Part shown: positions 1 to 12,078 of the stretch, one piece after another | How the letters are laid out: the number at the start of each line of letters is the position of its first letter | Numbering within the stretch: the first letter of the stretch is position 1 | IMG/VR virus record: IMGVR_UViG_2703718672_000013 | Length of the DNA stretch: 12,078 bases | Reading direction: 5' to 3' (one strand) | DNA from: a virus | Taxonomy: Duplodnaviria; Heunggongvirae; Uroviricota; Caudoviricetes | Made by a program: the position numbers and the translations under genes | Notes under the pieces: model-generated | What the model was told of the DNA's origin: nothing | The model's input: only the letters and a program-made list of their open reading frames with translations | The model's database searches: none

Positions 1-2405
1 GCATCGTGCAGGGCGTTATGGCGTTCACCTTCGAATGGAATAGTCGTTCTTGCGTCGAAATCCATCACCAGTCCCAGAGCAACCATCGTTCTTACATCGC
101 GATCATTGGTGTAACGCCACGGGCAGGGGATCCCCTGCCGTTCATATGAACGGCGTAAAATCACGTTGTCGAAAGTTGCACCGTTACCCCAGACCTGAAC
201 AAAAAATTCACCGGAGTTTTCGTCGATAAATTCCCGGAATTGCAGCAGTGCATCATCCAACGTGATTTCATCGGTCAGAATGGAGGATTGTGCTTCGCGT
301 GACTGTTTCAGCCACCACTTAATGGTGTCCCGATCGATGACCCCACCTGCGGTTTCCAGATCGATAGTTTTGCTGAATTCTGGCCCCATCTCTCCGGTTG
401 CCGGATCAAAAAACTTACCGGCTATAGAGTTTATTGGCGCATCAGGATTTTTTCCCATTGTTTCAAGGTCAATCATCAGATGGTGCCACAACCTGCTGGT
501 GGATGAGATTTCATGATGACCGTTCACTTTAATTAAGGGATTTGCTGTTTCGCCAGTTTTATTATCGCTGGCGTGATACTGATCGCTGCCAGTGTTCTCC
601 TTGTGCAGATGTTCAGTGCCTTCCATTTCCTCCGGATCATTTTTCTGAGCTTCAGCCTGATTCTCTTCATCGAATGTTTCCAGGTAGGTTGCGTTCCCCA
701 TCACCGCACCACAGTCAGGACAGTTGCCGCCACCGGTCTGACCGCATGCGGTGCAAACTTTTTCCAGTTCCTGTTGCACTGCTGGTTCTGGTTGTTGTTC
801 TTCTGGCCCGTTTTGTTGCGTATCCGGGCTGTTTTGTTCCGCTTCTGGCTCATTTTGTTTCACGTTGGGCTGATTCTGGTCCTCAGCGTCGCGACTCTGG
901 ATCCCTTTCACCCATTTCGGATCATTCGGGTCGCTAATCCCTTCAACAAATTCACCACGTGATGCAGCAAGCAATTTATCGGCGTCAGGCTGGCTGATAT
1001 TGGCTGCCTGCATAATTTTGTTTACTTCGTCAGCGGTAACTTTTACCGGCTCTGATTGTTCGGAATCTTCAGCGGTATCCACATTTTGCGGTAAGCCCGT
1101 GTATGTGCCATTTTTTCGGGCAAAATATTCTTCTTTTGAGATTTCGGTACCGCCGGCAGCCAGCGCCTTGTCCAGACCAGAAAGTTTGTTTGCCCTGCCG
1201 TATTTTTCCCCGCCCTTATCGGTAAAGACGAAATAAAATGGTCCTTCACGCTCTACAGATGGTTCAGCTTCCACCAGGATTTCATTTTTTTGAGTATCGG
1301 ATTCTGCCGTCTCCACTGGAGCAGTTTGTGCTGCTGACGGCTGGAGAGCATCAGTAGAGCTCTGGTCTGTTTCTTCATGTTCAAACACGCCCTTTGTCGT
1401 CAGGTATTCACTGATATATTTGTTCAGTGCAACGGGATCTTTGTGAATATCGATCGGACGTTCGCGAACAAGGCCAAAAATAGTCTGACGGTCATAGCCA
1501 AGTGCTTCGGGCTGTTTGCGCATTGATGCTGAGATACGCTTCCAGTCTTCGCGATCCTTGTCGATAACCTCATTTGTCGCCCAGCGATGGATGGTACCGT
1601 CAATGTTTCCTGCATCCACATCACCGGGCCAGAGGGCGCAGGCCAGTTCATTGTCGAGTGTTTTCCATGTCTGTTTGTATTCGCGGCGAATGGCAACAGT
1701 GACAGCCCCGGTTTTTTCAGCAGCGTTTTCAGTGTTCTGTTGGTTGACTCTGGCGCGGGTGAGATCAACAACAGACGTGTATTTTCCGGTTTCCTTGCGT
1801 TCACCTTCGCGACGTTTTTTCCAGATGCGCATCTCTGCCTGAATTTCAGGCCATTTAGCGCCAGGCTCACATTTATGCTTAACCCACCCGATGGCATGCA
1901 GTTTAAGTTCAGGATACATGGCGTTAACTTCTGGCATTTTCATCAACGCTTCAACGATATGTCCGCCGAATGTTGCCATGTCTTCCTGTAGTAATTCCTG
2001 TGCGCTAATCACCATATCAACGGTGATGTTTTCGCATGTGTCGAATTTAACCAGGACTGCGTTCTGTACTTCAGGGGACAGCTTGTCAAAATTGACGTTC
2101 ATCGGATCGGATTCTGGTTCGACCGGTACAAAGGAAGCTGACTCCTCATCCCAGCGGTTTTCCTGCATATATTCGGTATCCCAGGAATCGAGGGCAGGGC
2201 GGGGTATGCCGGGTTTATCCTCGCAGACAATAAATTTATAAGCGCAGTCCTGAGCTGCCGGGAATTGCTCCAGAAATTGCCAGTGAAATTTTGCGCGTGC
2301 GCGACGCTCATCACCGGCTTCAATGGCAGTGGCCACCGCAACAGCGCTATCTTCTTTTATGGCCTGTTCGTCAGGAATAGCAGCGCAAATAAAGATTTTA
2401 CTCAT
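1..2405 (-). CDS. RecE-like exonuclease, partial (C-terminus beyond window start); RecE-like N-terminal/middle region with C-x2-C...C-x2-C zinc ribbon, followed by a DnaQ-like DEDDh 3'-5' exonuclease domain
   Basis: Own reverse-strand translation from ATG at 2405 (MSKIFICAAIPDEQ...) is open to position 1; the six-frame track omits it because there is no in-window stop. Contains KVCTACGQTGGGNCPDCGAVMG, which I recall from E. coli RecE, then MIDLETMG (Exo I D-x-E), FDNVIL (Exo II) and HNALHDA (Exo III H-x4-D). GAGG Shine-Dalgarno about 10 nt upstream. Confidence 0.72.
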   Translation of the reverse strand, partial: MSKIFICAAIPDEQAIKEDSAVAVATAIEAGDERRARAKFHWQFLEQFPAAQDCAYKFIVCEDKPGIPRPALDSWDTEYMQENRWDEESASFVPVEPESDPMNVNFDKLSPEVQNAVLVKFDTCENITVDMVISAQELLQEDMATFGGHIVEALMKMPEVNAMYPELKLHAIGWVKHKCEPGAKWPEIQAEMRIWKKRREGERKETGKYTSVVDLTRARVNQQNTENAAEKTGAVTVAIRREYKQTWKTLDNELACALWPGDVDAGNIDGTIHRWATNEVIDKDREDWKRISASMRKQPEALGYDRQTIFGLVRERPIDIHKDPVALNKYISEYLTTKGVFEHEETDQSSTDALQPSAAQTAPVETAESDTQKNEILVEAEPSVEREGPFYFVFTDKGGEKYGRANKLSGLDKALAAGGTEISKEEYFARKNGTYTGLPQNVDTAEDSEQSEPVKVTADEVNKIMQAANISQPDADKLLAASRGEFVEGISDPNDPKWVKGIQSRDAEDQNQPNVKQNEPEAEQNSPDTQQNGPEEQQPEPAVQQELEKVCTACGQTGGGNCPDCGAVMGNATYLETFDEENQAEAQKNDPEEMEGTEHLHKENTGSDQYHASDNKTGETANPLIKVNGHHEISSTSRLWHHLMIDLETMGKNPDAPINSIAGKFFDPATGEMGPEFSKTIDLETAGGVIDRDTIKWWLKQSREAQSSILTDEITLDDALLQFREFIDENSGEFFVQVWGNGATFDNVILRRSYERQGIPCPWRYTNDRDVRTMVALGLVMDFDARTTIPFEGERHNALHD

Positions 2406-2498
2406 TGTGTTTTAACCTCATTACAGATTTAAGGGTGAACAAATCCCTGCCATTGCTGGCATATAAAAATGAAACCGGATATTAATTACGGTGCTGTT

Positions 2499-2690
2499 TT
2501 AAAGTCCTGCCGGTATTTCGTTATTATTAGTGTGAGTAGTTTTATCTACCGGATAACAGTTACCGGGAATTTTTTGTTCTGCTGCTGCAGCCATGCATTC
2601 TTTCATTGAACCGTATAAGCCAGTCACCAGCTCAAGAGATTCGCCGGAAACAAGATAAACTGTCAGAACGAGTGCAAATGTTGTATTCAT
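2499..2690 (-). CDS. YdfD-like small protein (63 aa) with hydrophobic N-terminal segment; Qin-prophage YdfD family, reported lysis-inducing
   Basis: ATG at 2690 overlaps the upstream TGA (ATGA coupling); AAGGA Shine-Dalgarno; N-terminus MNTTFALVLTVYLVSGESL is signal/TM-like; sits directly after the DicB-like gene as ydfD does in Qin. Confidence 0.6.
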   Translation of the reverse strand: MNTTFALVLTVYLVSGESLELVTGLYGSMKECMAAAAEQKIPGNCYPVDKTTHTNNNEIPAGL

Positions 2691-2875
2691 TGTTTATATC
2701 CTTTTTGCAGCAGGTCCAGACGAGCCAGCATTGAAGGAATGCATACTTCATTTAACAGGTCCTGCTCGAGTTTTCTCTGCTTAATGGCGTCTTCAATAAA
2801 TGTTTTGTCTCCAGTGATAACGCCAATTTCGAAACGAAGTTCAGACGTGCTGGCATTACATGATAACTTTTCCAT
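2687..2875 (-). CDS. dicB: DicB-like cell division inhibitor (62 aa)
   Basis: Internal ATG at 2875 with GAGGA 7 nt upstream (the track ORF begins at an upstream TTG). Product MEKLSCNASTSELRFEIGVITGDKTFIEDAIKQRKLEQDLLNEVCIPSMLARLDLLQKGYKQ matches remembered E. coli DicB (62 aa; EIGV, EDAI-KRK, SMLARL motifs). About 180 nt downstream of the DicF-like element. Confidence 0.75.
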   Translation of the reverse strand: MEKLSCNASTSELRFEIGVITGDKTFIEDAIKQRKLEQDLLNEVCIPSMLARLDLLQKGYKQ

Positions 2876-3054
2876 TATCGCGTCCTCAACAATGAATTTT
2901 GTGATGCGGTGCCTGGTGCCTCCAGGTGACGTTAACCAGTTAACAATTAACGCCGGATACAGAGCATTCTCGTTACTCAGCAAATGACCGCTTTACCGAT
3001 TTAACTGTTCCGCGTGCGCTGAGCCGCATTCACCGCATCACAAAATTCACTTTT

Positions 3055-3113
3055 AAAAAAGGGCGGCAGAGCAGTTACGGAGTAAAACTGATACCGCCAA
3101 ATGTCACCAGAAT
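3055..3113 (-). ncRNA. dicF: DicF-like small RNA (ftsZ-targeting sRNA family of Qin/Rac-type prophages)
   Basis: Minus-strand sequence ATTCTGGTGACATTTGGCGGTATCAGTTTTACTCCGTAACTGCTCTGCCGCCCTTTTTT is near-identical to my recollection of E. coli DicF, ending in a U-run; located immediately upstream of the DicB-like gene in the same orientation. Confidence 0.7.
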
Positions 3114-3448
3114 ATTGATAACAGAGGGCGTTGCAGCGGGGTTGTCACTTAAGCGTATGGTCAACCTGACAACCCGGTGTCCTCAACGGGGAAAGAATAA
3201 CCCCGCCATACTTACCGCCGCGCCATTTCGCGGATTGCCACAACCGGAAGCGCACGGTCGAATTAAATTTAACGACGGCTCTAAGGGAGAAGGACTTCGC
3301 CGTGCACTTTCGTGTTATGCCCTGACTTTTCAGGGATATATCCTTTCAGTAAACTGTCAGTGCCGGATTCTTATCTGTGTCCGGCGCACGACCACACGTA
3401 GCAGCGTGTTGGTCTCCATTTTTAATTCAGCCCTTAATGGAGGATAAA

Positions 3449-3634
3449 ATGCCAAACAAACCATGCCCTGCCTGTAACGCTCTTTCTGGCTTTTTAGAGA
3501 AGGGCGGTTATTACATTTTTAACTGTCCAGAACATGTTGAATTTCATATATCAAAACTTGACAGTATCATTACAAAGCCAAATCAGTATCAGTCTGATTT
3601 ACTGAATAAAGAGTTAAACGCCGCCCGAGATTAA
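3449..3634 (+). CDS. Small hypothetical protein (61 aa) with zinc-ribbon-like cysteines (C-P-A-C ... N-C-P-E-H), encoded antisense to the leftward operon
   Basis: ATG at 3449 preceded by GGAGGA (3439-3444) at 5-nt spacing; the track ORF 3377..3634 contains this start internally. No homolog recognised. Confidence 0.35.
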   Translation: MPNKPCPACNALSGFLEKGGYYIFNCPEHVEFHISKLDSIITKPNQYQSDLLNKELNAARD

Positions 3635-3671
3635 GGGCGTAGTGGCCCATTAAAAATATTGCAAAGACCAA

Positions 3672-4210
3672 CTATTGTTGAACTGGATTAAACCAGTAAT
3701 TCTCTATTGCTCTTATTGTTACCATCGGATGATTGCCGGGGGTTATTTTAAGTTCGGGAGGAAAAGGCTCTCCATCAGCAGCCATCATTGAGTATGTGAA
3801 ATCCGCCGACGCAGTCCCTTTCATGATAATTCCGAATTTTTCAAGTAATGAGAGCAGTTCCGGTAATCCTGTGTCATCTGAATAACTTTCCTCATAGAAA
3901 GAAGCGATTGCCGCAGGAGATGACAGTTCTCGCTCTGCAATTTTTTTGTAGTTTTCCAGAATTCTTTTTTTGAATACTTTTCCTCGACATGAAAACCCAT
4001 CACCGAGGCAATCCGCTTTGCAGTTTCTTCAGTATTCTGGTTGTTTGTTACCGAAACAGAGTACAATCCGGTAAACGCATCGCGCACATTACGAGCCATA
4101 TTATCAATGTATTTCTTCGTTGCAGATTCTAATTCAACTTCGTTCAGACGTTGGTGAAGTGCATGTGCTGCAATTTCCTGGATTTCTTTTAGTAAATCTT
4201 TAAATTCCAT
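3672..4210 (-). pseudogene. Hypothetical leftward-operon gene disrupted by a frameshift in an A7 homopolymer (T-run 3965-3971 on plus strand); N-terminal about 80 codons in one frame, about 95 further codons in the -1 frame
   Basis: Track ORF 3821..4210 turns low-complexity after ...MGFHVEEKYS; the -1 frame from the A-run gives a protein-like continuation (KKRILENYKKIAERELSSPAAIASFYEESYSDDTGLPELLSLLEKFGII...NYWFNPVQQ) to a TAG at 3672. ATG at 4210 follows the upstream gene stop by 12 nt. Confidence 0.5.
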
Positions 4211-4221
4211 CTTTAACTCCG

Positions 4222-4350
4222 TTAGTCGTTAGATTTTGCCGAACTGGAAAGCGCCTGTTTAAACTCACTGAAGCTGAGAGCTTCCTCGCCTTCGGCAAGG
4301 CCTTCGAAGTATTCTTCGTAAGCCTTTTCCATGATTGTGTCGAAATCCAT
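4222..4350 (-). CDS. YdfB/YdaG-like small protein (42 aa)
   Basis: Own translation: MDFDTIMEKAYEEYFEGLAEGEEALSFSEFKQALSSSAKSND; ATG at 4350 follows the upstream TGA by one base; size and position match ydfB (Qin) / ydaG (Rac). Below the track's length cutoff. Confidence 0.6.
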   Translation of the reverse strand: MDFDTIMEKAYEEYFEGLAEGEEALSFSEFKQALSSSAKSND

Positions 4351-4351
4351 A

Positions 4352-4507
4352 TCACTCACCTGAGTTTCTTTCCAGCCAGCGACGGGCACCATTTTCGGTT
4401 TTAAACGTTTTGCTTTTGGTATACGTCATCGCGGTGAATGTACCGTCCTGGTTGGGAAACACGCCGTACACCAGAGATTCGTTGTTGCCAAGATCGATAG
4501 TATCCAT
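4352..4507 (-). CDS. YdfA/YdaF-like DUF1391 protein (51 aa)
   Basis: ATG at 4507 with GAGG 6 nt upstream; MDTIDLGNNESLVYGVFPNQDGTFTAMTYTKSKTFKTENGARRWLERNSGE resembles the 51-aa YdfA/YdaF family; first gene downstream of the OL-like site. The track ORF begins at an upstream alternative start. Confidence 0.65.
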   Translation of the reverse strand: MDTIDLGNNESLVYGVFPNQDGTFTAMTYTKSKTFKTENGARRWLERNSGE

Positions 4508-4693
4508 GTTGACCTCATTTCCCCTTAACGCCGGGTAGCGGAACAAAAACCTGCTGCATAGTTATTAAAGTTGAACCCTGCCGTCATGTTCATACGCCTC
4601 GGGCTGGCTACTTACCCCCTGACCACTGCTTGGTAACTCGAAGTATTGCCCGGCGTTCTGTGGGGCGGGGTGGGTGGTTGGTGTATGTAATCT

Positions 4694-4733
4694 ACAATTA
4701 AAAACTGTTTTTGTGTCAACAGTTTTTAATTGT
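4694..4733. promoter_or_regulatory. OL-like operator: perfect 16-bp inverted repeat (ACAATTAAAAACTGTT / AACAGTTTTTAATTGT) with 8-bp spacer; a consensus TTGACA on the minus strand lies in the spacer
   Basis: Palindrome read directly in the sequence; shares the AAAAACTGT...ACAGTTTTT core with the palindrome at 5730-5766; lies between the repressor-TA operon terminator and the leftward operon. Confidence 0.6.
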
Positions 4734-4741
4734 TGTTTTGG

Positions 4742-4768
4742 GCAAAAAAATCCCTCGAAAGAGGGAGT
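4742..4768 (-). terminator. Intrinsic terminator downstream of the ParE-like toxin gene
   Basis: Minus strand reads a 6-bp stem TCCCTC / GAGGGA with 4-nt loop followed by a 7-U run (plus-strand A-run 4744-4750), 17 nt after the toxin stop. Confidence 0.6.
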
Positions 4769-4784
4769 ATGAAAATTGTTCAAC

Positions 4785-5072
4785 TCAGATAGAGAAGGGA
4801 AATTGTCGCCGAGAATGTGTCACGCTTACAATCTCAATGCTTGAAGCAGCTACTCTGTACAGGATTATGTAGTTAGGGTGGGTCACGATCTCTCTCAATC
4901 CAGAAACCCGTTCGCTTGGTGGATATAAGTACGGATGCTCAGATAGAGGTAATACCGATGTTTCAATGCGTATTTTTAGTCTACGTGCTGCCGGTGGGTT
5001 CTCCTTGGCGATGTAAGTTATGATCTGGCGCAAATCATCGCGAGCAGACGGTAGCCATAAAATGGGTAACAT
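4785..5072 (-). CDS. parE: ParE/RelE-superfamily type II toxin (95 aa)
   Basis: ParE-like pattern W..SA..DL..I..YIA..NP.AA......E....L...P..G........LRE......YI.LYRV....IEIV.V.H.RR; start overlaps the upstream stop (TAATG). Confidence 0.78.
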   Translation of the reverse strand: MLPILWLPSARDDLRQIITYIAKENPPAARRLKIRIETSVLPLSEHPYLYPPSERVSGLREIVTHPNYIILYRVAASSIEIVSVTHSRRQFPFSI

Positions 5073-5263
5073 TACTCGCTCTTGTTAGTTACAGCAATTT
5101 GAGCAATAAGATTTTCCATTTCAGCCATTACCTCGTCATGTGGAATTGCGGGGCGAGTGTCTGCAAGGCTTGACGTTACTTTAGTGCGCAACCATTCGTT
5201 GTAACTGTTTTCTTGTTCGGTAGTTTCGAATTCTGAAACTATCGGAGAAAGGGCTGTACCCAT
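5072..5263 (-). CDS. Small antitoxin (63 aa), PaaA-like partner of the ParE-family toxin
   Basis: GAGGAG Shine-Dalgarno 7 nt upstream of ATG at 5263; 1-nt stop/start overlap with the toxin; 63 aa, acidic; resembles my recollection of PaaA2 from E. coli O157 three-component paaR-paaA-parE systems. Confidence 0.68.
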   Translation of the reverse strand: MGTALSPIVSEFETTEQENSYNEWLRTKVTSSLADTRPAIPHDEVMAEMENLIAQIAVTNKSE

Positions 5264-5290
5264 GGCATAACTCCTCTTCTTGTACTGTGG

Positions 5291-5692
5291 TCACGCCCGG
5301 CGGCTTTTTTGTGCCGCCAGCCACCTAGCAATGGTTTCTTCCATTGATTTTTTCTTGTCTTTGATTTCTTGAAGCATTTTTTCTTGGTCTTCCTCAGGAA
5401 ACGCACTAAAAGCTTGGAGCAGTTCGCGTTGGCGAGGACCAATTTTCATCGTGTCAGGGGTGAAAATTTGCTCACACTCTTCAGGAGGCAATAAAAACCA
5501 ATGCAATGGATGCCCTGAAACCTCAACCAGTTTATCCAAACTTGAGGCTTTAGGTGTAGCCTTACCGCTGACCCATTGTTGAACAGTTTGTTGTGTCACA
5601 CCAATTCTACGGGCAAGCTCAGCCTGGCTCCATCCAGTTTCCTGAAGAAGCTTGCTGATTCTGTACATAGATACTTCTAGGGCGCTCATCAT
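5291..5692 (-). CDS. cI/RacR-like prophage repressor, HTH (XRE family); probably also the transcriptional regulator (PaaR-like) of the downstream toxin-antitoxin pair
   Basis: HTH segment LLQETGWSQAELARRIGVTQQTVQQWVSG; divergent from the Cro-like gene across a palindromic operator; ends 27 nt before the antitoxin. Start uncertain (5692, 5689 or 5668). Confidence 0.8.
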   Translation of the reverse strand: MMSALEVSMYRISKLLQETGWSQAELARRIGVTQQTVQQWVSGKATPKASSLDKLVEVSGHPLHWFLLPPEECEQIFTPDTMKIGPRQRELLQAFSAFPEEDQEKMLQEIKDKKKSMEETIARWLAAQKSRRA

Positions 5693-5729
5693 TATTCAAT
5701 TTTACAGGTAAATACTGTTAAAAGCATCA

Positions 5730-5766
5730 CAATAAAAAACTGTTGATTGCATACAGTTTTTTATTG
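5730..5766. promoter_or_regulatory. OR-like operator: perfect 14-bp inverted repeat (CAATAAAAAACTGT / ACAGTTTTTTATTG) with 9-bp spacer, in the divergent repressor/cro intergenic region; candidate -10 TATAGT at 5778-5783 for the rightward promoter
   Basis: Palindrome read directly in the sequence; same half-site core as the 4694-4733 site; a further ACTGTT copy at 5714-5719. Confidence 0.6.
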
Positions 5767-5800
5767 TAGGCTTTGCTTATAGTTTTTAGAGGAGGGCAAA

Positions 5801-6073
5801 ATGCTAGATAGCACTCGCGAAAAAATTAGGCAGAAATACACTCAGGCTGAAATAGGTCGTTATATGGGGGTCGCTCAACAGACTGTTTGGCAATGGTTTA
5901 GCTTTGGCGTTCCCCCAAAGCAGGTAATTCCGTTATGCCAACTAATGAAGTGGGAAGTTACCCCGCATGAAATCCGCCCAGATATTTATCCTAACCCAAC
6001 CGACGGTTTACCTGTTGGATGTAAGGTTAACACATCAAATGCGCCGGAGTTGATTCATGAAAATCAAGCATGA
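5801..6073 (+). CDS. Cro-like / YdaS-family HTH regulator (90 aa)
   Basis: Strong GAGGAGG Shine-Dalgarno (5789-5795); HTH TQAEIGRYMGVAQQTVWQW; divergent from the repressor; position equivalent to cro/ydaS. Confidence 0.75.
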   Translation: MLDSTREKIRQKYTQAEIGRYMGVAQQTVWQWFSFGVPPKQVIPLCQLMKWEVTPHEIRPDIYPNPTDGLPVGCKVNTSNAPELIHENQA

Positions 6074-6482
6074 ACACATCCGCATGGCGATGAATGCCTG
6101 GGCGCATCCGGACGGCGAAAAAGTACCGGCTGCGAAAATTACCAAAGCGTATTTCGAGCTGGGAATGACGTTCCCGGAACTGTATGACGACAGCCATCCG
6201 GAAGCCATGGCTCGCAATACTCAGAAAATTTTCCGCTGGGTGGAGAAAGACACTCCTGATGCGGTTAAAAAAATTCAGGCGTTGTTACCAGCGATCGAAA
6301 AAGCGATGCCGCCTCCGCTGGTGGCCCGAATGCGCAGCCACAGTTCCGCTTATTTTCGGGAGTTGGTAGAGACGAAGGAACGGCTGGTGAAAGATATTGA
6401 TGATTTCGTTGCATCAGCGATCGTTCTGTTCGATCAGATGAATCGTGGTGGCCCGGCAGGAAACACTCTGGCTGTGCATTAA
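6057..6482 (+). CDS. YdaT-family protein (141 aa; cII-position protein of Rac-like prophages)
   Basis: N-terminus MKIKHEHI is the remembered YdaT start; 17-nt overlap with the Cro-like gene; comparable size. Confidence 0.72.
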   Translation: MKIKHEHIRMAMNAWAHPDGEKVPAAKITKAYFELGMTFPELYDDSHPEAMARNTQKIFRWVEKDTPDAVKKIQALLPAIEKAMPPPLVARMRSHSSAYFRELVETKERLVKDIDDFVASAIVLFDQMNRGGPAGNTLAVH

Positions 6483-6495
6483 TTGGGTAATAAAT

Positions 6496-7005
6496 ATGAG
6501 TAATGACAAAAAATTGACACTGAGCGTTTACGAAAACAGTCCGCACATCTGGCGTGGCGGTTTATCTGATGTGGAGCTGGCAGAGTGGTTGATACATAAA
6601 GCTAATGCGCTGCTCTGGCGTTTGTCAGCCAGAGAACAGCGCAAGGAAACCAGAATAAAGCTGGCTGATGCAGAAGCGTGTGCCGGGCTTATTGAGGATT
6701 ATACAAATCTTGGTATTTCTTCAGCAGAGAGTGATCCCATTCAGCCTCTGAGCAGGGAGTCAATCCAGCACGCTGGTTGTATGGCACATCTTGTAACTGC
6801 TCGTCAACATGAGGTGGGTATTGGATCACTTCCGGCGGGATATTCGCTGATTCCAGAGCTGGTTGAAGCAAGAAAATCAGTTCAGAAAAAGAGAGATGAC
6901 GCACTTCAATTATTGAGAGAGCACTATGGCGCGATACCAGAATGCGAACAGCGTCGATACCCTGAAGGTTATGAATGGATGCAGTCTCTTTTTGAAGTTC
7001 GCTAA
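6496..7005 (+). CDS. Hypothetical protein (169 aa from ATG 6496; alternative GTG start at 6445)
   Basis: Same orientation as flanking early genes; protein-like composition; no family recognised; weak Shine-Dalgarno. Confidence 0.45.
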   Translation: MSNDKKLTLSVYENSPHIWRGGLSDVELAEWLIHKANALLWRLSAREQRKETRIKLADAEACAGLIEDYTNLGISSAESDPIQPLSRESIQHAGCMAHLVTARQHEVGIGSLPAGYSLIPELVEARKSVQKKRDDALQLLREHYGAIPECEQRRYPEGYEWMQSLFEVR

Positions 7006-7222
7006 TCAATATGTCGAGACGAAGGTATGTTTCGGCGCGCAGCCAGGCTCTGTAATCCGGGAGCATTTCGGGGCTGTTACACCAGCGGTTTGTTGCTGCA
7101 ACATTTAATACATGAGCCTGATAAAGGCTTTTCAAAAAATACATGTCGAACCTCCTCTGGTTCTGTCGATTGGGAACCACAGATTATATCCGGAGGAAGG
7201 TTCGGCACCAGATGAGGTAGCC

Positions 7223-8314
7223 ATGCGTGATTACGCAAAAGTTTCTCCGCGATTCTGGCTGGGAGAAACGGGGAGAGAACTTAGAAAGGCGGGTGCAGAA
7301 GCGCAAGTTGTTGCTTTTTACCTGATGACATCCCCTCACGCAAATATGCTGGGTTTGTATTACCTGCCAGTTTTATACCTTGCTCATGAAACCGGGCTTG
7401 GTCTGGAAGGGGCTTCAAAGGGGCTTAAAAGGGCTGTTGAAGCTGGTTTTTGTAGCTATGACCATGATGCAGAGATGGTCTGGGTCCATGAAATGGCAGC
7501 CTGGCAGGTTGGGGAAACGTTGAAGCCTGGCGATAACCGTTGTGCAGGTGTCAGGAATGAGTATGCATCATTACCTGAAAACGCTTTTCTGTCAGTGTTT
7601 TACGACAGATATAAAACGGATTTCCATCTGGATGTGAGGCGGAATAATAGCCGAAATTCGGTAAGGGGCTTCGAAGGGGCTTTTAAGGGGCTTCGAAGCC
7701 AAGAACAGGAACAGGAGCAGGAGAAAGAACAGGAACAGGACAAAAACACTATGGTTCATGGCAAAAAAAACACCACGAACCAGGCAGGGGATGTTCAGAC
7801 CGTCAATCCTGGTCAGCCAGCAGGCACGACACCGGAAGCCGATTCGGGCGCTGTGCAGCAGGTGATGACCGCAGGGTCGGAGCAATCACACCAACTGCAG
7901 CAGCCTGAAGCCGATTCCGCCATTCAGCGGGAAGCCGATCGGGTAGTCCCGGAAAGCACCGGGCAGTCTGTGGGACGAGTGGATTATCCGGATGTGTTCG
8001 AACAGGTCTGGCGGGAATACCCGTTGCGTGCTGGGGCAAACCCGAAGAAATCCGCTTTCAGTGCCTGGAAGGCCAGATTGCGCGAGGGGGTGCCACCAGA
8101 GACCATGCTGGATGGTGTGAGGCGTTACGCGAGATACCTGGCGGCGACCGGGAAAGCGGGAACGGAATTTGTTCAGCGAGCGACGACGTTTTTTGGGCCG
8201 GACCGGAATTTTGAAAACCCCTGGTTGCTCCCGGTAAGCGGCACGAACAACCAGCGTTGTGTGAATCATATTTCTGAACCGGATACCGAAATTCCGCCGG
8301 GATTCAGGGGGTGA
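7223..8314 (+). CDS. Phage replication initiation protein (O-like/primosomal; conserved phage C-terminal domain) with an internal EQ-repeat linker
   Basis: ATG at 7223 with GAGG at 7213-7216 (track ORF starts 37 codons upstream); C-terminal region DYPDVFEQVWREYPLRAGANPKKSAFSAWKARLREG recalled from phage replication proteins; immediately followed by a DnaC-like gene. Confidence 0.72.
   Translation: MRDYAKVSPRFWLGETGRELRKAGAEAQVVAFYLMTSPHANMLGLYYLPVLYLAHETGLGLEGASKGLKRAVEAGFCSYDHDAEMVWVHEMAAWQVGETLKPGDNRCAGVRNEYASLPENAFLSVFYDRYKTDFHLDVRRNNSRNSVRGFEGAFKGLRSQEQEQEQEKEQEQDKNTMVHGKKNTTNQAGDVQTVNPGQPAGTTPEADSGAVQQVMTAGSEQSHQLQQPEADSAIQREADRVVPESTGQSVGRVDYPDVFEQVWREYPLRAGANPKKSAFSAWKARLREGVPPETMLDGVRRYARYLAATGKAGTEFVQRATTFFGPDRNFENPWLLPVSGTNNQRCVNHISEPDTEIPPGFRG
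7407..7436. repeat. Iteron-like cluster 1: AAGGGGCTT at 7407 and 7418 plus degenerate AAGGGCTG at 7429, all 11-bp phased
   Basis: Read directly in the sequence; lies within the replication initiator ORF. Confidence 0.55.
7663..7700. repeat. Iteron-like cluster 2 (candidate ori core): AAGGGGCTT x3 at 7663, 7674 and 7685, 11-bp phased; includes the perfect palindrome GGCTTCGAAGCC
   Basis: Read directly in the sequence; followed by a hexamer tract and an A-rich stretch, inside the initiator ORF as in the lambda O/ori arrangement. Confidence 0.55.
7703..7744. repeat. Tandem hexanucleotide tract (GAACAG/GAGCAG/GAGAAA)x7 encoding the EQEQEQEKEQEQD linker
   Basis: Read directly in the sequence; possible length-variable microsatellite. 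Confidence 0.6.
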
Positions 8315-8320
8315 TGTGGC

Positions 8321-9067
8321 ATGAAAAACATTGCGGCAGCCGGGGTTCTTGAACGTATTCGCAGACTTGCACCACAGGCGTCGGTTCCACCGTACCGGAC
8401 GGTGGAGGAGTGGCGGGAATGGCAACTTGCTGAAGGACGAAAACGCAGCGAGGAGATTAACCGCCAGAATCACCAGTTGCGGGTGGAAAAAATCCTGAAT
8501 CGTTCGGGCATCCAGCCTCTGCACAGCAAATGCTCGTTTGCGAATTATCAGGTGCAGAACGACGGGCAAAAATACGCGCTGAGCCAGGCCAAATCCATAG
8601 CTGACGAACTGATGACCGGGTGCACGAATTTTGTGTTCAGCGGTAAAACCGGCACCGGGAAAAATCACCTTGCAGCGGCGATGGGTAACCGGCTGATGGC
8701 GAAGGGGCGCAGCGTGATTATCGTCACCGTGTCTGATGTCATGAGCGTGTTGCATGACAGCTACGACAACGGCAAATCCGGGGAAAAATTTTTACAGGAG
8801 CTTTGCAGTGTTGATTTGCTGGTCCTGGATGAAATAGGCGTTCAGCGGGAGACGAAAAACGAGCAGGTGGTATTACACCAGATAATTGATCGCCGGACAG
8901 CATCACTGTGCAGTGTCGGGATGTTAACAAACCTGAATCATGCCGCAATGAGTACACTTCTTGGTGAGAGGATTATGGACCGCATGACCATGAACGGTGG
9001 TCGATGGGTGACGTTTAACTGGGATAGCTGGCGTCCAAATGTCAGCAATATGAGGGTTGTGAAGTAA
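8321..9067 (+). CDS. DnaC-like helicase loader (AAA+ ATPase; YdaV/lambda-P functional analogue)
   Basis: Walker A GKTGTGKNHLA, Walker B LLVLDEIG; ATG 7 nt after the upstream stop; 248 aa. Confidence 0.85.
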   Translation: MKNIAAAGVLERIRRLAPQASVPPYRTVEEWREWQLAEGRKRSEEINRQNHQLRVEKILNRSGIQPLHSKCSFANYQVQNDGQKYALSQAKSIADELMTGCTNFVFSGKTGTGKNHLAAAMGNRLMAKGRSVIIVTVSDVMSVLHDSYDNGKSGEKFLQELCSVDLLVLDEIGVQRETKNEQVVLHQIIDRRTASLCSVGMLTNLNHAAMSTLLGERIMDRMTMNGGRWVTFNWDSWRPNVSNMRVVK

Positions 9068-9088
9068 TTTTGTCCGGAGGAAATTTTA

Positions 9089-9583
9089 ATGGAAACCGTA
9101 TCTGACGCACTGAAAGCACTGAAAAAAGCCTCTTCACATGTGGTGGCAGCTCGCCTTGGAATCAGTCGTGAAGAGGCTGTCAACGAGCTGTGGGAACTCA
9201 AAATAAATGGCGTCGTTGATAAAACTGGTCACACCTGGTTTCTGGCTGGCGAAGGTGAATCCCGGGTAACCGAAGAGCGGCCAGTAAAATCTGAAGCACA
9301 GGATATGCTGACCGGGGAGGTCGAACAAAAAGTTACCGCAGACATGATGATTGAGTTTATCGGTCAGGATGGGGCTAAAACGTGTGAGGAACTGGCGGGT
9401 AAGTTCGGTGTCAGTACTCGCAAGGTTGCTTCCACGCTGGCGGTGGTAACCGCAACGGGGCGGCTGGCACGCGTTAATCAGAACGGTAAATTTCGTTACT
9501 GCATGCCGGGCGATAATTTACCAGCAGAGCCGAAAGCCGCGCTGGTAACGGAAAGTGATGGTAAGGCCTTTCCTCAGCCAGCA
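9089..9583 (+). CDS. Hypothetical prophage protein with two winged-helix-like repeats, 3' end lost in the N-gap
   Basis: ATG at 9089 with GGAGG upstream; internal duplication (AARLGISREEAVNELWELKINGVVDKTGHTWFL / ELAGKFGVSTRKVASTLAVVTATGRLARVNQNGKFRYCM); ORF runs into the N run. Confidence 0.5.
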
Positions 9584-9653
9584 NNNNNNNNNNNNNNNNN
9601 NNNNNNNNNNNNNNNNNNNNNNNNNNNNNNNNNNNNNNNNNNNNNNNNNNNNN
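9584..9653. other. Assembly gap (70 N)
   Basis: Run of n characters. Confidence 0.99.
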
Positions 9654-9695
9654 TCCCGCCGTGTTGTATCGGAAAAGTGATTGCCGGAGGCGCTT

Positions 9696-10109
9696 ATGGC
9701 AAAAGTATTTACACAGGAAGAGCGGGAAAAAATTAAAGGGCAGGTTGTTGAGCTAGTACGCCGGAGTGGGCGCGAGACGTTACGGCAACTGGAAGCCAAG
9801 ACAGGTGCGACAAGATATCTGATGAGCGTTCTTGCCAGAGAGCTGGTTGCCAGTGGCGATGTATACAACTCTGGTTACGGGTTATTCCCATCTGAACAGG
9901 CTCGTAAGGACTGGCAAAACGCCCGCAAAAAACTATCGAGGGCAAAACTGAAGAAACCGGTTGTGGTTGATCCTGACCTTATCTGGTCATTACCAGACGG
10001 AGAAATACGCCGCTATGACAGGCAATTGAACATAATTTGTAGTGAGTGCCGTAACAGTGAAGTGATGCAGCGAGTTTTGATATTTTACACAGGAGTAATG
10101 ATGGAATAG
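9696..10109 (+). CDS. Hypothetical protein (137 aa)
   Basis: ATG at 9696 with GGAGG 5 nt upstream; protein-like composition; possibly a fragment of a longer ORF continuing from before the gap. Confidence 0.45.
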   Translation: MAKVFTQEEREKIKGQVVELVRRSGRETLRQLEAKTGATRYLMSVLARELVASGDVYNSGYGLFPSEQARKDWQNARKKLSRAKLKKPVVVDPDLIWSLPDGEIRRYDRQLNIICSECRNSEVMQRVLIFYTGVMME

Positions 10110-10460
10110 TGAAAATAACATGAAACCTTTGGATTCTGGTGTTTCAGTGGATGGGAAAAGAGCAGATACATAGAAAATGAATAGCAATAATTCACAGTCT
10201 GGATGTTGTTTGTATGCTTATAAAATGATCCTAGTATGCATTGCCGGAGTTGAATCAGCTCCAATGAAGAAACTGAGAGGAGTATTTAGAAGATAGCTAA
10301 ATGGATGTAATTATTAGTATCTAAAAAATAGTATTTTTGAAATGGGTCTAAGAACACAACAATGTACAAATGAGAAGTTATCTTTTAATATGTTCAAAGA
10401 CCCATTAGGATTGATATCAGTTATGTTAGCTAGATTGATAAAGTGATTACATATTTTCTG

Positions 10461-11234
10461 TTATATGCTGAAATGAATAATGCTATTCCAGAGTGCAGCA
10501 GAGAAAGTCTCCTGATGATTGAGCTCTGGAAATTGTACAATAGAAAAATTACTGTATTTTTCTGTCAAAATATTTCTCAAAACAGATTCCGCTTTGATGG
10601 CTTCAGGATATAAAGATGCGGAGTAATCAAGGCTAAGATTTCCGTTAAGCAAGCATATACTTTTAGTGTGCTTTGATTCTGATATATCATCTTTAATTAT
10701 CTTGATGATTCTTTCATTCTGCCATAGAAGTGATGGTGCAGATATATAATAATAGTTAAAGCATGAATTATTTTTTAAGCAATCAAGCACAAAAATAGCA
10801 CCTAGCGAGTGCCCCCATATACCGATTCTGGAACTGTTCGGAGCAATAGTACTAACCCATGGCATGATCTGAGTTAGTAATAATTCTCGGAAAGACTGGC
10901 TTCCTCCACCAGTAAAGTAGATCCATGCTGGTTTAGAGTTATCAACAATAGCATTTTCACCATCAGGAGTATAATCGTAAGCACGGCGATGAATGCTAAG
11001 GTTATTCCAAGATTCATAACCAAGTGTAACTAACACTGGTGGATTGGGTAGTGCATCAATAACAGGCAGAATATCAGAAATGTAATTGTTGGCACTATTC
11101 CCATCAAGTATATAAAGAGTTGCATTATTTTTTTTAATGTTTTTTGGAGTAAAAATACATATTTTATATTTGGTGTCATGGTTAATTGAGTTAAATATGC
11201 GTGTTTGACAATGAATGTCCATATGTTTAGTCAT
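10461..11234 (-). CDS. Alpha/beta-hydrolase, putative esterase (esterase-D/IroE/Fes-like fold) in an AT-rich island
   Basis: 257-aa ORF; nucleophile elbow G-H-S-L-G (GIWGHSLGAIFVLD), upstream LYILDGNS and GGGS motifs, C-terminal His (LNHQETF); GGGGAG Shine-Dalgarno; N/I/K/S-rich composition consistent with foreign origin. Confidence 0.7.
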   Translation of the reverse strand: MTKHMDIHCQTRIFNSINHDTKYKICIFTPKNIKKNNATLYILDGNSANNYISDILPVIDALPNPPVLVTLGYESWNNLSIHRRAYDYTPDGENAIVDNSKPAWIYFTGGGSQSFRELLLTQIMPWVSTIAPNSSRIGIWGHSLGAIFVLDCLKNNSCFNYYYISAPSLLWQNERIIKIIKDDISESKHTKSICLLNGNLSLDYSASLYPEAIKAESVLRNILTEKYSNFSIVQFPELNHQETFSAALWNSIIHFSI

Positions 11235-11781
11235 GCGTTCTCCCCATGAGCATTAAAGGATGCTTAAGATATGCTATGTCACTGATAAAAAATTTGTTGT
11301 GTGTGTTTAGTTATTTTATCTACCTCCATTATGATTTAAGACTGATATATGTTATCAGCAAAGGTACATCGTTATTATTTTACCTGTCAATACATTTGAT
11401 ATTGATTATCGTTTACATCGCTTGCTTAGGAAATTGAAGGCAGGTAACTATCATGTCAATGAACTAACCCACAGTCTAACGTACTTCTTTCCCCAATCAC
11501 CAACAACCAAATTCCTGTTATCACCACTGGGATTTTGGCGCAACTTCATGGTGCAGAGGTAAATAGCATCAAGCAAAATCTCTTTTTCCGTTGTTGTCCT
11601 TATGGGACGTCTGTCTTTCTGACCGATTTCATATTGGCGAGGTAATGGGAAGTTAAGTAGAATAGCTGCGGGTGCTTGAGGCTATCTGCCTCGGGCATGA
11701 ACACCAACGGCAGATAGAGAAAAGCCCCAGTTAACATTACGCGTCCTGCAAGACGCCTAACATTAATCTGAGGCTCAATCT

Positions 11782-11994
11782 ATGAACGGCAAATCTAGGT
11801 TAGCCTCTTACGTGCCGAAAGGCAAGGAGAAGCAGGCTATGAAGCAGCAAAAGGCGATGTTAATCGCCCTGATCGTCATCTGTTTAACCGTCATAGTGAC
11901 GGCACTGGTAACGAGGAAAGACCTCTGCGAGGTACGAGTCCGAACCGGCCAGACGGAGGTCGCTGTCTTCACAGCTTACGAACCTGAGGAGTAA
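11782..11994 (+). CDS. mok-like overlapping reading frame of a hok/sok-type type I toxin locus
   Basis: 70-aa ORF that contains the hok-like frame, the arrangement of mok/hok; GAGG upstream of ATG 11782. Confidence 0.5.
   Translation: MNGKSRLASYVPKGKEKQAMKQQKAMLIALIVICLTVIVTALVTRKDLCEVRVRTGQTEVAVFTAYEPEE
11839..11994 (+). CDS. hok: Hok/Gef-family type I toxin (51 aa membrane peptide)
   Basis: MKQQKAMLIALIVICLTVIVTALVTRKDLCEVRVRTGQTEVAVFTAYEPEE matches the Hok family signature (LTRKSLCEIR...EVAAF.AYE) as I recall it; a 9-bp hairpin lies in the leader (11682-11717). Confidence 0.78.
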   Translation: MKQQKAMLIALIVICLTVIVTALVTRKDLCEVRVRTGQTEVAVFTAYEPEE

Positions 11995-12064
11995 GAGACC
12001 TGGCGGGGGAGAAATCCCTCGCCACCTCTGATGGGTCAGGCCTCCTCAACGCACCCGCACTTAA

Positions 12065-12078
12065 CCCGCTTCGGCGGG
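12065..12078 (+). terminator. Partial hok-mRNA 3' terminator hairpin (CCCGC-TTCG-GCGGG), cut by the window end
   Basis: Stem-loop read directly in the sequence; the expected U-run would lie beyond the window. Confidence 0.5.

Follow-up and report, generated by a model that had tools for sequence, protein, structure and literature searches.

An intact ydfE-type prophage gene combines a RecE-type scaffold with a DexA-like DEDDh exonuclease domain

The window, that is, the whole 12,078-nucleotide stretch of viral DNA analysed here, begins inside a large gene on the minus strand, whose frame runs from an ATG at 2405-2403 and is still open at window position 1 (Table 1). While the initial annotation had the gene continue beyond the window, it does not do so for long: 801 of its 823 codons are in view, and just the final 22, followed by the stop, fall past position 1, the full length having been read from an identical E. 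coli O157:H7 locus. The product aligns with PHROG 2082 (‘exonuclease’, 823 aa) at 1688 bits, aa 1-801 falling on profile positions 1-801 of 823. Reading 1-2405 on the plus strand gave no long ORF. In Qin/Sp4-type lambdoid prophages, the gene closes the early-left operon dicF-dicB-ydfD, with xis and int directly behind it; in the O157:H7 locus, it is followed by a DUF4224 excisionase-like gene and then by the integrase gene. Promoter and terminator signals in the 93-nt gap that separates it from ydfD did not exceed chance, and a scan of 1-4000 for such signals returned counts not above those of shuffled sequence.

Table 1. Features of the ydfE-type gene and its upstream neighbours, with positions in the window.
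Feature	Position	Strand	Basis or remark
DicF small RNA	3061..3112	-	Rfam RF00039, 76.9 bits; same operon context
dicB (cell-division inhibitor), upstream gene	2687..2875	-	same operon context
ydfD (DUF1482), upstream gene	2499..2690	-	same operon context
GAGG Shine-Dalgarno-like motif	2416..2419	-	10 nt upstream of ATG; read from sequence
Partial CDS, codons 1-801 of 823-codon ‘exonuclease’ gene, WP_000034474.1	1..2405	-	intact ydfE-type gene
N-terminal module 1, aa 1-96, alpha/beta, ferredoxin-like topology	2118..2405	-	part of ‘type A’ N-terminus in place of RecE's PF06630
N-terminal module 2, aa 101-209, helical	1779..2105	-	AF2 pLDDT about 70-82; dN/dS 0.08-0.09
Family-wide helical core domain, aa 241-339 (RecE aa 257-354)	1389..1685	-	AF2 pLDDT 72-85; dN/dS 0.08
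Small beta-hairpin + helix module, aa 387-431, GPFYFVF...	1113..1247	-	dN/dS 0.09
Acidic, Q/N/P-rich linker, aa 475-625	531..983	-	dN/dS about 0.3
CxxC-x7-CxxC zinc-ribbon motif CTACGQTGGGNCPDCG, aa 551-566	708..755	-	sequence; inside linker
Fusion junction, aa 626-640	486..530	-	RecE homology stops at aa 625; standalone DEDDh Met1 aligns at aa 640
DEDDh 3'-5' exonuclease domain (predicted), DexA/Rv2179c-like family, aa 641-801 in window (domain end aa 813)	1..485	-	Pfam PF16473
Exo I motif D646-x-E648	462..470	-	alignment with T4 DexA
Exo II motif WGNGATFDN, with D746	165..191	-	alignment with T4 DexA
Exo III motif H796-NALH-D801	3..20	-	alignment with T4 DexA

The pseudogene ydfE (b1577) of the K-12 Qin prophage has its intact ortholog in this gene; the K-12 copy is truncated and 89% identical over 255 aa. 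The two have aa 1-255 and the gene order dicF-dicB-ydfD-ydfE in common, yet in K-12 an IS2 element cuts the frame after aa 255, and core domain, linker and nuclease are lost. Matches at no less than 80% coverage occur in 3489 of 5426 complete E. coli genomes (about two thirds), often in several copies. In the O157 strain FDAARGOS_293, the copy is broken by an IS3-family element.

Purifying selection acts on every folded module. The three alleles compared (the present one and those of phages Tritos and HannyBb) retain all 823 codons without indels at 85-87% nucleotide identity, and dN/dS against the two phages is 0.06-0.10 for each folded module as well as for the DEDDh domain (0.10 there) versus 0.55-0.92 in predicted disordered linkers. 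These values bear on the idea that the gene is a decaying, functionless relic, born from an accidental fusion through deletion in defective prophages. The truncated K-12 pseudogene and the disrupted FDAARGOS_293 copy would fit such decay; however, the indel-free alleles and low dN/dS, the same architecture in ten clusters at 50% identity and the occurrence of the gene in isolated, propagating phages make it very improbable.

The C-terminal domain can be assigned as a DEDDh exonuclease with intact catalytic residues. It matches PF16473 (Rv2179c-like) at aa 641-813 over the entire profile (positions 1-177 of 177; E 3.6e-62; 209.6 bits versus a cutoff of 27), and the part of the protein encoded in the window does so by itself at E 5e-55. 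The catalytic pentad D646, E648, D746, H796 and D801 aligns with D7, E9, D119, H186 and D191 of T4 DexA, so that the Exo I, II and III motifs of DnaQ/RNase T type, which the initial annotation had recognized in this region, are borne out. A profile search of the PDB with this domain retrieved T4 DexA alone (8KEL, E 1e-15), with no other significant relative up to E = 1, and a single-sequence search recovered the same structure at E 1e-6. DNA is the probable substrate, and 3'-5' the probable polarity. Nevertheless, an RNA substrate is conceivable because PF16473 is named after an RNase, Rv2179c: the protein might be a 3'-5' exoribonuclease that trims or degrades RNA of the phage or the host, perhaps transcripts from the neighbouring xis-int region. 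The family name in Pfam (‘3'-5' exoribonuclease Rv2179c-like’), the NCBI name ‘3'-5' exoribonuclease’ on many copies and the slot directly upstream of xis-int, conserved for the fused and many standalone DEDDh forms, would agree with this; yet the only relative found by PDB sequence searches is a DNase, and the alternative cargoes of the scaffold are DNA enzymes (a PD-(D/E)xK exonuclease, a Rad52-like annealase and RecT), which renders an RNase quite unlikely.

Comparison with K-12 RecE delimits the RecE-like part of the protein. BLASTP aligns aa 262-625 with RecE 278-591 (E 4e-59) and finds no similarity before aa 262, while DNA-level homology to the Rac recE gene is limited to aa 475-625 (76% identity). 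Pfam searches place PF06630 at 2-178 of K-12 RecE and the PDDEXK-like PF12684 at 615-850, without any DEDD match; in the ydfE-type protein, neither PF06630 nor a PF12684-type domain was matched. In keeping with this, the RecE equivalog model NF007259 (NCBIfam) scores 260.1 bits, below its cutoff of 1269 bits, the best stretch being model positions 446-602. RecE-like character, initially ascribed to both the N-terminal and the middle parts, thus holds for the middle with its zinc ribbon and fails for aa 1-260, where an alternative module stands and PF06630 is absent. The accompanying suggestion of a domain swap, to be refuted if RecE itself ended in the same fold, was upheld by the domain search: as had been stated, the C-terminal part of E. 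coli RecE is a PD-(D/E)xK domain, and since this occupies the position of the DEDDh domain, the swap is real. As judged by sequence comparison, the motifs and the swap lie far beyond chance. Besides, phage vB_EcoS-689R5 encodes an 813-aa protein that joins a K-12 RecE-like N-terminus (aligned from RecE residue 50) and a RecE middle to this type of DEDDh domain.

Four folded N-terminal modules, among them the core domain common with RecE, make up the scaffold. The helical core turned up in about 60 of the 64 long family representatives, and the beta-hairpin + helix module (aa 387-431) stayed unaligned to K-12 RecE in the BLASTP comparison. The acidic linker is predicted to be largely disordered and would tether the DEDDh domain, and the scaffold probably has a targeting role. 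As to the zinc ribbon within the linker, only three of the 68 family sequences checked have it, each from the Escherichia lineage, and it was rejected as a family-defining feature.

The surroundings of the gene argue against a partner annealase. The order exo, then xis/int, is kept in phages Tritos, HannyBb and 689R5, where the fused gene measures 813-823 aa. In other species, all 14 fused loci with sufficient downstream sequence have it too. Among related loci gathered by alignment of the DEDDh domain, none of the 70 examined had a RecT-like or Rad52-like ORF within 6 kb; this screen covered RecT-type and Rad52-type annealases, and the annotation of HannyBb lists no Erf, Red-beta or Sak4 gene. 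The initial annotation had supposed a two-component recombinase of the classical kind, its recT/bet partner just out of view, and a RecE-like middle, along with recT following recE in Rac, is what such a system would display. However, where a RecET/Red-type recombinase has its adjacent annealase gene, the next genes, 22 codons past the window, are excisionase-like and integrase genes, as in all 14 fused loci, and a 3'-5' polarity would not yield the 3' tails an annealase needs. We hence regard this reading as extremely improbable.

Instead, we give about an even chance to the view that the intact ydfE of the early-left operon encodes a scaffold-targeted 3'-5' DNA-end exonuclease that has no annealase partner. 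The protein would be made when the operon is derepressed upon induction or infection, a timing we infer from the operon context. Its scaffold would bring the nuclease to a target common with the RecE N-terminal region, probably DNA ends or recombination or replication intermediates, where the DEDDh domain would degrade DNA 3' to 5' and remove 3' tails in a reaction as in T4 DexA, the single polypeptide acting without a dedicated annealase. A direct pro-recombination role is not obvious, because a 3'-5' exonuclease destroys the 3' tails used by annealases and RecA. Literature searches found no biochemical or genetic data on the ydfE-type protein or its fused homologs.

Defence against other phages is a further possibility, since prophage- and plasmid-borne DEDDh exonucleases can serve this end (PMC12153337; PMC13344964), and the ydfE-type DEDDh domain could similarly degrade invading nucleic acid. 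The standalone E. coli DexA homolog EcD (‘HREX’) digests 5hmC-modified T4 DNA and protects against T4 (PMC12153337), and TONDO ISG20-like exonucleases, which are prophage-borne and usually linked to an auxiliary domain, trim the 3' ends of RNA-phage genomes (PMC13344964). An EcD-like protein of 189 aa, matched through the primers and bearing the reported A78, was taken as a proxy for EcD and is 38-39% identical to the DEDDh domain of the ydfE-type protein. Two genes further upstream, the operon includes dicB, whose product is reported to protect against some phages when expressed. Yet the three HREX-diagnostic features are all absent: the equivalent of the DexA tetramer residue D90 is retained as D718 (A78 in the EcD-like protein), and the places of W152 and D/E169 are taken by T766 and by a hydrophobic residue, which is V780 or L according to the alignment used, the D169 loop being aligned with uncertainty. 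The W152 position is itself variable among fused homologs. Moreover, the gene is the most distal one of an early-left operon under repressor control, its promoter signals did not exceed chance, isolated phages that propagate carry it as well, and its scaffold is shared with recombination enzymes, while the TONDO candidates were limited to hits below 500 aa of the ISG20-like clade (PMC13344964). An EcD/HREX-like or TONDO-like defence is therefore unlikely.

Distinctly unlikely, too, is an anti-defence or host-takeover nuclease that degrades signalling oligonucleotides or retron msDNA, or scavenges host DNA like T4 DexA. DexA, a 3'-5' DNA exonuclease, helps to scavenge host DNA and to repair double-strand breaks in the course of intron homing (PMC12153337); this established scavenging role and the early-operon location in temperate phages would suit such a function, but simple scavenging does not account for a large, conserved scaffold that recombination proteins have as well.

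This scaffold is not confined to nucleases. In a family search that was exhaustive over 50%-identity representatives, RecE-type scaffolds were found with a PD-(D/E)xK exonuclease, a DEDDh exonuclease or a Rad52/Mgm101-like annealase as cargo, and also with RecT. (A homolog search with aa 1-625 was filled by near-identical E. coli proteins.) For the annealase-like cargo, represented by Pectobacterium phage ZF40, similarity to Rad52/Mgm101 is at the fold level only and stands amid many non-specific coiled-coil matches, and a sequence-profile search of the PDB with this C-terminal domain returned nothing. That the same scaffold goes with three or four DNA-end enzymes presumably reflects a common delivery target. 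A 2023 review lists the function of the N-terminal two-thirds of RecE as unknown (PMC11611040). A broader interpretation, possible though rather doubtful, is that this region is a general delivery module swapped among a 5'-3' exonuclease, a 3'-5' exonuclease, a Rad52-like annealase and RecT in enterobacterial temperate phages, and that the DEDDh version constitutes a new single-polypeptide, annealase-independent DNA-end-processing system. If so, its polarity would be opposite to that of every known phage recombination exonuclease, and it might blunt or remove 3' tails, thereby redirecting or blocking host end-processing, or attack the DNA of rival phages.

The combination of a RecE-type scaffold with a DEDDh domain is already catalogued in databases, but literature searches found no published description of the fusion. 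Some databases and phage records label the gene ‘exodeoxyribonuclease VIII’ despite the absent RecE nuclease and RecT partner. Recognizing a RecE-type scaffold with a DexA-type 3'-5' exonuclease corrects this annotation and opens the N-terminal region of RecE, so far unexplained, to experiment. A target of the scaffold, if found, would bear on the boost that full-length RecE gives to linear-linear recombineering and would explain the DNA-end activity of lambdoid prophages that lack an annealase of their own.

Among known systems, T4 DexA (exonuclease A) is the only significant solved relative and shares the DEDDh subfamily and the five catalytic residues, but it is 27-29% identical, a standalone protein of 227 aa and equipped with extra loops, and its W152 and D169, reported to recognize 5hmC, are not conserved in the ydfE-type protein. 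The EcD-like protein has lost the D90 equivalent and kept those of W152 and E169; the ydfE-type protein shows the reverse. Closer standalone relatives in lambdoid phages (Eeyore CDS0013 and p03 of Serratia phage OS31; 50-57% identical) are likewise encoded directly ahead of xis-int, yet, like the EcD-like protein, they comprise about 190 aa and lack the scaffold. In a neighbour-joining tree of DEDDh domains, built with few standalone sequences and no support values, fused and standalone forms interleave.

On the scaffold side, the ‘exodeoxyribonuclease VIII-like’ gp07 type of phage ZF40 has the type-A N-terminus, the core domain and the operon position upstream of xis-int in common with the ydfE type, but it ends in the Rad52/Mgm101-like fold and a coiled coil without any nuclease, and a Sipho_Gp157 gene comes next. 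E. coli RecE (exonuclease VIII, Rac) shares the helical core domain (aa 241-339 to RecE 257-354), an acidic linker, zinc ribbon included, of almost the same sequence (aa 475-625 to RecE 455-591) and the same lambdoid early-left operon position, whereas PF06630, the PD-(D/E)xK domain and a downstream recT are all three missing from the ydfE-type gene. Instead, the DEDDh domain occupies the site of RecE's PD-(D/E)xK nuclease, with an expected polarity opposite to it.

Window 1-2405 holds a single minus-strand reading frame, open through position 1 (801 codons) and preceded by GAGG 10 nt upstream of its ATG; no long reading frame is present on the plus strand of this stretch. Many E. coli O157:H7 chromosomes carry this DNA at 100% identity. 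In strain PV15-279, the copy is annotated as 'exonuclease' (823 codons; WP_000034474.1) and sits in a lambdoid prophage integrated beside yccA, which we take to be the Sp4/CP-933M position. The gene does run past the window, as the initial annotation held, but only 22 codons lie beyond it. A Pfam search of the full protein returned one match, PF16473 (aa 641-813, E 3.6e-62, whole profile spanned; E 5e-55 for the window-truncated product), the Rv2179c-like 3'-5' exoribonuclease domain of the DEDDh family, and an alignment to T4 DexA plus three standalone homologs from phages places an intact active site at D646, E648, D746, H796 and D801. In K-12 RecE (from MG1655), Pfam assigns PF06630 to residues 2-178 and the PDDEXK-like PF12684 to 615-850, and gives no DEDD match. 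In BLASTP, only aa 262-625 align to RecE (278-591, E 4e-59), the last 150 aligned residues at close to 80% identity, while the DNA-level recE match is confined to aa 475-625 (76%). RecE homology ends at aa 625, and the initiator Met of standalone DEDDh genes aligns with aa 640. On these comparisons, the central observation of the initial annotation, a DEDDh domain standing after RecE-like sequence in place of RecE's PD-(D/E)xK nuclease, is correct; its description of the N-terminal part as RecE-like fails for the first 260 residues. The protein is a RecE-family scaffold bearing a different nuclease cargo, one of presumably opposite polarity.

Exhaustive HMMER with aa 1-460 against 1.84 billion 50%-identity representatives found 188 clusters. 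Among the 64 family members of at least 480 aa, RecE's PF06630 N-terminus occurs in 23, a PDDEXK domain in 16, an Rv2179c-like domain in 10 and a RecT domain in one; the RecE-type scaffold carries a 5'-3' exonuclease, a 3'-5' exonuclease or an annealase. Being joined to several recombination enzymes, the scaffold is therefore tied to DNA recombination. Per-protein mapping revealed two alternative N-termini, that of the window protein (type A) and the PF06630 type, each found with each nuclease type, and a core helical domain of ~100 residues (aa 241-339; RecE 257-354) in about 60 of the 64. An 813-aa protein of phage vB_EcoS-689R5 combines a K-12 RecE-like N-terminal region (from RecE residue 50) and the RecE middle with a DEDDh domain 88% identical to the window's. 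Structure comparison of the scaffold yielded no informative match. Of 68 family sequences tested, only 3, each of Escherichia lineage, contained the CxxC-x7-CxxC zinc ribbon (CTACGQTGGGNCPDCG, aa 551-566), which rules it out as a family feature. The ribbon lies in the linker, and no other part of the gene resembles Rac recE at the DNA level, which suggests that prophages have recently exchanged the linker.

Directly 3' of the gene in PV15-279 lie a DUF4224 (excisionase-like) gene and a tyrosine integrase gene, and 5' of it ydfD (DUF1482), dicB and the DicF sRNA. The K-12 Qin order dicF-dicB-ydfD-ydfE-(IS2)-intQ matches this arrangement, and K-12 ydfE (L012:7079-7999, in the Qin locus) is an IS2-cut pseudogene 89% identical to aa 1-255. 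From this shared order and identity, the window gene is the intact form of ydfE; K-12, retaining the IS2-truncated first 255 aa, has therefore lost the core domain, linker and nuclease. The exo-xis-int arrangement recurs in the isolated phages Tritos, HannyBb and vB_EcoS-689R5, and the full HannyBb annotation lists no annealase.

Features located in the window (L001: the PV15-279 locus)
Feature	Position (nt)	Strand	Remarks
Exonuclease gene	1-2405	-	start ATG 2405-2403
Zinc ribbon	708-755	-	
DicF small RNA	3061-3112	-	Rfam RF00039, 76.9 bits; precedes dicB, ydfD and the exonuclease gene, as in K-12 Qin
Two ORFs, 95 + 63 aa	4785-5263	-	counterparts of RelE/ParE toxin + RelB antitoxin annotated at the identical O157 locus, L001:16784-17262
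sok antitoxin RNA, hok/sok-type toxin-antitoxin locus	11670-11844	+	Rfam RF01794, 105.6 bits

Elsewhere, colinearity with PV15-279 is lost downstream of the replication genes (window ~9089-9736 versus L001:21088-24737), a region where PV15-279 carries ISEc8 inserted in a DUF977 gene. The DUF1627 ORF has 256 aa in PV15-279 versus 215 aa in the window. On these differences, the window derives from another O157-like strain.

By tblastn, the DEDDh domain is present in 1357 phage records. Its nearest non-fused relatives are ~190-aa genes of the lambdoid phages Eeyore and OS31 (50-57% identical), which lie directly 5' of xis-int, just where the window gene sits. In a one-genome-per-species collection, from which 80 loci were retrieved, fused scaffold-containing proteins (676-826 aa) occupied 15, all from Enterobacteriaceae (Escherichia, Citrobacter, Klebsiella, Enterobacter, Pluralibacter, Atlantibacter) except one Veillonella-labelled MAG, a probable case of mis-binning; standalone proteins (~170-300 aa) occupied about 55, in much wider taxa. 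Enterobacterial-type prophage DEDDh genes (55-84% identity) were seen on contigs labelled as Veillonella, Geobacteraceae and Actinomycetes MAGs, Streptomyces and Chryseobacterium (L014, L031, L041, L062, L072), probably through contamination or mis-binning of the assemblies. Where enough downstream DNA was available, an integrase homolog followed 36-650 nt past the stop in 14/14 fused loci and likewise in 17/52 standalone loci. No RecT-like or Rad52-like ORF occurred within 6 kb in any of 70 loci examined; together with the downstream xis-int, this contradicts the earlier suggestion that a recT/bet partner lay out of view. Recombination may have fused the recE-type 5' two-thirds to a standalone DEDDh gene already located beside xis-int, which would entail loss of the PD-(D/E)xK domain and recT; the number of fusion events is not readable from our small neighbour-joining DEDDh tree.

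Of 5426 complete E. coli genomes, 3489 gave a Megablast match to the 2405-nt stretch at a coverage of at least 80% (median 2, maximum 10 places per genome). An IS3-family element interrupts one copy of the gene in O157 strain FDAARGOS_293 (NZ_CP022050.2 501064-504781), where the annotation additionally lists an 'AL1L pseudoknot' feature. The window allele and those of Tritos and HannyBb (85-87% nucleotide identity) have 823 codons each, without indels. Between them, dN/dS was 0.06-0.09 in four N-terminal modules predicted by AlphaFold2 to be folded (aa 1-96, 101-209, 241-339, 387-431), 0.10 in the DEDDh domain, about 0.3 in the zinc-ribbon linker and 0.55-0.92 in predicted disordered segments. 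The low values in the folded modules and the DEDDh domain reflect purifying selection; selection therefore maintains the protein as a whole of several modules, which makes it no decaying fusion, and a decaying relic is likewise contradicted by the indel-free alleles.

The best-supported reading of these sequences is a scaffold-tethered 3'-5' exonuclease that would act on DNA ends, encoded in the early-left (dicB) operon. Its position there suggests production upon operon derepression (a promoter scan was uninformative on timing); the scaffold would then deliver the tethered exonuclease to its target, and the DEDDh domain would digest DNA ends without a dedicated annealase. The DEDDh fold points to 3'-5' polarity, and the relationship to DexA to DNA as substrate. 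T4 DexA (8KEL) is the only significant solved relative (E 1e-6 with a single sequence, 1e-15 with a four-sequence profile), a 3'-5' DNA exonuclease that takes part in scavenging host DNA and, during intron homing, in repairing double-strand breaks (PMC12153337). RNA may instead be the substrate, after Rv2179c, the name-giver of the Pfam domain. Owing to two recent papers, the main rival is that the protein may serve anti-phage defence: EcD, a standalone E. coli DexA homolog, reportedly protects against T4 by digesting 5hmC DNA (PMC12153337), and TONDOs, prophage-borne ISG20-like DEDDh exonucleases in which an auxiliary domain is usually present, defend against RNA phages (PMC13344964). An EcD-like 189-aa protein, found via the published forward-primer sequence and having A78 as described (PMC12153337), is 38-39% identical to the window DEDDh domain. 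By the residues that PMC12153337 treats as diagnostic, however, the window protein falls outside the EcD type: the D90 equivalent (D718) is kept, T766 stands in place of W152, a position that varies among fused homologs, and D169 gives way to a hydrophobic residue.

PHROGs (full-length phrog_2082, 823 aa), Pfam and NCBI names already cover the sequence family and its string of domains, and in a large protein collection, entries named 'exonuclease' or '3'-5' exoribonuclease' have PF27430 + PF27432 + PF16473 as their precomputed architecture; the literature searched contained no description or test of a RecE-type scaffold fused to a DEDDh domain. More widely, RecE's enigmatic N-terminal region would be a modular carrier of several DNA-end enzymes, which turns an old open question on that region into direct experiments useful to specialists. 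The K-12 Rac prophage has the order recE-recT-ralR-rcbA-xisR-intR, from which the window-type locus differs in being without recT.

Follow-up and report, generated by a model that had tools for sequence, protein, structure and literature searches.

The dicF-dicB-ydfD cassette of an Sp4-type prophage locus from E. coli O157:H7 and the structured RNA leader upstream of DicF

Overall organization of the locus

The window analyzed here is a 12,078-nucleotide stretch of DNA from a virus assigned to Caudoviricetes (IMG/VR record IMGVR_UViG_2703718672_000013). Its minus strand carries a DicF small RNA, a dicB gene and a ydfD-like gene in succession, which are preceded by a structured leader and an upstream operon and followed by an exonuclease gene (Table 1). 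The cassette was found to be 100% identical over 762 nt to prophage Sp4 of E. coli O157:H7 Sakai, and many O157:H7 chromosomes matched at 100% identity over 1.1 kb; the exact allele is present in hundreds of genomes. Judged by its sequence, the window is the Sakai Sp4 locus or a clonal copy of it, and positions 2499-3113 almost certainly represent the dicF-dicB-ydfD segment in the repressor-controlled early-left operon of the lambdoid prophage Sp4.

An earlier note on this DNA had placed a dicF-dicB-ydfD arrangement like that of the Qin prophage at 2499-3113. These coordinates were exact, and the order was borne out by a colinear alignment with K-12 and by family tests on all three parts. The identification was correct, and nothing observed spoke against it, but ordinary: the cassette is already known as a published module that blocks cell division. 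[quoted passage not shown] From its position and strand, taken together with reviews and the EDL933 table, the present copy is probably DicF_1/Z1327. The dicF RNA at the Sp4 locus is without annotation in RefSeq records.

The same cassette was also found in the GenBank phage genome records Tritos, mEp460_ev081 and HannyBb. Among the 74 collected DicF loci with enough downstream sequence, 69 had DicB and YdfD downstream. When species-representative genomes were scanned for a DicF core pattern, only seven loci came up, in Escherichia, Shigella and three metagenome-assembled genomes labelled Veillonella, Collinsella and Proteobacteria; the dicF regions of these three were near-identical to the E. 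coli sequence, and no broader diversity was gained.

Table 1. Features of the cassette and its surroundings in the window.
Feature	Position	Strand	Remarks
Start of 823-aa exonuclease gene, Sakai ECs_1057	1-2405	-	RefSeq; continues beyond the window
ydfD-like gene, 63 aa, DUF1482, Sakai ECs_1058	2499-2690	-	start overlaps dicB stop
dicB, 62-aa cell-division inhibitor, Sakai ECs_1059	2687-2875	-	ATG start; RefSeq dicB
GAGGA Shine-Dalgarno of dicB	2883-2887	-	read from sequence; 7 nt before ATG
Structured DicF-dicB spacer	2888-3054	-	closed by 24-nt inverted repeat
U-run TTTTTT	3055-3060	-	read from sequence; completes intrinsic terminator of DicF hairpin
DicF small RNA	3061-3113	-	53 nt by K-12 numbering; Rfam model covers 3061-3112
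Conserved leader RNA	3124-3248	-	directly upstream of DicF; predicted four-way junction
Imperfect hairpin, ~16 bp, upstream of leader	3245-3312	-	fold -21.2 kcal/mol, z = -1.7
129-aa gene, ydfC position	3821-4210	-	not alignable with K-12 ydfC
ydfB	4222-4350	-	nearly identical to K-12
ydfA	4352-4507	-	nearly identical to K-12
Palindrome, 16-bp arms, contains TTGACA	4694-4733	.	scan output and sequence
Prophage repressor	5291-5692	-	

Among the three upstream genes, which are supported by RefSeq annotation, one DUF1391 match was obtained (97.5 bits). The palindrome lies between ydfA and the terminator of a ParE/PaaA2 module (4751-4766) and, by inspection, is a candidate for the operator and early-left promoter of the operon.

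The DicF small RNA

The Rfam covariance model RF00039 matched the RNA end to end (model positions 1-52 of 52) with a score of 76.9 bits and an E-value of 5.7e-16, compared with a gathering score of 48. This search, which the earlier note had proposed, upheld its reading of a near-exact DicF on the minus strand. The "few positions" at which the copy was said to differ from K-12 proved to be three substitutions in the 53-nt RNA, namely nt 1 T>A, nt 12 G>A and nt 38 G>A. DicF lies inside a dicBF-type operon, between the genes at the ydfABC positions and dicB, and is built of a 5' single-stranded region followed by a terminator hairpin with a predicted fold of -15.5 kcal/mol.

K-12 DicF represses ftsZ, with the target and pairing regions mapped, and the base-pairing regulation of ftsZ, xylR and pykA was shown directly with compensatory mutations (PMC5069750). 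The CUCCG core, which is the partner of CGGAG in ftsZ, was unchanged in Sp4 DicF. Inspection of the RNAduplex output placed nt 38, which sits in the hairpin loop, at an unpaired position of the predicted ftsZ duplex. The duplex energy was -36.6 kcal/mol, compared with -38.5 for K-12, a crude measure that ignores intramolecular structure and comes without a shuffled control. Since G12>A falls in the single-stranded 5' portion through which K-12 DicF acts on xylR and pykA, it could alter part of the target set, and because nt 1 sits at the 5' end generated by RNase E, the T>A change there could shift this end.

In EHEC, DicF was reported to activate pchA and repress stx2A (PMC7873438). We also observed that pchA (ECs_1091) is located inside Sp4, and this DicF copy and its published EHEC target share one prophage.

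DicB, YdfD and the downstream exonuclease

The Pfam DicB family PF05358 matched the 62-aa ORF over its entire length (1-62 of 62) at 131.8 bits (cut-off, 27), and the NCBIfam model NF049927 matched it at 123.7 bits (cut-off, 100). The protein was 55% identical to K-12 DicB with no gaps, also aligned ungapped and at full length with 17 other distinct family alleles, and showed a dN/dS of 0.54 against K-12. The DicB-like ORF proposed from the sequence is thus DicB by both family models and the K-12 alignment. The Sakai annotation lists ECs_1058 and ECs_1059, with the product name "cell division inhibition protein". K-12 DicB acts via MinC and blocks phages that use ManYZ (PMC6832061, PMC10448788); by homology, the diverged Sp4 allele may keep this MinC/ManYZ activity.

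The YdfD-like small ORF was likewise confirmed by a match to Pfam DUF1482 (PF07358; 69.2 bits, cut-off 25), by its position directly 3' of dicB and by the 4-nt ATGA overlap of the two genes, while the NCBIfam models gave no match to YdfD. Its product was 63% identical to K-12 YdfD (dN/dS, 0.35) and aligned ungapped at full length with 24 other distinct family alleles. K-12 YdfD causes lysis by binding and inhibiting IspG, and DicB offsets this effect (PMC8835842); the diverged Sp4 allele may, by the same homology, retain the IspG/lysis activity. This role of YdfD was absent from the earlier account.

A "recombination gene" had also been placed beside the cassette. The downstream gene is indeed present and its product showed 93% identity to K-12 ydfE over the first 200 aa, and by sequence it is an exonuclease gene of the YdfE type, the intact counterpart of the K-12 ydfE pseudogene. 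Its only Pfam match was a C-terminal Rv2179c-like 3'-5' exonuclease domain of the DEDDh type (186 bits). We rejected an assignment to RecE/ExoVIII, as the equivalog NF007259 scored 260 bits against a cut-off of 1269 and matched the central segment only.

A conserved leader RNA upstream of DicF

The region directly upstream of DicF was 98% identical to K-12 and was predicted to fold, over about 115-120 nt, into a four-way junction consisting of a closing helix (3237-3244 with 3130-3137) and three hairpins. The same fold was obtained as the minimum free energy structure of the single sequence. On 34 variants, the junction was 96.5% paired and seven pairs were changed on both sides, a result reached by none of 500 shuffles. 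Our own covariance model of this element, R1, scored the leader at 153.8 bits; searches of the window and of 30 kb of Sp4 gave a single copy of the element. In Rfam searches at permissive thresholds over the window region and its P1 and cdtI homologues, no family covered the leader.

Leader and DicF together match, in size and position, the published 190-nt "long DicF" species. [quoted passage not shown] In the imperfect hairpin upstream of the leader, the differences from K-12 preserve pairing, and its 3' strand would cover the expected RNase III-generated 5' end of the 190-nt species.

Both phage cdtI and Stx2c-type phages were found to carry the leader element in their pL leaders, and it recurs in the ban leader of P1, where it sits just downstream of the C1-controlled promoter. 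The element always preceded an intrinsic terminator by about 10-45 nt, and the terminator hairpins differed by phage, with a cdtI/Stx2c type, a short GGCGGAAATGGATATCCGCC type and a P1 type. A T4-like Aeromonas phage carries DicF without the leader. As a tentative suggestion, DicF could be a 3' cassette, one interchangeable terminator allele of a larger conserved RNA with a four-way junction; the leader would then be either a cis-acting RNA that sets read-through into toxic early genes or the functional body of the 190-nt "long DicF".

Several known classes of element were compared with the leader. The HK022 put RNA, which occurs as an L and an R copy, one downstream of each early promoter, has a two-stem-loop structure of about 72 nt, compared with the four-way junction of about 115 nt. 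The leader and putL, which was taken from the HK022 genome at published positions (PMC9378689), shared only the 9-mer GCGCGGCGG in different structural contexts, and our leader model found no match in 11 kb of HK022 that included putL and the immunity region. The leader is not a put member; a put-like function is conceivable. A nut site of the lambda type would combine boxA, a short boxB hairpin and an arginine-rich N protein encoded just downstream. This was also rejected, as only a weak boxA-like GTGCTCTCAG was present, in the cdtI type, where the first protein downstream of the element showed neither features nor a family typical of N; the window likewise yielded no recognisable nut site or N-like antiterminator. 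A conserved reading frame in the 36-aa GTG ORF (3145-3255, minus strand) was ruled out because the variable hairpin had indels of +1, +2 and +4 nt among the variants. Pairing of the leader with the 5' arm of the terminator, which was searched for by eye only, gave no convincing antiterminator.

The sequence conservation of this region has long been known. The P1 annotation carries a "dicF-like region", and Faubladier and Bouché reportedly described, in the title of a 1994 paper, a widespread group of dicF-related prophage sequences. The literature searched contained no description of the structure of the leader or of any function for it.

The spacer between DicF and dicB

The spacer showed a minimum free energy of -73.3 kcal/mol (z = -5.8). 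The two strands of its inverted repeat (3031-3054 with 2888-2911) were 92% complementary, and the repeat adjoins the dicB ribosome-binding site. The spacer is likely to form a double-stranded substrate of the RNase III type.

The Rfam family STnc100 (RF02076), which is present in many copies in EDL933 (PMC5331693), gave a partial match to the spacer (model positions 21-154 of 206; 33.6 bits, E 1e-5). The closing helix and two 3' hairpins were common to the model and the spacer, whereas the central part of the spacer was not alignable. Membership was rejected by the Rfam criterion, the gathering score being 47. The P1 ban operon holds a similar weak match to this family.

Proposed mechanism and role of the cassette

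In the following model, the identity, integrity and anatomy of the parts were computed here, and the processing, targets and protein activities are taken from the K-12 and EHEC literature. Upon relief of the prophage repressor, transcription would start near the palindrome and run through ydfA, ydfB and the 129-aa gene and into a long untranslated stretch. Most transcripts would end at the DicF hairpin, which together with the U-run makes up an intrinsic terminator. The terminated RNA would be trimmed by RNase III and then by RNase E, first to about 190 nt (leader and DicF) and finally to the 53-nt DicF. Together with Hfq, DicF would use its 3' half to bind the ribosome-binding site of ftsZ and its 5' end to bind other mRNAs; its EHEC targets also include pchA, which it activates and which is encoded in the same prophage. 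Read-through transcripts would bear the strongly structured spacer followed by the translationally coupled dicB and ydfD. DicB, acting through MinC, would prevent the FtsZ-ring and could stop DNA entry of ManYZ-dependent phages, and YdfD would act as a lysis protein inhibiting IspG, an effect offset while DicB halts division.

As to what the cassette is for, the chances are evenly balanced that it serves primarily to take over the host in lytic growth, as lambda kil does, and not to protect the lysogen, with any exclusion of other phages arising on the side from leaky or bistable expression. Because the early-left operon is repressor-controlled and phage Evi has kil in this slot, lytic takeover is no less likely than exclusion to be the primary function. 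Lying in that operon downstream of the immunity repressor, the cassette should be silent in a stable lysogen, and the K-12 dic promoter, which DicA represses, is active only under stress or in a subset of cells (PMC10448788). The kil gene of Evi lies in precisely this position, flanked by the same spacer and exonuclease, and the occurrence of the cassette in phage genome records points in the same direction. However, short-term expression of dicBF does protect K-12 against lambda (PMC6832061), DicF accumulates at low oxygen and in stationary phase without full induction, and EHEC employs DicF to regulate pchA (PMC7873438). Takeover and protection of the lysogen are, moreover, not mutually exclusive.

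We consider it unlikely that the DicF hairpin works mainly in cis, as an internal terminator or attenuator that holds down the toxic dicB, ydfD and exonuclease genes, with the trans activity of the small RNA a secondary acquisition. The K-12 ydfABC-dicF transcript does stop at the DicF terminator, with only part reading through (PMC10448788), and related phages hold unrelated terminator hairpins right after the conserved leader; yet the loop and 5' region of DicF are conserved well past the needs of a terminator, its pairing with ftsZ, xylR and pykA has been shown directly (PMC5069750), and the T4-like Aeromonas copy lacks the leader.

It is highly improbable that the cassette has no present function and persists as decaying cargo in a defective prophage. 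Some Sp4-type prophages of O157:H7 can indeed be defective, as in strain TR01 with its frameshifted integrase, and DicB and YdfD have strongly diverged from K-12, but the reading frames are all intact with dN/dS below 1, both proteins align ungapped at full length with other family alleles, the RNA scores over its full length, the exact allele has been kept in hundreds of genomes, and both expression and function have been reported for DicF copies of EHEC (PMC7873438).

The identification of the segment as the Sp4 dicF-dicB-ydfD cassette puts little at stake, for the locus is already published as part of a reference pathogen genome, and the EHEC DicF copies, DicB and YdfD all have an experimental literature. 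Its practical value is that of an annotation note, as RefSeq leaves the dicF RNA unmarked at the Sp4 site. Because the Sp4 DicB and YdfD alleles are far from those of K-12, it would be unsafe to transfer the K-12 activities to them as a matter of course. The four-way junction of the leader, which lies outside the cassette finding, is possibly the one new item, and the structured leader is the only element here that could lead somewhere new: it might explain how phages without N pass a terminator set before their early genes.

Comparison with known systems

Compared with the Sp4 region of Sakai (ECs_1055-ECs_1059), the sequence and gene set were identical, and no difference was found. The K-12 Qin prophage (ydfA-ydfB-ydfC-dicF-dicB-ydfD-ydfE) shares the gene order, spacing and ATGA overlap with the window, and the alignment of the two was colinear. 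In particular, ydfA, ydfB, the leader, DicF and most of the spacer were 96-99% identical in DNA. The comparison revealed a mosaic, in which the divergent DicB and YdfD are flanked by non-coding DNA that is about 98% identical. Further differences were present. K-12 ydfC is unrelated to the 129-aa gene that occupies its place, the U-run has five T in Qin and six in the window, and in the window an inserted PaaA2/ParE toxin-antitoxin pair separates the repressor from the operon. The repressor itself was only distantly similar to K-12 DicA (51.5 bits compared with a cut-off of 101), and K-12 ydfE is a pseudogene disrupted by IS2, whereas the exonuclease gene of the window is intact.

A parallel arrangement is found in the kil/pL region of lambda, where a small division inhibitor directed at FtsZ belongs to an early-left operon under repressor control and is encoded upstream of the genes for the exonuclease, xis and int. 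Lambda Kil is unrelated to DicB, which according to the literature acts through MinC.

Identification of the dicF-dicB-ydfD cassette

The minus strand of the window carries a Qin-type early-left operon, the features of which are collected in the table. The Rfam search of the whole window returned two gathering-level matches, one of which was DicF (RF00039); its score of 76.9 bits exceeded the threshold of 48, and the match covered positions 1-52 of the 52-position model and contained no non-canonical pairs. The hairpin was directly followed by TTTTTT. On the same strand, the two small ORFs 3' of DicF matched Pfam DicB end to end (131.8 bits) and DUF1482, the YdfD family (69.2 bits), and the dicB product also exceeded the cut-off of the NCBI DicB model (123.7 bits versus 100). 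The ribosome-binding site of dicB was GAGGA, and dicB and ydfD overlapped in ATGA. An earlier note on this DNA had described a DicF-like RNA followed by DicB-like and YdfD-like ORFs at 2499-3113 on the minus strand. Its coordinates and description were correct, the Infernal/Rfam comparison that it had proposed gave a significant match, and its interpretation of the cassette is supported with minor corrections.

Features of the early-left operon and other loci in the window
Feature	Position	Strand	Remarks
HTH repressor	5291-5692	-	only distantly DicA-like
PaaA2-type antitoxin and ParE-type toxin	4785-5263	-	between repressor and early-left promoter
Terminator of the PaaA2/ParE pair	4751-4766		the pair's own
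Palindrome	4694-4733		16-bp arms; contains TTGACA
ydfA, ydfB		-	after palindrome; nearly identical to K-12
129-aa gene		-	at the ydfC position; unrelated to ydfC
ORF, 50 aa	3672-3824	-	unannotated; start overlaps stop of 129-aa gene (ATGA); no match in Pfam or PHROG
ORF, 61 aa	3449-3634	+	Sakai ECs_1061, phrog_10133; CxxC and CPEH motifs; antisense to the operon, between 129-aa gene and leader; no K-12 counterpart in alignment
Long untranslated stretch		-	after 129-aa gene; contains DicF; dicB, ydfD and exonuclease come next
Imperfect hairpin	3245-3312		about 16 bp
Leader	3124-3248	-	upstream of DicF
DicF	3061-3112	-	
TTTTTT	3055-3060		
Spacer	2888-3054	-	between DicF and dicB
dicB	2687-2875	-	62 aa, ATG start; versus K-12: protein identity 55%, dS 0.56, dN/dS 0.54
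ydfD-like	2499-2690	-	63 aa; versus K-12: protein identity 63%, dS 0.64, dN/dS 0.35
Exonuclease	3-2405	-	823 aa; starts at 2405, runs off window
Masked run of 70 N	9584-9653		within DUF1627 gene
hok/sok type I toxin-antitoxin locus	11670-11844	+	Rfam sok, 105.6 bits
Hok-like ORF	11782-11994	+	overlaps sok; RefSeq name hokD

The DicF allele and its predicted targets

The few differences from K-12 mentioned in the note amounted to three substitutions relative to the 53-nt K-12 dicF (nt 1 T>A, nt 12 G>A, nt 38 G>A); the two RNAs were predicted to form the same hairpin. Compensatory mutations have shown that the 3' region of DicF base-pairs with ftsZ and its 5' end with xylR (PMC5069750). In a crude RNAduplex comparison run without controls, the core pairing of the window DicF with the ftsZ ribosome-binding site was unchanged, and G38>A, which lies in the hairpin loop, was unpaired by our inspection of the predicted duplex. 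Since G12>A sits in the 5' region, the 5'-seed targets might be altered. Of 5426 genomes, 617 carried the exact allele (324 at 99% identity or more), at a median of one place per genome.

DicB, YdfD and the downstream exonuclease

DicB and YdfD are under relaxed purifying selection. All 18 distinct DicB sequences compared were full-length and aligned without gaps, with the N-terminus most divergent in the allele of Sp4, a prophage of E. coli O157:H7 Sakai. They had the core pattern TSE..F.IG...F.EDAI..RK.E..LLN...I.S..A.L.....G..Q in common, the Sp4 allele itself being part of the set that defines it. DicB is known to act through MinC and to block ManYZ-dependent phage entry (PMC10448788, PMC6832061), and YdfD inhibits IspG and causes cell lysis, which is offset by co-expressed DicB (PMC8835842). 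We infer that the Sp4 alleles have the same MinC, ManYZ and IspG activities as those of K-12.

The K-12 ydfE pseudogene has its intact counterpart in the downstream exonuclease, with 93% identity over the first 200 aa. The central segment of the exonuclease resembles ExoVIII/RecE, and its C-terminal domain is an Rv2179c-like DEDDh 3'-5' exonuclease. We rejected it as an ExoVIII equivalog at 260 bits, far under the 1269-bit cut-off; given this score and the C-terminal domain, the term "recombination gene", which the note had used for it, is only loosely apt.

Transcription, processing and the DicF-dicB spacer

In the published system, two RNAs are made: one covers ydfABC-dicF and stops at the DicF terminator, and the other, longer one reads through into dicB and ydfD. 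RNase III is responsible for a 190-nt species, and RNase E for the 53-nt DicF (PMC10448788). By mapping this K-12 and EHEC work onto the window, we arrived at the following scheme. The palindrome is the putative operator and promoter of the operon. From this repressed early-left promoter, an RNA covering ydfABC-dicF would stop at the DicF terminator, with some read-through to dicB and ydfD, and RNase III and RNase E would then release the 190-nt species and the 53-nt DicF, respectively. A 190-nt RNA with its 3' end at the terminator is expected to start at about 3246-3250, on the 3' strand of the imperfect hairpin, in which the few K-12 differences keep the pairing; this position is therefore compatible with an RNase III cut at the hairpin, which would give the 190-nt 5' end.

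A 24-nt inverted repeat (3031-3054 and 2888-2911, 92% complementary) closed the 167-nt spacer, which folded at -73.3 kcal/mol (z = -5.8 versus shuffles) and whose end adjoined the dicB ribosome-binding site. The helix of this repeat may serve as a second double-strand-specific processing site, splitting DicF from the dicB message. The resemblance of the spacer to Rfam STnc100, which has many copies in EDL933 (table, PMC5331693), was sub-threshold (33.6 bits, under 47), and we did not assign it to that family. A similarly weak STnc100 match was observed upstream of tciA in the ban operon of P1 (3842-3961 of locus L011).

A conserved leader upstream of DicF

BLAST against phage records matched the leader (about 120 nt) alone, without DicF, in Stx2c-converting phages, cdtI, 2H10, a Salmonella phage and P1. 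In P1, the homologue is annotated in GenBank as "dicF-like region" and sits in the ban leader, immediately after the ban promoter, which C1 controls. In cdtI and Stx2c-type phages, the element belongs to the pL leader; in cdtI it lies about 280 nt after a strong pL-like promoter that follows cI. An intrinsic terminator followed the leader in every type, with a hairpin that differed by type: DicF, the cdtI type, which had only the GGCGG stem base in common with DicF, a short GGCGGAAATGGATATCCGCC hairpin or the P1 hairpin. Because a long inverted repeat also follows the terminator in cdtI, just before the first gene, the entire order is conserved, from the leader through the terminator and the closed spacer to the gene. 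Judged from these sequences, the leader appears to be a separate module, and DicF one allele of an interchangeable terminator hairpin.

We propose that the leader folds as a four-way junction. In the model, GUUGUGGC pairs with GCUGCAAC as the closing helix. The other three arms are a 5-bp hairpin that is invariant, a long arm that varies at its tip, where the alignment was not structure-aware, and a hairpin of 8 bp whose 19-nt loop is conserved. Across 34 distinct variants, which were collected by an exact 26-nt pattern that makes those columns invariant by construction, 96.5% of cells were paired, versus 35-63% with the partners slid. Double-sided changes were present in seven pairs, a level reached in 0 of 500 shuffles, although this control is inflated by the close relatedness of the sequences; P1-type plasmids showed a further exchange (CGGU/ACCG to CGGC/GCCG). 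The minimum free energy fold of the window leader alone was the same junction, with a weak z of -1.1.

No Rfam family matched the leader or its P1 and cdtI homologues. A coding role for a small ORF inside the leader was rejected on frame-breaking indels among the variants, and a put-like element on its different architecture; one copy of the leader was present in the window and one in 30 kb of Sp4. We favour two readings: the leader may act in cis to govern terminator read-through, or it may form the body of that stable 190-nt RNA. We regard the leader as a lead for follow-up rather than a result.

Synteny of the cassette

Viral contigs and other sources yielded 130 loci with the leader pattern. 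DicB and YdfD lay downstream in 69 of the 74 loci that had DicF and at least 900 nt of downstream sequence, and the cassette was also present in the GenBank phage genome records Tritos, mEp460_ev081 and HannyBb. In Escherichia phage Evi (locus L139, 1646-2234), the order was leader, DicF, spacer, kil and exonuclease, with the exonuclease as in the window; as kil takes the position of dicB-ydfD, the slot behind the spacer appears to accept different division inhibitors. A full-length DicF match (72.5 bits; locus L138, 3012-3063) was observed in Aeromonas phage AP1 (MT713136.1, about 249.9 kb; T4-like, Straboviridae). About 180 nt of spacer sequence accompanied it, but no leader; either a lytic phage has acquired this DNA horizontally or the assembly contains an artefact.

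Comparison with O157:H7 prophages and K-12 Qin

The 1.1-kb stretch 2400-3500 occurred with 100% identity in many chromosomes of E. coli O157:H7, and of 5426 complete E. coli genomes, 4741 had some version of it. Positions 2499-3260 were identical to Sakai at 762 of 762 positions, inside a feature that carries the annotation "prophage Sp4, lambda-like phage", where the genes are ECs_1059 (DicB, annotated "cell division inhibition protein"), ECs_1058 (YdfD-like), ECs_1057 (exonuclease), ECs_1056 (excisionase) and ECs_1055 (integrase). The RefSeq records of the locus carry no dicF RNA annotation. Several dicF/dicBF copies in different prophages have been reported in Sakai and EDL933 (PMC5069750), with four dicF copies in Sakai and 86-24; pchA translation is activated and stx2A is repressed by DicF (PMC7873438). 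In O157:H7, four DicF orthologues, encoded by different prophages, are reportedly produced under microaerobic growth (PMC6832061). DicF_1 of the EDL933 table (gene Z1327, 1,255,006, minus strand; PMC5331693) is most likely the equivalent of the window copy, by order and strand. The dicF-dicB-ydfD locus is a published feature of a reference genome. We also observed that pchA (ECs_1091; 28366-28680 of the Sp4 locus L135, outside the window) lies in Sp4, about 18 kb from the window dicF copy.

DNA identity to K-12, calculated per 50 nt, was 92-98% in the non-coding leader, in DicF and over most of the spacer, and 58-86% in dicB and ydfD. Extraordinary constraint on the non-coding DNA need not be assumed: as ydfA and ydfB were also about 98% identical, synonymous sites included, recombinational mosaicism is the simplest explanation of the pattern. 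The operon further differs from K-12 Qin in its PaaA2/ParE insertion, which is absent from the equivalent place in Qin.

Follow-up and report, generated by a model that had tools for sequence, protein, structure and literature searches.

A DicF leader and an apparently damaged accessory-gene cassette adjoin in a lambdoid prophage of Escherichia coli O157:H7

What occupies the stretch between the small RNA DicF and the gene upstream of it in the leftward operon of a lambdoid prophage? The question is raised by the window analyzed here, a DNA of 12,078 nt from a lambdoid prophage of Escherichia coli O157:H7, in which the region 3113-3671 holds, on the minus strand, only reading frames of 33-36 aa, none of them annotated; the original prediction had described a gap of about 560 bp with no minus-strand reading frame. 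E. coli O157:H7 chromosomes contain bases 3000-3800 with 100% identity; among the 5426 complete E. coli genomes searched, at least 80% of this segment is present in 405 and some part of it was matched in 4571. The original prediction had noted in the gap a plus-strand open reading frame (ORF) of 61 aa and several strong hairpins, and had offered three readings: a moron with its own promoter, the precursor leader from which DicF is released by processing, or a structured RNA. We consider it probable that two features lie there side by side, the DicF leader (3113 to about 3390, minus strand) and a damaged accessory-gene cassette (from about 3390 rightward).

The leftward operon, as annotated by RefSeq in one matching genome, includes the genes for an HTH repressor, RelB/RelE, DUF1391 (ydfA), YdfB and a 129-aa hypothetical protein and, after a gap, dicB, DUF1482 (ydfD) and an exonuclease. 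The leader would be a part of this leftward early operon, the order of which would be repressor, relBE, ydfA, ydfB, the gene of the MEFKDL family described below, leader, DicF, dicB and ydfD. The relB/relE type II toxin-antitoxin pair is annotated at 4785-5263 (minus strand), with the prophage repressor gene on one side and ydfA on the other. A full-length match to the sok antisense RNA (11670-11844, plus strand; Rfam RF01794, 105.6 bits) points to a type I toxin-antitoxin locus of the hok/sok kind at the window's right end, and the DicF-dicB intergenic region carries a sub-threshold Rfam match to STnc100 (2898-3047, minus strand; 33.6 bits against a gathering threshold of 47, E 2e-5).

The DicF leader and its folding

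DicF in its 53-nt form was located at 3061-3112 on the minus strand by a full-length match to Rfam RF00039 (76.9 bits against a gathering threshold of 48). Immediately 5' of DicF and on its strand, the untranslated DicF leader (pre-DicF) was recognized at 3113 to about 3390 by its homology to the ydfC-dicF spacer of the K-12 prophage Qin; copies of this leader in many phages are about 91-92% identical. The alignment with K-12, phage Tritos, O26 and ETEC4079 runs from DicF to the breakpoint CCGGCGCACG (3380-3389), beyond which K-12 and Tritos diverge completely from the window, and the limit of the leader is this sharp mosaic junction at 3389/3390. The distance from the end of ydfC to dicF in Qin is 340 nt, and the leaders of the two prophages are about equal in length. 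The K-12 spacer is a long untranslated region (PMC5069750), the RNA of which is converted by RNase III into a 190-nt species and by RNase E into the 53-nt DicF (PMC10448788; PMC5069750). This processing was demonstrated in K-12; the window prophage differs from Qin in that the upstream gene is not ydfC and in that another module follows beyond 3390. The leader as the untranslated precursor of DicF is already known, and the reading of the gap as a precursor leader is supported for 3113 to about 3390 by the alignment with the K-12 spacer together with the literature. It does not extend to the last 60 bp before the ATG of the plus-strand ORF (3390-3448), which fall outside the K-12-type leader and form a translation-start element instead.

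Both of the hairpins expected from the original prediction are present. The hairpin GGGTTGTCA / TGACAACCC (3139-3147 with 3167-3175) was read directly from the sequence, and 94-99 of 101 homologues retain its pairs 3175:3139 and 3174:3140, while the hairpin GCCGGA / TCCGGC (3362-3367 with 3380-3385), both arms of which are kept in most leader variants, is the last element of the conserved leader. These hairpins are explained as parts of the DicF leader structure. Between them, a long stem, the probable substrate of RNase III, was predicted on the minus strand at 3246-3311 (arms at about 3297-3311 and 3246-3261), in the single-sequence fold and again when 101 distinct homologues, drawn from IMG/VR and other loci, were aligned and folded. 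The stem has a conserved base and an apical part that is hypervariable in both length and sequence. It would stand where the 190-nt species made by RNase III in K-12 should start: counting 190 nt from the 3' end of DicF, a projection by length only, leads to about 3249-3250, within the 3' arm of the stem. We infer that K-12-type processing by RNases III and E would operate also in the window prophage, and that RNase III would cut near 3250. The polycistronic leftward RNA would be cut by RNase III within the stem at 3246-3311 to yield a pre-DicF of about 190 nt, as in K-12 Qin, and RNase E would cut at the 3112/3113 boundary to yield the 53-nt DicF. Within the leader, the minus-strand hairpin CCCTGAAAAGTCAGGG (3320-3336) is a boxB/nut-like candidate, resembling lambda boxB, the sequence of which is GCCCTGAAAAAGGGC.

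The folding of this region bears on another reading, in which 3114-3448 is an independent structured RNA, such as a plus-strand antisense RNA, a long 5' UTR opposing the DicF precursor or a cis-regulatory element. Such an element would fit with the folding, which on either strand exceeds in strength that of shuffled sequence (z -3.3 and -3.2), with the very high conservation across E. coli and with a hairpin that occludes the Shine-Dalgarno (SD) sequence and is conserved in two sequence variants. The alignment fold was better on the minus strand (-39.9 kcal/mol, 45 pairs) than on the plus strand (-25.3 kcal/mol, 35 pairs), and in the counts of G-U versus A-C pairs by strand, each strand's own prediction selects its own G-U pairs, so that these counts do not separate the strands. 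The independent RNA is opposed, however, by several observations. Rfam gave no family besides DicF at the gathering threshold in 3114-3700, and a permissive E-value scan of the same segment gave only a chance-level snoRNA match (E 2.9), located inside the ORF. A sigma-70-like plus-strand promoter was not found in 3113-3448 by manual reading and by a consensus scan, which is a weak test, nor was an additional promoter found in the dicBF operon of K-12 (PMC10448788). Finally, processing by RNases III and E explains the conservation and the stem. An RNA element of its own is thus quite improbable, and the structure of this stretch is accounted for by the DicF leader.

Two other candidates within the leader were rejected. 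The putative promoter TTGCCA-17-TCGAAT (3236-3264) was discarded on account of its -10 hexamer, which is not conserved. A 110-aa plus-strand ORF across the leader (3115-3447) was discarded as a coding sequence, having no family match, a diversity of 0.138/0.145/0.146 at the three codon positions, i.e. without codon periodicity, and an apical segment that measures 41, 42, 43 or 44 nt in homologues and so breaks the frame.

In several prophages, the leader and the terminator hairpin are retained, with a different 5' part at the DicF position (window-equivalent 3055-3125), as seen in L003 (1154-1250), L026 (18-110), L012 and others. The variant of ETEC4079 and L026 reads ...TTTGGCGGCATCAGTTTCATTGCTGGCTGATGTCCGCCC, and that of L012 is a short TTCGGCGGAAATGGATATCCGCCC form; the DicF position of ETEC4079 gave no Rfam match to DicF. 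Judging from these sequences, the variants may represent small RNAs that are like DicF but differ in the seed region.

The small plus-strand gene and its convergent partner

The 61-aa ORF lies at 3449-3634 on the plus strand, with the translation MPNKPCPACNALSGFLEKGGYYIFNCPEHVEFHISKLDSIITKPNQYQSDLLNKELNAARD, and the properties first ascribed to it were all confirmed: the orientation against the operon, the strong SD sequence (GGAGG at 3439-3443, 5 nt ahead of the ATG) and the motif CxxC...CPEH (CPAC at residues 6-9, CPEH at residues 26-29). It is annotated by PGAP as the hypothetical protein WP_001133046.1, on which accession a literature search found no paper, and it matches over its full length the profile of phrog_10133, a family of unassigned function (E 7.3e-48, ORF residues 1-61 on profile positions 5-65 of 65). 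The exact 61-aa protein was found on at least 1000 contigs, always unnamed. All homologues are longer, 80-91 aa, and include P0002 (84 aa, 95% identity, with four extra N-terminal residues), an 80-aa relative found in ETEC4079 and on six IMG/VR contigs (66% identity), and P0005 (91 aa, 48% identity). A HMMER search against 1.84 billion representative proteins gave P0005 as the single true distant relative, the two top hits being long repeat proteins and spurious; no relatives were found in a scan of one genome per species, and tblastn against 50,697 deposited phage genomes gave nothing significant.

The short length of the ORF, the lack of a Pfam or NCBIfam domain and the very small number of relatives among the representative proteins might suggest a chance open frame. 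In the comparison of the window with the ETEC allele, however, the ORF frame has a dN/dS of 0.18, against 0.49-1.25 for the remaining five, and because dN/dS is low only in its own frame, the ORF is, as judged from these alleles, a once real, selected gene. The metal-ligand residues C6, C9, C26 and H29, invariant in all homologues down to 48% identity, and the full-length match to the PHROG family also speak against a chance frame, which is extremely improbable and effectively refuted by the dN/dS result.

The AF2 model of the 84-aa relative P0002 (pLDDT 74) consists of four short strands (positions 7-9, 16-22, 25-30 and 34-39) and a helix. With its knuckles CPxC and CPxH about 16 residues apart and the predicted beta-hairpins, the protein is like the zinc ribbons (Pfam Zn_ribbon_TFIIB, PF13453), and this model suggests that the product is a zinc-ribbon-like Cys2/Cys-His protein plus a helix. 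Among the curated zinc-ribbon HMMs, the best was PF13453 with 14.6 bits, below its cut-off of 22; the 61-aa form gave no domain match in Pfam and NCBIfam, the best hit in a PDB sequence profile search had an E of 0.026, and no informative fold match was found for the ORF product.

Alignment with these relatives indicates a feature that was missed in the original prediction, namely that the ORF 3449-3634 ends at a premature TAA (3632-3634). This nonsense codon, codon 62 of the small gene, is TCA in the intact allele, as aligned with the Logan contig L026. The old reading frame continues past the TAA through the former C-terminal 18 codons, GRSGPLKILQRPTIVELD, and ends with the ancestral stop codon at 3689-3691; this segment (3635-3691, plus strand) is an in-frame match to the tails of P0002 and the ETEC protein. 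The longer relatives all run past residue 61, and two E. coli lineages end in ...RPxxVELD, a tail that is conserved where it is kept in E. coli lineages (dN/dS 0.17). WP_001133046.1 is thus an 80-aa zinc-ribbon-like protein in an allele cut short by a nonsense codon, differing from the intact relatives in other prophages by the loss of 19 C-terminal residues, and the 61-aa ORF is an already annotated member of its family, uncharacterized and damaged. The only allele with an intact codon 62, that of L026 (Logan SRR14842321), starts with ATA and not ATG (L026:419-424, equivalent to window 3449-3451), and because of this replacement the gene caller started its ORF at an upstream ATG inside the SD sequence; the partner gene of L026 is intact.

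The convergent partner on the minus strand (3672-4210) had been described as frameshifted, and this proved correct. It belongs to a family with the N-terminus MEFKDL..., the intact 179/186-aa gene of which is matched in two frames; tblastn with the intact 186-aa protein of ETEC4079 gave 3938-4210 in one frame and 3675-3998 in another. The frameshift arises because one T is missing from the run at 3941-3947: blastn of L026 against the window gave T7 in the window and T8 in the intact allele of this near-identical contig, which encodes an intact partner protein of 179 aa. Only 3821-4210 (129 aa) of the partner gene is annotated by PGAP, and its C-terminal 50 codons survive at 3672-3824. The partner family consists only of hypothetical proteins of E. 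coli and Salmonella, without Pfam domains.

All O157-type copies examined carry both the TAA and the partner frameshift. Owing to the nonsense codon in the small gene and the 1-nt deletion in the partner, the O157:H7 copy of the cassette is most likely an eroding relic. The 61-aa product might nevertheless be a functional moron protein that is expressed in the lysogen and acts alone, for instance with its zinc ribbon bound to nucleic acid or to a host protein, the loss of 19 residues being tolerated or adaptive. The strong SD and the retention of the complete Cys2/Cys-His core and the helix imply that the product could be active, and 382 complete genomes have the allele in fixed form, at an identity of at least 99%, besides its occurrence on the 1000 or more contigs noted above. 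The clone O157:H7 is young, however, so that fixation in it is a weak sign of selection; in addition, the lost tail is under constraint where it persists, these copies also have a broken partner gene, and a promoter was not found. An active 61-aa protein is therefore rather unlikely, and the eroding relic is the reading followed below.

The accessory slot beside the leader

The segment between the leader and the ATG (3390-3448, plus strand) is a translation-start element, composed of a hairpin (3390-3414), the sequence CTCCATT (3414-3420), which is complementary to AATGGAG (3436-3442), and the SD sequence. It is near-identical among the plus-strand ORF types of the window's sequence group, absent from K-12 and Tritos, and common to O26-type, ETEC-type and other cassettes that contain different ORFs. 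The O26 slot, for example, holds a 69-aa MPNKKRNPLIEKQ... protein, for which the SD and the first four codons are as in the window. The SD lies inside a local hairpin in most variants, which is a weak indication, and the start element may have a regulatory role. From about 3390 rightward, the cassette would thus begin with the hairpin/ribosome-binding-site element, followed by the small plus-strand gene, which in its intact 80-aa form would stand tail-to-tail with the leftward partner gene and overlap its 3' end.

A total of 133 leader-carrying segments were compared, among which 62 have the K-12 arrangement without a cassette; in 52, there is a plus-strand ORF that belongs to one of at least 10 unrelated types. 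The slot ORFs stand behind one of two versions of the hairpin plus SD, and most of them are tail-to-tail with the leftward gene, the MEFKDLP N-terminus of which is conserved and the C-terminus variable; in most cassette types, the ORF and its partner abut or overlap by 0-131 nt. The association between the ORF type and the C-terminal type of the partner is mostly one-to-one, with the exception of the partner types C5, found with two different ORFs or none, and C4, found with two or none. Since this coupling is not strict, the linkage of ORF and partner may be only physical.

One cargo resembles a known protein. The slot in L119 and L124 holds a 94-aa plus-strand ORF that matches Pfam GhoS with 21.2 bits against a threshold of 21 and faces a 48-aa leftward ORF, not the MEFKDLP gene. 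This GhoS-like ORF stands behind the same start element in these other prophages, but GhoS (type V antitoxin endoribonuclease, PF11080) is unrelated in sequence to the window ORF, and the likeness shows only a possible cargo of the slot. The other slot cargoes gave no matches, PADLOC included.

Morons of lambdoid phages are accessory genes located between conserved genes, such as bor and lom of lambda, and classical morons carry a promoter and a terminator of their own. The window ORF is similar to these in being small, present or absent, swapped between homologous prophages and oriented against the operon, and it is an accessory gene variably present between conserved flanks. It is different in that neither a promoter nor a terminator of its own was found, no clear terminator being detected between the convergent genes, and in that the unit of swapping shares the start element and abuts the 3' end of a variable gene. 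Of the proposed moron with its own promoter, the part concerning a selected family in a variable slot against the operon was upheld, but not the part concerning the promoter. The description of the slot may be new in detail, and it fits ordinary lambdoid mosaicism and moron biology.

Possible ancestral function of the gene pair

The zinc-ribbon family is represented in three lineages, in all of which the convergent gene carries the same C-terminal domain. In prophages with P0005, the partner has 135 aa and lacks the MEFKDL domain (31% identity, E 1e-13), the two genes overlap by about 119 nt, and neither DicF nor the leader is present. In one prophage of this type, L008, the cassette lies between direct repeats of about 45 nt (4918-4962 and 5650-5695) with the sequence aagctattagtgcgcct.tctttt..ccactt.aggctcggtgg. 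A query segment containing the left repeat gave matches in 852 E. coli genomes, and the match of phage SfV to this query adjoins or overlaps an annotated putative terminator; some variants have a motif similar to the repeat in place of a part of the DicF leader.

The co-occurrence of the pair across divergent elements, in three lineages, one of them in a context without DicF, with other cassettes mixing partners, is the background for considering its function. The small protein probably acted together with the C-terminal domain of the partner; ancestrally, the two would have worked together. Because there is no space for a terminator between the two genes, expression of the small gene is probably anticorrelated with transcription of the leftward operon. 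Matches pointing to a function were found neither among known domains and defence systems nor among folds, and toxin, antitoxin and defence models of Pfam, NCBIfam and PADLOC were negative against both proteins.

A more specific proposal is that the zinc-ribbon protein and the C-terminal domain of the partner constituted an ancestral two-protein system, be it toxin and antitoxin, effector and immunity protein, or phage exclusion with self-protection, and that pairs of this kind have a hotspot in the slot. The three lineages retain the pair at identities as low as 48% and 31%, and one of them does so outside the DicF context; the association of ORF types with C-terminal types is mostly one-to-one, a GhoS-like cargo of a type V antitoxin family occurs at the slot, and both members are inactivated together in the window, all of which are in favour of this proposal. 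It is weakened by the absence of matches to toxin, antitoxin and PADLOC models, by the convergent layout, which is atypical of protein-protein toxin-antitoxin pairs, by the partner types C4 and C5 with different ORFs or none, and by L026, in which the small gene has no ATG while the partner is intact; the AF2 model of the partner is unusable (pLDDT 47). We hold such a two-protein system to be unlikely.

Equally tentative is a wider view of the locus as a dedicated exchange slot beside the DicF leader, in which the start element drives interchangeable genes of polymorphic two-protein systems with expression flipped by the state of the prophage. Each small gene would then be locked tail-to-tail to a leftward gene with a constant N-terminal and a matching variable C-terminal domain, the pair representing an effector domain and its small cognate partner, e.g. 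in exclusion or in a toxin-antitoxin-like system; expression would flip between the lysogenic and lytic states through convergent transcription, and the zinc-ribbon gene of the window would be one decayed member. A dedicated slot of this kind is doubtful, and the reading that we prefer is still that of the DicF leader and, next to it, a damaged accessory-gene cassette.

For the biology of DicF, the likely stem for RNase III and the boundaries of the conserved leader are now placed in a prophage of EHEC. For annotation, WP_001133046.1 is a truncated allele and the 129-aa "hypothetical protein" next to it covers only the first half of a gene with a frameshift, and both are unsuited as references for their families; the window's own copy of the cassette is probably not the one to study. 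If the idea of the exchange slot is true, these prophages of E. coli would offer a compact and easily cloned set of uncharacterized small-protein pairs, which would be open to screening for phage exclusion or toxicity.

Follow-up and report, generated by a model that had tools for sequence, protein, structure and literature searches.

A one-base homopolymer deletion truncates a prophage gene in the dicBF-type operon of Escherichia coli O157:H7 and other E. coli

Within the window, as we call the whole 12,078-nucleotide stretch of tailed-phage DNA that was analysed (IMG/VR record IMGVR_UViG_2703718672_000013), one gene of the leftward operon is divided between two reading frames. The initial annotation placed the junction at a run of seven A residues and offered three readings of it: a sequencing error in the homopolymer, a real inactivating indel, or a -1 ribosomal frameshift site resembling that of dnaX. 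The question is which of these accounts for the split, and whether the gene in its present form is a broken gene or one that is read across the break to some purpose.

A lambdoid prophage of the E. coli O157:H7 type makes up the window, which over positions 3600-4300 shows 100% identity to O157:H7 chromosomes; there the prophage adjoins yccA. The features that surround the gene are the following.

5692-5291, minus strand: HTH repressor
5263-5072, minus strand: relB-like antitoxin
5072-4785, minus strand: relE/parE-like toxin
4507-4352, minus strand: DUF1391/ydfA
4350-4222, minus strand: ydfB
4210 onward, minus strand: the frameshifted gene, in the slot between ydfB and dicF
3112-3061, minus strand: DicF RNA (Rfam RF00039, 76.9 bits against a gathering score of 48)
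2875-2687, minus strand: dicB, followed by DUF1482, an exonuclease and an integrase

The presence of both DicF and dicB identifies the locus as a dicBF-type operon, in which DicF lies between the frameshifted gene and dicB, about 560 nt after the ancestral stop of the former. Several further features of the neighbourhood deserve mention in their own right. The relB/relE-like pair (4785-5263, minus strand) sits between the prophage repressor and ydfA. Just past relE there is a hairpin that resembles a terminator and leads into a T run (4766-4751, minus strand), and the relE-ydfA intergenic region also holds a perfect inverted repeat with a 16-bp stem (ACAATTAAAAACTGTT ... AACAGTTTTTAATTGT; 4694-4733, plus strand), the loop of which has a different homopolymer length in one draft assembly; the repeat and the hairpin may be a terminator or an operator. 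At the far end of the window a sok antitoxin RNA (11670-11844, plus strand; Rfam RF01794, 105.6 bits) overlaps the start of a 70-codon ORF (11782-11994, plus strand), and the two probably form a hok/sok-type toxin-antitoxin locus within the prophage. A convergent annotated ORF of 61 aa (WP_001133046.1; 3449-3634, plus strand) lies just past the point at which the frameshifted gene ended ancestrally; in intact relatives the gene shares 20-44 nt at its 3' end with an 80-aa antisense ORF.

The gene itself is laid out as follows.

3821..4210, minus strand: truncated CDS, from ATG at 4210 to TGA at 3823-3821, 129 codons plus stop; residues 1-90 are native, and the tail of residues 91-129 (39 codons) is out of frame
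4028 to 3672, minus strand: open -1 frame, ending in TAG at 3674-3672
3965..3971, minus strand: first A7 run, TCA AAA AAA GAA (S-K-K-E), in phase A_AAA_AAA with frame 0
3941..3947, minus strand: second A7 run, ACA AAA AAA TTG, in phase A_AAA_AAA; the true frameshift site
3672..3940, minus strand: orphaned C-terminal coding region in the -1 frame, IAERELSS...NPVQQ then TAG, equivalent to intact residues 91-179
3821..3824, minus strand: ATGA, in which the TGA of the truncated ORF overlaps the ATG of a 50-codon ORF (3824-3672) in the ancestral frame

Frame 0 and the -1 frame are both protein-like and overlap by 205 nt; the two A7 runs, the second 24 nt downstream of the first, lie inside the overlap, where neither frame contains a stop. 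The first run had been described as an A_AAA_AAA heptamer, and its phase is confirmed by the codons given above. Seven-A runs as such are not enriched in the window, where nine are observed against 7.6 expected. The truncated CDS is labelled a hypothetical protein in RefSeq (WP_000394511.1) and carries no disruption flag. The product of the 50-codon ORF (P0121, 50 aa) is predicted by some gene callers, and the ATGA arrangement could in principle allow termination and reinitiation to yield a C-terminal fragment.

When the two frames were fused and used as a query, single-ORF homologues of 177-186 aa were recovered at 98-100% coverage, with E values from 8e-98 to 7e-58. The closest of these are P0001 (179 aa, 91% identity), P0002 (179 aa, 82%) and P0003 (180 aa, 77%), and six more from Salmonella or E. 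coli (177-186 aa) share 61-68% identity. Because single ORFs span 98-100% of the fused query, the downstream -1 frame is to be read as genuine coding sequence; the claim of the initial annotation that both frames are protein-like and that a gene is really split was thus well founded, and the ORFs are open as it described.

The homologues also fix the position of the break. At the site they read ...KYSKKEFWKTTKKIAEREL..., in the pattern ...KKEFWKTTKK-IAEREL..., with a consensus of ...KYSKKEFWK(T/I)(T/A)K(K/R)IAE.... They match frame 0 of the window through both lysine pairs and the -1 frame directly after the second pair, so the break lies at 3941-3947 and not at 3965-3971. A junction at 3965-3971, as in the initial fused model, was rejected, as the eight residues between the runs follow frame 0 (EFWKTT, not RILENY).

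At the DNA level, the closest intact alleles (L002-L004) differ from the window at the break by run length only: they read ACAAAAAAAATTGCAG, with eight A residues at the second run, where the window has ACAAAAAAATTGCAG, with seven. Intact alleles L005-L007 read GCAAAAAAAATTGCAG, again with A8 at the second run, and the codons over the A8 tract in the close intact homologues are ACA/GCA AAA AAA ATT. The first run in the closest intact homologues is A7, the same as in the window. At the second site the intact alleles of Salmonella type lack an A run and read GCCAAAAGAATC or GCCAGGGCAATC, and over the wider site GCCAAAAGAATCGCG or GCCAGGGCAATCGCG. Adding one A to the second run of the window yields an ORF of 179 codons that is collinear with those of the intact alleles. 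The intact alleles also occupy the same operon slot, with DUF1391/ydfA or ydfB upstream and dicB or kilR plus an exonuclease downstream. On comparison with these alleles, the lesion is a one-base deletion, A8 to A7, at 3941-3947. Of what had been proposed for the locus, the real indel stands in so far as the frame is broken by a deletion; the position does not, as the homologues and the A8 of the closest intact alleles move the junction from the first run, where the frames had been said to join exactly, to the second. The comparison of orthologues for A7 versus A8, which the initial annotation had recommended, gives an answer that depends on the run and on the relative: the close intact alleles have A8 at the second run but A7 at the first, and in the distant ones the second site lacks an A run altogether.

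A homopolymer is an error-prone place in any assembly, and versions of the second run with eight A residues (two draft assemblies) and with six (one assembly, L012, GCA_008122345.1) are known; it might be supposed, therefore, that the organism truly carries A8. The distribution of the allele makes this extremely improbable. An 85-nt probe across both runs was matched to complete E. coli genomes, and 384 of the 386 that carry the segment are identical to the window over the whole probe; when the probe was altered to A8 or A6 at the second run, no complete E. coli genome gave a 100% match. One of the two non-identical genomes (E105) has a base substitution outside the runs. The carriers of A7 include O157:H7 (EDL933 and TW14359 among them), O121:H19, O103, O111:H11, and isolates from pigs and fish, and the complete genomes with the identical A7 come from many different accession series. 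In a collection of 15 billion proteins, the 129-aa product occurs on at least 1000 contigs, as does one near-identical variant, and the exact restored 179-aa product is found on two, from the drafts GCA_000263935.1 (O111:H11 strain CVM9534) and GCA_000178315.1, both of them old assemblies. The CVM9534 contig has a second homopolymer discrepancy (A4 versus A5) within the same 3-kb stretch, which suggests that its A8 call is a read error, and a complete O111:H11 genome carries A7. With two A8 drafts on record, length variation or rare reversion is not strictly zero. Given the uniformity of the complete genomes, the lack of an exact A8 or A6 match among them and the A7 of the complete O111:H11 genome, A7 is a genuine and fixed genomic state, and the proposal of a sequencing error is set aside.

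The DNA for the C-terminal domain is carried by 412 of 5,426 complete genomes. The frameshifted allele accounts for 386 of these, at 99% identity or more; one genome (strain A19) has an intact 180-aa allele, and the other 25 have a diverged allele, of which the sole one inspected (P15-25) is annotated as intact, with 186 aa. The frameshifted set is nearly clonal, and the genomes that were compared base by base differ from the window in the gene by single bases only. In E. coli E105 an IS3-family element (L014, 1426-2639) is inserted in ydfB just upstream of the gene. Two other alleles (P0017, P0018) carry indels of independent origin at the first A run and another (P0016) has several shifts, and on account of these both runs look like recurrent sites of indels or of errors.

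The occurrence of A6, A7 and A8 at one place or another, together with the indels at the first run in P0017 and P0018, might bring to mind a contingency switch, in which the length of the A run toggles the full-length protein within populations. Such phase variation is as improbable here as an assembly error, since all but two of the 386 complete genomes are exact over both runs and E105 differs outside them. A tract of seven or eight A residues is, moreover, short for a phase-variable switch of high frequency.

What the deletion removed can be described in terms of the layout of the protein better than in terms of its function. A Pfam search returned only noise below the threshold. Matches to PHROGs are confined to the N-terminal part (residues 1-54 to 1-92, depending on the family) and involve five families of unknown function with differing C-termini; a tblastn search against phage records gave a match limited to residues 1-71, and many proteins of 113-214 aa share the N-terminal module only. 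When the C-terminal 89 aa were searched exhaustively with HMMER against 1.84 billion representatives, nothing outside the family was found save four marginal hits with E > 1e-5. The AlphaFold2 model is poor (pLDDT 52, pTM 0.37), and its first two helices alone come to about 75 in pLDDT. Residue 90, at which the deletion falls, is close to where the shared N-terminal module ends, and, as the cut is at the boundary between that module and the family-specific C-terminal domain, the 129-aa product may keep partial function. The evidence supports both the frame-breaking indel and the retention of the N-terminal module in the truncated gene. Apart from the truncation, the module (4210-3941, minus strand; P0019-P0120; MEFKDLP.EIQEIAAHTLRQRL...NMARNVRDAFTGLY) is found in different families of prophage proteins fused to C-terminal regions of at least five unrelated kinds, a clear case of domain mosaicism in the operon slot of the gene.

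If the C-terminal part were still in use, the frame that encodes it should remain intact, and the 89 orphaned codons are indeed stop-free and almost unchanged; a recent deletion explains this equally well. Only one change in the orphaned region is specific to the lineage of the window.

3723..3725, minus strand: codon 163 in the restored numbering, ATG (Met), where nine of nine fetched intact homologues have Arg

The Arg codon is AGG in the three intact homologues compared at the DNA level, so that the change is R163M (AGG to ATG), and synonymous changes number zero. Strain 2014C-3011 keeps the ancestral Pro7, yet already has both A7 and Met163. A comparison of the dN/dS kind has in this frame a single substitution to work with, which is too few events. 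The replacement of an invariant Arg offers thin evidence, which would point toward decay rather than constraint.

The last of the three proposals, ribosomal frameshifting, and its looser variants turn on the signals around the two runs. As the phase of both runs allows a -1 slip, a low and unselected restoration of the frame is possible: the exact ancestral protein would result from a tandem -1 slip at 3941-3947, and one A added by RNA polymerase at either run would likewise restore the frame. The restored product would carry the peptide EFWKTTKKIAER or KKRILENYKKIAER across the junction, and the truncated product would have TTKKLQSENCHLLR in its tail. The heptamer at the second run arose through the deletion itself. 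Between the same flanks the intact alleles have A8 and can do without a shift, and the 'signal' at this run thus comes from the deletion and not from a conserved design. At the first run a GAGG (3985-3982) stands 10 nt upstream, the same spacing as that of the Shine-Dalgarno-like stimulator of dnaX; it amounts to a pair of Glu codons and is missing from L007, L008 and L011, and nothing comparable precedes the second run. In the 80 nt after either run no downstream stimulatory RNA structure is found above shuffled sequence: the minimum free energy is -14.9 kcal/mol after the first run (z = -0.26 against dinucleotide-preserving shuffles) and -16.1 kcal/mol after the second (z = +0.36 against the same kind of shuffles). 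In E. coli the A_AAA_AAA heptamer is reported to shift much less readily than the A_AAA_AAG of dnaX (PMC5009743). The two-frame layout is absent from the diverged homologues (61-91% identity), which are single ORFs with A8 or with no run.

A conserved programmed -1 frameshift of the dnaX type, giving two products in a set ratio, would find in this gene an in-phase heptamer twice over and 205 nt of overlap between two open frames. It is very unlikely in view of relatives that remain single ORFs down to 61% identity, the lack of structure, the weak heptamer, and intact alleles that have A8 between the same flanks and no need of a shift; every point that tells against the leaky allele considered next applies to it too. 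Programmed transcriptional slippage would call for a conserved long A/T run together with an ORF overlap, and in this gene a 7-nt run lies in a layout that is not conserved. The runs used for such slippage are typically of at least 9 nt, or of 8 in some IS elements.

A less demanding proposal is that A7 is a leaky or attenuated allele, in which low-level -1 slippage or transcriptional insertion of an A supplies useful full-length protein, as a 'compensatory' frameshifting that follows an indel. The in-phase runs, a -1 frame open from 4028 to 3672, the GAGG before the first run and an orphaned frame that is still intact are all in keeping with it. So is what is known of slippage in E. coli, where the insertion of single bases during transcription is concentrated in A/T runs and becomes exponentially more frequent the longer the run (PMC5574713), and where unprogrammed suppression of a one-base deletion reached a bulk efficiency of about 4% in one system (PMC10861913). 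However, selection against slippage-prone A/T runs emerges, in a large proportion of bacterial genomes, at about 9 nt (PMC1088944); the layout is not conserved, the GAGG amounts to two Glu codons and is lacking in L007, L008 and L011, the heptamer is a weak shifter with no structure downstream, R163M strikes an invariant residue, and, as the allele set is nearly clonal, the persistence of A7 needs no selection. Taken together these points leave a leaky allele that supplies useful protein unlikely. It is decidedly unlikely that the tandem heptamers give a few percent of product with the C-terminal domain and that prophages of Shiga-toxin-producing E. coli (STEC) keep this low dose, or the altered translation upstream of dicF-dicB, as an advantage.

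The most probable explanation by far is thus an ordinary, fixed frameshift by deletion, A8 to A7, that truncates a prophage protein of about 179 aa, with frame restoration, if it occurs, being incidental. The ancestor would have encoded a protein of about 179 aa composed of an N-terminal helical module common to other phage families and a family-specific C-terminal domain. Replication slippage in the A8 tract (...ACA AAA AAA ATT...) would have lost one A, leaving A7 at 3941-3947. Ribosomes would then read 39 out-of-frame codons and halt at the TGA at 3823-3821, and the 129-aa product would keep the N-terminal module and lose the C-terminal domain, and presumably its function with it. The deletion has become fixed in one nearly clonal prophage module, whose carriers are O157:H7 and other E. 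coli, the majority of them Shiga-toxin-producing. The frame could be restored now and then, by -1 slippage of the ribosome or by an A inserted in transcription, probably as an incidental property of the runs and not as a selected one.

This reading gives an identity to the 129-aa hypothetical protein that RefSeq lists for hundreds of E. coli genomes, mostly Shiga-toxin-producing: it is a frameshift-truncated form of a 179-aa prophage protein. It also illustrates that a 'slippery' heptamer in phase at a frame break is no proof of recoding, as here the heptamer was made by the deletion. The biological consequences are probably small; the gene is cargo in what appears to be a variable slot of a dicBF-type operon. 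What remains is an ordinary one-base homopolymer deletion, fixed in a widespread STEC prophage module, in which incidental restoration at a low level is plausible as a mechanism and shows no sign of selection.

Among the nearest known systems are frameshift mutations in homopolymer tracts that truncate or pseudogenise genes of bacteria and prophages, with which the gene shares the one-base change in an A run, the premature stop, the orphaned frame and the fixation in one lineage. It differs from them in that the cut falls at the boundary between a module and a domain, and in that RefSeq has set no disruption flag. The dnaX gene of E. coli has the heptamer A_AAA_AAG, an upstream Shine-Dalgarno-like element and a downstream stem-loop. 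The window gene resembles it in having a heptamer of lysine codons in X_XXY_YYZ phase and a GAGG 10 nt before the first run; unlike dnaX, its heptamer is A_AAA_AAA, no stem-loop rises above shuffled sequence, and the site is not conserved. The outcome would be opposite as well, since the shift in dnaX shortens the product, whereas a shift in the window gene would lengthen it. With the restoration of frame by transcriptional slippage at runs of 9A or 9T, as described for IS elements and other genes (PMC1088944), the gene has in common a run at which one extra A restores the long ORF; it differs in the length of the run (7 nt, not 8-9 or more) and in a run-plus-overlap layout that is not conserved.

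The last comparison is with the dicBF operon of the Qin prophage of E. coli K-12 (ydfA-ydfB-ydfC-dicF-dicB). In K-12 the operon has no relB/relE-like pair at the corresponding place, and dicA is followed directly by ydfA. The DNA of the K-12 locus matches the window over ydfB only. K-12 YdfC (72 aa) was considered as a relative of the truncated protein and rejected, the translation showing no evident resemblance when judged by eye without alignment. In K-12 it is ydfC that occupies the place between ydfB and dicF, the same slot that is held in the window by the frameshifted gene, and the ydfC-type slot appears to be a variable cargo position.

Follow-up and report, generated by a model that had tools for sequence, protein, structure and literature searches.

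Putative 15-bp operator boxes in the left and right control regions of the Escherichia coli O157:H7 prophage Sp4

The immunity region of prophage CP-933P (= Sp12) in E. coli O157:H7 encodes PaaR2, YdaS and YdaT (Jurenas et al. 2021, PMC8630535). EMSA and footprinting together with reporters established binding of OR and repression of PR, PRM and PL by PaaR2 and YdaS; at low PaaR2, PRM was activated (PMC8630535). Transcripts of paaR2 are leaderless and begin, by mapping, at the A of the ATG; the protein itself forms octamers in solution (PMC8630535). The motif of YdaT has been given as TTGATT-N6-AATCAA (PMC9986795). In the Qin prophage, with its dicBF operon, DicA acts as a repressor of dicCp and dicBp and as an activator of the weak promoter of its own gene (PMC10448788, PMC3441716). 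No study of the Sp4 operators was found in full-text literature searches.

The DNA analysed here, a stretch of 12,078 nucleotides (the window), includes the left and right control regions of the lambda-like prophage Sp4 of E. coli O157:H7, with the gene order left site, terminator, parE, paaA, repressor, right site, ydaS, ydaT. The repressor gene (5291-5692, minus strand) encodes a CI analogue of 133 aa, presumably PaaR1, which consists of an N-terminal 434-like helix-turn-helix (HTH_3, E 2.3e-12) and a C-terminal PaaR2-like domain; its C-terminal 98 aa are 42% identical to PaaR2. Pfam identified HTH families only in this protein and no peptidase S24 (LexA/S24-like self-cleaving) domain. A paaA-type antitoxin gene (5072-5263, minus strand; Pfam PaaA2, E 5.6e-19) and a parE-type toxin gene (4785-5072, minus strand; Pfam ParE_toxin, E 2.9e-17) are carried as cargo in the same operon, which ends after parE at an intrinsic terminator (4744-4766, minus strand) with the stem TCCCTC/GAGGGA followed by seven T. 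Divergent from the repressor gene, across a gap of 108 bp, lies a ydaS-family gene (5801-6073, plus strand; Pfam YdaS_toxin, E 8e-10), the Cro analogue, and next to it ydaT, the CII analogue. The leftward operon is ydfA-ydfB-...-DicF-dicB.

The closest studied relative of this system is PaaR2/YdaS of CP-933P, with different operators. The CP-933P locus, located by primer sequence, shares with Sp4 the host strain and the gene order, with repressor-paaA-parE, OR and ydaS-ydaT, and with PL/OL after the toxin gene. The YdaT proteins are 86% identical and the YdaT site is common to both; in Sp4 it is TTGATTCATGAAAATCAA at 6050-6067, at the ydaS/ydaT junction, a perfect site with zero mismatches to the published motif and a PRE analogue. 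The PL leader of CP-933P is homologous to that of Sp4 up to the -10. The repressor HTH domains of the two prophages are, in contrast, not alignable, and their YdaS proteins displayed no BLASTP similarity. The CP-933P repeats are 18-bp inverted repeats of the type GTTTAGTAA, none of which was found in Sp4 OR or OL, and CP-933P contained none of the ACA boxes described below. With distinct HTH domains, YdaS proteins and operators, CP-933P and Sp4 therefore differ in immunity specificity. DicA is, like the Sp4 repressor, a short (135 aa) non-cleavable CI analogue, and was the best NCBIfam match of the Sp4 repressor over its full length (E 8.4e-14), although the score of 51.5 bits against the DicA family NF007257 falls below the 101-bit cut-off. 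The ydfA-ydfB-...-DicF-dicB leftward operon is common to Qin and Sp4, whereas the DicA operator Oc, TTGTTAGTCATAACTAACAA, is absent from Sp4 and Qin lacks the paaA-parE cargo.

Two palindromes in the window had been reported in a first-pass annotation. The left one, ACAATTAAAAACTGTT / TTTGTGTC / AACAGTTTTTAATTGT at 4694-4709 / 4710-4717 / 4718-4733, was placed correctly and has perfect 16-bp arms and an 8-bp spacer. The right one, ACAATAAAAAACTGT / TGATTGCAT / ACAGTTTTTTATTGT at 5729-5743 / 5744-5752 / 5753-5767, has perfect 15-bp arms and a 9-bp spacer, and thus extends 1 bp further on each side than the 14-bp arms at 5730-5766 originally given. Both do carry the common core AAAAACTGT...ACAGTTTTT ascribed to them, and exact matches to AAAAACTGT number four in the window, one in each palindrome arm. 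The two are the only perfect inverted repeats in the window (arms of at least 12, loop of 3-15) and 1% of 200 first-order Markov simulations held any such repeat, so the palindromes are not due to chance. They are nearly identical to each other; the position at which OL and OR differ is symmetric and changed alike in the two arms, so that neither dyad is broken, an observation that also bears on the question of whether the dyads have been selected.

This symmetry favours the reading first proposed, namely that each 39-40 bp palindrome, with AAAAACTGT/ACAGTTTTT as half-sites, binds one repressor dimer and that each promoter region has one such operator. The geometry of the sites argues otherwise. 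The two arm centres of a palindrome lie over two helical turns from each other (24-25 bp), and the gap from CTGT to ACAG is 10 bp in OL, 9 bp in OR and 9 bp in the OL of natural Sp4 variants. In addition, a third related copy, ACAGGTAAATACTGT, which had been overlooked, lies at 5704-5718, 25 bp left of the right palindrome.

Each of the four arms and the third copy conform to ACAR-N7-YTGT, a pattern with five occurrences in all across the 12 kb window (1.03 expected), always within the two regulatory regions, with two boxes at OL and three at OR at a spacing of 24-25 bp. When an A/T centre was demanded and at most one mismatch allowed, 6 matches were found against 0.41 expected, a number which none of 200 shuffles reached. 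No further copy of ACAR-N7-YTGT was found in 25.8 kb of the prophage. The box consensus is ACARTwwwwwAYTGT. The ACA...TGT ends were invariant in all 15-bp arms in the relatives, though, since the boxes were gathered with ACAR-N7-YTGT, the tallies for box positions 1-4 and 12-15 are circular; independent of the search pattern are only positions 5 and 11 and a gapless alignment of five loci. Position 5 was a T in 20 of 27 boxes and position 11 an A in 24 of 27, and the two bases are complementary and lie symmetrically around position 8, the box centre. A possible fourth box suggested by the repeats, ATAGTTTTTAGAGGA at 5779-5793, was discarded: its sequence differs between Sp4 variants, the relatives do not retain it, and it runs into the ribosome-binding site.

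Conservation was followed in Sp4 variants and in seven heterologous loci from Salmonella (L006/7), Raoultella/Klebsiella (L008/9), Pluralibacter (L010), Morganella (L013), a metagenome (L015) and Arsenophonus (L018), the repressors of which are 42-81% identical to the Sp4 repressor. L018 was the useful result of a profile search of genome contigs with the repressor alignment, where the matches listed were mostly unrelated HTH proteins from distant phyla. In Sp4 variants of 97% identity all five boxes were invariant, while the OL spacer was 1 bp shorter and substitutions fell between OR1 and OR2. An alignment with related prophages had been suggested as a check together with the palindromes, and its outcome was divided: the seven homologous loci keep the boxes, the spacing and the promoter overlaps, but most are without the long palindrome, and Sp4 alone among the compared loci has kept perfect dyads of 39-40 bp. 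In four locus families the repressor gene is preceded by three boxes, spaced 23-25 bp and placed at matching offsets; in L013 and L018 there are two clean boxes at OR and one that is degenerate. Wherever the contig reaches the left site, two boxes are found 23-24 bp apart. The gapless five-locus alignment, made free of any pattern, displayed conservation of the ATG, the PRM -10, the ACA/TGT box ends, TGTTGA and the TA of the PR -10, and the offsets of the three OR boxes (starting at 5704, 5729 and 5753) to the ATG, the PRM -10, the PR -35 and the PR -10 were conserved in all five. Box centres and inter-box spacers vary freely among loci, and six columns within what had been taken for the palindrome spacer were not conserved.

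In the relatives, one arm is not the reverse complement of the other, with 11-14 of 15 positions agreeing. The OR of L006 and the OL of L013 are nearly symmetric, with 14 of 15 positions, and would suit an operator spanning the whole palindrome, yet the arms of L008, L010 and L015 are complementary in only 11-12 of 15 and their mirror similarity is no better than their direct similarity. As a family feature, mirror symmetry between the boxes on either side of the -35 was rejected, mirror and direct similarity being about equal outside Sp4. Also, the ends furthest from the supposed core (ACAA / TTGT) are conserved as much as the core itself. The spacing of the arm centres, the gap differing by 1 bp, the third box and the non-complementary arms with invariant ACA...TGT ends in the relatives all argue that each arm is itself a dyad operator, and a single dimer covering each palindrome appears quite unlikely. 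As judged from the sequences, the putative recognition unit is the 15-bp dyad box ACAR-N7-YTGT and not the 40-bp palindrome, and the predicted OR is tripartite and the predicted OL bipartite.

The palindromes could also act as DNA cruciforms or RNA hairpins, for instance in the role of a terminator or a recombination or replication signal, instead of as protein operators. Both fold as 15-16 bp hairpins in DNA folding against shuffles (z = -6.0 and -6.7), and a terminator scan listed 4694-4733 as terminator-like on the plus strand. The stems are, however, almost pure A/T, no rightward transcription unit ends at 4733, and the operon terminates at a distinct G+C stem (4751-4766, minus strand); a stem-loop with a T-run is kept at that place in the Sp4 variants and L006. 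In two of the three relatives tested, L008 and L010, hairpin potential was at background (z = -0.6) and the boxes and promoter elements were nevertheless kept. We regard a function as nucleic acid structure as barely plausible. Operator clusters composed of 15-bp boxes, the OL and OR of the Sp4 immunity switch, are probably what the palindromes represent. When first noticed, the two sites were assigned to OL and OR of a single repressor, which agrees with their lambdoid immunity gene context and with the recurrence of the layout in seven homologous prophages.

On the right side, the proposed PRM -10 TAAAAT (5699-5704, minus strand) is followed by 6 nt and then by the ATG at 5692, and the corresponding ATT(T/C)TA-N6-CATCAT is conserved in five loci. 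Since the -10 sits 6 nt from the ATG, the repressor mRNA is predicted to be leaderless; CP-933P has GATAAT-N6-ATG in the identical geometry. The OR3 box ACAGGTAAATACTGT lies in the PRM spacer, and a box at this offset was detected in L006, L008, L010, L015 and L018, with position 5 usually a G and not a T. The OR2 box ACAATAAAAAACTGT (5729-5743) is the left arm of the right palindrome and is centred 44 bp upstream of the proposed PRM start. It shares its last base with the first T of the PR -35 TTGATT (5743-5748, plus strand), a -35-like hexamer in the spacer of the right palindrome which the first-pass annotation had not mentioned; TGTTGA at this place is invariant in five loci. The OR1 box ACAGTTTTTTATTGT (5753-5767), the right arm, occupies the PR spacer, and the proposed PR -10 TAGGCT (5767-5772, plus strand) follows at an 18-bp spacer with its first T in common with OR1. 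TAnnnT was found after the OR1 box in all five aligned loci, as TAGTCT, TATTCT, TAGTAT and TAATAT.

On the left side, the OL2 box ACAGTTTTTAATTGT (4719-4733) is the right arm of the palindrome and the OL1 box ACAATTAAAAACTGT (4694-4708), which matches ACAR-N7-YTGT, the left arm and the putative promoter-proximal operator of PL. OL1 was invariant in the Sp4 variants and has equivalents in L006, L008, L010, L013 and L018. The PL -35 TTGACA, read from the sequence between the two boxes, occupies 4714-4719 on the minus strand. Its presence had been noted in the first-pass annotation, and the left site does surround the -35 of the leftward promoter; only four of its bases belong to the spacer, however, and two to the right arm. 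GTCAA is kept at this place in five loci, and the arrangement of two OL boxes bracketing TTGACA is conserved in L006, L008, L010, L013 and L018. The proposed PL -10 TAGATT (4689-4694, minus strand) shares its first T with OL1; the conserved AATCTA directly left of the box was present in the Sp4 variants, L006 and L008, and AATGCT in L010. The PL -10 and -35 are separated by 19 bp here and by 18 bp in the variants L003/L004. A generic consensus promoter scan called none of PR, PL and PRM, for which reason all three are proposed from conserved geometry only; the hexamers TAGGCT and TAGATT of PR and PL are weak and their spacers 18-19 bp.

In the PDB, the repressor matched the DNA-binding domain of 434 repressor best (E 3.2e-5), with no gap across the HTH. 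In the ungapped alignment to 434 R1-69, Q34, Q35 and Q39 of the Sp4 repressor correspond to 434 Q28, Q29 and Q33, and both recognition helices, TQQTVQQ in Sp4 and TQQSIEQ in 434, have Gln-Gln at the start and Gln at position 7. Base contacts of Gln28, Gln29 and Gln33 of 434 were reportedly described by Aggarwal and co-workers in 1988. The helix of the Sp4 Cro analogue, AQQTVWQ, is related to KQQSIQL of 434 Cro, even though the Cro analogue of Sp4 is of the YdaS family and in this respect unlike 434. The 434 operators, taken from the phage genome OL657226.1, are ACAAGAAAAACTGT, ACAAGATACATTGT and ACAAGAAAGTTTGT; they start with ACA(A/G), end with (C/T)TGT and have an A/T-rich centre, as do the Sp4 boxes, and 434 OR3, ACAAGAAAAACTGT, is nearly a Sp4 box minus one base. 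The boxes of Sp4 and its relatives are all 15 bp long (N7) whereas the 434 operators are 14 bp, ACAA-N6-TTGT, and the 434 analogy is therefore not a simple transfer of geometry. Sp4 has the lambda/434 architecture of divergent repressor and cro-type genes with a short intergenic region and, by the sequence evidence, a tripartite OR overlapping PR and PRM like that of 434. It differs from 434 in having two boxes at OL instead of three, in the PaaR-type C-terminal domain of its 133-aa repressor in place of a LexA-like self-cleaving domain, and in lacking an N/nut-type annotation here.

Both the repressor and the Cro analogue have QQ-type recognition helices, and every locus with ACA boxes has kept xQQ(T/S)V in the helix of its Cro analogue, so the boxes might be recognised only by YdaS. 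The PaaA-ParE complex, in the way of a conventional toxin-antitoxin autoregulator, could do the same, the 133-aa protein binding elsewhere. The operon of CP-933P was reportedly found by Hallez in 2010 to be co-regulated by PaaR2 together with the PaaA2-ParE2 complex. E. coli GF60 (L005) has a 62%-identical repressor with a similar helix and no ACA-N9-TGT box within 4.4 kb, which also favours recognition by another protein. Against this, paaA and parE are absent from L006-L010 and L016, with other genes in their place, and the boxes and architecture persist in loci without them. The repressor, moreover, aligns to the DNA-binding domain of 434 repressor, whose operators start with ACA, and its helix covaries with box position 4 in L014. 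In that locus the repressor helix is SQQTVQR, the YdaS helix RQQNVSR, and ACAC-N7-GTGT boxes stand in the places of OR2 and OR1. We consider a role of the boxes that excludes the repressor very improbable. A second candidate for helix-box covariation, L011, has the repressor helix AQQSVQK, the YdaS helix PQQVVSR and boxes ending in GTGT, but one half-site only per box fits the pattern (x-N7-GTGT half-matches); its boxes are not cleanly definable and only L014 thus counts as clean covariation. In L016, a further locus that, like L005 and L011, fits the box scheme imperfectly, there was one mismatch per inner half-site of OR1 and OR2.

We infer a switch of the lambda/434 type, in which each box would bind one dimer of the 133-aa repressor through its 434-type helix-turn-helix, and each palindrome would consist of two boxes head to head, 24-25 bp apart, flanking a -35 hexamer. 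The order on the left would be OL2, TTGACA, OL1 and -10, with PL reading leftward into ydfA-ydfB-...-DicF-dicB, and on the right OR2, TTGATT, OR1 and -10, with PR reading rightward into ydaS, ydaT and replication genes. Repressor on OL1/OL2 and OR1/OR2 would occlude RNA polymerase at PL and PR. OR3, a slightly deviant box in the PRM spacer, may give negative autoregulation at high repressor in a putative order of occupancy and may be where YdaS acts to switch off PRM. Repressor bound at OR2, centred at -44, may activate PRM, which is -35-poor, and looping between OL and OR would be conceivable. The Sp4 switch is then an ordinary variant of the known phage genetic switch and no new mechanism class.

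A more speculative scheme, which we hold to be rather doubtful, has three parts. The 434 code would have been re-spaced onto an odd-length operator of 15 bp; changes of Q39 to K or R would re-specify base pair 4 in the repressor and its Cro partner, making new immunity types; and the perfect 39-40 bp dyads of Sp4 would have been selected, because a symmetric dimer of dimers, built through an octamer-forming PaaR-type C-terminal domain, would grip the -35 on either side and bring OL and OR together in a loop of about 1 kb.

If the model is correct, the genes under control of the region fall into three sets, among them the ParE toxin with the PaaA antitoxin and the prophage replication genes. 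The Sp4 operators would stand beside CP-933P as a second, heteroimmune example of bistable switches made from short, non-cleavable CI analogues, and the pairing of Q, K or R at helix position 7 with box position 4 would offer a natural series for protein-DNA specificity. A blastn search of a phage collection with the repressor gene and OR gave no match. Among 5426 complete E. coli genomes the immunity region was present in 511, O157:H7 included.

Two perfect palindromes were present in the window, the left one at 4694-4733 (ACAATTAAAAACTGTT-TTTGTGTC-AACAGTTTTTAATTGT, 16-bp arms) and the right one at 5729-5767 (ACAATAAAAAACTGT-TGATTGCAT-ACAGTTTTTTATTGT, 15-bp arms). This confirms the observation made in the first-pass annotation, except that the right site had been delimited as 5730-5766, short by one base at each end. 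The TTGACA that it had noted at the left site was found on the minus strand (4719->4714). An exact match to AAAAACTGT occurred four times in the window, once per palindrome arm. Beyond these two, the window contained no perfect inverted repeats with arms of at least 12 and loops of 3-15, and just 1% of 200 Markov simulations produced one of this kind.

Many E. coli O157:H7 chromosomes matched the 1.8 kb around the palindromes at 100% identity; in strain Sakai the annotation there reads 'prophage Sp4, lambda-like phage' and 'phage repressor protein'. Prophage Sp4 adjoins yccA. The region was found in 511 of 5426 complete E. coli genomes and had no match in the phage collection at blastn sensitivity. 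The repressor, a 133-aa HTH_3 protein (5291-5692), is encoded on the minus strand with a PaaA-type antitoxin (5072-5263), a ParE toxin (4785-5072) and the intrinsic terminator of the operon (4766-4744), and a YdaS-family protein (5801-6073) and YdaT (6057-6482) are encoded on the plus strand. Further leftward lie in order ydfA (4352-4507, minus strand), ydfB (4222-4350, minus strand), a hypothetical gene, the DicF small RNA (3061-3112, minus strand; Rfam RF00039, 76.9 bits) and dicB (about 2687-2875, minus strand). Given these positions, the proposed leftward early promoter, PL, would drive an operon of the dicBF type, encoding inhibitors of cell division, as in prophage Qin.

A third arm copy was detected by a repeat finder at 5704-5719, 25 bp left of the right palindrome. 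Every arm is a dyad by itself (ACA...TGT), with a centre-to-centre distance of 24-25 bp, and all five arm-like elements, OL1 (4694-4708), OL2 (4719-4733), OR3 (5704-5718), OR2 (5729-5743) and OR1 (5753-5767), matched ACAR-N7-YTGT. Exactly five matches occurred in the window, against 1.03 expected, all within the two regulatory regions, and no extra copies were found in 25.8 kb of prophage. Requiring an A/T centre and allowing one mismatch gave six matches against 0.41 expected, a number reached in none of 200 shuffles. A literature search found no paper describing these operators.

Homologues of the repressor were found at 42-81% identity by protein search, and prophage loci were fetched from Salmonella (L006/L007), Raoultella/Klebsiella (L008/L009), Pluralibacter (L010), Morganella (L013), a metagenome contig (L015), K. 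michiganensis (L016) and Arsenophonus (L018). The repressor gene was divergent from ydaS in all fetched loci and ydaT came next after ydaS except in L010; paaA-parE was missing from most. Since the divergent ydaS is constant and paaA-parE mostly missing, the repressor is taken as the CI analogue of the prophage and the toxin-antitoxin pair as cargo. Three ACAR-N7-YTGT boxes were located upstream of the repressor gene in L006, L008, L010 and L015, with offsets matching those of the window and a spacing of 24/25 (23/25 in L015). L013 and L018 had one degenerate and two clean boxes, and in L016 OR1 and OR2 each carried a mismatch in the inner half-site. Wherever the contig extended to the left site, two boxes were found there 23-24 bp apart. 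A gapless alignment of five loci, for which no pattern was used, showed conservation of CATCAT (the start codons), ATT(T/C)TA, the ACA/TGT ends of the boxes, TGTTGA and a TA past the last box, with free variation in the box centres and in the six columns within the formerly annotated 'spacer'. Among 27 boxes, two positions outside the search pattern, a complementary pair about position 8, were biased: position 5 was T in 20 boxes and position 11 was A in 24.

The symmetry of the long palindrome was not shared by these relatives. There, the pair of boxes on either side of the -35 was only 11-14/15 reverse-complementary, so not mutual reverse complements, and its mirror similarity was not above direct similarity. 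Hairpin potential in L008 and L010 did not exceed background (z = -0.6), compared with z about -6 in Sp4. No change was seen in any of the five boxes among Sp4 variants of 97% identity, in which the OR1-OR2 spacer was substituted (TGATTGCAT to TGATTGTGT or TGATCGCGT) and the OL spacer was one T shorter. Because the relatives lack arm symmetry, L008 and L010 lack hairpin excess and the variants change the spacer, the long perfect palindrome is regarded as a peculiarity of Sp4. Judged by sequence conservation, the conserved element is the 15-bp box and not the long palindrome. The earlier assignment of the two sites to OL and OR was correct, but its operator unit, the whole palindrome, is replaced by the box, and one operator per promoter region by five boxes in two regulatory regions; comparison with related prophages upheld the arrangement of the boxes and not the palindrome as a unit. 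The OL and OR dyads of Sp4 show a symmetric A/T difference, affecting box position 6 of one arm and position 10 of the other, and each dyad is still perfect because the change in one arm is mirrored in the other. Gene conversion, chance or selective pressure to keep a symmetric tetramer site may account for this.

PL and the rightward promoter on the ydaS side, PR, were laid out alike: box 2, a -35 sharing its first T with box 2, 3-5 bases, box 1 and a -10 sharing its first T with box 1. From this conserved geometry, PR is proposed to comprise TTGATT (5743-5748) and TAGGCT (5767-5772) with an 18 bp spacer, and PL TTGACA (4719->4714) and TAGATT (4694->4689) with a 19 bp spacer (18 bp in variants). 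For the repressor gene's own promoter, PRM, conservation points to a good -10, TAAAAT (5704->5699), whose A is shared with OR3 and which is followed by six bases and the ATG at 5692; no convincing -35 hexamer was found for PRM, and the OR2 centre lies 44 bp upstream of the predicted start. A generic promoter scan called none of the three promoters. The PRM arrangement recurs, as GATAAT-N6-ATG, in CP-933P, whose repressor mRNA is leaderless by 5'RACE and N-terminal sequencing (PMC8630535). In L011, an E. coli locus (helix AQQSVQK, about 2985-3001), the annotated repressor start is probably three codons too short, with an in-frame ATG separated from the TAAAAT -10 by exactly the 6 nt seen in all other family members, and this mRNA would therefore be leaderless too.

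The best solved relative of the repressor was the phage 434 repressor DNA-binding domain (E 3.2e-5), aligned without gaps over the helix-turn-helix (QAELARRIGVTQQTVQQWVSGK in the repressor), so that Q34, Q35 and Q39 correspond to Gln28, Gln29 and Gln33 of 434. These 434 residues are said, from work by Aggarwal et al. in 1988, to read base pairs 1-4 of ACAA. The 434 operators, read from the annotated phage genome (OR: ACAAGAAAAACTGT, ACAAGATACATTGT, ACAAGAAAGTTTGT; OL: ACAAGGAAGATTGT, ACAATAAATATTGT, ACAAACTCCATTGT), have ends identical to those of the Sp4 boxes but are one base shorter. The equivalent helix was xQQ(T/S)V in YdaS of all ACA-box loci and KQQSIQL in 434 Cro, so recognition of the same boxes by repressor and Cro analogue is to be expected. 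L014, with repressor helix SQQTVQR, YdaS helix RQQNVSR and ACACAATTATTGTGT / ACACGTTTTTTGTGT at the OR2/OR1 positions, is one clean case of helix-box covariation; in L011 (AQQSVQK in the repressor, PQQVVSR in YdaS) the boxes end in GTGT and are only half regular. The repressor contained no LexA-like domain, and its best NCBIfam match, full length and below the family cut-off, was DicA, a short non-cleavable repressor under antirepressor control (PMC10448788, PMC3441716). Membership of the 434 family was rejected on operator length and C-terminal domain, and that of the DicA family on score.

The window shares its gene order with the immunity region of CP-933P, in which PaaR2, YdaS and YdaT were shown experimentally to be CI, Cro and CII analogues (PMC8630535). 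The CP-933P locus was recovered by primer sequence from that study, which describes a PaaR2 starting MQKKE, an intergenic region of 97 bp and the repeat consensus GTTTAGTAA. As PaaR2 start, intergenic length, repeats and proteins differ, the window is not the CP-933P locus itself. Similarity of the repressor to PaaR2 was confined to the C-terminal 98 aa (42% identity), the YdaS proteins had no similarity by BLASTP, and YdaT was 86% identical. CP-933P-type operators were absent from the window's regulatory regions, and the leftward leader was homologous to that of CP-933P up to 'gtggggcggggtgggt', diverging exactly at the start of the left palindrome. The window system and the CP-933P PaaR2/YdaS/YdaT region are paralogues that differ in immunity specificity. 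Since CP-933M is said to carry a homologue of the CP-933P system (PMC8630535), the window is most likely paaR1-paaA1-parE1, a name inferred along with the identity of Sp4 and CP-933M. A YdaT site that matches its motif perfectly, TTGATTCATGAAAATCAA (6050-6067; motif TTGATT-N6-AATCAA, PMC9986795), extends from the end of ydaS across the ydaT ATG and is probably a PRE analogue at which YdaT switches on leftward repressor transcription.

By analogy with lambda, 434 and CP-933P, the system would work like the lambda/434 switch. Repressor dimers on OR1+OR2 and OL1+OL2 would flank the -35 hexamers on both sides and occupy the promoter spacers, silencing PR (ydaS, ydaT and replication genes) and PL (ydfA to DicF and dicB), and OR2-bound repressor may stimulate the -35-poor PRM. 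OR3 deviates in a conserved way, position 5 being G in the window as well as in L006, L008 and L015; the repressor would fill it last, giving negative autoregulation, and YdaS would prefer it. Cooperative pairs and an OL-OR loop of about 1.03 kb are plausible, because the C-terminal domain is common with octamer-forming PaaR2.

The PL leader (4560-4680, ~120 bp; 'ctgaccactgc..ggtaactcgaagtattgcc..gcgttctgtggggcggggtgggt'), compared with 3070-3250 of the CP-933P locus (L002), L006, L010 and L011, was highly conserved among prophages with different repressors and operators. Its homology stops exactly at the PL -10, a mosaic junction, and the leader may have a function as RNA, such as that of a nut-like element. 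The terminator stem (4751-4766, minus strand) abuts OL2, a position kept in Sp4 variants L003/L004 and in L006 despite different upstream genes; its loop is GAAA or GAAT among Sp4 variants. The paaA-parE slot is taken in Salmonella, Klebsiella/Raoultella and Pluralibacter (L006-L010, L016) by unrelated genes (112-306 aa) without Pfam matches and is a site of variable cargo ('moron') within the repressor operon, similar to rexAB in lambda. E. coli GF60 (L005 1997-2801, NZ_CP172185.1) has two tandem repressor genes upstream of paaA-parE, a paaR2-like one first and a paaR1-like one, 62% identical to the window's, second. Its operators are of the CP-933P type and the ACA-N9-TGT box is absent within 4.4 kb. 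The second repressor has no target visible at this locus. Positions 9584-9653 of the window are masked (70 consecutive N). At its right edge a sok antitoxin RNA (11670-11844, plus strand; RF01794, 105.6 bits) lies beside a hokD-type gene, a second toxin-antitoxin system, of type I, within Sp4.

Follow-up and report, generated by a model that had tools for sequence, protein, structure and literature searches.

The locus described here is, with high probability, paaR1-paaA1-parE1, a three-component type II toxin-antitoxin (TA) operon of E. coli O157:H7 that lies in the immunity region of a defective lambdoid prophage, Sp4/CP-933M. The window (the whole 12-kb stretch of DNA that was analyzed; 12,078 nucleotides) shares 99.99% identity with Sp4 as found in the Sakai strain of O157:H7, with genes ECs_1067-1071, and many O157:H7 chromosomes match the region at 100% identity. 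The module was found in 833 of the 5426 complete E. coli genomes, and also in one sequenced phage, Evi. Sp4 is assumed here to be the same element as CP-933M, on the basis of the two O157 genome annotations. The original prediction had placed a trio of minus-strand genes at this site and pointed to its likeness to the paaR-paaA-parE systems of O157 prophages. All three reading frames were found at the predicted positions, tightly packed, and the likeness turned out to be more than that, the window being Sp4/CP-933M itself. The locus is thus already known, not new, and was named in 2010. Two paralogous O157 systems were described by Hallez et al. 2010 (Mol Microbiol 76:719), as summarised in PMC4803016, and the introduction of PMC8630535 places a homologue of paaR2-paaA2-parE2 in CP-933M. 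The present operon and the paaR1-paaA1-parE1 of Hallez et al. (CP-933M/Sp4) are the same locus with no sequence difference, the name being assigned through secondary sources and the assumed equivalence of Sp4 and CP-933M.

Table 1. Features of the Sp4 immunity region, numbered from the first nucleotide of the window
Feature	Position	Strand	Remarks
Intrinsic terminator of the predicted paaR1-paaA1-parE1 transcript	4741..4766	-	TCCCTC-TTTC-GAGGGA, then T7
OL-like operator palindrome AATCTACAATTAAAAACTGTT-N8-AACAGTTTTTAATTGTTGTTT	4689..4738		21-nt arms, 90% complementary
parE1, ParE-family toxin, 95 aa	4785..5072	-	Sakai ECs_1067; Pfam and PDB matches
paaA1, PaaA-family antitoxin, 63 aa	5072..5263	-	Sakai ECs_1068; Pfam, PDB and NCBIfam matches
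paaR1, DicA-like HTH immunity repressor, 133 aa	5291..5692	-	Sakai ECs_1069 'phage repressor protein'; HTH_3
Putative PRM-like -10 hexamer TAAAAT	5699..5704	-	Read from the sequence; 6 nt upstream of the paaR1 ATG
OR-like operator region	5704..5787		Central perfect palindrome 5729-5767; outer half-site-like repeats
ydaS-like gene, Cro analogue, 90 aa	5801..6073	+	Sakai ECs_1070; divergent from paaR1
Predicted YdaT binding site TTGATT-N6-AATCAA	6050..6067		ydaS stop / ydaT start
ydaT-like gene, CII analogue, 141 aa	6057..6482	+	Sakai ECs_1071

The predicted ParE-family assignment of the toxin held, with a match to the Pfam model ParE_toxin (PF05016; E=2.9e-17) and, in a PDB search, to the ParE2 chains 5cw7_B (E=3e-36) and 5czf_C (E=5e-35); ParE1 is 67% identical to ParE2 over 92 aa. 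According to the introduction of PMC8630535, overexpression of ParE2 leads to SOS induction, and ParE2 colocalises with the nucleoid. ParE1 would likewise be a stable ParE-type toxin, probably acting on topoisomerases. PaaA1 matches the Pfam model PaaA2 (PF21217; E=5.6e-19, 68 bits against a cutoff of 27) and NCBIfam NF050103 (92 bits against a cutoff of 50); its PDB match is PaaA2 (3zbe, E=1.4e-20), to which it is 62% identical. PaaA2 was the sole Pfam domain matched, and no DNA-binding domain was found in PaaA1. PaaA1 would neutralise ParE1 through direct binding and would be protease-labile. Toxicity of ParE, and its specific neutralisation by the cognate PaaA, have been reported for both O157 systems (Hallez et al. 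2010, in the summary given by PMC4803016).

The three genes are closely coupled. The paaA1 stop codon overlaps the parE1 start codon by 1 nt in the sequence TAATG (5074-5070), and paaA1 is, judged from this overlap, translationally coupled to parE1. The gap between paaR1 and paaA1 is 27 nt, contains a GAGGAG Shine-Dalgarno sequence, and shows neither a promoter-like nor a terminator-like site in the coding direction. This short gap, together with the lack of an internal coding-strand terminator and the presence of a terminator only past parE1, is compatible with co-transcription of paaR1-paaA1-parE1. For the paralogue, co-transcription and control by PaaR have been reported (introduction of PMC8630535; summary in PMC4803016).

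The upstream gene had been predicted to encode a PaaR-related HTH regulator, and this was confirmed by the HTH_3 domain encoded 27 nt upstream of paaA1 and by the alignment of the C-terminal ~45 aa of its product with PaaR2 (ELLQAFSAFPEEDQ...ARWLAAQKSRRA in PaaR1, ELLQIFSAFPEDEQ...ARWIAAQKCRRA in PaaR2). The HTH_3 match (E=2.3e-12) covers approximately residues 11-67, and the HTH is similar to that of the 434 repressor. PaaR1 and PaaR2 are 37% identical overall, with only the DicA-like C-terminal part in common; residues ~85-133 of PaaR1 are conserved and shared with both PaaR2 and DicA. Residues 11-130 can be aligned with positions 9-131 of the 135-position NCBIfam model for DicA, NF007257 (E=8.4e-14), at 51.5 bits and below its 101-bit cutoff, and PaaR1 is 23% identical to K-12 DicA, with a conserved LL..F.A.P motif. 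No Peptidase_S24 domain was found among 18 Pfam matches, and the protein has only 133 aa, in line with the reported absence of the peptidase domain from the Sp4 repressor (PMC2669165). The description of the repressor as cI-like therefore stands for its HTH, its divergence from a cro-like gene and the related OR and OL palindromes, but not for its family, as the protein lacks the S24 peptidase and is DicA-like by sequence. PaaR1 is, by its domain content, a functional analogue of CI and not a member of the CI/LexA (S24) family. Sequence searches revealed no relative of the PaaR C-terminal part in the PDB, and PADLOC returned only generic HTH matches for the repressor (RmrA, capH and similar models). 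In E. coli genomes, the coding segment for the C-terminal part recovered only close alleles (510 genomes), and comparison of the E. coli alleles placed a mosaic junction inside paaR1, near 5400-5430. A GC hairpin at 5299-5318, within the last paaR codons, is present in all alleles; because the conserved AAQKxRRA codons account for it, no regulatory role is claimed for this hairpin.

The predicted bracketing of the operon by an OR-like palindrome upstream and by a terminator and an OL-like palindrome downstream was also confirmed. The OR palindrome is ACAATAAAAAACTGT-N9-ACAGTTTTTTATTGT, with 15-nt arms that are 100% complementary, and the outer half-site-like repeats (5704-5719 and 5773-5787) lie 25-26 bp to either side. 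OL and OR are 94% alike, and the window has no other perfect inverted repeats that are closely spaced and 10 nt or longer. Dinucleotide shuffles of the window gave a mean of 0.175 repeats with 10-nt arms and 0.015 with 12-nt arms, and the operator palindromes are thus far beyond chance. The OL palindrome sits just outside the left coordinate (4742) at which the locus had been delimited originally. In the near-identical allele L003, the OL palindrome is the same, and the arms of OR are conserved with a variable spacer; heteroimmune alleles carry different operators, and across E. coli alleles a given operator type goes with a given repressor HTH and cro type. In CP-933P, PaaR2 protects a stretch of ~78 bp, comparable to the OR-like region (PMC8630535). 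Since the PaaR1 HTH and these operators are unrelated to those of PaaR2, OR and OL are putative PaaR1-binding sites.

A scan for sigma-70 consensus promoters gave no match at OR or OL, and the positions of PR, PL and PRM were read by eye and by analogy. With the TAAAAT hexamer only 6 nt from the ATG, the paaR1 transcript would have no leader, as is the case for paaR2 and lambda cI. The CP-933P-type allele (L002) carries GATAAT-N6-ATG, for which a leaderless start was mapped by 5′ RACE (PMC8630535), and the match of TAAAAT-N6-ATG to this mapped paaR2 promoter geometry suggests that paaR1 is probably leaderless as well. PR is tentatively placed at TTGATT (5743-5748)-N18-TAGGCT (5767-5772). On the minus strand, the centre of OL contains a perfect TTGACA (4719-4714), which, with TAGATT (4694-4689) as the -10 element, tentatively marks a leftward PL promoter for a ydfA-dicF-dicB operon. 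The terminator-like hairpin (4766-4751, with a tail to 4741) lies 18 nt past the parE1 stop codon. A hairpin and T-run occupy the same position in L003, with the stem extended to 8 bp, and the allele L004 has a T-run with a different hairpin sequence there. Between 4300 and 5900, Rfam models gave no match even at E<=1. The conserved leader downstream of OL (4547-4690) was no more structured than its shuffles (z=+1.3), and a structured RNA was therefore no longer considered there.

On the other side of OR, the ydaS-like product matches Pfam YdaS_toxin (E=8e-10) and PHROG 35 (transcriptional repressor; E=9e-29). It is only 23% identical to the YdaS of CP-933P, indicating that the ydaS-like gene is immunity-specific. 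The ydaT-like product matches Pfam YdaT_toxin (E=1.2e-9) and PHROG 163 (CII-like activator; E=4.3e-46), and is 86% identical to CP-933P-type YdaT. The predicted YdaT site is the only zero-mismatch match in the window; all loci with a CP-933P-type YdaT have a site at this junction, and it is absent from L003, which has a different YdaT. By sequence and position, the site corresponds to operator OM at PRE933P, from which YdaT activates an alternative start for the repressor operon (PMC9986795; PMC8630535).

The gene content, homologies, operators, terminator and YdaT site of the Sp4 copy, together with its identity with a known prophage, indicate how the immunity operon probably works. PaaR1 would take the role of lambda CI by binding AAACTGT/ACAGTTT palindromes at both operators. 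Its binding to OR would turn off the divergent operon of ydaS (Cro-like) and ydaT (CII-like), and its binding to OL the leftward ydfA-dicF-dicB operon. PaaR1 would also control the amount of its own mRNA, which is probably leaderless and would carry paaA1 and parE1 and end at 4766-4741. YdaT bound at 6050-6067 may drive an alternative, PRE-like transcript into paaR1-paaA1-parE1. Loss or replacement of the immunity region would end the supply of antitoxin and poison the cell, and this addiction through paaA1-parE1 would stabilise the prophage segment. For CP-933P, it was shown experimentally that PaaR2, YdaS and YdaT behave as counterparts of CI, Cro and CII, respectively, with the TA pair in the lambda rexAB slot and an addictive module (PMC8630535). 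The prediction that one protein serves as lysogeny repressor and TA regulator has thus been published for this paralogue, and by analogy probably applies to PaaR1. The further prediction that toxin release is tied to induction was not upheld: the repressor has no LexA-type peptidase, and neither transcriptional state freed ParE2 in the paralogue. In the CP-933P literature, ParE2 shows no activity in either immunity state and acts only when the locus is lost, post-segregational killing depends on ClpXP/ClpAP, and a role beyond plasmid-type addiction is a proposal only.

Different readings of the two smaller genes were weighed against this assignment. It is very unlikely that the 95-aa protein cleaves mRNA on the ribosome, as RelE-type endonucleases do, instead of poisoning DNA topology in the manner of ParE. 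TIGR02385, the RelE_StbE subfamily model of NCBIfam, passes marginally (28.4 bits against a cutoff of 27.9), RefSeq labels the antitoxin as 'RelB family', and the introduction of PMC8630535 does not identify a direct target of ParE2. However, the toxin is only 21% identical to K-12 RelE and, in the alignment, stops shortly past the conserved Arg and before the Tyr87 helix, so that the C-terminal catalytic segment of RelE (Arg81/Tyr87) is not reproduced, whereas it is 67% identical to ParE2, an SOS inducer that colocalises with the nucleoid. Still harder to credit is an accidental juxtaposition, in which an autonomous two-gene paaA-parE cassette lies beside a prophage repressor gene that plays no part in TA control. 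Pairs of paaA-parE without an upstream PaaR-like gene do occur in Bartonella, Sphingomonas, Paracoccus and other genomes, which indicates that PaaR is dispensable for the existence of the pair and that a capture event is probable. Yet the gap to paaR1 is short and free of promoter-like and terminator-like sites on the coding strand, PaaA has no DNA-binding domain for autoregulation, and the same junction is retained in four heteroimmune E. coli alleles. The co-transcription and PaaR2 control reported for the paralogue also argue against mere adjacency.

A function in exclusion was considered as well. Several type II TA systems confer abortive infection, and the pair might act in the manner of RexAB, with an infecting phage disturbing the supply or stability of PaaA1 and the freed ParE1 killing or arresting the lysogen before the invader replicates. 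The module occupies the slot of lambda rexAB, with the repressor gene on one side and the terminator and OL on the other, would be expressed from the lysogenic promoter by analogy with its paralogue, and is common in E. coli and present in Evi. This function is nevertheless unlikely. Neither toxin nor antitoxin matched the PADLOC defence models or is related to RexA or RexB, their Pfam matches being ParE and PaaA2 only, and the toxin of the CP-933P paralogue responds to loss of the locus alone. In E. coli, paaA-parE is always accompanied by the conserved C-terminal half of a DicA-like repressor, whose HTH half is swapped, as are operators and cro analogue. It is conceivable, if doubtful, that the TA pair polices immunity-region exchange or heteroimmune superinfection (in a Rex-like or anti-recombination manner) and that, in addition, the conserved PaaR C-terminus is functionally coupled to PaaA-ParE. 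The anti-recombination half was already proposed by Jurenas et al. 2021 (PMC8630535); if the whole were true, only the domain-level coupling of the PaaR C-terminus and the role in phage exclusion would be new.

Since the operon has had its name since 2010, and genetic and structural studies of its paralogue are in print, the assignment to paaR1-paaA1-parE1 carries little weight as a discovery. It serves as a useful check of method, in that a reading of the raw sequence alone recovered the gene content, operators, terminator and the published analogy. Modest additions are the recognition of the Sp4 copy as a heteroimmune allele with operator palindromes of its own, the mosaic junction inside the repressor gene, the conservation of the YdaT/PRE site and of the leaderless geometry, and the PaaR-less paaA-parE pairs of other proteobacteria, which fit the published idea of a two-gene cassette captured by a lambdoid immunity region.

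Three known systems resemble the locus. In the K-12 Qin prophage (dicA-dicC-dicB), a DicA-type repressor with an HTH and a short helical C-terminus likewise diverges from a cro-like gene, and operators and the ydfA-ydfB-(ydfC)-dicF-dicB operon come after it. The operator region and ydfA lie directly past dicA in Qin, whereas in Sp4 the repressor gene is separated from OL by the inserted paaA-parE cassette and the terminator. The arrangement of lambda cI-rexA-rexB is similar in that the repressor gene, probably leaderless, comes first and would share a PRM-type transcript with two accessory genes expressed in the lysogen. The operon diverges from the cro-cII analogues, and the transcript ends before OL/PL at a terminator analogous to t_imm. 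The predicted rexAB-equivalent slot is therefore occupied, with a likeness that is positional only: unlike in lambda, the accessory genes are a TA pair and not an ion-channel-type exclusion system, and the repressor lacks an S24 autocleavage domain.

The third is the paralogue paaR2-paaA2-parE2 of CP-933P/Sp12 (Jurenas et al. 2021, PMC8630535; Prolic-Kalinsek et al. 2023, PMC9986795; structures 5CW7, 5CZE, 5CZF and 3ZBE). Both loci have the same gene order and orientation and are flanked by the cro/cII analogues on one side and OL/PL on the other, and they share the C-terminal ~45 aa of PaaR, the YdaT operator at the ydaS/ydaT junction and the -10-N6-ATG leaderless geometry. The antitoxins do not cross-protect, PaaA1 being unable to neutralise ParE2 (Hallez et al. 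2010, as summarised in PMC4803016). The N-terminal HTH of PaaR is unrelated between the two, as is YdaS, and the operators of Sp4 are AAACTGT-N9-ACAGTTT palindromes, in contrast to the GTTTAGTAA repeats of CP-933P. With HTH and operators differing in this way, the Sp4 copy represents a heteroimmune allele of the CP-933P system.

The whole window aligned at 99.99% to the Sakai feature 'prophage Sp4, lambda-like phage', where the genes of the locus are ECs_1067 ('plasmid stabilization system protein'), ECs_1068, ECs_1069 ('phage repressor protein'), ECs_1070 and ECs_1071. Many O157:H7 chromosomes of E. coli match the 2-kb region at 100% identity, and in strain F6667 the region lies inside a lambdoid prophage integrated beside yccA. 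Sakai Sp4 is the counterpart of EDL933 CP-933M. A homologue of paaR2-paaA2-parE2, the paralogue of prophage CP-933P, is carried by CP-933M (Jurenas et al. 2021, PMC8630535), and a review of the work of Hallez et al. (PMC4803016) sums up two paralogous O157 systems. Since the window matches Sp4 and the literature places the homologue on CP-933M, the locus is paaR1-paaA1-parE1. The resemblance to paaR-paaA-parE of O157 prophages, noted in the original prediction, was thereby established; the operon is real and its interpretation correct.

The three minus-strand genes were recovered exactly where they had been predicted. The paaA1 and parE1 genes share one base (TAATG), and the 27-nt gap between paaR1 and paaA1 contains a GAGGAG ribosome-binding site. 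Pfam searches matched the toxin to ParE_toxin (E=2.9e-17), as had been anticipated, the antitoxin to the PaaA2 'stability determinant' family (E=5.6e-19), and the repressor to a HTH_3 / Cro-C1-type helix-turn-helix. The closest solved relatives in a PDB search were ParE2 of E. coli O157:H7 for the toxin (5CW7/5CZE/5CZF, E=3e-36) and PaaA2 for the antitoxin (3ZBE, E=1.4e-20). The catalytic helix at the RelE C-terminus has no counterpart in the toxin, whose sequence therefore favours ParE-type activity. As to a possible role in excluding superinfecting phages, PADLOC returned no defence-model match for the paaA1-parE1 pair.

Features of the operon and of the remainder of the window
Feature	Position	Strand	Details
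paaR1, repressor	5291-5692	minus	133 aa; ORF list and sequence
paaA1, antitoxin	5072-5263	minus	63 aa; ORF list and sequence
parE1, toxin	4785-5072	minus	95 aa; ORF list and sequence
Terminator-like hairpin and T-run	4766-4741	minus	18 nt past toxin stop
OR palindrome	5729-5767		perfect 15+15-nt arms
OL palindrome	4689-4738		21+21-nt arms, 90% complementary
Candidate PR			TTGATT-N18-TAGGCT; -35 in centre of OR palindrome
Candidate PL			TTGACA-N19-TAGATT; -35 in centre of OL palindrome
YdaT-type site	6050-6067		TTGATT-N6-AATCAA
GC hairpin in paaR1	5299-5318		GGCGGC-N8-GCCGCC
Conserved non-coding stretch	4547-4690		just downstream of OL
ydfA/DUF1391	4352-4546		Qin dicB operon homologue
ydfB			Qin dicB operon homologue
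129-aa ORF	3821-4210		Qin dicB operon homologue
DicF small RNA	3061-3112	minus	Rfam RF00039, 76.9 bits
dicB	2687-2875		Qin dicB operon homologue
DUF1482 gene	2499-2690		Qin dicB operon homologue
163-aa ORF	6689-7180	minus	RefSeq 'ECs1072 family phage-associated protein'
70-N run	9584-9653		
257-aa ORF	10461-11234	minus	alpha/beta hydrolase annotation in O157 genomes
hok/sok locus	11670-11994	plus	type I toxin-antitoxin
sok RNA	11670-11844		RF01794, 105.6 bits
Hok-like ORF	end at 11994		annotated hokD in O157 genomes

Both palindromes proposed to bracket the operon were found, OL lying just left of position 4742, where the predicted module began. The two are 94% alike. Across the window, no other perfect inverted repeats with close spacing reach 10 nt; dinucleotide-shuffled sequences yielded on average 0.175 such repeats when the arms were 10 nt long and 0.015 when they were 12 nt. 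Palindromes of the form AAACTGT-N9-ACAGTTT occur in the window and in the 98%-identical allele L003, whose operators retain the arms with a mutated spacer. The operators of a further E. coli allele, L004, are ATAGCA-N4-TGCTAT palindromes, and those of the CP-933P type are the published GTTTAGTAA repeats. Because operator sequences co-vary with the helix-turn-helix and cro type across alleles, there is good indirect evidence that the AAACTGT/ACAGTTT palindromes are PaaR1/YdaS operators. The PL and PR assignments are tentative, since a consensus promoter scan called neither. The predicted intrinsic terminator downstream of the operon was likewise located, and three of four alleles have a terminator at this position after parE, with stems that differ in sequence. 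The GC hairpin in the last codons of paaR1 has an equivalent in all four allele types; it may reflect the conserved AAQKxRRA codons, and a role in regulation is not proposed.

The paaR1 ATG is not preceded by a Shine-Dalgarno sequence; a TAAAAT hexamer lies exactly 6 nt upstream of it. This spacing matches that of the mapped leaderless start of paaR2 in CP-933P (GATAAT-N6-ATG). The published YdaT recognition sequence occurs once in the window, spanning the end of ydaS and the beginning of ydaT, and operator OM and PRE933P sit at the equivalent position in CP-933P. A YdaT-type site was present at this junction in every retrieved locus sharing the CP-933P YdaT type, and was absent from L003, where YdaT differs.

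Based on homology and published work on the paralogue, PaaR1 would repress PR and PL and tune its own promoter, YdaS would compete for the same operators, and YdaT would switch on an alternative leftward promoter. The repressor transcript would also carry paaA1-parE1. In the published work, PaaA has no DNA-binding domain and is a labile antitoxin, broken down by ClpAP and ClpXP, that sequesters ParE; loss of the locus frees the toxin, leading to post-segregational killing and mini-F stabilisation. The suggested tie between induction and toxin release was not supported, because in the paralogue both the 'lysogenic' and the 'lytic' transcriptional states leave the toxin unreleased (PMC8630535), and the repressor is not SOS-cleavable (PMC8630535; for the Sp4 repressor, PMC2669165).

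The window also contains a homologous copy of the Qin dicB operon, transcribed leftward from OL and with DicF lying within it. The hok/sok locus constitutes a second, unrelated toxin-antitoxin system. The 163-aa ORF, for which RefSeq uses a shorter start, is situated between ydaT and the replication genes, and overlaps in part with the 5' end of the rightward replication-protein ORF. The 257-aa ORF, on the strand opposite to nearby replication and late-regulatory genes, has an AT-rich, moron-like look. The N run breaks a DUF1627-family gene and is a masked or unresolved stretch rather than a biological feature, since the matching Sakai sequence has 249 bp there.

Of 5426 complete E. coli genomes, 833 carry the toxin-antitoxin pair, which falls into allele classes of 100%, ~85%, ~80% and ~67% DNA identity and in all four inspected loci directly follows a DicA-like repressor gene opposite ydaS/ydaT-type genes. 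The sequenced Escherichia phage Evi also has a paaR2-type module. A non-exhaustive search by exact peptide patterns, covering a single genome for each species, revealed PaaA-ParE pairs in Bartonella, Sphingomonas, Sphingobium, Paracoccus, Rhodocyclaceae and others, with no PaaR-like gene upstream of these non-E. coli pairs. Such pairs are consistent with the proposal that a lambdoid immunity region acquired a two-gene cassette by insertion (PMC8630535). In Bartonella spp. (loci L010, L012, L013, L016 and L019), PaaA-ParE is ~60% identical to the E. coli proteins with no PaaR upstream; at a distance of a few hundred bases from the pair there is an unrelated XRE-type HTH gene. Toxin genes are frameshifted or truncated in L014, L016, L019 and L024.

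For comparison with the paralogue, the CP-933P-type locus was retrieved from O55:H7 and ST131 genomes, together with two more E. coli alleles. Its regulator starts with MQKKE, the experimentally determined PaaR2 N-terminus. Identities between the window and the CP-933P type were 67% for ParE, 62% for PaaA, 86% for YdaT, 23% for YdaS and 37% for PaaR, where similarity is restricted to the C-terminal ~45 residues. No S24 peptidase domain was detected in PaaR1 by Pfam, and none is present in the Sp4 repressor (Asadulghani et al. 2009, PMC2669165) or PaaR2 (Jurenas et al., PMC8630535). By sequence, PaaR-type repressors appear to be DicA-like, not CI/LexA-like, because the C-terminal part of PaaR1 also aligns with K-12 DicA and the NCBIfam DicA model matches PaaR1 end to end, with a score below the cutoff.

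A sliding identity plot revealed a classic lambdoid mosaic, in which an immunity-specific segment runs from the ydaS/ydaT junction (~6050) via OR to mid-paaR (~5400-5430), followed by 64-90% identity across the paaR C-terminus, paaA and parE; OL (~4700-4780) is again allele-specific, and the leader downstream of it is 90-100% conserved. The non-coding stretch there, conserved to the same 90-100% between heteroimmune alleles, is found at 91-97% identity in ~10 sequenced E. coli phages. It had no Rfam match and no more structure than shuffles, and could serve the leftward operon as a leader or nutL-like element. We know of no explicit description, for the Sp4 copy, of the operator palindromes, the conserved YdaT site and leaderless geometry, or the position of the mosaic junction within paaR; such points add incrementally to a system that is already named and well characterised through its CP-933P paralogue.

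Follow-up and report, generated by a model that had tools for sequence, protein, structure and literature searches.

The question raised by this locus is whether a set of short repeats lying within a phage gene forms the replication origin at which the product of that same gene acts. Origins embedded in initiator genes are textbook knowledge for lambda, but among the numerous unrelated initiator families of temperate phages very few have had such an origin mapped. In this study, a stretch of 12,078 nucleotides (hereafter the window) was analysed, which is identical to part of prophage Sp4 of Escherichia coli O157:H7 Sakai (NC_002695.2). From the sequence comparisons given below we consider it likely that the clusters of AAGGGGCTT in the gene ECs_1073 are iterons of the initiator which this gene encodes and that, together with a purine-rich tract and a palindrome, they form the replication origin of the phage. 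The features on which this reading rests are collected in Table 1.

Table 1. Features of the candidate origin and its surroundings; positions are those of the window and aa denotes residues of the ECs_1073 protein.
Feature	Position	Strand	Description
Repressor gene, upstream of ECs_1073	5291-5692	minus	
Replication initiator gene ECs_1073, prophage Sp4	7223-8314	+	363 aa; identical to the Sakai NC_002695.2 gene annotated 'phage replication protein'
Domain plan of the ECs_1073 protein			N-terminal DNA-binding domain (predicted) aa 5-143; disordered linker ~aa 144-175; remainder, C-terminal module
N-terminal winged-helix domain, coding region (predicted)	7223-7651	+	putative HTH helices aa 50-57 and 60-73; wing aa 77-88
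Iteron cluster 1 (candidate)	7407-7448	+	two exact AAGGGGCTT (7407, 7418), then degenerate phased units AAGGGCTGT (7429) and AAGCTGGTT (7440)
A+T-rich segment of lowest duplex stability in the gene, between the clusters	7584-7616		nearest-neighbour stability profile; candidate unwinding region
Iteron cluster 2 (candidate)	7663-7704	+	three exact AAGGGGCTT (7663, 7674, 7685), then half unit AAGCCAAGA (7696-7704)
Purine-rich (CAR-GAR)n tract	7700-7747	+	period-6 array encoding the QEQEQEQEKEQEQDKN linker; candidate unwinding region or spacer
Mosaic junction	7743		megablast matches cover only query positions 632-1201
Inverted repeat	7752-7782		TGGTTC (7752-7757) pairs with GAACCA (7777-7782); the A-rich segment is the loop
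Initiator C-terminal tail, DnaT C-terminus-like	8240-8311	+	weak matches: NF002770 positions 156-179 of 179; PDB DnaT chains 6aep, 2ru8 and 9zbt, E 0.02-0.07
DnaC/IstB-type helicase loader gene, presumed partner of the initiator	8321-9067	+	PF01695 E 4e-19; NF009043 E 2e-153; DnaC NF005931 E 3e-89

The gene that carries the repeats stands after cro/cII-like genes in the window, with YdaS- and YdaT-like genes also upstream. Its protein matched PHROG 1701 over aa 1-363 (E 9e-149) and, with its C-terminal half, PHROG 3729, 'replication initiation protein' (E 1e-125), the names of both families being annotations rather than tested functions. The initial annotation had taken the gene for a replication initiator, and this assignment is upheld by the PHROG matches (E 1e-125 to 1e-149), by the DnaC-type loader gene immediately 3' and by the position after the cro/cII-like genes. 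A Pfam search of the protein matched no family, and a PDB sequence search returned only the weak DnaT-like C-terminal tail, with no match for the N-domain. Of 5426 complete E. coli genomes, 469 (~9%) contain the N-terminal segment of the gene. The replication genes of Sp4 in Sakai have been judged apparently functional and the loader gene has been called DnaC-type, while amplification of Sp4 DNA has been seen only passively, by regional replication from the neighbouring prophage Sp5 (PMC2669165).

With reference to the repeats themselves, five exact copies of AAGGGGCTT were observed, all on the plus strand (7407-7415, 7418-7426, 7663-7671, 7674-7682 and 7685-7693) and all within ECs_1073, with no exact copy elsewhere in the window on either strand. 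Inside each cluster the start-to-start spacing is 11 bp throughout, so the two exactly spaced clusters described in the initial annotation, with two exact copies from 7407 and three from 7663, are both present. The count of five compares with 0.08 expected, and none of 200 dinucleotide shuffles reached it; when one mismatch was allowed, six copies were found against 3.0 expected, which is not significant, so that the repeat signal rests on exactness and clustering. Tandem Repeats Finder likewise reported period-11 arrays at 7407-7433 and 7663-7698, as well as a period-6 GAACAG array at 7703-7740. Each unit is 9 bp long, with palindromic arms AAG/CTT around an asymmetric GGG or CCC centre, and the units lie 11 bp apart. 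The degenerate third copy that had been reported for cluster 1 is weak as a copy, since AAGGGCTGT at 7429-7437 agrees with AAGGGGCTT at 6 of 9 bases ungapped, although the position itself holds up, as the family consensus has a phased AAG unit there. In this consensus, AAG units in phase stand 22 and 33 bp after the first copy of cluster 1, the latter being the conserved GAAGC at 7439-7443, and the same GAAGC closes cluster 2 at 7695-7699. Because the family consensus keeps these phased units, each cluster can be described as four AAG units in 11-bp phase, two or three of them strong. The two clusters are separated by ~250 bp, and cluster 2, which occupies codons 147-161, stands directly 5' of the linker tract and of the mosaic junction at 7743.

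The N-domain of the protein was confidently modelled as a winged helix in the predicted structure. Its nearest structural matches are transcription factors of the CRP/FNR and MarR families, and the matches also include the initiator RepE (2z9o) and a plasmid initiator (4pta). Judged by the order of the predicted secondary-structure elements, the helix at aa 60-73 would be the third helix of the motif. The two clusters fall on very different parts of this protein: cluster 1 corresponds to codons 62-75 in helix 3 (EGASKGL...), with codons 62-68 encoding the start of the helix, and cluster 2 codes for a segment predicted to be disordered (aa 144-160, pLDDT <50).

Repeats within a coding sequence may be kept for the sake of the protein, and the distribution of the units among homologues was therefore investigated. 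A set of 228 loci from annotated phages, IMG/VR and one-genome-per-species contigs, reduced to 181 non-redundant loci, covered N-domain identities of 39%-100% and hosts that include Enterobacterales, Acinetobacter, Burkholderiales, Legionellales and Gemmata. Down to ~47% identity, nearly all homologues harbor the 9-mer at gene positions ~185, ~196 and ~429-463, 11 bp apart. Cluster 2 was noticed at the equivalent place in nearly all of the 181 non-redundant homologues, either forward or flipped to AAGCCCCTT. In the distant homologues (39-47% identity) the units take the variant forms AAGGGCAT, AAGGGGTCC and AAGCCCTT with the 11-bp phase kept, and the most distant ones, which have other residues in helix 3, lose cluster 1 but retain cluster 2, so that cluster 2 is the universal core of the element. 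In a search of 809 kb of related loci, extra phased pairs were found only just upstream of the start codon, in an Acinetobacter clade, or in an apparent second copy of the gene, and the complete genomes of phages Fraca and B1251 have no exact 9-mer except in or beside the initiator gene. The extra pair of the Acinetobacter-clade phages is placed 7-37 bp upstream of the initiator start codon, where this third cluster could equally be an operator or part of an origin.

The repeats are constrained as DNA and not as protein. Codon usage was analysed in 66 representatives, each at most 85% identical to the others, and the codons under cluster 1 were found to be nearly fixed: GAA in 100%, GGG in 95%, GCT in 95%, AAG in 98%, GGG in 77% and CTT in 92% of the homologues, whereas the spacer codon between the units varies freely. 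Codon entropy in cluster 1 is 0-0.86 bits, as against 1.6-2.4 bits at other conserved residues of 4- to 6-fold degeneracy in the same domain, and since this control is drawn from those very sequences, it answers the objection that the homologues are merely related. Additionally, the 11-bp period sets the units of cluster 2 in three reading frames (RGF, EGA and KGL). Most lineages outside the enterobacteria have their cluster-2 units inverted to AAGCCCCTT, in some cases individually, which changes the peptide from EGASKGL to EAPSKPL and leaves the 11-bp phase and the position unchanged; 97 of the 102 units have either GGG or CCC at their centre. Units of cluster 2 can flip because they encode a disordered linker, while those of cluster 1 cannot, as the prolines would break the helix. 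We also considered the EGASKGL of helix 3 as a determinant of binding specificity, and this was rejected, since one of the most distant homologues (L166) has quite different residues in helix 3, yet carries canonical 9-mers. It rather seems that the DNA site has left its mark on the protein in the form of this peptide.

The initiators of this family appear to be modular. Downstream of the mosaic junction the gene shares 91-92% identity with 'replication protein O' genes from other E. coli phages, in which the N-terminal halves are unrelated. Among these is phage Tritos, in which an unrelated N-domain is carried on the same C-module; in its gene, GTCACG recurs at ~10 bp spacing and forms two clusters separated by 250 bp, after which come another kind of repeat tract and the same hairpin as in the window gene. 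Across the sequences compared, the type of repeat thus co-varies with the type of initiator N-domain. The cassette of N-domain and repeats is in turn joined either to DnaC/IstB loaders or to Toprim-DnaB primase-helicases, and such varied helicase partners are the pattern to be expected if the cassette is an origin-recognition module fused to a helicase-recruitment module. Stx-converting phages (POCJ13, 75/02 Stx) also carry members of the family, as do phages that infect Klebsiella, Acinetobacter, Ralstonia and numerous environmental bacteria. Matches in plasmid collections were examined as a sign of autonomous replication and discarded, since they proved to be misassigned chromosomal or prophage contigs, such as a linear 32-kb record with integrase and cytosine permease and megabase-sized 'plasmids'. 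A literature search by motif and locus tag returned no paper on the family, and the 9-mer alone matched only primers in unrelated papers.

On the 3' side of cluster 2, both the hexamer tract and the A-rich segment noted in the initial annotation were recovered, the latter as the loop of the inverted repeat. The tract is purine-rich with ~50% G+C, its length ranges from 4 to 22 codons across the family, and some members have (AAR-GAR)n in its place. It had been expected to vary in length, and this is borne out even among relatives that are at least 92% identical, in which it measures 41, 47 or 65 nt. The stability profile revealed no clearly A+T-rich element directly 3' of the iterons, the least stable segment lying upstream of cluster 2; in the family average, one peak of instability falls 80-140 bp upstream of the tract and a second one on the tract, and the A+T-rich patch 60-140 bp 5' of the tract, at 7584-7616 in the window, is as unstable as the tract. 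The inverted repeat folds as DNA with -5.9 kcal/mol (z -2.7), and its relatives reach z -4.1 to -5.9. Their inner stem is intact (GGCGA-AAAAA-TCGCC, in the allele GGCGAAAAAATCGCC), whereas that of the O157 lineage is weakened (GGCAA...CACC). Across the family, palindromes 3' of the tract are unrelated in sequence and commoner than in control windows (mean MFE -6.4 vs -4.6 kcal/mol, p = 1.6e-6), although they are enriched rather than universal, with 28 of 65 loci ranking in their own top decile. No DnaA box was detected near the element, the sole TTWTNCACA match in the window lying far off at 10083; a promoter and terminator scan gave no more sites than shuffled sequences, and an Rfam search of the region gave no RNA family.

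We infer from these patterns that the initiator binds the units, that the clusters are bridged, that the DNA is unwound nearby and that the origin fires there. Copies of the N-terminal winged helix would bind units spaced about one helical turn apart, and so would occupy about one face of the DNA, and the occupied clusters, ~250 bp from each other, may be bridged. The resulting strain would open a nearby segment of low stability, for which the purine tract and the A+T-rich patch (7584-7616) are the two candidates. The C-terminal module would then recruit the phage DnaC-type loader and the host DnaB. The extra units at the start codon of the Acinetobacter-clade gene point to autoregulation by this protein as well, and such a role does not conflict with the origin model. 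A more detailed picture is possible, although we hold it to be rather doubtful. It would be that of a widespread origin-initiator cassette, reaching from enterobacteria to Acinetobacter, Burkholderiales, Legionellales and Gemmata, with a near-frozen specificity; the site would dictate EGASKGL in the main clade, and a bridged loop of ~250 bp and cross-activation or competition would go with a bipartite, plasmid-like in-gene iteron origin bound by monomers head to tail.

Other explanations of the same repeats have to be weighed against an origin. As the closest structural matches of the N-domain are CRP/FNR and MarR transcription factors, the units could be operator sites, at which the initiator or another winged-helix protein represses or blocks transcription of its own operon, the true origin being elsewhere; the extra Acinetobacter units, situated where binding would affect expression, fit such a role. 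We regard this as improbable, because both universal clusters lie deep within the coding sequence and not at a promoter, because the order of iterons, tract and palindrome reproduces that of the lambda origin, and because a scan of the two complete genomes (Fraca and B1251) for the motif revealed no other repeat cluster. Moreover, iteron-type initiators commonly autoregulate (PMC5043065), so that an operator role would add to an origin role and not replace it. The repeats have also been considered as a by-product of a needed peptide motif, without any role of the DNA, given that helix 3 preserves EGASKGL and that some homologues have this peptide a second time at the linker. This is the explanation by protein-level repeats alone against which the initial annotation had set its proposal, and it is refuted by the codon, frame and orientation data to the extent that we give it practically no weight: synonymous codons are fixed only under the motif, the units stand in three frames, the flipped units encode another peptide, cluster 2 encodes a disordered segment, and distant homologues keep the DNA units without the helix-3 peptide.

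Two clusters of 11-bp-phased repeats resemble parC of plasmid R1, and the mosaic junction lies 40 bp downstream of cluster 2, so the element might serve another function in cis, as a centromere-like partition site, as a packaging signal or as the recombination hotspot that made the junction. This appears very unlikely, since these are integrating temperate phages, no partition genes adjoin the element in the window, and the element is tied to the initiator N-domain in every genomic context sampled; junctions at initiator linkers are an expected consequence of modular initiators, and the cos site of Sp4 is located elsewhere (PMC2669165). A last alternative concerns only 7741-7782, where the hairpin and the A-run could be an intrinsic terminator of antisense (minus-strand) transcription and no part of an origin, and a consensus scan does pick out the minus-strand stretch 7782-7752, with TAGTGTTTTT as its tail. 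Yet this single site compares with 1.8 expected in shuffled sequences, its T-run is interrupted and offset, no T-run accompanies the palindromes of other family members on either strand, nor does one follow the corresponding palindrome of lambda, which makes a terminator there highly improbable as well.

In summary, the element is very probably the unmapped origin of a widespread non-lambda initiator family, and as such an ordinary kind of element, a candidate defined by sequence alone through its units, their phase, the clusters, the tract and the palindrome. What is distinctive about it is the presence of two clusters ~250 bp apart, of 9-bp units that flip strand singly, and of one cluster within the codons of a DNA-binding domain. 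It provides a clean natural example of selection at the DNA level overriding the choice of codons, and even of amino acids, inside a gene. A candidate origin of this kind would aid the annotation of phage origins, the design of phage-derived replicons and the understanding of module exchange at initiator linkers. If it is true that phages sharing the 9-mer compete for or cross-activate each other's origins, this would bear on interference between prophages in strains such as O157 with many lambdoid prophages.

Among known systems, ori-lambda of lambda and the Stx phages is the nearest in location, as it is also placed within the initiator gene, where the N-terminal domain meets the C-terminal one. 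The lambda origin is central within O; dimers of O bind its iterons, which are inverted repeats of 19 bp, and two iterons with the A+T tract are enough for unwinding (PMC7466680, PMC5043065). In the lambda record, four 18-bp iterons are annotated in the middle of gene O; 3' of them we observed an A- and purine-rich linker-coding tract, ACACAAAAGACACTATTACAAAAGAAAAAAGAAAAG, and then a 28-bp palindrome with a 4-nt centre, GTCAGAGAATTC-TGGC-GAATCCTCTGAC. Lambda and the window therefore share the order of iterons (here 7663-7704), purine-rich tract (7700-7747) and palindrome (7752-7782), a match closer than the lambda-like layout proposed in the initial annotation, since lambda too has the linker-coding tract followed by a palindrome. 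In both, moreover, the type of repeat goes with the type of N-domain, and the partner gene that recruits the helicase lies immediately downstream. However, the ECs_1073 protein shows no homology to lambda O in BLASTP (E 5.1), nor does it match Phage_rep_O (PF04492), to which lambda O gave E 6e-36 in the same run, and the parallel is for this reason one of design and not of family. The units here are 9-bp, asymmetric and in 11-bp phase, whereas lambda has imperfect inverted repeats of 18-19 bp placed every 20-24 bp; the single cluster of lambda is replaced by two with ~250 bp between them; the tract has ~50% G+C, that of lambda being strongly A+T-rich; and the helicase loader is of the DnaC type and not lambda P.

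In form, the units of the window are of the plasmid type, while in location they are of the lambda type. Plasmid iterons are spaced in phase with the helix and bind their initiator as a monomer (PMC5043065). Those of F (RepE), P1 (RepA), RK2 (TrfA), pPS10 and others are helix-phased direct repeats served by a winged-helix initiator (PMC5043065), and helix-phased direct repeats with a predicted winged-helix initiator are seen here too. They differ in that plasmid iterons are ~17-22 bp long and lie outside the rep gene in company with DnaA boxes, whereas the present ones are 9 bp long and within the gene, with no DnaA box nearby. In gene 18 of the P22-like phage L, six imprecise 11-bp repeats (TGTCCAACGGA) have been proposed as an origin from sequence alone (PMC8022706). 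There, too, a lambdoid phage has short repeats of 11-bp period within its initiator gene, so that short phased in-gene iterons are not new as a kind, although the repeat sequence is another one, a single array is described and the partner is a DnaB-type helicase. The Tritos-type initiators of E. coli phages and prophages differ from ECs_1073 in their GTCACG unit at ~10 bp, in an N-domain unrelated in sequence and in a cluster 1 placed earlier in the coding sequence of that domain; they nevertheless display the same two-cluster layout, with the clusters ~250 bp apart, about one helical turn per unit, a repetitive linker tract and the same hairpin.

The segment that the initial annotation described as A-rich was found to be the loop of an inverted repeat (window 7752-7782), which lies 3' of the purine-rich tract that follows the second cluster of 9-bp units. 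The inner stem of this repeat is intact in relatives, where it reads GGCGA-AAAAA-TCGCC, and is weakened by three substitutions in the O157 lineage, as observed in 19 of the 25 close loci, with two more of these loci displaying an intermediate stem. In this non-inducible prophage, the weakened stem could signify a candidate origin in decay.

The number, spacing and placement of the units vary among other members of the initiator family. Expanded arrays were detected in some distant members: the array of an Acidobacteriota MAG has eight units, and that of a Dehalococcoidia MAG comprises seven AAGCCCTT units. A few lineages (L147, L166 and L139) exhibit a spacing of 12 bp instead of 11 bp. In one contig (L149), a second two-cluster set precedes the matched gene by 1208-1495 bp. 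It consists of five forward units and, about 265 bp on, four mostly reverse units, and appears to represent a duplicate initiator gene within this contig. In the Acinetobacter clade, the start codon of the initiator is preceded, at a distance of 7-37 bp, by a third pair or triplet of units in 11-bp phase, a position that suggests autoregulation. For Acinetobacter phage B1251, the deposited annotation (L233, JX403940.1) covers the initiator gene (5649-6542) only in its 3' part (5916-6542), and the N-domain, with the first iteron cluster inside it, falls in unannotated sequence that begins at about 5649.

Coordinates of unit arrays in relatives and of other features of the window
Feature	Location	Strand	Details
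GTCACG units in initiator gene	Escherichia phage Tritos, OV696610.1 (L228) 2150-2470		~10-bp spacing
Extra units upstream of initiator start	L004 2460-2479; L233 (B1251) 5611-5630		
Extra units upstream of initiator start, further loci	L100, L104, L117, L119, L120, L213, L214		
Expanded unit arrays in distant members	L161 1970-2055; L168 1960-2045		
DicF antisense RNA, full-length	window 3061-3112	-	Rfam, 76.9 bits, E 6e-16
ORF, 'ECs1072 family phage-associated protein'	window 6689-7180	-	NF033230, E 3e-30
Perfect tandem duplication of GCACTGAAA	window 9107-9124		within DUF1627 gene (9089-9736)
sok antitoxin RNA, full-length	window 11670-11844	+	Rfam, 105.6 bits, E 1e-23
70-aa ORF, 'phage maintenance protein' (Sakai)	window 11782-11994		start overlapped by sok RNA

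Elsewhere in the window, DicF adjoins a gene annotated in Sakai as a cell-division inhibitor, and the NF033230 ORF, which has no match to any PHROG family, is encoded on the opposite strand, a short distance ahead of the initiator gene. Because the sok RNA overlaps the start of the 'phage maintenance protein' ORF, the pair is a hok/sok-type module.

The initiator of phage Tritos has an N-domain unrelated to that of the window initiator, and its GTCACG units form two clusters 250 bp apart, followed by (ACAGATAAAGAT)x2. This array looks like a second unmapped type of in-gene origin with the same two-cluster design as the initiator gene of the window. At the other end of the window initiator, the final 24 residues (…ISEPDTEIPPGFRG; window 8240-8311) weakly match the extreme C-terminus of the primosomal protein DnaT (NF002770; PDB 6aep, 2ru8 and 9zbt), and may mimic a contact of DnaT with the DnaB-DnaC machinery.

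Follow-up and report, generated by a model that had tools for sequence, protein, structure and literature searches.

The AT-rich island between the replication genes and the hok locus in the analyzed window (the whole stretch of 12,078 nt) is a foreign cassette in a lambdoid prophage of the E. coli O157:H7 type. Its gene, ECs1077 of prophage Sp4, encodes a protein that branches deeply within the siderophore esterases of the IroE/PfeE/BesA family. On balance and with moderate confidence, we read the cassette as a lysogenic-conversion moron with a cytoplasmic, possibly iron-regulated esterase for catecholate siderophores; the substrate, the compartment, control by Fur, expression in the lysogen and a benefit to the host are what we infer. 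The existing annotation of the gene is merely "hypothetical" or "alpha/beta hydrolase". We found no papers in the literature on ECs1077, NP_309104, WP_000160654, phrog_8493 or neighboring ECs numbers, and none of the papers listed for IroE with prophage and O157 dealt with ECs1077 as judged by title and abstract.

The GC content was 0.31–0.37 in 400-nt windows across positions 10001–11600, compared to 0.43–0.61 leftward and 0.44–0.51 rightward. The block 10088–11591 had a GC content of 0.342 against 0.479 and 0.530 in its flanks, and it was the lowest-GC 1.5-kb window of a 25.8-kb homologous prophage segment (L001; median 0.468, 5th percentile 0.392). Homology to related prophages with other cargo broke off on the left at about 10072–10087, so that the final seven or so codons of the DUF977 gene lie beyond the break, and it resumed on the right at 11592–11650. 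Because homology breaks there and Rfam places sok further to the right (Table 1), we set the foreign block at about 1.5 kb. The first-pass annotation had drawn an AT-rich island of about 1.7 kb at 10110–11780; the AT-richness was confirmed, but the extent had to be reduced, as about 190 nt at its right end (11592–11780) are conserved hok/sok leader. No convincing open reading frame (ORF) was found in the 350-nt 3′ flank of the esterase gene (10110–10460), which was poorly conserved except for a hairpin.

Table 1. Features of the cassette and its flanks, in positions of the window.
Feature	Position	Strand	Basis
DUF977 gene (ECs1076), conserved left flank	9696..10109	+	Pfam PF06163, 95.5 bits
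Variable AT-rich cassette, a moron, occupying the slot between DUF977 and hokD in a Sp4/CP-933M-type lambdoid prophage	10088..11591	.	GC, homology breaks
Hairpin resembling a terminator, 55 nt past the stop codon of the esterase gene	10341..10406	-	Inverted repeat I3, 16-nt arms, 88% complementary
ECs1077 (WP_000160654.1), predicted serine esterase (IroE/PfeE/BesA family) without a leader, 257 aa	10461..11234	-	ORF, phmmer, AF2, Foldseek
His240 codon, equivalent to IroE His287, second dyad member	10515..10517	-	Invariant column; mapping
Ser143 codon, nucleophile in G-H-S-L-G (G141-H-S143-L-G145), equivalent to IroE Ser189	10806..10808	-	Invariant column; mapping
Arg84 codon, equivalent to IroE Arg130, in R-A-Y-D-Y-T-P motif	10983..10985	-	Invariant in 36 family sequences; mapping
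Asp44 codon, equivalent to IroE Asp90, in L-D-G-N motif	11103..11105	-	Invariant in 36 family sequences; mapping
Shine-Dalgarno sequence GGGGAG, separated by 5 nt from the ATG at 11234	11240..11245	-	Read from sequence
Candidate sigma-70 promoter ATAACA-16-CATAAT	11328..11355	-	Consensus scan
Fur-box-like palindrome, site 2, TGATATATGTTATCA, 11/14 to TGATAATnATTATCA; overlaps candidate -35	11343..11357	.	
Second candidate promoter TTGACA-18-TACCTT	11390-11385 and 11366-11361	-	Read by eye
Fur-box-like site 1, GTAAACGATAATCAATATC, 15/19 to the classical Fur box, 12/14 in 7-1-7 form	11398..11416	-	
Remnant (5′ part) of an antirepressor gene, ORF6N/Ant type	11486..11580	+	PGAP pseudogene 11496-11579
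sok/hok leader, conserved right flank, outside the island	11670..11844	+	Rfam RF01794, 105.6 bits, E=1e-23
hokD, right neighbor	11839..11994	+	

ECs1077 is the sole long ORF of the island and lies on the strand opposite to the flanking DUF977 gene and hokD. This agrees with the first-pass annotation, in which a minus-strand alpha/beta-hydrolase with a GHSLG nucleophile elbow, oriented against the surrounding genes, was the only convincing gene. Its composition deviates as well: the gene has a GC content of 34.5% and a GC3 of 28%, while GC3 is 42–67% in the neighboring genes. The putative nucleophile, Ser143, lies within W-G-H-S-L-G-A at residues 140–146. Asp90 and Arg130 of IroE also have their equivalents in ECs1077; the role of Arg130 is reportedly described by Larsen et al. 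in 2006. The catalytic dyad of IroE is Ser189/His287 (PMC10515146), and both residues map to invariant columns in ECs1077. These residues suggest that ECs1077 is a catalytically intact serine esterase.

A phmmer search against PDB sequences placed IroE (2GZR) at the top over the full length of the protein (residues 8–253; E=5e-26, 95 bits), followed by BesA (BES; 9e-13, 51.6 bits), PfeE (1.5e-11) and fungal siderophore esterases. A profile search retrieved 1342 family proteins, including those of the IroE family of Enterobacterales. The AF2 model was a confident single domain (pLDDT 87.4, pTM 0.89). When it was compared with the PDB by Foldseek, ranks 1–30 were all siderophore esterases (IroE, PfeE, EstA/EstB, BesA and IroE-like; TM 0.71–0.81), with Fes, esterase D and generic hydrolases below them. 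The earlier suggestion of an esterase-D/IroE/Fes-like hydrolase was thus borne out and narrowed to IroE/PfeE/BesA. Assignment to esterase D (S-formylglutathione hydrolase) or to a generic lipase was rejected, the structural match being clearly weaker (TM 0.50–0.60, 11–14% identity).

ECs1077 retained each of the 17 columns that were invariant in an alignment of 36 family sequences. At three near-invariant positions it differed from the family (D18N, G146A and G241Q; alignment read by eye). The Pfam Esterase profile (PF00756), the check proposed at first pass, was equivocal by itself: it matched residues 81–161 only, with E=0.005 and 17 bits against a gathering cut-off of 22. The same profile does occur in homologs of about 30% identity. 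NCBIfam gave no match, and the PHROGs match was phrog_8493, of "unknown function". Identity to any relative outside E. coli prophages was 25–33%, with a maximum of 33%. Members of the enterobacterial IroE clade shared 35–65% identity among themselves but 25–31% with ECs1077, which formed a long branch outside IroE plus PfeE-like sequences in a neighbor-joining tree. Because of this low identity and this branching, substrate specificity may have shifted.

A shift of that kind underlies the strongest alternative, in which ECs1077 is an active esterase of a divergent prophage clade that has been re-tooled for some other ester, lactone or depsipeptide, such as an ester from the host or the diet, an antibiotic or toxin of a competitor, or an O-acyl group of the cell envelope. 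The long branch and the three substitutions would fit it, as would the parallel with the carbohydrate esterase ECs1088 carried by Sp4, the Fes already present in the host and the lack of a siderophore gene neighborhood: no siderophore transport or biosynthesis gene adjoined ECs1077 in the 24 loci examined. Yet all 30 of the closest solved structures are siderophore esterases, the R-A-Y-D-Y-T-P and L-D-G-N motifs are among the family-invariant residues kept, and Fur-box-like sites, described below, are what would be expected upstream of an iron-related gene. We therefore regard a non-siderophore substrate as rather unlikely.

ECs1077 differs from its relatives at the N-terminus. The maximum Kyte-Doolittle hydropathy over 12 residues, within the first 60, was 0.58–0.76 for ECs1077 and 1.58–2.9 for 32 of 33 homologs. 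In all alleles the reading frame is closed by a TAA 21 nt before the ATG, so no N-terminal extension is possible; we accordingly discarded an extension or lost signal peptide encoded upstream. The conserved mature N-terminal motif of the relatives, PDMxPLGPNIADKGS, is missing as well. Leaderless, short members of the family were found in Bacillales. Having neither a signal peptide nor a membrane anchor, ECs1077 should remain in the cytoplasm and probably works inside the cell, the compartment in which Fes acts (PMC8001512).

By its position in a slot, its variable presence and its deviant composition, the cassette is a prophage moron. In other prophages the interval between the DUF977 gene and hokD held at least four other kinds of filling: QueH, DUF7167 with hypothetical genes, DUF551, and an unknown 269-aa minus-strand gene. 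Wherever its locus was inspected by annotation or BLAST (24 cases), ECs1077 sat in this slot, with phage replication-region genes and hok/sok adjoining. Among 5426 complete E. coli genomes, 471 carried ECs1077, with at least 99% identity in 458 and at least 80% of the gene covered in 467. A 2.4-kb query with the cassette and both flanks matched 4828 of the 5426 genomes, mostly by the hokD or DUF977 flank alone. The copies examined came from O157:H7, other STEC serogroups (O145, O103 and O111) and a few other isolates. Thus the gene, for which an alpha/beta-hydrolase match was found, is not a core gene of related prophages, which carry other cargo at this locus. Sp4 carries further esterase cargo, ECs1088 of the SASA family.

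Three allele groups, at 100, 93 and 91% DNA identity, occupy this one slot, which suggests that lambdoid prophages have been exchanging the cassette for a while. Comparison of the 100% with the 91% group gave a dN/dS of 0.16 and a dS of 0.31, and all alleles share the leaderless form: ECs1077 is under purifying selection. Of the first-pass description as "recently acquired cargo", the cargo part held, but recent acquisition is not supported, given the three groups and the dS between them. The gene was intact in 18 of 19 IMG/VR copies, with occasional disruptions by IS elements or frameshifts (L008, L028, P0017). The antirepressor remnant, whose DNA matches the starts of ORF6N/antirepressor genes at 76–83% identity, accompanies the 100% and 93% esterase alleles and is missing with the 91% alleles; it is a scar of former cargo in the slot.

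A HMMER search of 1.84 billion representatives showed an empty gap between the relatives at 33% identity and the clade from E. coli prophages, which comprised full-length and fragmentary copies with 76–99% identity over the matched stretches. There was no close relative in GTDB species representatives and no match to ECs1077 in the 50,697 phage records of INPHARED. Among BFVD viral structures only generic alpha/beta hydrolases were recovered, with TM at most 0.58.

The signals around the gene are consistent with a transcription unit of its own. In 11 distinct cassette sequences the Shine-Dalgarno segment was invariant save for a single C/T variation immediately upstream of the ATG, and both candidate promoter hexamer pairs were invariant across alleles. 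A sigma-70 scan found 9 promoter-like sites with 7.5 expected, a total not above chance, so that the scan is uninformative alone. The 5′ 246 nt had 13.8% variable columns compared to 19.5% at codon position 3 and 26.5% in the 3′ flank. In the hairpin, variable columns amounted to 12%, well below that value for the whole 3′ flank; its RNA fold had an energy of −27.5 kcal/mol (z −2.98), with a U-rich tract following on the minus strand only.

Two Fur-box-like sites lie upstream of ECs1077, and nowhere else in the 12-kb window did a site reach 11/14 matches to the Fur 7-1-7 motif. Site 1 was the best Fur-like site of the window: when the upstream region was shuffled 2000 times, 8 shuffles (0.4%) reached at least 15/19, and 13 reached 12/14 in the 7-1-7 form. 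It was partly conserved, with 14/19 in the 91% alleles by our own count on the alignment. Site 2 was invariant in 11 of 11 distinct cassette sequences and, taken alone, was attained by about 8% of shuffles. Genuine Fur boxes of strain Sakai (fepA-fes, fepD-entS and fepB-entC) scored 13–16/19 and 11–13/14, a range that includes the candidate sites. Fur-like matches come more easily in AT-rich DNA. The palindrome CTGATAACATATATCAG was rejected as a LexA box because its spacing is CTG-N11-CAG instead of N10. The two Fur-box-like sites suggest that ECs1077 may be repressed by iron.

A second alternative is that ECs1077 is a silent relic, an IroE-like gene that was truncated at its 5′ end, lost its export signal at capture, is silenced by H-NS, is of no use and persists solely by hitch-hiking with the prophage. 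The missing leader and N-terminal motif could be read in this way, as could the very AT-rich DNA, the occasional disruptions and the antirepressor scar, which shows illegitimate rearrangement in the slot. Against decay stand the low dN/dS among alleles that are all leaderless, an ORF that is intact in all but one of the IMG/VR loci and in nearly all of the 471 genomes, and a Shine-Dalgarno sequence, 5′ region and hairpin more conserved than synonymous sites. The AF2 model, moreover, is confident without the N-terminal segment, and a relic seems improbable to us.

Defense roles are common among counter-oriented, AT-rich prophage cargo, and the slot is a variable hotspot with mostly unknown alternative cargo, including an AT-rich minus-strand gene (L004), beside ECs1076, which the Sakai record annotates as a "phage exclusion protein". 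A part in anti-phage defense, counter-defense or superinfection exclusion, possibly through siderophore levels and the expression of TonB-dependent receptors, is nevertheless very improbable, since neither ECs1077 nor the alternative cargo of the slot matched PADLOC-DB 2.0 (E≤1), the fold and residues are those of a small-molecule esterase family without a known defense member, and ECs1077 stands as a single gene without a partner. The first-pass opinion that no role could be assigned was too pessimistic: we clearly favor siderophore ester hydrolysis over defense or a generic esterase.

IroE, the salmochelin/enterobactin trilactone hydrolase of iroBCDEN (2GZR/2GZS), is the best solved match to ECs1077 in both sequence and structure. 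Both are single alpha/beta-hydrolase domains without a lid, and the dyad and the equivalents of Asp90 and Arg130 are kept. ECs1077 differs in its identity of about 28%, its place outside the IroE clade, its GC content of 34%, its lack of an N-terminal anchor or signal and its location in a prophage cargo slot rather than an iro cluster. BesA, the bacillibactin esterase of Bacillus (PDB 2QM0, "BES"), belongs to the same family (Foldseek TM 0.75) and is leaderless and cytoplasmic. It is more distant from ECs1077 than IroE is, as its lower phmmer score indicates, and it is a chromosomal member of a siderophore regulon whereas ECs1077 is phage-borne.

PfeE of P. aeruginosa and Cee of Campylobacter, which are ferric-enterobactin esterases, have the same family and fold (Foldseek ranks 2–6, TM about 0.75). 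They are periplasmic, their genes adjoin the gene for their own TonB-dependent receptor, and they serve the piracy of siderophores from other species (PMC8001512). ECs1077, in contrast, is leaderless and without a transport partner, and its identity to them is 21–23% in structural alignment; by analogy, piracy of a foreign siderophore is one plausible role for it. Fes and IroD, of the same broad esterase superfamily, hydrolyze the trilactone in the cytoplasm and thereby release iron (PMC8001512, PMC8891985), which matches the compartment and job proposed for ECs1077. Fes carries an additional lid domain at its N-terminus and uses a Ser-His-Glu triad (PMC10515146), whereas ECs1077 is a lidless protein of 257 aa, and the Fes match covers the C-terminal half only (TMt 0.48, 17% identity).

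As genetic cargo, the cassette resembles other morons of EHEC lambdoid prophages, such as that for the SASA-family/NanS-p-type carbohydrate esterase ECs1088. It is likewise an independent unit of deviant composition between conserved phage genes, varies among related phages and is predicted to encode an enzyme that serves the fitness of the host and not a phage function. ECs1088 and ECs1077 are of different enzyme families, and their substrates would differ too.

Under the siderophore-esterase reading that we favor, Ser143, activated by His240, would attack the serine-ester bonds of catecholate trilactone siderophores. The likely substrates would be molecules of the enterobactin type, whether the host's own or pirated from neighboring bacteria, and the enzyme might provide a second, Fes-like route for iron release or siderophore recycling. 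Transcription of ECs1077 would run leftward from a promoter of its own and counter to the early-right operon of the prophage, so that the gene could be expressed while the prophage is repressed; iron would repress it through the two Fur-box-like sites. The ent/fep/fes cluster is intact in Sakai, so that substrate is available in the host. Since the host already possesses Fes, a benefit is not obvious. H-NS typically silences DNA of such high AT content, and ECs1077 may therefore be barely expressed.

We know of no described phage-borne siderophore esterase. That ECs1077 is the first one, controlled by Fur, located in the cytoplasm and spread by lambdoid phages in EHEC/STEC, and that it either feeds iron to the lysogen or degrades the siderophore pool of the host, is a tentative proposal, which in its full form we doubt. 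If it supplies iron, lysogens would use it to free the metal from catecholate siderophores, either of the enterobactin type or pirated. If it degrades the pool, iron homeostasis and the expression of the TonB-dependent receptors used by phages and colicins would be re-set. Either way, iron acquisition, a recognized determinant of fitness and virulence, would become a prophage-converted trait. Prophages of the Sp4/CP-933M type would add it to their known cargo (PchA and a carbohydrate esterase), and lysogenic conversion would extend to siderophore processing. As a leaderless, deep-branching relative of IroE, ECs1077 could also show how compartment and substrate preference evolved in this family.

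The AT-rich block reported by the first-pass annotation is real: in 400-nt windows, GC is 0.31–0.37 across 10001–11600, against 0.43–0.61 to the left and 0.44–0.51 to the right. Among all 1.5-kb windows of the 25.8-kb homologous segment of TW14359 (median 0.468), the cassette has the lowest GC. Its single long ORF was also as described, opposite in orientation to both neighbours and with G-H-S-L-G at residues 141–145. GC3 of this gene, ECs1077, is 28%, against 42–67% in surrounding genes. The island had been drawn as 10110–11780, and its right end has to be trimmed: homology to related prophages with other cargo ends in the DUF977 gene and resumes just ahead of sok, so that 11592–11780 is the hok/sok leader.

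Coordinates of the cassette, its surroundings and related prophage loci (L001, homologous segment of TW14359; other L numbers, related prophages)
Sequence	Position	Strand	Feature
Window	3061–3112	-	DicF antisense sRNA (Rfam RF00039, 76.9 bits, E=6e-16)
Window	4785–5072	-	RelE/ParE-family toxin gene, 95 aa
Window	7112–8314	+	O-like replication gene, 400 aa
Window	9584–9653		70-N run in DUF1627 gene (ECs1075)
Window	10072–10087		Homology ends, within final codons of DUF977 gene (alignment)
Window	10088–11591		Cassette, GC 0.342
Window	10341–10406	-	Hairpin, 16-bp arms
Window	10461–11234	-	Esterase gene ECs1077, 257 aa
Window	11342–11358		CTGATA-N5-TATCAG
Window	11343–11357		Fur-like site 2
Window	11398–11416		Fur-like site 1
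Window	11486–11580	+	95-nt 5′ remnant of ORF6N/Ant antirepressor gene
Window	11592–11650		Homology resumes (alignment)
Window	11670–11844		sok (Rfam)
L001	6888–7079		Small partner ORF of toxin gene, 192 nt
L001	9039–10136		O-like replication gene, 365 aa
L002	1225–1473		Equivalent of N run, 249 nt
L002	2116–2781	+	Slot: epoxyqueuosine reductase QueH
L003			Slot: DUF7167 and several small hypotheticals
L004 (23AR1183)	2079–2888	-	Slot: 269-aa hypothetical WP_000161640.1, AT-rich DNA, GC 0.37
L005			Slot: DUF551 gene
L007 (14EC047)	5335–6408		IS481-family element between cassette and hokD
L008 (12689)	1496–3582		Esterase gene split by IS629/IS1203
L029	2295–3405		Additional ~1.1 kb between sok leader and hokD

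Many E. coli O157:H7 chromosomes match window positions 10000–11800 with 100% identity. TW14359 and Sakai carry this stretch in the lambdoid prophage adjoining yccA, which is Sp4 (equivalent to CP-933M). Its genes run in the order repressor/cro, YdaT, O-like and DnaC-like replication genes, DUF1627, DUF977, the esterase gene, hokD, DUF968, rusA and Q. ECs1077 is annotated as 'hypothetical protein' in Sakai and its product is named 'alpha/beta hydrolase' in RefSeq (WP_000160654.1).

Several other features of the prophage were observed. The O-like gene, which contains the low-complexity run EQEQEQEKEQEQ, differs in length from that of TW14359; therefore, the window is not identical to TW14359 outside the island. 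The N run breaks up the DUF1627 gene, splitting it artificially in the ORF list, and is a placeholder whose length was not kept, as judged from its equivalent in L002. DicF lies in the early-left region, for which the TW14359 segment has annotations of dicB and ydfB-type small genes. Between the early-left genes and the repressor, the RelE/ParE toxin gene and the small ORF directly upstream form a type II toxin-antitoxin pair inside the prophage immunity region.

That the gene is cargo, as had been suspected, was borne out by the DUF977-hokD slot, which is filled differently in related prophages. Of 5426 complete E. coli genomes, 4828 had matches to a 2.4-kb slot-spanning query, mostly with one flank only. 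The esterase gene was present in 471 of the 5426 (458 at ≥99% identity, 13 at 90–95%), and it occupied this slot in all 24 loci examined. Replication modules vary among these loci, and the DUF977 flank is 72–100% identical. The cassette falls into three allele groups, of 100%, 93% and 91% DNA identity. The ORF6N/Ant remnant, flanked by the candidate promoter region of the esterase gene and the hok leader, accompanies the first two groups and is absent from the 91% group; it looks like a scar left by earlier cargo turnover. The gene was found in 19 IMG/VR prophage contigs, and in neither 50,697 deposited phage genomes nor the GTDB species representatives.

Among the other slot contents, a forward-orientation QueH gene recurs in many E. 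coli prophages, with a methyltransferase beside it in strain C (H86), and may reflect phage metabolism of queuosine or 7-deazaguanine. The cassette of strain 23AR1183 is a moron built like the esterase cassette, as a single minus-strand gene; its protein was without Pfam or PADLOC match. The additional sequence in L029 may be an insertion like those in L007 and L008.

Curated libraries leave the family of ECs1077 unsettled. Pfam PF00756, the family proposed from the sequence, did match, but at 17 bits, under the cut-off of 22; there was no NCBIfam or PADLOC match, and PHROG 8493, into which the protein falls, has no assigned function. Comparison with solved structures was decisive. IroE (2GZR) matched residues 8–253 at E=5e-26, followed by BES/BesA, PfeE and fungal siderophore esterases. 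A profile search retrieved >1300 IroE-family proteins (Enterobacterales, Pseudomonas and others) at 26–31% identity. The AlphaFold2 model, from a 36-sequence alignment, was confident (pLDDT 87.4, pTM 0.89), and its best 30 Foldseek matches in the PDB were all siderophore esterases (IroE, PfeE, EstA/EstB, BesA, IroE-like; TM 0.71–0.81). Fes, esterase D, S-formylglutathione hydrolases and lipases ranked lower, with query TM 0.5–0.7 and much lower coverage or identity. ECs1077 keeps all 17 columns that are invariant in the alignment, and its Asp44, Arg84, Ser143 and His240 correspond to IroE Asp90, Arg130, Ser189 and His287, which include its Ser189/His287 dyad (PMC10515146). The alpha/beta-hydrolase identity thus held up under structure prediction and structure search, and we are highly confident that ECs1077 belongs to the siderophore-esterase family. 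That the fold serves to cleave an ester other than a siderophore is an unlikely alternative, though the foremost of those considered.

Within the siderophore-esterase family, IroE, PfeE/Cee and BesA are the nearest characterised relatives. Of the 33 aligned homologues that are not from prophages, 32 have at the N terminus a hydrophobic signal or anchor and, after it, a conserved PDMxPLGPNIADKGS segment; ECs1077 begins just past this point, without the hydrophobic stretch. In all alleles, GGGGAG lies 5 nt ahead of the ATG and an in-frame TAA 21 nt upstream, a context by which the start is well defined. With such a start and no signal or anchor, the protein should be cytoplasmic. BesA-type members are cytoplasmic, and leaderless homologues were recovered from Bacillales. 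Fes also acts in the cytoplasm (PMC8001512), and Fes or BesA would be the nearest functional analogue.

In an exhaustive HMMER search across 1.84 billion representatives, no sequence fell between 33% identity and the prophage clade of E. coli, in which copies share 76–99% identity with the query. This clade forms a long branch in a neighbour-joining tree and lies outside the IroE and PfeE-like sequences, themselves 35–65% identical to each other. No siderophore transport or biosynthesis gene was among the annotated neighbours. Because it is leaderless, of an isolated lineage and without siderophore neighbours, ECs1077 is a member of the family and not an IroE orthologue. No IroE-like protein was found in the BFVD viral structure library, and no published literature mentioning the gene was found. 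The combination of phage-borne, leaderless and deep-branching is notable. As an EHEC prophage cargo enzyme, it is alike in concept to ECs1088, the SASA-family carbohydrate esterase of the same prophage.

Between the O157 and 91% alleles, dS is 0.31 and dN 0.052 (dN/dS 0.16). Both are leaderless, so selection acted on the leaderless form. The gene is intact in 18 of the 19 IMG/VR copies; IS629/IS1203 insertions or frameshifts occur in a few genomes. In H1 (strain 9234), too, an IS1203 lies inside the 1.8-kb region.

The cassette has features that may mark a transcription unit of its own. The hairpin 3′ of the stop codon has a fold z-score of -2.98 and is more conserved than the remainder of the 3′ flank; a U-rich tract comes after it on the minus strand alone. 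Among 11 distinct cassettes, variable columns made up 13.8% of the 246 nt 5′ of the ATG, 19.5% of codon third positions and 26.5% of the 3′ flank. Two invariant hexamer pairs in this 5′ stretch, ATAACA-16-CATAAT and TTGACA-18-TACCTT (the latter found by eye), are promoters only as candidates, because a whole-region consensus scan was not above chance. Only two sites in the 12-kb window have at least 11/14 matches to the Fur 7-1-7 motif, matches that AT-rich DNA inflates, and both are upstream of the esterase gene. Site 1 (15/19 and 12/14, scores reached by 0.4–0.65% of upstream-region shuffles) is partly conserved between alleles. Site 2 (11/14), which overlaps a candidate -35, shows no variation between alleles; its perfect 6-bp inverted repeat is invariant in 11/11 distinct cassettes. 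The likeness of this repeat to a LexA box is superficial, the spacing being N11 and not N10. With the same scoring, the genuine Fur-controlled Sakai regions fepA-fes, fepD-entS and fepB-entC gave 13–16/19 and 11–13/14. Fur control of the esterase gene is plausible from these motifs. The dN/dS of the gene and the conservation of regulatory elements make a silent relic improbable. A role in defence or exclusion is very improbable, as PADLOC gave no match and the fold suggests an esterase for small molecules.

In brief, the cassette is foreign and self-contained and sits in a prophage slot of variable content. The siderophore-esterase family member that it encodes is leaderless, is maintained by selection and has a full set of catalytic and invariant residues. 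In the lysogen, with the rightward early operon off, the gene would be transcribed leftward from its own, possibly iron-repressed, promoter. Acting in the cytoplasm, the enzyme would cut catecholate trilactone siderophores at their serine-ester backbone. The host has an intact ent/fep/fes cluster and makes and imports enterobactin; ECs1077 would supplement Fes or broaden the usable xenosiderophores. We hold this whole reading, from cassette and own promoter to cytoplasmic role, with moderate confidence. The finding is mechanistically no surprise, but the predicted role in iron acquisition is specific and cheaply testable, and the gene is unstudied yet present in ~9% of the complete E. coli genomes, including those of many O157:H7 and other STEC strains.
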